From NCBI GenBank assembly GCA_038882955.1, contig JAVZNC010000010.1, forward strand, positions 1 through 17,016: a DNA stretch of 17,016 nucleotides, in the 5' to 3' direction. Origin of the DNA: Candidatus Bathyarchaeia archaeon. GTDB taxonomy: Archaea; Thermoproteota; Bathyarchaeia; Bathyarchaeales; Bathycorpusculaceae. Positions 1 through 17,016 of this stretch are shown here, one piece after another; position 1 is the stretch's first letter; each line of letters opens with the position of its first letter. Below the pieces are notes generated by a model. It saw only the letters and a program-made list of their open reading frames with translations, did not search any database and had not been told where the DNA came from. A program made the position numbers and the translations under genes.

Positions 1-495
1 GTTAGGACTATGCCTAATATCGCCGCCTTAGTGCAGGAATCCTTTACGGCCTACTGCTGTGACAGCGGTCTAAACAATGAAGAAAAGGGGAGGGTTAAGA
101 GGCTCTTGGACACAATGGGCATATCCGAGGAGGTTGAAGAAAAGTATATGGATGCCATAACAGCCCTAAGTGGAAGTGGACCAGGCTACATTTCCATAAT
201 CATAGAAGCCTTAATGTATGCTGGATTAAAAGTTGGCTTGCCAAGAGACCTCGCCCTATACAGTTCCGCCCAAACAGTCTTAGGAACTGGAAAACTAATC
301 CTTGAGACTAGGGAGCATCCATCAAAGATAAAGGATATGGTAACGACGCCCGGCGGCACAACAATTGAAGCTATATTCGAACTTGAAGGAAGTCAAATAC
401 GTCAAGCTTTGATGAAGGCTGTTGAAGAAGCTACAAATAAATGTGACAAGATCCGAGAAAGACTAGGCGTAAATGCTAACAAGGTCATTCAATGA
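1..495 (+). CDS. proC: Pyrroline-5-carboxylate reductase, 5'-truncated by the window
   Basis: Frame is open from base 1 (VRTMPN). Motifs RxMPN, TALSGSGPGY and VTTPGGTT are diagnostic for ProC. Overlaps the convergent gene by 11 bp. Confidence 0.95.
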   Translation, partial: VRTMPNIAALVQESFTAYCCDSGLNNEEKGRVKRLLDTMGISEEVEEKYMDAITALSGSGPGYISIIIEALMYAGLKVGLPRDLALYSSAQTVLGTGKLILETREHPSKIKDMVTTPGGTTIEAIFELEGSQIRQALMKAVEEATNKCDKIRERLGVNANKVIQ

Positions 496-1603
496 TTGGG
501 GTTTCTACAGCGGTGTTCCACCAGGGCTTATCCCACTTTTTATCTACAACTGGCAACGCTTTAAGAAGCTCTTGCACTCGATAAGTAACTGTTGAAAATT
601 CGCTCTTAGACATCCACTTCCGAAGAACATTAGACTTCTCCACCAAGTTTTTAAGGTTCAACGTGACTGTTAGGGCAAGCTTCTTATCCTTTTCTAGAAT
701 ATGCCTCATTTTCTTTACGTCTACCTTTTCAGCTCCAACTCCGACTTCGTGGTCTAAAAATATGGCACACACATCCTTAATGTCTTTCTCCTCCATCCCC
801 AAAATAATCTTGTCTTTTGAATAGTACGGATATGAAAGAATCCTATAATCACATTCACATTTTTTTAATTCATCAGCGCATTCCTTTGGCATGTCAAGAA
901 TGAACTGGGCTTTTGAAATTATGAGGTTCTCCAAACCAACAGTGTAAAGGTTTTCCTTATAATTCTGGAAGGCTTCCCGAACATCCACTCTATGCCTTAA
1001 ATCGATAACATCGCAGAATAAATCCAAAACAGTTATTTTCGGCAGTCCCTCAGGAGTTATGTCATTAATTGTTGTCAGCCTATATCTTTCGCCATGCCTC
1101 CAAGCATTAAACCGTCTGTCATTCGCCGTTGCAAAAGACTTGTACTGCGTGCCAAAAGCCCTATCCATTTTTAAAAGAAGCTTATAGAAGTCAACTCCCT
1201 GCTTTTTAGGAACTATAAAATCTGTATCTTTGATTGGTCTCTCAAGAGGGCCGCCTGCATTAGCGCTTGGACAATGAATCTTTACAGCTGCACCGCCAAA
1301 CAACAAAGCTGGGATAGAATTTTTGCTCACAGCTTTTTCAAAGGCGCTTGGATAAAGTTCATGAAGTTTCGGTGCATTTACAGCCGCCCAAAGCACAACC
1401 ATAGCGCTCTTCATTGGAAAATAATTCAAATCTATATACGATGGTAAACCCAAAGCATCCCTAAGCTTTTCAGCATCAACATAAGAGGTTAATGGCAAAT
1501 CAACCTCGTAGGTGGTCCCATCTAAATCCCTATATAGAACACATTTGCCGTCAGGACAAACACCTTTTTCAGTCAAATTTCCATCACATTTATTCCATAT
1601 CAA
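485..1603 (-). CDS. Uncharacterised nucleotidyltransferase (Pol-beta superfamily-like)
   Basis: 372-aa ORF with hGGxA (LFGGAAVKIHC), DxD (IKDTDF), a third Asp (LDLFCD) and a late EKDxxD motif. TTG start. Confidence 0.65.
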   Translation of the reverse strand: MIWNKCDGNLTEKGVCPDGKCVLYRDLDGTTYEVDLPLTSYVDAEKLRDALGLPSYIDLNYFPMKSAMVVLWAAVNAPKLHELYPSAFEKAVSKNSIPALLFGGAAVKIHCPSANAGGPLERPIKDTDFIVPKKQGVDFYKLLLKMDRAFGTQYKSFATANDRRFNAWRHGERYRLTTINDITPEGLPKITVLDLFCDVIDLRHRVDVREAFQNYKENLYTVGLENLIISKAQFILDMPKECADELKKCECDYRILSYPYYSKDKIILGMEEKDIKDVCAIFLDHEVGVGAEKVDVKKMRHILEKDKKLALTVTLNLKNLVEKSNVLRKWMSKSEFSTVTYRVQELLKALPVVDKKWDKPWWNTAVETPIIE

Positions 1604-1758
1604 ACACTAACAAACTACTAATAAACCTTTGCAAAATGGTAAATAAGCATTATTCCAAACAAAATAGAATAACGCATATATCCCAATTTTCCAGTAAATT
1701 CTAATGCATTCAATAAGGAAGGGGCCGTAGTCTAGGCAGGTATGACGACGGGCTCCAG

Positions 1759-1825
1759 AACAATGCCAAACGGGTTTGCGGACCGCCATGCGGAATGAAG
1801 AGGTTCTGGAGCGGTCAGTAGAGAA
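1759..1825 (+). ncRNA. 67-nt tRNA-Trp intron (37/38) containing a box C/D-type 2'-O-methylation guide
   Basis: Guide ACGGGTTT 1770-1777 is complementary to 1824-1831 and is followed by D'-like CGGA 1779-1782; the +5 rule hits C39. C'-like ATGAAGA at 1795-1801. Second guide GTTCTGGAGC 1803-1812 is complementary to 1752-1761, which covers C34. Confidence 0.8.
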
Positions 1826-1831
1826 ACCCGT

Positions 1832-1859
1832 AGAAACAGCCAAGCGCTGTTTCGGGGAA
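1832..1859 (+). other. Second, non-canonical 28-nt tRNA intron at about position 43/44
   Basis: Hairpin GAAACAGC 1833-1840 / GCTGTTTC 1846-1853. Relaxed BHB: bulges GTA and AAA around an ACCC/GGGG helix. Removal restores the canonical variable loop AGGTC. Boundaries are uncertain by 1 nt. Confidence 0.85.
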
Positions 1860-1938
1860 AGGTCGTCGGTTCAAATCCGGCCGGCCCCACCACAATTTGC
1901 AATCGTTTATGTTATAGGAAATTATTCTCAGCGAATGC

Positions 1939-2550
1939 TTATGGCTGATTCATAAATTCTATGAATTCTTTAAGTGTGCGCTTTTGAAGCGTATAGTTTG
2001 TTTTTCGCTCTTTGCCTATTGTTGAATAAGGGTGTTCTCCGTAGTCGTGGCCCGGATAAACTTCTATGTCGTTGTCTAGTTTCAAGATTTTGTTGAAGAG
2101 GCTGTTGTACATGTCTTCTGCGCATCCGCTTGGCAGGTCTGTTCTGCCGCATTCTCCGACAAAAAGCGTGTCGCCTGTAAACAGTTTCCTATTGGTTAGG
2201 AGGCATATGCTGTCTGGCGTGTGTCCGGGTGTGTGTATAACCTCTATTGTTGTTTTTCCAATTTTTATTTTGTCTCCATCTTCCACGCTTATGTGCTTGT
2301 TGATTTCTGATCGTTTGTGGGCTACGACTTTTGCATTGAACATTTTTTGCAGTTTTTGGTTGCCCGCCGTGTGGTCTACGTGGTTGTGAGTGTTCATGAC
2401 GTATTTTAGTTGGAAGTTGTGCGCCTTTAAGACTTGGATGATCGCTTCTGTGTTGAAGCTTGGGTCGATTACAGCTGCTTCTTTTGTTGTTTCGTCCGCT
2501 ATTATGTAAGAGAAGTTGTCGCCTCGATGCTTTATTTGCCTAAAAAACAT
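1939..2550 (-). CDS. MBL-fold metallo-hydrolase (glyoxalase II / ETHE1-like)
   Basis: Motifs THNHVDH, HTPGHT, FTGDTLF, GRTDL and YPGHDY. Confidence 0.92.
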   Translation of the reverse strand: MFFRQIKHRGDNFSYIIADETTKEAAVIDPSFNTEAIIQVLKAHNFQLKYVMNTHNHVDHTAGNQKLQKMFNAKVVAHKRSEINKHISVEDGDKIKIGKTTIEVIHTPGHTPDSICLLTNRKLFTGDTLFVGECGRTDLPSGCAEDMYNSLFNKILKLDNDIEVYPGHDYGEHPYSTIGKERKTNYTLQKRTLKEFIEFMNQP

Positions 2551-2568
2551 GTCTGTTTTGTTTCCCCT

Positions 2569-3924
2569 CTAGATTAGAACATATTCAATGTGCATACCCA
2601 TTTTTGCCAGTTCTTCGATGTTTTGGACACAGCCTATGCTTGCGTCTATGTTACGGTGTTTTGGGTGAACCCATATATACCGGGGCGACAAATTGAACTG
2701 TATAGGAATTTTTGTGAAGACTCCATAGGCGTCGAGACTCCTAATTAGTACGTTGTTTGAGCAAGCCTTACGGATTGAAACGTAGCTTTTTAGCAGTTCC
2801 TTTGCGGCGAAAACGCCTATGCCATGCCAAAGTGAGGCGTTTTCTGGCGATGCAAGCGAGTATATGAAGAATTGTGGCGACGATGGAGTTTTCTTGAAAT
2901 CGTAGTTTGTTAGAGCTTCCCCCTCAACTGTGAATTCGTCTTCGGCTTTTGCTATGCTCACGTCGTTTGGGTCTATGGCGTTTGGATAAAGCAGCGTAGT
3001 TTTATACGTCACTTTCACGTTTTTCAAGTTCCCGTTTTCAAAGTAGATTCTGCCCCTTGCCGCACGTTTTGAACCGTAACCCTTAGTAGAATGTGGAACC
3101 GTCAGTAATGTTGTACGTTTTTTCATGCTTCTGCCCATGCATTGATATGCGCCTTCAATCGCATAATAGTCCCTATGCACTTCTTTTATAATGTGGTGCA
3201 GCAAGCCTTGTGCGTCTTCTTTTTGCAAAGTTTCGATTGGCAAGCGCATAGCATATAGGCAGAAGTTTATCCCAAAAATTTCTGAAAGCCTCTCCATCTG
3301 TTCGTATTTTACCGCATCAACCATGTCCAAGTAGCTATTGTTGCAAGTTTCTAGGCAGCGCCTTATTAATTCAACCTCACCTTGCGATATGAGTGTTCCA
3401 TCATATTTTCTTACAAAATTTTCGTCGATTTTCAGCCTTTCAGTTTTGACGTAAGCCGAGGGGAAGGCGCTCTGCCCGCTTGTTACAATTGACTCTTTCA
3501 GCGGGTTCATTGAATATCTGTCTGGTTCTATGTCGTCTGTGTTGAGTAAGAATGCAACGATTTTCCCCTCTGGCGGTTTTTGAAGCATCTCACATAGTTC
3601 GCTGATATCCTCTTCTTCGATTTCGCCTAAGCCATATTGGCAAAAGTAGTTTCCGCAAACTTCGAGTAGGCGAGCAGCGATTATTCCTTGAACCTCTTCA
3701 ACTGTTAATTGCGGGTTTGAGTATTCAACGGAACTTCTCAGAAAGAAGTGCTTGCCACTAAGCTTAACCTCATGCCTTTTACCATTTTTAAATTGGAAGA
3801 AGCTGAGCTCTCTTTTCTCGTTTCCCTCAAATTCTGCAAGTTCTTTCACCAAAACTTCTATACATTGCCACGAGTTCTTTAAGAAGCCTTCAAGAATCAT
3901 TTTGGCTAAATTCTGTTGCGTCAA
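2569..3924 (-). CDS. Hypothetical soluble protein, 451 aa
   Basis: Long ORF with 6- and 18-bp gaps to co-oriented neighbours. No family recognised. Start is TTG 3924 or the nearby ATG at 3900. Confidence 0.8.
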   Translation of the reverse strand: MTQQNLAKMILEGFLKNSWQCIEVLVKELAEFEGNEKRELSFFQFKNGKRHEVKLSGKHFFLRSSVEYSNPQLTVEEVQGIIAARLLEVCGNYFCQYGLGEIEEEDISELCEMLQKPPEGKIVAFLLNTDDIEPDRYSMNPLKESIVTSGQSAFPSAYVKTERLKIDENFVRKYDGTLISQGEVELIRRCLETCNNSYLDMVDAVKYEQMERLSEIFGINFCLYAMRLPIETLQKEDAQGLLHHIIKEVHRDYYAIEGAYQCMGRSMKKRTTLLTVPHSTKGYGSKRAARGRIYFENGNLKNVKVTYKTTLLYPNAIDPNDVSIAKAEDEFTVEGEALTNYDFKKTPSSPQFFIYSLASPENASLWHGIGVFAAKELLKSYVSIRKACSNNVLIRSLDAYGVFTKIPIQFNLSPRYIWVHPKHRNIDASIGCVQNIEELAKMGMHIEYVLI

Positions 3925-3930
3925 GCGCTC

Positions 3931-4773
3931 TCAGCCCCTCTCCAAAGATTCTGCAATGTAAATGCAGTCTCTAAAAACCATCGGTCCAGAAAACATCCTA
4001 ACAACGTTAAAGCTTTCTTTAAATCTGAAGCCCAAAAGCATGTTTATTATTGCCCTTTCCTTTTTTGGTAGGCATATCGAAACTTCGGAATCCTTAACTT
4101 TTTTCAGCACTGCGGCCAGAAGACTTCTGGCTACGTCGCCTTTTTCTCTCCTGCAAATAAGGGGGCCTATCTCCGAATAGTGGTTGTAAACCTTTACTAT
4201 GATGTATCCCGAAATTTCCCCGTTCTCAACGTGGTAGTAGCACAGGTTATTTTTCCCGCTAGCGATTCTTTCCAACAGCTTTTTCCTAGAAGCGCCGAAA
4301 TAGAGGCTATCAAATTCTACTATCTTCTGCATTTCATTCTTCCCCGCCTCCATCACATCAGCCGCCTCAAAATTAGGAGAAGAGGCTTTACCATTTAAAA
4401 CCGCGAATTCTAGGTCGCGTTTGAAGCAGAGTCTTAAGTAGAAATTAGCCTTTTCCTTGTATGAGTATAAGCCCACCATTTCGGCGCCCTTGCTTCTCAA
4501 GTATTCTATGGCATGTTTCACAAGGATACTTCCAGCCCTTTTTCTACGGTACTTTTCATCCACTATAACGTTTCCAATCCAGCCGATTTTGCCGTAGCTT
4601 ACAGTTGTTGTTATGCCGATTTTTTCCGAGCCGCATAAAAGCGTAAAGCATCCTTCTGGTTCCAACTGCATCATGAATTCGAAGTCTTTTTCCGTTAGGT
4701 TCCAGTTCATGGTGTCGGTTAAGCAAACAGCAAATTCAATATCTTCGAAAGACATCCTTCTAACTTTAAACAT
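3931..4773 (-). CDS. Two-domain GNAT family N-acetyltransferase
   Basis: Acetyl-CoA motif A VIVDEKYRRKRAG and motif B FYLRLCF. Second degenerate GNAT domain (FDSLYFGASR, IGPL), C-terminal ERG. Confidence 0.88.
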   Translation of the reverse strand: MFKVRRMSFEDIEFAVCLTDTMNWNLTEKDFEFMMQLEPEGCFTLLCGSEKIGITTTVSYGKIGWIGNVIVDEKYRRKRAGSILVKHAIEYLRSKGAEMVGLYSYKEKANFYLRLCFKRDLEFAVLNGKASSPNFEAADVMEAGKNEMQKIVEFDSLYFGASRKKLLERIASGKNNLCYYHVENGEISGYIIVKVYNHYSEIGPLICRREKGDVARSLLAAVLKKVKDSEVSICLPKKERAIINMLLGFRFKESFNVVRMFSGPMVFRDCIYIAESLERG

Positions 4774-4880
4774 CGTTTTCCCATGGTTCTTTTGCCGAAC
4801 GCGTGTTTATCACGCTTTTGTTGGCATAAACTTTACTAGGACGCTGAAGGAGAAAAATCAAATCTAGGGGGTTCACAGCA

Positions 4881-5390
4881 ATCGCAGAACCAAGGCTTGA
4901 GGTTGAAATACCTAGAGACGTTAAGATCACGACACATCCCTTCACAGAGTATTTTAAGGGCTTTGAGAAAGTTGAGGCGGTTAGAAGTATTTTTGGCGAA
5001 AAAACCGAGGTGGTTCTACGTAACCTTCAAGTGGAATTTGTGGGTTTTAGGGGTTACATGGGCGTCAGCGAGGTAGACGGCCACCTAATGATTAGTGCAT
5101 ATTACTTGAAAAACGGCGACTTAGTTGACATTTACTTAGACATCATTCACGAGCTTGTCCACGTGAAACAGTTTATGGATGGCAGGAAGCTCTTTGATGA
5201 AAGGTATGACTATGTTGTGAGACCCACAGAGATTGAAGCGTACCGCCATGCTGTTGAAGAAGCCCGGAGGCTTGGTTATGACGACGCCAGAATATGTCAA
5301 TATCTAAAGACAGAGTGGATTAGCGAAAGGGAACTACGAAAACTTACGAAAGCACTTAATGTTAAGTATGTGCCTCCATCCAAAAGATGA
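4881..5390 (+). CDS. Small zincin-like HExxH metalloprotein; start uncertain (ATC 4881 or GTG 5010)
   Basis: IIHELVHVKQ plus downstream EIEAY. Frame is open from 4848 to 5390 and reads as protein-like sequence upstream of 5010. Confidence 0.7.
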   Translation: MAEPRLEVEIPRDVKITTHPFTEYFKGFEKVEAVRSIFGEKTEVVLRNLQVEFVGFRGYMGVSEVDGHLMISAYYLKNGDLVDIYLDIIHELVHVKQFMDGRKLFDERYDYVVRPTEIEAYRHAVEEARRLGYDDARICQYLKTEWISERELRKLTKALNVKYVPPSKR

Positions 5391-5406
5391 GGAGAATTGC
5401 AGATTT

Positions 5407-5820
5407 ATGGCTAAGAAAGTTTTTATGATGAAGTTAAGCGAGGTACAGCCAAGTCAACTGTACATTTGTTCTGAAAAGTTGTCTGAGGTTATGAAAACAT
5501 TTAACACCACAGGCCCTAAAATGATGGAACCGATACCAGTTAAGAAGTTTAATGGCGACATTATCCTTGTGGATGGACATACAAGGGCTTTTGTAGCCTT
5601 CCTTTGCGGCTTTTCAGAGGTCCCAGTTTATTGGGAATCTGAAGAGTTGGATTGGAACGCCTACAAAATATATGTGGAATGGTGCAAGAGGGATGGAATA
5701 CGCACGATAGCCGACCTTAAAAATAGGGTCGTATCCCAAAGGGATTATGAAAAGTTGTGGTATGAACGATGCGAGAAAATGCAGAGATGCTTGGAGATAG
5801 AAAAGAAAAGGAAACTGTAG
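5407..5820 (+). CDS. ParB/sulfiredoxin N-terminal-like domain protein
   Basis: Motifs LSEVQPSQ, PIPV and LVDGHTRA. No HTH follows. ATG 5407 chosen over the overlapping TTG start; GAGGAG lies upstream. Confidence 0.75.
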   Translation: MAKKVFMMKLSEVQPSQLYICSEKLSEVMKTFNTTGPKMMEPIPVKKFNGDIILVDGHTRAFVAFLCGFSEVPVYWESEELDWNAYKIYVEWCKRDGIRTIADLKNRVVSQRDYEKLWYERCEKMQRCLEIEKKRKL

Positions 5821-5901
5821 GTTCAAATTTGGGCTGTCCGACTGTGGCGGGGCGTAACACTTTTAACCCTATTGTTCCTTTCTAGTTTGTGGATGGTTGA
5901 A

Positions 5902-6600
5902 ATGAGAAAATTTTGGTGTCTAGCCTTAATTGTTCTGGTTTCGCTGTCCTTCCTTTCGATGCTGCATTTGGTCGCCTTCGCTGAAACGCCAACCCACTTG
6001 ATGGTTGTTGAATGGTATGGTCGTGGCCGTGGGCACGTCGTTCTCGCTGAGATACCCGCTGAAGACGATTCTATGGAAAATCCGGATTACAAGCTTTTGC
6101 CCTACTATTGGCGTACTACAATAAAGTATTGGATTAACCCGAAAAACAGTTATGGCTTCTCAACAACGGCTGTTGTGACGACTATAACGGCTGCGGCAAA
6201 CGCTTGGGATGAGCAAACAAGCTTCGTCCTTTTCGCTTATCAAGGCACAACCCGCAAAAGTGCCGGAGTGCGAGACGGCTACAACGTTGTTGCTTGGGGA
6301 TTGTATTCGAATCCAAACGTGATTGCCGTTACATACATATGGTATTCAGGCGACAAAATGGTTGAAACTGACACGCGAATGAACACGCGTTTTAAATGGA
6401 GTTTAAGCGGTGAAGCGGGCAAAATGGATGTGCAGAACATTATGACGCATGAGTTTGGCCACTGGTGCGGCCTTGCCGACTTGTATGGCAATGTAGACTA
6501 CTGGCTGACGATGTATGGCTATTCAAGCTATGGAGAAACATACAAGCGGACACTTGGACTAGGCGACATCCTCGGACTACAAGCAAGATACGGCCAGTAA
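5902..6600 (+). CDS. Secreted matrixin-like (metzincin) metalloprotease
   Basis: Signal peptide MRKFWCLALIVLV. Zinc motif HEFGHWCGLAD, Met-turn LTMYG, C-terminal DILGLQARYG. Confidence 0.88.
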   Translation: MRKFWCLALIVLVSLSFLSMLHLVAFAETPTHLMVVEWYGRGRGHVVLAEIPAEDDSMENPDYKLLPYYWRTTIKYWINPKNSYGFSTTAVVTTITAAANAWDEQTSFVLFAYQGTTRKSAGVRDGYNVVAWGLYSNPNVIAVTYIWYSGDKMVETDTRMNTRFKWSLSGEAGKMDVQNIMTHEFGHWCGLADLYGNVDYWLTMYGYSSYGETYKRTLGLGDILGLQARYGQ

Positions 6601-6616
6601 CTTCCCACTTCTTTTT
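6601..6616 (+). terminator. Possible pyrimidine/oligo-T archaeal terminator
   Basis: CTTCCCACTTCTTTTT directly follows the protease stop, in a convergent intergenic gap. Confidence 0.4.
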
Positions 6617-6720
6617 GAACTGGCAATCGTCACTATGCGTACACAAAACATATGTTACCTTGTTCTAAAAGAGTGGAGAAGTTGAAAAATTCGGAACGAG
6701 AACTTTCACTACGCGTTCTT

Positions 6721-6987
6721 TTATTCTTCTGTCGCTCCGGCTTCTACAACTTCGGCTTCGGCGAATCTTCTGCTGATCCTTGTTATTTTTATTTTGACGT
6801 GATCTCCGGGCTTTGTGTTCGGTATGAAGGTTACTAGTCCTTGGATGCGGGCTATTCCTTCGCCTCTTCGGCTTGTTTCTGTGACATCTACTTCGTATTC
6901 TTTGCCTATTTCAACCGGTTTTGGCGGGAACCTTCTTGGTCCTCTTCCGAATTCTCTTCTTCCGCTGAACCTTCTTCTTTCTTCCAT
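6721..6987 (-). CDS. Single-TRAM-domain RNA-binding protein with R/G/F-rich N-terminal tail
   Basis: PVEIGKEYEVDV...GEGIARIQGLVTFIPNTKPGD...FAEAEV. Strong SD GAGGTGA upstream. Confidence 0.92.
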   Translation of the reverse strand: MEERRRFSGRREFGRGPRRFPPKPVEIGKEYEVDVTETSRRGEGIARIQGLVTFIPNTKPGDHVKIKITRISRRFAEAEVVEAGATEE

Positions 6988-7030
6988 ATGTTTTCACCTC
7001 GCCTTTATTCGTTTAAAATTGTTCCGCGCT

Positions 7031-7321
7031 TCATTCGACTGTGAGTTTTCCGTATTTTCCAACGTTCAGTTGGATTTCTCCCTTGAAGCTTGTTACGTAG
7101 CCGTTTTCCACCTTAACCGTATCGTTAACGTTCACTTGGTTTATTTGGTCGTTCCATAAGGTTAACTTGATAGTGCCTGTCTCGTCTGCTATTACGGCTG
7201 TTGATACCCTATGGGTTGTGTCACTGAACCTTGAGAGAACCTCTCGTGGAGGAGATTTCTCTATAACTTTGGCTTCGACGTTTACCCGTTTCATTCCGTT
7301 TCGCAGTTCCTTAATCTTCAC
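7031..7321 (-). CDS. Single OB-fold ssDNA/RNA-binding protein (crenarchaeal SSB/RPA-like), no acidic tail
   Basis: Motifs ADETGTIKLTLW and VKVENGYVTSFKGEIQLNVGKYG. 96 aa, GTG start with GAGGGG upstream. Confidence 0.9.
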   Translation of the reverse strand: MKIKELRNGMKRVNVEAKVIEKSPPREVLSRFSDTTHRVSTAVIADETGTIKLTLWNDQINQVNVNDTVKVENGYVTSFKGEIQLNVGKYGKLTVE

Positions 7322-7340
7322 TCTTTTGCCATCCCCTCTT

Positions 7341-7625
7341 TTAGGCTATTCTTTCCGCGACAGCGAATTTTCCTCCAACTGAAACAATGCGCACTCTGAC
7401 GCGTTCGCCTATCTTGCTGTTTGGAACAAAAATCAAATAGCCCTGTATTCGGGCTATGCCGTCTCCTCTGCTTCCAATGTCGTCTATAACAACCTCCAGT
7501 TCCTGGTTTTCCTTTACTGGTGACATTTGGAAAATTGGCTTGCCGGGGTTGAAGCGTCTGCTACTCCCAAACCTTCTTGGTTTTCTCTGGATGTTTTTTG
7601 TTTTTTCTGGAAGCCTTCTTGGCAT
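7341..7625 (-). CDS. Single-TRAM-domain RNA-binding protein with basic N-terminal tail
   Basis: PVKENQELEVVIDDIGSRGDGIARIQGYLIFVPNSKIGERV...FAVAE. Confidence 0.92.
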   Translation of the reverse strand: MPRRLPEKTKNIQRKPRRFGSSRRFNPGKPIFQMSPVKENQELEVVIDDIGSRGDGIARIQGYLIFVPNSKIGERVRVRIVSVGGKFAVAERIA

Positions 7626-7650
7626 ACGGTTTTTTCGTCCTTATCGCGGA

Positions 7651-7723
7651 ACCAGCCTCATCCGCTAAAACTCAAGTGTCCCGCTTTTGCTGAACACCGA
7701 GTTTTCAGCCGAGGCTAGCTGGC
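7651..7723 (-). promoter_or_regulatory. Long stem-loop in the predicted 5' leader of the TRAM-SSB-TRAM operon
   Basis: On the minus strand, CTAGCCTC pairs with GAGGCTGG and GCTGAAAACTCGGTGTTC pairs with GGACACTTGAGTTTTAGC, with an apical GC-AAAA-GC. Several pairs are G-U on this strand only. Confidence 0.7.
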
Positions 7724-7743
7724 ATCACAAACGGCAACCACGC

Positions 7744-7756
7744 ATATAAATCTTGC
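7744..7756 (-). promoter_or_regulatory. Archaeal BRE/TATA promoter for the TRAM-SSB-TRAM operon
   Basis: Minus strand reads CAAGA-TTTATAT, with TATA at 7750-7744. Predicted start is about 7720-7725. Confidence 0.65.
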
Positions 7757-7881
7757 TAGATGCGCCACTGTAACATTCGATGTTTAGTTAGGAAGTTTGT
7801 CGGAAGAGTAAATGGTATATAGCCTCCCGCATTATTTGCTATGATGCTCATGTGAATGCCATAACAAATAGAGGATTAAAC

Positions 7882-8616
7882 GTGACAAAATCAGCGCTTT
7901 CAAAGTCCATAATCGAATTGGTCGACGTTTACAAAGAGTATAGAATTGGAACCATTTCAACAATAGCTTTGAAAGGGGTAAACTTCCAATTGCATAAAGG
8001 GCAGCTCGTCGCCATAATGGGACCTTCCGGTTCCGGTAAAACCACACTTCTGAACATAATTGGGCTTTTAGACAGACCGACAAAAGGAAAAATCTTCTTT
8101 GACGGCTTTGACGTTTCAAGGTTAAGTGATAAAGCTCTTGCGAGCTTAAGGAATAACAAGCTAGGTTTTGTTTTCCAAACCTTCAACCTTGTTAATAGAT
8201 TAACGGTTTTCGAAAACATTGAGTTGCCCCTAATACCGAAGGGAATCCCCCGAAGAATTAGGGCTGAAATGGTTAAAGAAGCATTAACAAAGGCTGGCGG
8301 GAACGATAAGTGGCTTGCCAAAAAGCCAGCTCAGCTTTCTGGAGGGGAACAACAGCGTGTGGCAATTGCAAGGGCTATTGTTGGAAAACCAGTTGTTGTT
8401 TTGGCTGATGAACCAACTGGCAATTTGGACAGAGCCTCAGCTAAGCTTGTAATTGAAACCTTTCTCAATCTTAACAAGGCTGGACACACCGTAGTTGTTG
8501 TCACTCATGATCCAGAAGTGGCAAACTGTATGGAAAAAATATATGTTATAAGAGATGGAGAGATAGTGGGAGAATTTATGCCTAATAAGGCAGAATCCCT
8601 TATTAGCAAGGCGTAA
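7882..8616 (+). CDS. ABC transporter ATP-binding protein, LolD/MacB/SalX family
   Basis: Walker [19 protein letters not shown], signature [14 protein letters not shown], Walker [11 protein letters not shown], and VTHD. GTG 7882 follows GAGGA (alternative start 7852). Confidence 0.95.
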
Positions 8617-8640
8617 ATTTCGCTAGGATAGGTGGAAGGT

Positions 8641-11139
8641 ATGAAAAGCCTAAAGAAAGTTTTACCCCTTATACTGGTTATAACTCTCACGTTACAATCC
8701 TCATCTATGCTTGTCCAGCATATAGCCCTCGGCGAGCCGCCAAACGATTTCGTCGTAAGGAACTACTATGTTAGATCTTCAGCGGACACATCAAACATCT
8801 ACGCTGGCAGCAAAAGAGTCTATTTGAAAGTTGAAGTAGCTTACCAAAACAGCACCGCCAATGCCACCATGGTTTTTGGATGGCTTAAGATGCCGGACGA
8901 TGTCAGTTTCAGCTCTGGAAGCGACGCTTCTCCACCAGCAAAATTTAACGGAAGTGTGGTCAAAGAAGTCAGTCTGGGCATGGTTGTGACATTCGAGTAT
9001 TTCCTTGACATTTCAAGTGATTTACCAGCTGATCAATCTTCAACGTTATATTTGACGTTGAACATAACCTATTTAAAGGATTCTACTCCTACCTACGATT
9101 TACATCCAGACGAGATAATAATTAAAGTTCAGCCTTATCCGGAGGTTTCCTTGAGGGTTGTTGACGCTTATTTCTCGCCTGCCTCATATCCAGGTTCCGT
9201 TGACACGAACCTTTATGTGGTGTTGGAGAATAATGGAAACAGCGCTATTAACTCTGCGAACTTTAATGTCACGCTTCCAGAGGGCTTCACGGTCAAGAAC
9301 CCTCGGGCAAGCACCGGACCCGTCAATAGGGGGGACCGTTTCACTATAACATTTACCGGAGTGTCTATACCACTAAACGCTCAATTGGGAACACACAACG
9401 CGACTATTTATGCGGATTACAGTGCCAGAACGGAGGACGGAGTTGCCTACAGCACCACATCGCCCTTCAACATCACGGTTATGGTTGAAAGCCCTCCTTC
9501 CGAAGAACCCATAATGGTGGCGGCTGTAAACACGCTTTATAATGGGGAACCTGCTCCGCTGCTTCAATCCGCCAAAGGCGTCATTTTGCGAATTTACCTT
9601 ATCAATAGACTTCCAGACACCATAAGCACGATGATTGTAAATGCAACGCTTCCAGAAAACATTACGGTTAGAGGAATTTCCGGAACATATATTAATGGGA
9701 TGGGCCCAGGCGGCACATGTTTTGTCGACTTAACAGTAGATGTCGACCCAGAAATGGCTTTAGGAAGGCATACTTGCAGTTTGGGCATATTCTACTTAAG
9801 AATAGTTTCTGGTTCTTCCTTCCTCATGAGCCAAAGCTTGCGGTTCCAGATAAATGTTGAAAGCCGCCACAGCGTCATCGATGACAGCTCGGCTGTAGAA
9901 ATTGTGGATTCAAGGTGGTATGAAGGCTCGGTTGGACCCAACACTTATGGTGCTCACCTAATAGTTCTCGTCAGAAACGTTTACATCGACAGCCTCCACG
10001 GGGCTGTGCTTGAACTTGACTTGCCAGAGGGAATATACAATTCTGCAGACAACTCCAGCCGCATTAAGGCCGCACCATTATCAGTGCAGCTTCAACTACC
10101 CCAGCCACTGCAATCACAAGACCTTGCAGAGATTTTGAACGCCTTTTTAAGCGCACAAATAGCCAGTCCAGCGCAGGTTTACGGCAGAGGTGACATCCTA
10201 ACCTTCATGTTTAGCCTTAACCTGTTTGATGTTGATGCCGGAAACCACGTTCTTGAAGGACGCTTATCATACATCGACGGGTGGGGCGGCAACCGACAAA
10301 TTCCAACAAAAGTGACTGTTGCCATCCTTGGAAAGGCTGGATACATTGAAATAGTCATGGAAGAAAACATTAGTGTGAGAAGCCGATTTACAAGCGCTAC
10401 TTTAACTCTTGTTAATCATGGAAGCTCACCAGTTTACGACGCTTATGTTGTGATTTCGCCTTACCAAGGGACGCCAATACTTATTGCTTCGCCAGCGTTA
10501 AACTATGTGGATAGGATTCTCCCAGAAGAAAGCCTTGAAATCCCCTTGACATTGGCGTATAATCCACTTGGCTTTTACACGCAAACCAGTGGGACCATGA
10601 CTGTAACGTATGGACCGGTTCCATTCATGATTTCGATAATTTATAGGGATGCGTGTGGCTACCAACGCATCTTCAACAATTCAATAATCGTGACGATTGA
10701 ACCTTTCATAGAACTCGCATTAGGAAATGTTAAGGCAACTGGCACTGGCACAACTTCAACAGTGTCGGGCATCATTGTTAATTATGGTTCGGCAATAGCC
10801 TATCGCGTTGAAGTTGAGCTTAAAATTGGCAATGCCTCAGAGTCATCCTTTATAGGCGATATTGAACCGGGCTCAGAGATAGCCTTCAGAGTGGACATAA
10901 ACAAGTACAGCGACTCCGCTGTTTTAACTGTAAGATACTATGACATATTCAACAAGCTGGAAACAAAGGAGACAAACATACCCGTCACACTTCAAGAGGT
11001 TGCACCTCCAACAGTTAAAGGCGAAGAGTTCCCGATTGAAAGATGGATCATTGTGGCGGGCGTCATCATATTTCTGGCTGTCGCAGCCGTCCTGATAAAT
11101 AGGACTGTGAAGAAGTCAAAACTGGAGGGCGGTTCCTAA
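8641..11139 (+). CDS. Membrane-anchored Ig-like repeat surface protein (COG1361/S-layer-domain type)
   Basis: N-terminal signal peptide. Repeated beta modules (MPDDV, LPEGF, LPENI, LPEGI; LENNG, LVNHG, IVNYG). Many N-x-S/T sequons. C-terminal TM helix plus basic tail. Confidence 0.8.
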   Translation: MKSLKKVLPLILVITLTLQSSSMLVQHIALGEPPNDFVVRNYYVRSSADTSNIYAGSKRVYLKVEVAYQNSTANATMVFGWLKMPDDVSFSSGSDASPPAKFNGSVVKEVSLGMVVTFEYFLDISSDLPADQSSTLYLTLNITYLKDSTPTYDLHPDEIIIKVQPYPEVSLRVVDAYFSPASYPGSVDTNLYVVLENNGNSAINSANFNVTLPEGFTVKNPRASTGPVNRGDRFTITFTGVSIPLNAQLGTHNATIYADYSARTEDGVAYSTTSPFNITVMVESPPSEEPIMVAAVNTLYNGEPAPLLQSAKGVILRIYLINRLPDTISTMIVNATLPENITVRGISGTYINGMGPGGTCFVDLTVDVDPEMALGRHTCSLGIFYLRIVSGSSFLMSQSLRFQINVESRHSVIDDSSAVEIVDSRWYEGSVGPNTYGAHLIVLVRNVYIDSLHGAVLELDLPEGIYNSADNSSRIKAAPLSVQLQLPQPLQSQDLAEILNAFLSAQIASPAQVYGRGDILTFMFSLNLFDVDAGNHVLEGRLSYIDGWGGNRQIPTKVTVAILGKAGYIEIVMEENISVRSRFTSATLTLVNHGSSPVYDAYVVISPYQGTPILIASPALNYVDRILPEESLEIPLTLAYNPLGFYTQTSGTMTVTYGPVPFMISIIYRDACGYQRIFNNSIIVTIEPFIELALGNVKATGTGTTSTVSGIIVNYGSAIAYRVEVELKIGNASESSFIGDIEPGSEIAFRVDINKYSDSAVLTVRYYDIFNKLETKETNIPVTLQEVAPPTVKGEEFPIERWIIVAGVIIFLAVAAVLINRTVKKSKLEGGS

Positions 11140-11160
11140 ACAGCAACGGTGAAACGCCAC

Positions 11161-12366
11161 ATGTTTGCGGATTTCGTGAGGCTTTCGCTTAAAGCCCTAA
11201 GCGAAAGAAGGATGAGGGCTGCACTAACAATAGTAGGGATAGCCATAGGCCCTCTAGTCCTCGTAATGATGAGCTCTGTTGTTGGAAGCTATTCAAACTA
11301 TATAGAGGAGAAAATAACGTCTCTTGGGCAAAACGCCATCGCCATTTTTCCAACAGAAAATTATCGACTCGACGAAGAAGACCTAAACTATATCAGGGCT
11401 ATTGAAGCGGTTAAGAGGGCTGAACCCTTCTACAACACGCAAGGCGTAGTAAAAAGGGGAACAGAAGAAGTTAAAGTGTCCATATTCGCGGTTGACTACA
11501 GCCTACTTTTCGAGACTATAGGAAGTCTAAAAATCAATGAGGGCAGCATTCCATCAGAGCGTTTATATGTTATAATAGGGCGAAAAATAGCCTACAAAGA
11601 CAACGAGAAATATTTCCGCCTAGAAGACGGACTAATCGTGAACGTGCCAAAGTTTGAAGGAGGGAAAATAACAGGCAGAAGAACAATAGGAGTGCGGGTC
11701 GGCGCCATCCTTGAAGAATATGGCGGCGCATTAATAGTGGATCCCGACTCCACCATCTTCATGTGTCTAGAGGCTGGCAAAAGCTCTCTTGGGATGGATA
11801 GATGGTCTGGAATTCTTGTTTTAGTAAACAGACCGGCTGACGTCAAGCCTGTTGTCTCAACTTTGAGGCAGTATTATGAGGATAAAGCCCAAATAATCGC
11901 TTTCAGCTCCATTGCTGAGGCGGTCTCCAGCGTTACCGGAGCGATAAACTTCATAAACTTTTCAACTTCGCTTTCAGCTTTCGCCGTCGCCATAGCTGGA
12001 GTGGCAGCCACCATGATAACATCTATTATGGAACGCACAAGAGAGATAGGCGTAATGAAGGCTATAGGCTACACGAACAAGCAGATTCTCCTACTAATCC
12101 TCATGGAGTCAATAGTCATGAGCCTCGTCGGCGGATCAGCCGGAATATCCTTAGGCGTGGTGGGCGCCTACATACTAGCCTCAAGAGGCTTTACAATAGG
12201 CGGAATAGGCGAAAGCGGCATAACCCTACAACTAAGCCCATTAATAACGCCAACCCTCATAACCCAAACACTAGCCCTAACAATGCTTATTGGCTTAGTA
12301 GGCGGAATCCTTCCAGCCTACAGAGCCTCAAAAATCCCGCCAGTAGTAGCCCTAAGATACGAATAA
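11161..12366 (+). CDS. ABC transporter permease, MacB/FtsX family
   Basis: RAALTIVGIAIG, large extracytoplasmic domain, SIMERTREIGVMKAIG, PAYRASKIPPVVALRYE. ATG 11161 follows a GGTGA SD (alternative GTG 11149). Confidence 0.95.
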   Translation: MFADFVRLSLKALSERRMRAALTIVGIAIGPLVLVMMSSVVGSYSNYIEEKITSLGQNAIAIFPTENYRLDEEDLNYIRAIEAVKRAEPFYNTQGVVKRGTEEVKVSIFAVDYSLLFETIGSLKINEGSIPSERLYVIIGRKIAYKDNEKYFRLEDGLIVNVPKFEGGKITGRRTIGVRVGAILEEYGGALIVDPDSTIFMCLEAGKSSLGMDRWSGILVLVNRPADVKPVVSTLRQYYEDKAQIIAFSSIAEAVSSVTGAINFINFSTSLSAFAVAIAGVAATMITSIMERTREIGVMKAIGYTNKQILLLILMESIVMSLVGGSAGISLGVVGAYILASRGFTIGGIGESGITLQLSPLITPTLITQTLALTMLIGLVGGILPAYRASKIPPVVALRYE

Positions 12367-12382
12367 ATTTGGCAAAGATTAC

Positions 12383-13540
12383 TTAGAGCCAAATTGCTCC
12401 ATAAACTAAGAAACGAAATGCCAACATACTGATTAAGCTGCTAAGAAACGAGACAGAAACGCTTTTTGTCCATGAGAATGCAAATAATAAATGAACAGCA
12501 ATGCTGCATAGGGCTACAATCCAAACAAGATATGTTATCCTGTCTAAAACATCATATTTGATGGACAAGATGGACATGAAGTTCTGGGCATCTGCGGTCC
12601 ATCCTTCCCCTGAAACCCCGCCTAATGTTTCTAAAGATAAACGCATTTCAGGGTAAGCAAAAACAACCCCAATGAGAATCAGATTCTCTACGAATAACGT
12701 TATGAGCACAAACCCAGATATGGTAAGCATTGTTTTCCAAACCGGTTGTCCTCTAAAAAGCTTTGAAAACAAATAGAGAATAATGCCGAAAATTACCCAC
12801 TGTATGGTGAACTGCATGAACCCGCTTATTATAGAATTAACTATTATTGCACTTCCATTCATCTCAAGCATGGATTCATAATAGCCATGAAAGAAAACCC
12901 CGTCAACTAAGACCGTTATATTTTTGTTGCTATTCCATGCTAATTCAAATTTTAAGCTTGTTATGTTCCGCCAATCTGCATCATTAACTGTTGTAAAGGC
13001 TGTTAAAGGAATGGTTTTATTATTCCAAGAATTTATTTCCACATCATTTCCTGGCAACAAATAACTGAAGTATTTGTCTGCGGCGTTTTTTGAGAATAGG
13101 TAAATGCTCACATTAACTGGTTTCTCGGAGGGTTCAACTATTTTCATTCTAAATGATAAATTAGTGTAGTTATTTGGTTCTATGCAATTTAACGGTTCTG
13201 GAATCCTTAATTCCACATCAATTCGGCTGCTGTCTTCCAAGGCGAATTGGATGCTTCTGTTTCCATAATAATTTCCTTTAATGTAATCCACATTGTTTAC
13301 AGATTTGTTCGCATTTGAATACCAAAGGCTAGCATCTTCCGTCCACACATCTAAATCCAACAATTCCGGAGCTGATTGGTCGTAATAGACTCTCGTGGAT
13401 AAGACGTAGTAGAATCCTGAAAAAGACAGCACAAATAGCAACATGATTATTAATGGTCCTCTGTATCCAGGTTTCTGTATTATCTCCTTGAAGGCCTTGT
13501 GAGGCGCATATATAACTCTGAAGACTTCACGCATAGACAT
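12383..13540 (-). CDS. Yip1-family membrane protein with inserted extracellular beta-sandwich (carbohydrate-binding-like) domain
   Basis: Yip1-type start (VIYAPHKAFKEI + TM1). About 175-aa Asn-rich insert (LSFRMK, WNNKTIPLTAF, DWRNITSLKF, LVDGVFF). Four C-terminal TM helices. Confidence 0.72.
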   Translation of the reverse strand: MSMREVFRVIYAPHKAFKEIIQKPGYRGPLIIMLLFVLSFSGFYYVLSTRVYYDQSAPELLDLDVWTEDASLWYSNANKSVNNVDYIKGNYYGNRSIQFALEDSSRIDVELRIPEPLNCIEPNNYTNLSFRMKIVEPSEKPVNVSIYLFSKNAADKYFSYLLPGNDVEINSWNNKTIPLTAFTTVNDADWRNITSLKFELAWNSNKNITVLVDGVFFHGYYESMLEMNGSAIIVNSIISGFMQFTIQWVIFGIILYLFSKLFRGQPVWKTMLTISGFVLITLFVENLILIGVVFAYPEMRLSLETLGGVSGEGWTADAQNFMSILSIKYDVLDRITYLVWIVALCSIAVHLLFAFSWTKSVSVSFLSSLISMLAFRFLVYGAIWL

Positions 13541-13574
13541 CTATTTTGGCTCCGTTGTAGTTTGTCCAAGCAAC

Positions 13575-13586
13575 ACTATTAAAGGT
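13575..13586 (-). promoter_or_regulatory. Putative TATA box for the Yip1 gene
   Basis: Minus strand reads CAACCTTTAATAG about 35-45 nt upstream of ATG 13540. Confidence 0.45.
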
Positions 13587-13589
13587 TGC

Positions 13590-15098
13590 TTACATGCCAG
13601 CCTTAAGTCGTCTATATATGGTGTAGTCCACATATTCAAGAAACGGGTTTTCCGCTTGATACTTAACGGTTAATTTTTGACGTTGCCTTTTTTCCGTTAT
13701 CTGGCTTGTTGTTATGAAGGAGTAGGCGTCGCTTCCAGCACCAGAACCGTAGCTTACGATGAGGATGCGTTCGTTTGGCTTTGCAGCGTCAAGAACTGCT
13801 GCTAAGCCTACTGGCGATGAGCCTGAGTAAGTGTTGCCAAACTTTGCCACTTGGATTGAGGGCATGTATTGCTCTTCTTTGAAGCCTAGTTCGCGGGCTA
13901 TCCTTACTGGAAACTGGACGTTGGGTTGATGCGCCACAAAATAGTTTATGTCGCTTGGCTTCAAGCCCAGCCTATCCATAAGCTTCTTCGCAGCTTTTCT
14001 TATATGTTTGAAGTAGGCTGGATCTCCAGTAAACCGCCCACCATGCATTGGGTATGGTTCACCATCTCTCCGCCAGAAGTCGGGCGTATCGGAAGTGCAT
14101 GAGTACCAGCCTTCAAGTTCCGCTATGACATCGGTTTTTCCGAATATGTAGGCGCATCCACCATAGCCAACGAAGAAGTCCAGCTCTCCGCCCGGAGAAT
14201 CTCTTGGAGCTGCCTGCGAGTTGTCCGCCCCAATAACCATGGCATATGAGACGCCCATTTTTGGATAATTGACCAGCGAGGCGGCATCCTTAAACATACT
14301 TGTCGCCGCCTTACACGCGAACTCCGTATCCACAGCGTCAACGCCTTGGACATCCTCATCCTCTTCGCCGAGCTTAAGGACTTGGGCAACCTTTGAGGCT
14401 ATGGGTTTAACAGCGTACGGGTTTGACTCAGAACCGACGTAAACCTTACCAACAAGCGAGTTGTCAACGCCTGAATGAATTAAGGCGAGTTTTCCAGCCT
14501 CAACAGCTGCTGTTATGGCATCCTCATCTATGAAGGGGACTGAACGTTCTATGCCGCCCTCCCTAATTCTAAACCTAGAGGAGTACACGCCGTAACCCAC
14601 TATGCCTGGAGCATCATACTCTTTGTTGGGCTTTATTATGCGATATTCTTGATGCGGATAATATTCGTCGGCAAAGGTAAAAGCCAAAGAAATTGTTGGG
14701 ATAATTTCACTTCTCTCAACAGAATAGCGTCTCCTAAACCTTGGAACGACTTCCCTACCCTCAAAAGCTGAAAAGTCTATAGCTTCGCCATACTTTACTA
14801 TTTTGTCTGTAAGCCTTCCCGGAACCCTTATTTTGCCGTTGTGAAAGGAGACTATACCATAAATGTAGCTGCCAAGCTTTGTAAACTTGTTTGTAGGCTC
14901 ATTAATAAGGGTGCAAAGCTCAAATCTGCCCTTCTCATAGAAGAGGTCTATGTCCTCCATTTTTCCGAAGCTTTTTCTCCCGCAGTTTCCGCAATAGTCT
15001 CTTATTTCAAAGTATTCTTTTCCACAAATTTGGCAGCGTCTGCCCCTAAGCCTGTCTCCAAGATAGGAGACGCGTCTTTCTATGGGTTCACTGCTCAT
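13590..15098 (-). CDS. Fusion: N-terminal DUF35 (Zn-ribbon + OB-fold) and archaeal HMG-CoA synthase
   Basis: Residues 1-150 contain CQIC/CGNC and an OB fold ending PRFRR. The remainder has GIVGYG, VGSES (Glu), EFACKA (Cys), DTPDFWRRDG, HQPN (His), GNTYSG and SYGSGAGSD. Confidence 0.93.
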   Translation of the reverse strand: MSSEPIERRVSYLGDRLRGRRCQICGKEYFEIRDYCGNCGRKSFGKMEDIDLFYEKGRFELCTLINEPTNKFTKLGSYIYGIVSFHNGKIRVPGRLTDKIVKYGEAIDFSAFEGREVVPRFRRRYSVERSEIIPTISLAFTFADEYYPHQEYRIIKPNKEYDAPGIVGYGVYSSRFRIREGGIERSVPFIDEDAITAAVEAGKLALIHSGVDNSLVGKVYVGSESNPYAVKPIASKVAQVLKLGEEDEDVQGVDAVDTEFACKAATSMFKDAASLVNYPKMGVSYAMVIGADNSQAAPRDSPGGELDFFVGYGGCAYIFGKTDVIAELEGWYSCTSDTPDFWRRDGEPYPMHGGRFTGDPAYFKHIRKAAKKLMDRLGLKPSDINYFVAHQPNVQFPVRIARELGFKEEQYMPSIQVAKFGNTYSGSSPVGLAAVLDAAKPNERILIVSYGSGAGSDAYSFITTSQITEKRQRQKLTVKYQAENPFLEYVDYTIYRRLKAGM

Positions 15099-16325
15099 TT
15101 AGAAGCCCCTTCCAAAAATGTTGACATAACTTTTAGTGCCAAAGCCCTCAAGCTCAAGCACACAACCATATTTTAAATCCCCATCAGTTTTTATTTGGCG
15201 TTCGCCAGCCTCGCCCCTAAGTTGTTTGACAACCTCGTAGGTTTGGGCTCCGCCCGTGGCACCCAACGGGTTTCCATCAGCCTTTAAGCCGCCACTCATA
15301 TTCACAAAAAGCTTCTTTCCATTCACCTCATAATAGCCCTTATAATCTTTGCAACTTTCAAAAATAGCTTCCCAAGCTGTTCCCCGCTTGCAAAAGCCTA
15401 AATCCTCAAGGGAAATCATTTCTATAACAGTGGACTGGTCGTAGAGTTCCAACACTTGTATGTCCCATAAATTTATCCCAGCAGTTTTTAGGGCTTTTTC
15501 CATGGCCAGGCGGGTTGCAAGAAAACCAGTCATGTCTTCGCGGGTTGGAAAAGTTAGATAGTCGGTGGCTGATGCGGAGCCAAGCACATAAATTGGTTTG
15601 TCAGTCAGCCTTTTGGCGGCCTCCTCGCTAGCTAAAATCACTGCAGAGGCTCCATCAGATATGGGTGCAAAATCATAGAGCCCTAAGGGACGTCTCGCAT
15701 TCTTTCTGGCTTCCAGCACTTGCTCAACTGTTATTTTTCGCTGGAATTGGGCGTACTCGTTTTTCAAGGCGTTCAGATGATTCTTAACGGATATCTGTGC
15801 TAAGGCGATGCCTAACTTTTCAAGGTTCTCGCCGCTGATTCCGTACCGCTTAATGTAAGCCCTCAGCATAAGCTCGTGGTTGGCTTCAGGTGTGCACCCA
15901 GCATAATAACTCCAAGGGTCTTCGAGAAGCATTAGGTCATCTCTAATTTTGTCCCATCGGTCCGTCATTTTCTCTACCCCGCCGACAAGCACTATGTCAT
16001 ACTTTCCAGCATGAATAGCATTACAAGCATTAGAGAAGGCTGAACTAAACGAGCGCACAACATCCATAGGCACATGCAACTCCGTCAACTCCGATAGGAA
16101 GCCCTCCTCAAGCCCAAGCTTATTTGTTATTGGCAGAAAGTAATCCGATAAATAGCAAGCCTCCAAGTCTTTGCGTTCAAGCCCAGCCTCTTCAGAAGCC
16201 CTAAGCCAAGCCTCTTCAATGAGGCGTTCAGGCTGCCTCTCGTAATGTTCGCCAAACTTTGTCCTTCCAGCCGCAACTATTACTGGACGGTTTCCCATCG
16301 CCGCATGCCCCTCTTTCTGTAGCAA
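15099..16325 (-). CDS. Archaeal/SCP2-type thiolase homologue lacking canonical catalytic residues
   Basis: Thiolase scaffold motifs TKFGEH, VGGVEKM, KNHxNAxxN, PISDGASA and SGGLKAxGxPLGATG. The ACAS loop is absent, HD has become YD and GHP has become GNP. Start is TTG 16325 or ATG 16298. Stop abuts the next ATG (TAAATG). Confidence 0.9.
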   Translation of the reverse strand: MLQKEGHAAMGNRPVIVAAGRTKFGEHYERQPERLIEEAWLRASEEAGLERKDLEACYLSDYFLPITNKLGLEEGFLSELTELHVPMDVVRSFSSAFSNACNAIHAGKYDIVLVGGVEKMTDRWDKIRDDLMLLEDPWSYYAGCTPEANHELMLRAYIKRYGISGENLEKLGIALAQISVKNHLNALKNEYAQFQRKITVEQVLEARKNARRPLGLYDFAPISDGASAVILASEEAAKRLTDKPIYVLGSASATDYLTFPTREDMTGFLATRLAMEKALKTAGINLWDIQVLELYDQSTVIEMISLEDLGFCKRGTAWEAIFESCKDYKGYYEVNGKKLFVNMSGGLKADGNPLGATGGAQTYEVVKQLRGEAGERQIKTDGDLKYGCVLELEGFGTKSYVNIFGRGF

Positions 16326-16426
16326 TTATCCCCTTCAACAAGACTTTTAAGTGTTTGCCAACTCAACGCTCTAACCATAAAACATTAACTAATCGCCTTA
16401 AACATAATTCTAGTTGAGGCTTAAAA

Positions 16427-16741
16427 ATGAAAAATGAGGATAAATATCGCTTAATTATAACTGTTAAGGAGATAAGGGGATACTGTCCAATCTTCAAAGT
16501 CGGCGACAAAATAGTTGTAGAATCACCGAAAATAATTGTTGAGGAAACAGATAATATGTGCGTTCACGCTTTGGGCTGCATGCTCTCCATGCTTGTTCCA
16601 TTAAGCCGCGGAGTAAGCTTCAAAAATTTGGGCTTGGCAAAAAAGGAAGGCGAAACCGGGTACGTGCAGTGCTTAGACCCTGGAAAGCCCTACACAGACG
16701 GCGGAACAGTGCTCTTTGAAATAAGACGAGAAAGAATTTAA
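16427..16741 (+). CDS. TIGR04076-family three-Cys small protein
   Basis: Pattern GYCPIFKVGD...MCVHAL...QCLDPG...VLFEI. Confidence 0.75.
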   Translation: MKNEDKYRLIITVKEIRGYCPIFKVGDKIVVESPKIIVEETDNMCVHALGCMLSMLVPLSRGVSFKNLGLAKKEGETGYVQCLDPGKPYTDGGTVLFEIRRERI

Positions 16742-16745
16742 GCGA

Positions 16746-17016
16746 TTATTTTTCGACAATCCTTGGGTGAACTAGCTGGCGGCAATAGGGACAGTGAACT
16801 AGCGCCTTGTCACTGGTGGATCTCCACTTCTTCTTGCAAAAGGGACACTCAAACCAAACAGCGGTGCCTGGAACAACAAACCACTGTCGACTCAAAAGCC
16901 ACAAAACTATTCCAGCAATTAGCAGAACATCCCCCAAAACAACGAGATAGATGAGCTTAAGAGAAAGCCATGAGAAAATAGGCAGCTCCTCAGTCCATAG
17001 AAGGGAAAGGAACGTC
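16746..17016 (-). CDS. Membrane protein with C-terminal Zn-ribbon, 5'-truncated by the window
   Basis: Frame is open to the window end (TFLSLLWTEELPIFSWLSLKLIYLVVLGD...). Hydrophobic helix followed by CPFC...CPYC. Confidence 0.75.
   Translation of the reverse strand, partial: TFLSLLWTEELPIFSWLSLKLIYLVVLGDVLLIAGIVLWLLSRQWFVVPGTAVWFECPFCKKKWRSTSDKALVHCPYCRQLVHPRIVEK

Follow-up and report, generated by a model that had tools for sequence, protein, structure and literature searches.

What does an HMG-CoA synthase (HMGS) do when the thiolase-fold protein encoded beside it no longer has the residues of a thiolase, and from where would it draw its acetoacetyl-CoA? HMGS is the enzyme that starts membrane-lipid (isoprenoid) synthesis, and to our knowledge the mevalonate pathway is needed by every archaeon to make those lipids. 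The question is raised by a locus of Bathyarchaeia, which are among the most abundant archaea of sediments and hot springs. The window examined here, a stretch of 17,016 nucleotides, contains an HMGS gene with a DUF35 scaffold at its N terminus and, immediately upstream, a gene for a thiolase-fold protein; the coordinates of both genes and their parts are collected in Table 1.

Table 1. Positions of the fusion gene, its partner gene, and their domains and motifs in the window
Feature	Position	Strand	Basis
DUF35-HMG-CoA synthase fusion gene	13590..15098	-	502 aa, stop codon 13590-13592, uninterrupted ORF
DUF35 domain, residues 1-146 (zinc ribbon and OB fold)	14661..15098	-	hhalign, 6esq_E, zf-ChsH2
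Zinc-ribbon cysteines C22, C25, C36, C39	14982..15035	-	residue check
Inter-domain linker, residues 147-163	14610..14660	-	between end of DUF35 match and start of HMGS match
Archaeal-type HMG-CoA synthase domain, residues 164-502	13593..14609	-	6esq_I match, aligned motifs
Catalytic codons	E224 14427-14429; C262 14313-14315; H390 13929-13931; N422 13833-13835	-	
Thiolase-fold partner gene without thiolase catalytic residues	15099..16325	-	directly upstream of fusion
Former nucleophile elbow R91-S95 (RSFSS), no Cys, helix one turn shorter	16041..16055	-	alignments and model
YDQS for thiolase HDCF motif, residues 295-298	15432..15443	-	alignments
Asn352 for GHP histidine (GNP)	15270..15272	-	alignments
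E391-L-E393 for N-x-G of last thiolase loop	15147..15155	-	at least 95% conserved, 74 sequences of this type

Integrity of the fusion gene

The fusion gene is a single ORF with zero internal stops, and a length of 502 aa was found in all of the best 120 homologues listed. Contigs from four DNA-type runs (three studies) have no indels or joints in the parts of the region that they cover. Contig pieces run without a difference across the junction of the domains (14552-14739) and that of the genes (14964-15404). The linker is crossed without indels as well, and is modelled with a pLDDT of ~95. On the basis of the uniform length of the listed homologues and the independent contigs without indels, an assembly or frameshift artefact was rejected. 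Genes for a Yip1 membrane protein and an ABC transporter lie downstream of the fusion.

The DUF35 domain

The DUF35 chain 6esq_E aligned with residues 17-92 of the fusion protein (E = 3.4e-8). The zinc-ribbon model zf-ChsH2 (PF12172) matched residues 16-44 (E = 1.5e-4) with 21.9 bits, slightly below its cut-off of 23.2 bits; it was also found in 8 of 14 diverse fused relatives. All four cysteines of a rubredoxin-like zinc ribbon are present, and C22 and C36 do not vary across 35 fused proteins, while C25 is conserved in at least 90% of them. The OB model of Pfam (PF01796) gave no match in the window's fusion protein and matched 3 of the 14 relatives. For a profile-profile comparison by hhalign, residues 1-160 of 35 fused proteins were set against 15 stand-alone DUF35 proteins, which gave a probability of 99.9% and E = 1.9e-34 over columns 2-145. 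By this match to whole stand-alone DUF35 proteins, the domain is a complete DUF35 that includes the OB fold.

The HMG-CoA synthase domain

The equivalog model NF003274 matched the fusion protein at 377.9 bits, above its cut-off of 244, and the equivalog TIGR00748, whose match begins at residue 165, reached 343.4 bits, slightly below its cut-off of 353.35. Chain 6esq_I matched the HMGS domain with E = 1.8e-79, with its motifs aligned. Glu-Cys-His-Asn is described as the catalytic tetrad of HMGS (PMC12960953); the four residues E224, C262, H390 and N422 are present and are invariant among 35 fused proteins, which bears out the sequence-only reading of this ORF as a DUF35 domain joined N-terminally to a catalytically intact HMGS. 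The AF2 model of the fusion (pLDDT 90.2, pTM 0.93) found its best Foldseek match in 6esq_I, at a TM score of 0.90. The domain also carries changes that are fixed in, and specific to, the order to which the organism belongs: a four-residue insert at 299-302, D to G at 304, and P to S at 174. These changes were weighed against the explanation favoured below.

The thiolase-like partner

The longest ORF of the partner gene runs from a TTG at 16325; the ATG at 16298 is likely to be the true start, and homologues align from residue 10. The gene ends in a TAA that is directly followed by the ATG of the fusion gene. Thiolase_C_1 matched the partner with E = 3.7e-30. None of the NCBIfam thiolase models matched it at cut-off: the best, NF004720, gave 306.5 bits against 420, and the equivalog NF053570 gave 248.5 bits against 600. 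In the alignment with 6esq_A (E = 2.8e-50), a four-residue gap falls at the Cys and GHA is replaced by GNP. All three thiolase motifs (CxS, HDxF and GHx) are thus altered, and the proposed mirror image of PhlABC, with an intact HMGS-type subunit beside an altered thiolase, holds for this locus. The AF2 model of the partner places the elbow helix at model residues 84-96 (ORF residues 93-105) and retains the fold seen in the thiolase subunit of the complex (TM scores 0.90-0.93 to 6esq_A and 6et9_C).

The pair is under purifying selection. For the partner gene, dN is 0.095-0.138, dS is saturated, and omega is roughly 0.03-0.06; in a set of 74 sequences, with pairwise identities down to 51%, 134 of its 408 positions show at least 95% conservation. 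Among the residues that reach this level of conservation, each in the 74 sequences, are the replaced positions Q297, S298, N352, E391 and E393, together with H150, E147 and E151. The first residue of the motif that reads YDQS here varies: of 75 relatives of this type, 67 have Y, 7 have N and 1 has H. The loops GGVEKMTD, SDGA and N..GGLKA are invariant across live and altered thiolases. The conservation of the replaced positions is compatible also with a new function of the partner, and counts against the explanation favoured below.

Distribution of the fusion and of altered thiolases

The fusion and its Cys-less thiolase partner are conserved as a pair throughout the organism's order of Bathyarchaeia. 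A thiolase-like gene was found directly upstream of the fusion at 29 of 29 loci of the order, all 28 full-length copies of it being altered, and a second sample of fused genes had 46 full-length neighbours, of which 45 were altered. Three genera (g11, g14 and g15; 95-98% complete) lack both the fused HMGS and the Cys-less thiolase; they carry instead a long stand-alone HMGS of 454 aa with E/C/H/N, and a live thiolase is kept. Both genes of the pair have been lost there jointly.

Fusion and dead thiolase can nevertheless occur apart. Among seven fused lineages outside the order, four have full-length normal thiolases and a fifth has a truncated one with normal motifs; one more fused locus with a normal thiolase was also seen. 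Unfused operons of Bathyarchaeia, with the gene order HMGS, thiolase, DUF35, contain an altered thiolase in 8 of 12 cases. The expected tie between the fusion and Cys-less thiolases accordingly stands within the order but is not general, given the older fused lineages with normal thiolases and the unfused operons with Cys-less ones.

Cys-less thiolases arose by at least four independent changes in Bathyarchaeia and occur in other archaeal phyla as well; outside Bathyarchaeia, Cys-less operon thiolases were seen in Methanophagales, Nezhaarchaeota and Methanomassiliicoccus. The independent lineages have S, D, Q or G at the Cys position and HDDS, HDET, HDSS or TDDT at HDxF. Loss of the thiolase residues is therefore no one-off, and recurs independently in several archaeal lineages.

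Other HMGS, thiolase and pathway genes

The bin from which the window comes contains two fused copies, 87% identical, and a third HMGS-like gene with E to T, C to L and H to P. The check proposed from the sequence, whether this is the genome's only HMGS, comes out positive for intact types, the fusion being the single one, but not for the count of genes. We rejected the reading of the two fused copies as paralogues, and take it that the bin includes a second, related population. Over most of its length, contig C10 has counterparts on other contigs of the bin, in pieces with 72-81% nucleotide identity. The fused HMGS was the sole match in 14 of 15 genomes of the same family (in G032 it is divided between the ends of two contigs); G145 gave a second match, to an HMGS-like gene with 29% identity. 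The thiolase-like gene of the window groups as sister to the G145 copy, and not to the one on contig C4.

HMG-CoA reductase is represented by one PF00368 match in the genome, and was present in all four relatives checked. The genome encodes four live thiolases, all of them paired with a DUF35 protein, which fits the suggestion that acetoacetyl-CoA comes from elsewhere; one such pair lies on contig C1 (51112-52750). An arrangement of the PfACAT/HMGS-DUF35 type, with a dead HMGS-like subunit and a live thiolase, lies on contig C2 (16345-18946) of the same genome. Of 40 further genomes sampled from the order, 29 have an orthologue of one of these live thiolases (at least 68% identity), and two closed chromosomes with the fused system both carry further thiolase-family genes, including live thiolases with DUF35 partners.

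A second thiolase was absent in 2 of 29 high-quality genomes sampled from the order, G082 (95% complete) and G026 (97% complete). Profile searches of these two gave no thiolase-family gene beyond the Cys-less one, no other KAS-III-family gene and no strong match to 3-hydroxyacyl-CoA dehydrogenase; both do have HMG-CoA reductase. In G020, a bacterial-type thiolase was detected by PF00108 and PF02803, having been missed by the mixed thiolase profile (E 1e-5) and by PF22691. Of five genomes searched for carboxyltransferase (PF01039), G000 and G008 gave a match, and G082, G020 and G026 gave none.

Proposed role of the pair

The explanation that we favour, and regard as reasonably probable, is that the fusion is the cell's mevalonate-pathway HMGS, that the partner serves as a non-catalytic structural and CoA-site partner, and that separate live thiolase/DUF35 pairs make the acetoacetyl-CoA. 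The 502-aa protein would then be a mevalonate HMGS with its scaffold built in, and the upstream thiolase-fold protein, its thiolase chemistry gone, would persist as a non-catalytic partner that the HMGS cannot do without. If the arrangement follows the solved Methanothermococcus complex, the core would be a thiolase dimer, onto which DUF35 would clamp the HMGS, and the thiolase side may contribute to a shared CoA-binding site needed by short archaeal HMGS. The neighbouring position of the two genes, their touching stop and start codons and their loss together lend such a complex indirect support. What is described of related complexes is in line with such a dependence: archaeal HMGS is reported as inactive, and the thiolase as insoluble, when each is expressed alone (PMC12960953), and the complex is described as creating a shared CoA site, with DUF35 sitting where long HMGS enzymes have a C-terminal subdomain (PMC11522927).

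Because the partner is without catalytic residues, the step before HMGS is probably carried out by a separate enzyme, presumably one of the live thiolases with DUF35 partners encoded elsewhere. A thiolase that lacks the Cys, the HDxF His and the GHx His rules out channelling of acetoacetyl-CoA made inside the complex, and the intermediate would reach HMGS by diffusion. Against this stands a cost: without channelling, the cell would forgo the thermodynamic coupling ascribed to the complex (PMC11522927). The absence of a second thiolase from G082 and G026 also counts against the favoured explanation and remains unexplained. It might be held that the short archaeal HMGS depends structurally on the thiolase, that operon thiolases have for this reason repeatedly become conserved pseudoenzymes, and that in lineages such as these two the pair would make HMG-CoA from acetyl-CoA by undescribed chemistry; we consider this quite unlikely.

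Could the partner instead have gained a new catalytic function, as an Ltp2/Sal-like aldol or retro-aldol enzyme or with a decarboxylase-like site, acting with HMGS on CoA esters? Ltp2 (YDHF), Sal (YDCY) and TbSLP (YDCF) are described as Cys-less with the His of HDCF replaced by Tyr, a residue that is catalytic in Ltp2 and Sal (PMC12329534), and the partner has YDQS; the conservation of its replaced positions and its invariant loops also speak for such a function. The Tyr is not fixed among the relatives, however, and of the second catalytic residues (Tyr344 in Ltp2, Cys304 in Sal) that of Sal is unmatched, Gln297 standing at its position. The differing residues in independent Cys-less lineages suggest decay more than a single new chemistry, structure searches put the thiolase of the complex nearest (Ltp2 comes only at rank 27 and Sal at rank 49), and the partner gene vanishes along with the fused HMGS. 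The aldolase version in particular is weakened by the variable Tyr and the more distant structural matches, and a new function as a whole appears unlikely to us.

That the two proteins suffice to make HMG-CoA from acetyl-CoA, either with HMGS performing both condensations or by a thiolase-independent mechanism, would account for G082 and G026, in which the reductase and the pair were found and no other thiolase-superfamily gene, and could draw on the order's own fixed changes in the HMGS domain. Such genomes are, however, the exception among the high-quality genomes of the order. Assembly gaps could explain the absence, since thiolase genes can cluster on one contig stretch (as on contig C7 of G008), and further thiolase-family genes turned up in each of the two closed chromosomes. 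Where carboxyltransferase was not found, as in three of the five genomes checked, a malonyl-CoA route is unlikely, so an NphT7-like, KAS-III-like condensation, one of the possibilities raised from the sequence, is not a general answer. We know of no precedent for HMG-CoA formation from acetyl-CoA by such a pair alone, and hold this to be very unlikely. It has also been suggested that the complex acts on another acyl-CoA and is no mevalonate HMGS, and relatives have indeed been repurposed repeatedly (PhlABC, MucABC, BbsAB and Ltp2, as described in PMC12960953 and PMC12329534). Yet the E/C/H/N tetrad is intact and the NF003274 cut-off is passed, no other type of intact HMGS accompanies the fusion in genomes with HMG-CoA reductase, a long HMGS replaces the fusion where it is missing, and the downstream neighbours (the Yip1 membrane protein and ABC transporter) are not biosynthetic. 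A different substrate is, in our judgement, highly improbable.

The case suggests that a thiolase-fold partner is indispensable to the short archaeal HMGS. The partner is annotated as an acetyl-CoA acetyltransferase and cannot be one; metabolic reconstructions that count it as the thiolase step are wrong, since it lacks the thiolase residues.

Comparison with known thiolase/HMGS/DUF35 systems

The locus is a variant of the known thiolase/HMGS/DUF35 complex. All three parts of the Methanothermococcus complex (6ESQ; 2018) are recognisable here, and they are the best structural and sequence matches; intact HMGS catalytic residues and adjacent genes are common to both. Unlike in that complex, DUF35 is placed at the N terminus of HMGS, leaving two genes, thiolase and then fusion, and the thiolase subunit is not catalytically competent.

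The same three-part architecture, with one dead thiolase-superfamily subunit kept, is described for PfACAT/HMGS-DUF35 of Pseudomonas fluorescens, PhlABC and MucABC (PMC12960953). In those systems the HMGS-like subunit is dead and the thiolase live, so that roles and order are reversed here; the Pseudomonas complex also has DUF35 fused to the HMGS-type subunit, but C-terminally (PMC12960953). HMGCS of Streptomyces albus likewise joins HMGS and DUF35 in one polypeptide, again with DUF35 at the C terminus (PMC11522927, citing Vogeli 2018), and the part of PMC11522927 that deals with it mentions no Cys-less thiolase partner.

The steroid aldolases Ltp2-ChsH2(DUF35) and Sal-Shy(DUF35), together with TbSLP, are described as having a Cys-less, DUF35-binding SCP2-thiolase fold in which the HDCF His has become Tyr, as in the partner (PMC12329534). 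Ltp2 and Sal are active aldolases with Tyr/Tyr or Tyr/Cys as catalytic pairs (PMC12329534), whereas the Tyr of the partner varies and the second residue of Sal has no match. Structures of the Ltp2/Sal type are also the more distant matches to the partner, at ranks 27-49, and its closest counterpart remains the thiolase subunit of the archaeal complex.

Architecture and integrity of the fusion gene

As the sequence-only reading had it, one open reading frame joins a DUF35 domain to an HMG-CoA synthase (HMGS) domain that keeps Glu, Cys, and His. The DUF35 domain is complete (residues 1–146) and carries all four ribbon cysteines (C22, C25, C36, and C39). The zinc-ribbon model PF12172 matched residues 16–44 (E = 1.5e-4; 21.9 bits, slightly below the 23.2-bit cut-off), and 6esq_E, the DUF35 subunit in the Methanothermococcus complex structure, matched residues 17–92 (E = 3.4e-8). 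In an hhalign comparison, a profile covering residues 1–160 in 35 fused proteins aligned with 15 stand-alone DUF35 proteins across columns 2–145 (probability 99.9%, E = 1.9e-34). The Pfam OB-fold model had no match in the window's fusion protein itself; among 14 diverse relatives with the fusion, 3 were matched.

The archaeal-type HMGS domain occupies residues 164–502. The protein passed NF003274 (377.9 bits; cut-off 244), came just short of TIGR00748 (343.4 bits; cut-off 353.35), and was matched over its HMGS domain by the HMGS chain 6esq_I (E = 1.8e-79). Its catalytic tetrad (Glu224, Cys262, His390, and Asn422) is invariant across 35 fused proteins. An AlphaFold2 model, built from an alignment of those 35 proteins, had a mean pLDDT of 90.2 and a pTM of 0.93, with 6esq_I as its best Foldseek match (TM 0.90).

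An assembly or frameshift artefact was rejected. All of the best 120 homologs listed are 502 aa long, and close homologs are labelled Bathyarchaeia by their sources. Public metagenome contigs (four runs, three studies), assembled from DNA-type runs and hence uninformative on expression, cover the region in pieces, with no indels or joints where covered. The domain junction (14552–14739) and the gene junction (14964–15404) are each spanned by a single contig piece with zero differences.

Coordinates of the genes and loci discussed (C1, C2, and C18 are other contigs of the same bin)
Feature	Location	Strand	Remarks
DUF35–HMGS fusion gene	window 13590–15098	-	single ORF, 502 codons, stop-free
Thiolase-fold partner gene	window 15099–16325	-	directly upstream of fusion gene; Thiolase_C_1 and 6esq_A matches
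RDSP insert	window 14193–14204		residues 299–302 of fusion protein
Yip1-family membrane protein gene	window 12383–13540	-	directly downstream of fusion gene
ABC ATPase, large NPCBM-associated-domain protein, MacB/FtsX permease	window 7852–12366	+	after Yip1 gene
Live thiolases	C1 51521; C18 3116; C1 190207; C2 16345		CAS, HDCF, and GHP intact
HMGS-like gene	C2 17534–18946		E to T, C to L, H to P; DUF35 C-terminal
Live thiolase/HMGS-like pair	C2 16345–18946		loci L003, L008
Cluster with second Cys-less thiolase-like gene	C1 52835–56042		loci L011, L012
Long 454-aa HMGS	L177 1501–2865 (G014)		also in G044 and G050

A thiolase-fold partner without thiolase motifs

The partner gene's TAA stop is immediately followed by the fusion gene's ATG, and the partner's own real start is likely the ATG at 16298. 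Thiolase_C_1 (E = 3.7e-30) and the thiolase chain 6esq_A (E = 2.8e-50) both matched its product; none of the NCBIfam thiolase models attained its cut-off. The archaeal enzyme is described in PMC12960953 as defined by three motifs, CxS, HDxF, and GHx, and all three are gone from the partner: the nucleophile stretch is four residues shorter and lacks the Cys, HDCF has become YDQS, and GHP has become GNP. The AlphaFold2 model (pLDDT 92.3), in which the nucleophile helix is one turn shorter, still has the fold of the complex's thiolase subunit (TM 0.90–0.93 to 6esq_A and 6et9_C).

The partner's dN was 0.095 against the copy in the relative G145 and 0.138 against a second copy on contig C4 of the same bin; with dS saturated above 2, omega is therefore roughly 0.03–0.06. 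The corresponding dN values for the fusion gene were 0.061 and 0.085. Among 74 partner-type sequences, pairwise identity falls to 51%, yet conservation reaches at least 95% at 134 of 408 positions, including Q297, S298, N352, E391, and E393 at the old catalytic sites.

Distribution of the fusion and of the altered thiolase

In a sample of 151 Bathyarchaeia genomes, a full-length fused match was found in 15 of 15 same-family genomes, 15 of 18 others of the source organism's order (own order), and 7 genomes of other families; the HMGS of most other families is unfused and about 350 aa long. Fused loci are ordered thiolase, fusion, and unfused loci HMGS, thiolase, DUF35. Among 1.84 billion representative proteins searched, several distant fused clusters came up (37–50% identity), one of which contains a protein labelled Lokiarchaeota. 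The fused forms make up one clade of 25 rows (SH-aLRT 99) in a quick-method tree of 65 HMGS domains, at the base of which two long-branch fused sequences sit unresolved. Both the fused HMGS and the Cys-less thiolase are missing from three own-order genera (genomes 95–98% complete), so the two genes are gained and lost as one unit; these genera carry a long HMGS with the full tetrad and keep the live thiolase.

Thiolases beside fused and unfused HMGS genes; counts are restricted to neighbouring genes of full length
Sample	Altered	Normal	Left out
Own order, fused	28 of 28	0	1 of 29 loci, cut by contig end, shows YDQS and GNP
Other families, fused	2	4	1 truncated gene with normal motifs
Bathyarchaeia, unfused	8	4	1 locus ending before thiolase gene
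Species genomes, fused	45	1	6 loci without gene; 4 truncated copies, normal motif in none
Species genomes, unfused (other phyla and bacteria)	3	18	1 without gene; 2 truncated, CAS kept

The species-genome sample comprised 80 loci in all; since it probably overlaps in species with the Bathyarchaeia class sample, the two sets of counts are not independent. A general tie between the fusion and a Cys-less thiolase, whose co-occurrence the sequence-only reading proposed to check, is not supported by this comparison: fused loci of other families have four normal against two altered thiolases, and eight unfused Bathyarchaeia operons have altered ones. In the latter, Ser, Asp, or Gln stands in place of Cys; the three altered thiolases beside an unfused HMGS in other phyla (L153, L171, and L173) belong to Methanophagales, Nezhaarchaeota, and Methanomassiliicoccus genomes.

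In a quick-method tree of 53 thiolases, the thiolases encoded beside fused genes group in a single clade, within which normal-thiolase lineages branch first and 31 altered sequences sit on a long stem (1.01 changes per column). At least four normal-to-altered changes are needed, and forcing all altered rows, a group chosen after the tree was seen, into one clade was rejected (log-likelihood 199.6 lower, p-AU 1e-44). The fusion thus arose first, and thiolase chemistry was lost later and repeatedly; fusion and altered thiolase are separable features.

The HMGS domains of the dead-partner clade have in common the four-residue insert RDSP, D to G at 304, and P to S at 174. The insert is in none of 44 other HMGS sequences compared, where the residues normally found at 304 and 174 are 98–100% conserved.

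The source genome and its other thiolases

The window is the entire contig C10 (17,016 bases) of its bin (1.54 Mb, 31 contigs, 95.6% complete, 6.1% contamination). The bin contains a second fusion and partner pair on C4, 87 and 79% identical to the window's, respectively, with the same motif losses and downstream genes. We take C10 to belong to another, related population within the bin. Three observations speak against reading the copies as paralogs: most of the contig matches five other bin contigs at 72–81% nucleotide identity, scattered in pieces; the fused HMGS is the sole HMGS match in 14 of 15 same-family genomes (split over two contig ends in G032), the second match in G145 being an HMGS-like gene of 29% identity; and the sister of the window's partner gene is the one in G145 and not the one on C4. 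Downstream of both copies lie Yip1, ABC, NPCBM, and MacB/FtsX genes, with no evident link to HMGS.

As to whether this HMGS is the genome's only one, that holds for the intact type: the only other HMGS-like gene, on C2, has Glu, Cys, and His replaced. It adjoins a live thiolase and, in the arrangement described for Pseudomonas fluorescens (PMC12960953), gives the bin the reverse pairing as well; next to these two genes is one for a 3-hydroxyacyl-CoA dehydrogenase. The bin has a single HMG-CoA reductase gene. Each of the four live thiolases has a DUF35 partner, three being stand-alone neighbours and the C2 one the fused HMGS-like–DUF35 protein, and some stand beside beta-oxidation-type genes. 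A further cluster on C1, directly adjoining a live thiolase/DUF35 pair, comprises three genes: another thiolase-like one without the Cys (436 aa), one for a long DUF35-like protein (228 aa), and a KAS-III/type-III-PKS-like one (364 aa).

Orthologs of the live C1 thiolase (at least 68% identity) were found in 29 of 40 other own-order genomes sampled. Pfam Thiolase_N matched in 40 of 41 own-order genomes, two to five times in most, and 11 and 3 times in two closed chromosomes carrying the fused system. The Cys-less gene was the only thiolase-family gene found in G082 (95% complete) and G026 (97% complete), which may reflect assembly gaps or be real. Both have HMG-CoA reductase; searches of the two returned no other KAS-III-family gene, no strong 3-hydroxyacyl-CoA dehydrogenase match, and no carboxyltransferase. 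G020, another relative, has a bacterial-type thiolase.

A proposed structural role for the partner

The solved complex is described as two HMGS dimers, two thiolase dimers, and four DUF35 monomers, with a CoA-binding site common to both enzymes (PMC11522927). The same source gives archaeal HMGS as 50–100 residues shorter than other HMGS enzymes, and places the extra C-terminal subdomain of VirC, a long HMGS-type enzyme, exactly where DUF35 sits in the archaeal complex. Expressed singly, archaeal HMGS is reported to be inactive and the thiolase insoluble (PMC12960953). From this literature we infer that the short HMGS would depend on DUF35 and on a thiolase-fold partner, both structurally and to bind CoA. 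Were a paralogous thiolase to take over acetoacetyl-CoA synthesis, the operon thiolase would be free to dispense with catalysis but would still be needed in the putative complex.

We consider it fairly probable that the fusion serves as the mevalonate-pathway HMGS and the partner as a retained non-catalytic subunit. A structural role agrees with four results: the partner is under purifying selection, both genes are lost together where a long HMGS replaces them, thiolase chemistry was lost independently several times, and the residues at the old catalytic positions differ between lineages. That the partner has gained a new activity, the main rival reading, seems unlikely: its replaced residues are conserved and the His-to-Tyr change in HDCF recalls the aldolases Ltp2 and Sal (PMC12329534), but 8 of 75 partner-type relatives have Asn or His at that Tyr position, and both aldolases are more distant structural matches.

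Our literature search, which covered mostly titles and abstract beginnings, and the 2018 structure paper through papers citing it, returned no description, for archaea, of an N-terminal fusion or of a Cys-less operon thiolase. C-terminal HMGS–DUF35 fusions are published for Streptomyces albus (via PMC11522927) and P. fluorescens (PMC12960953). The fusion and its partner are a variant of the thiolase/HMGS/DUF35 complex, from which the window pair differs in missing the competent thiolase that defines it.
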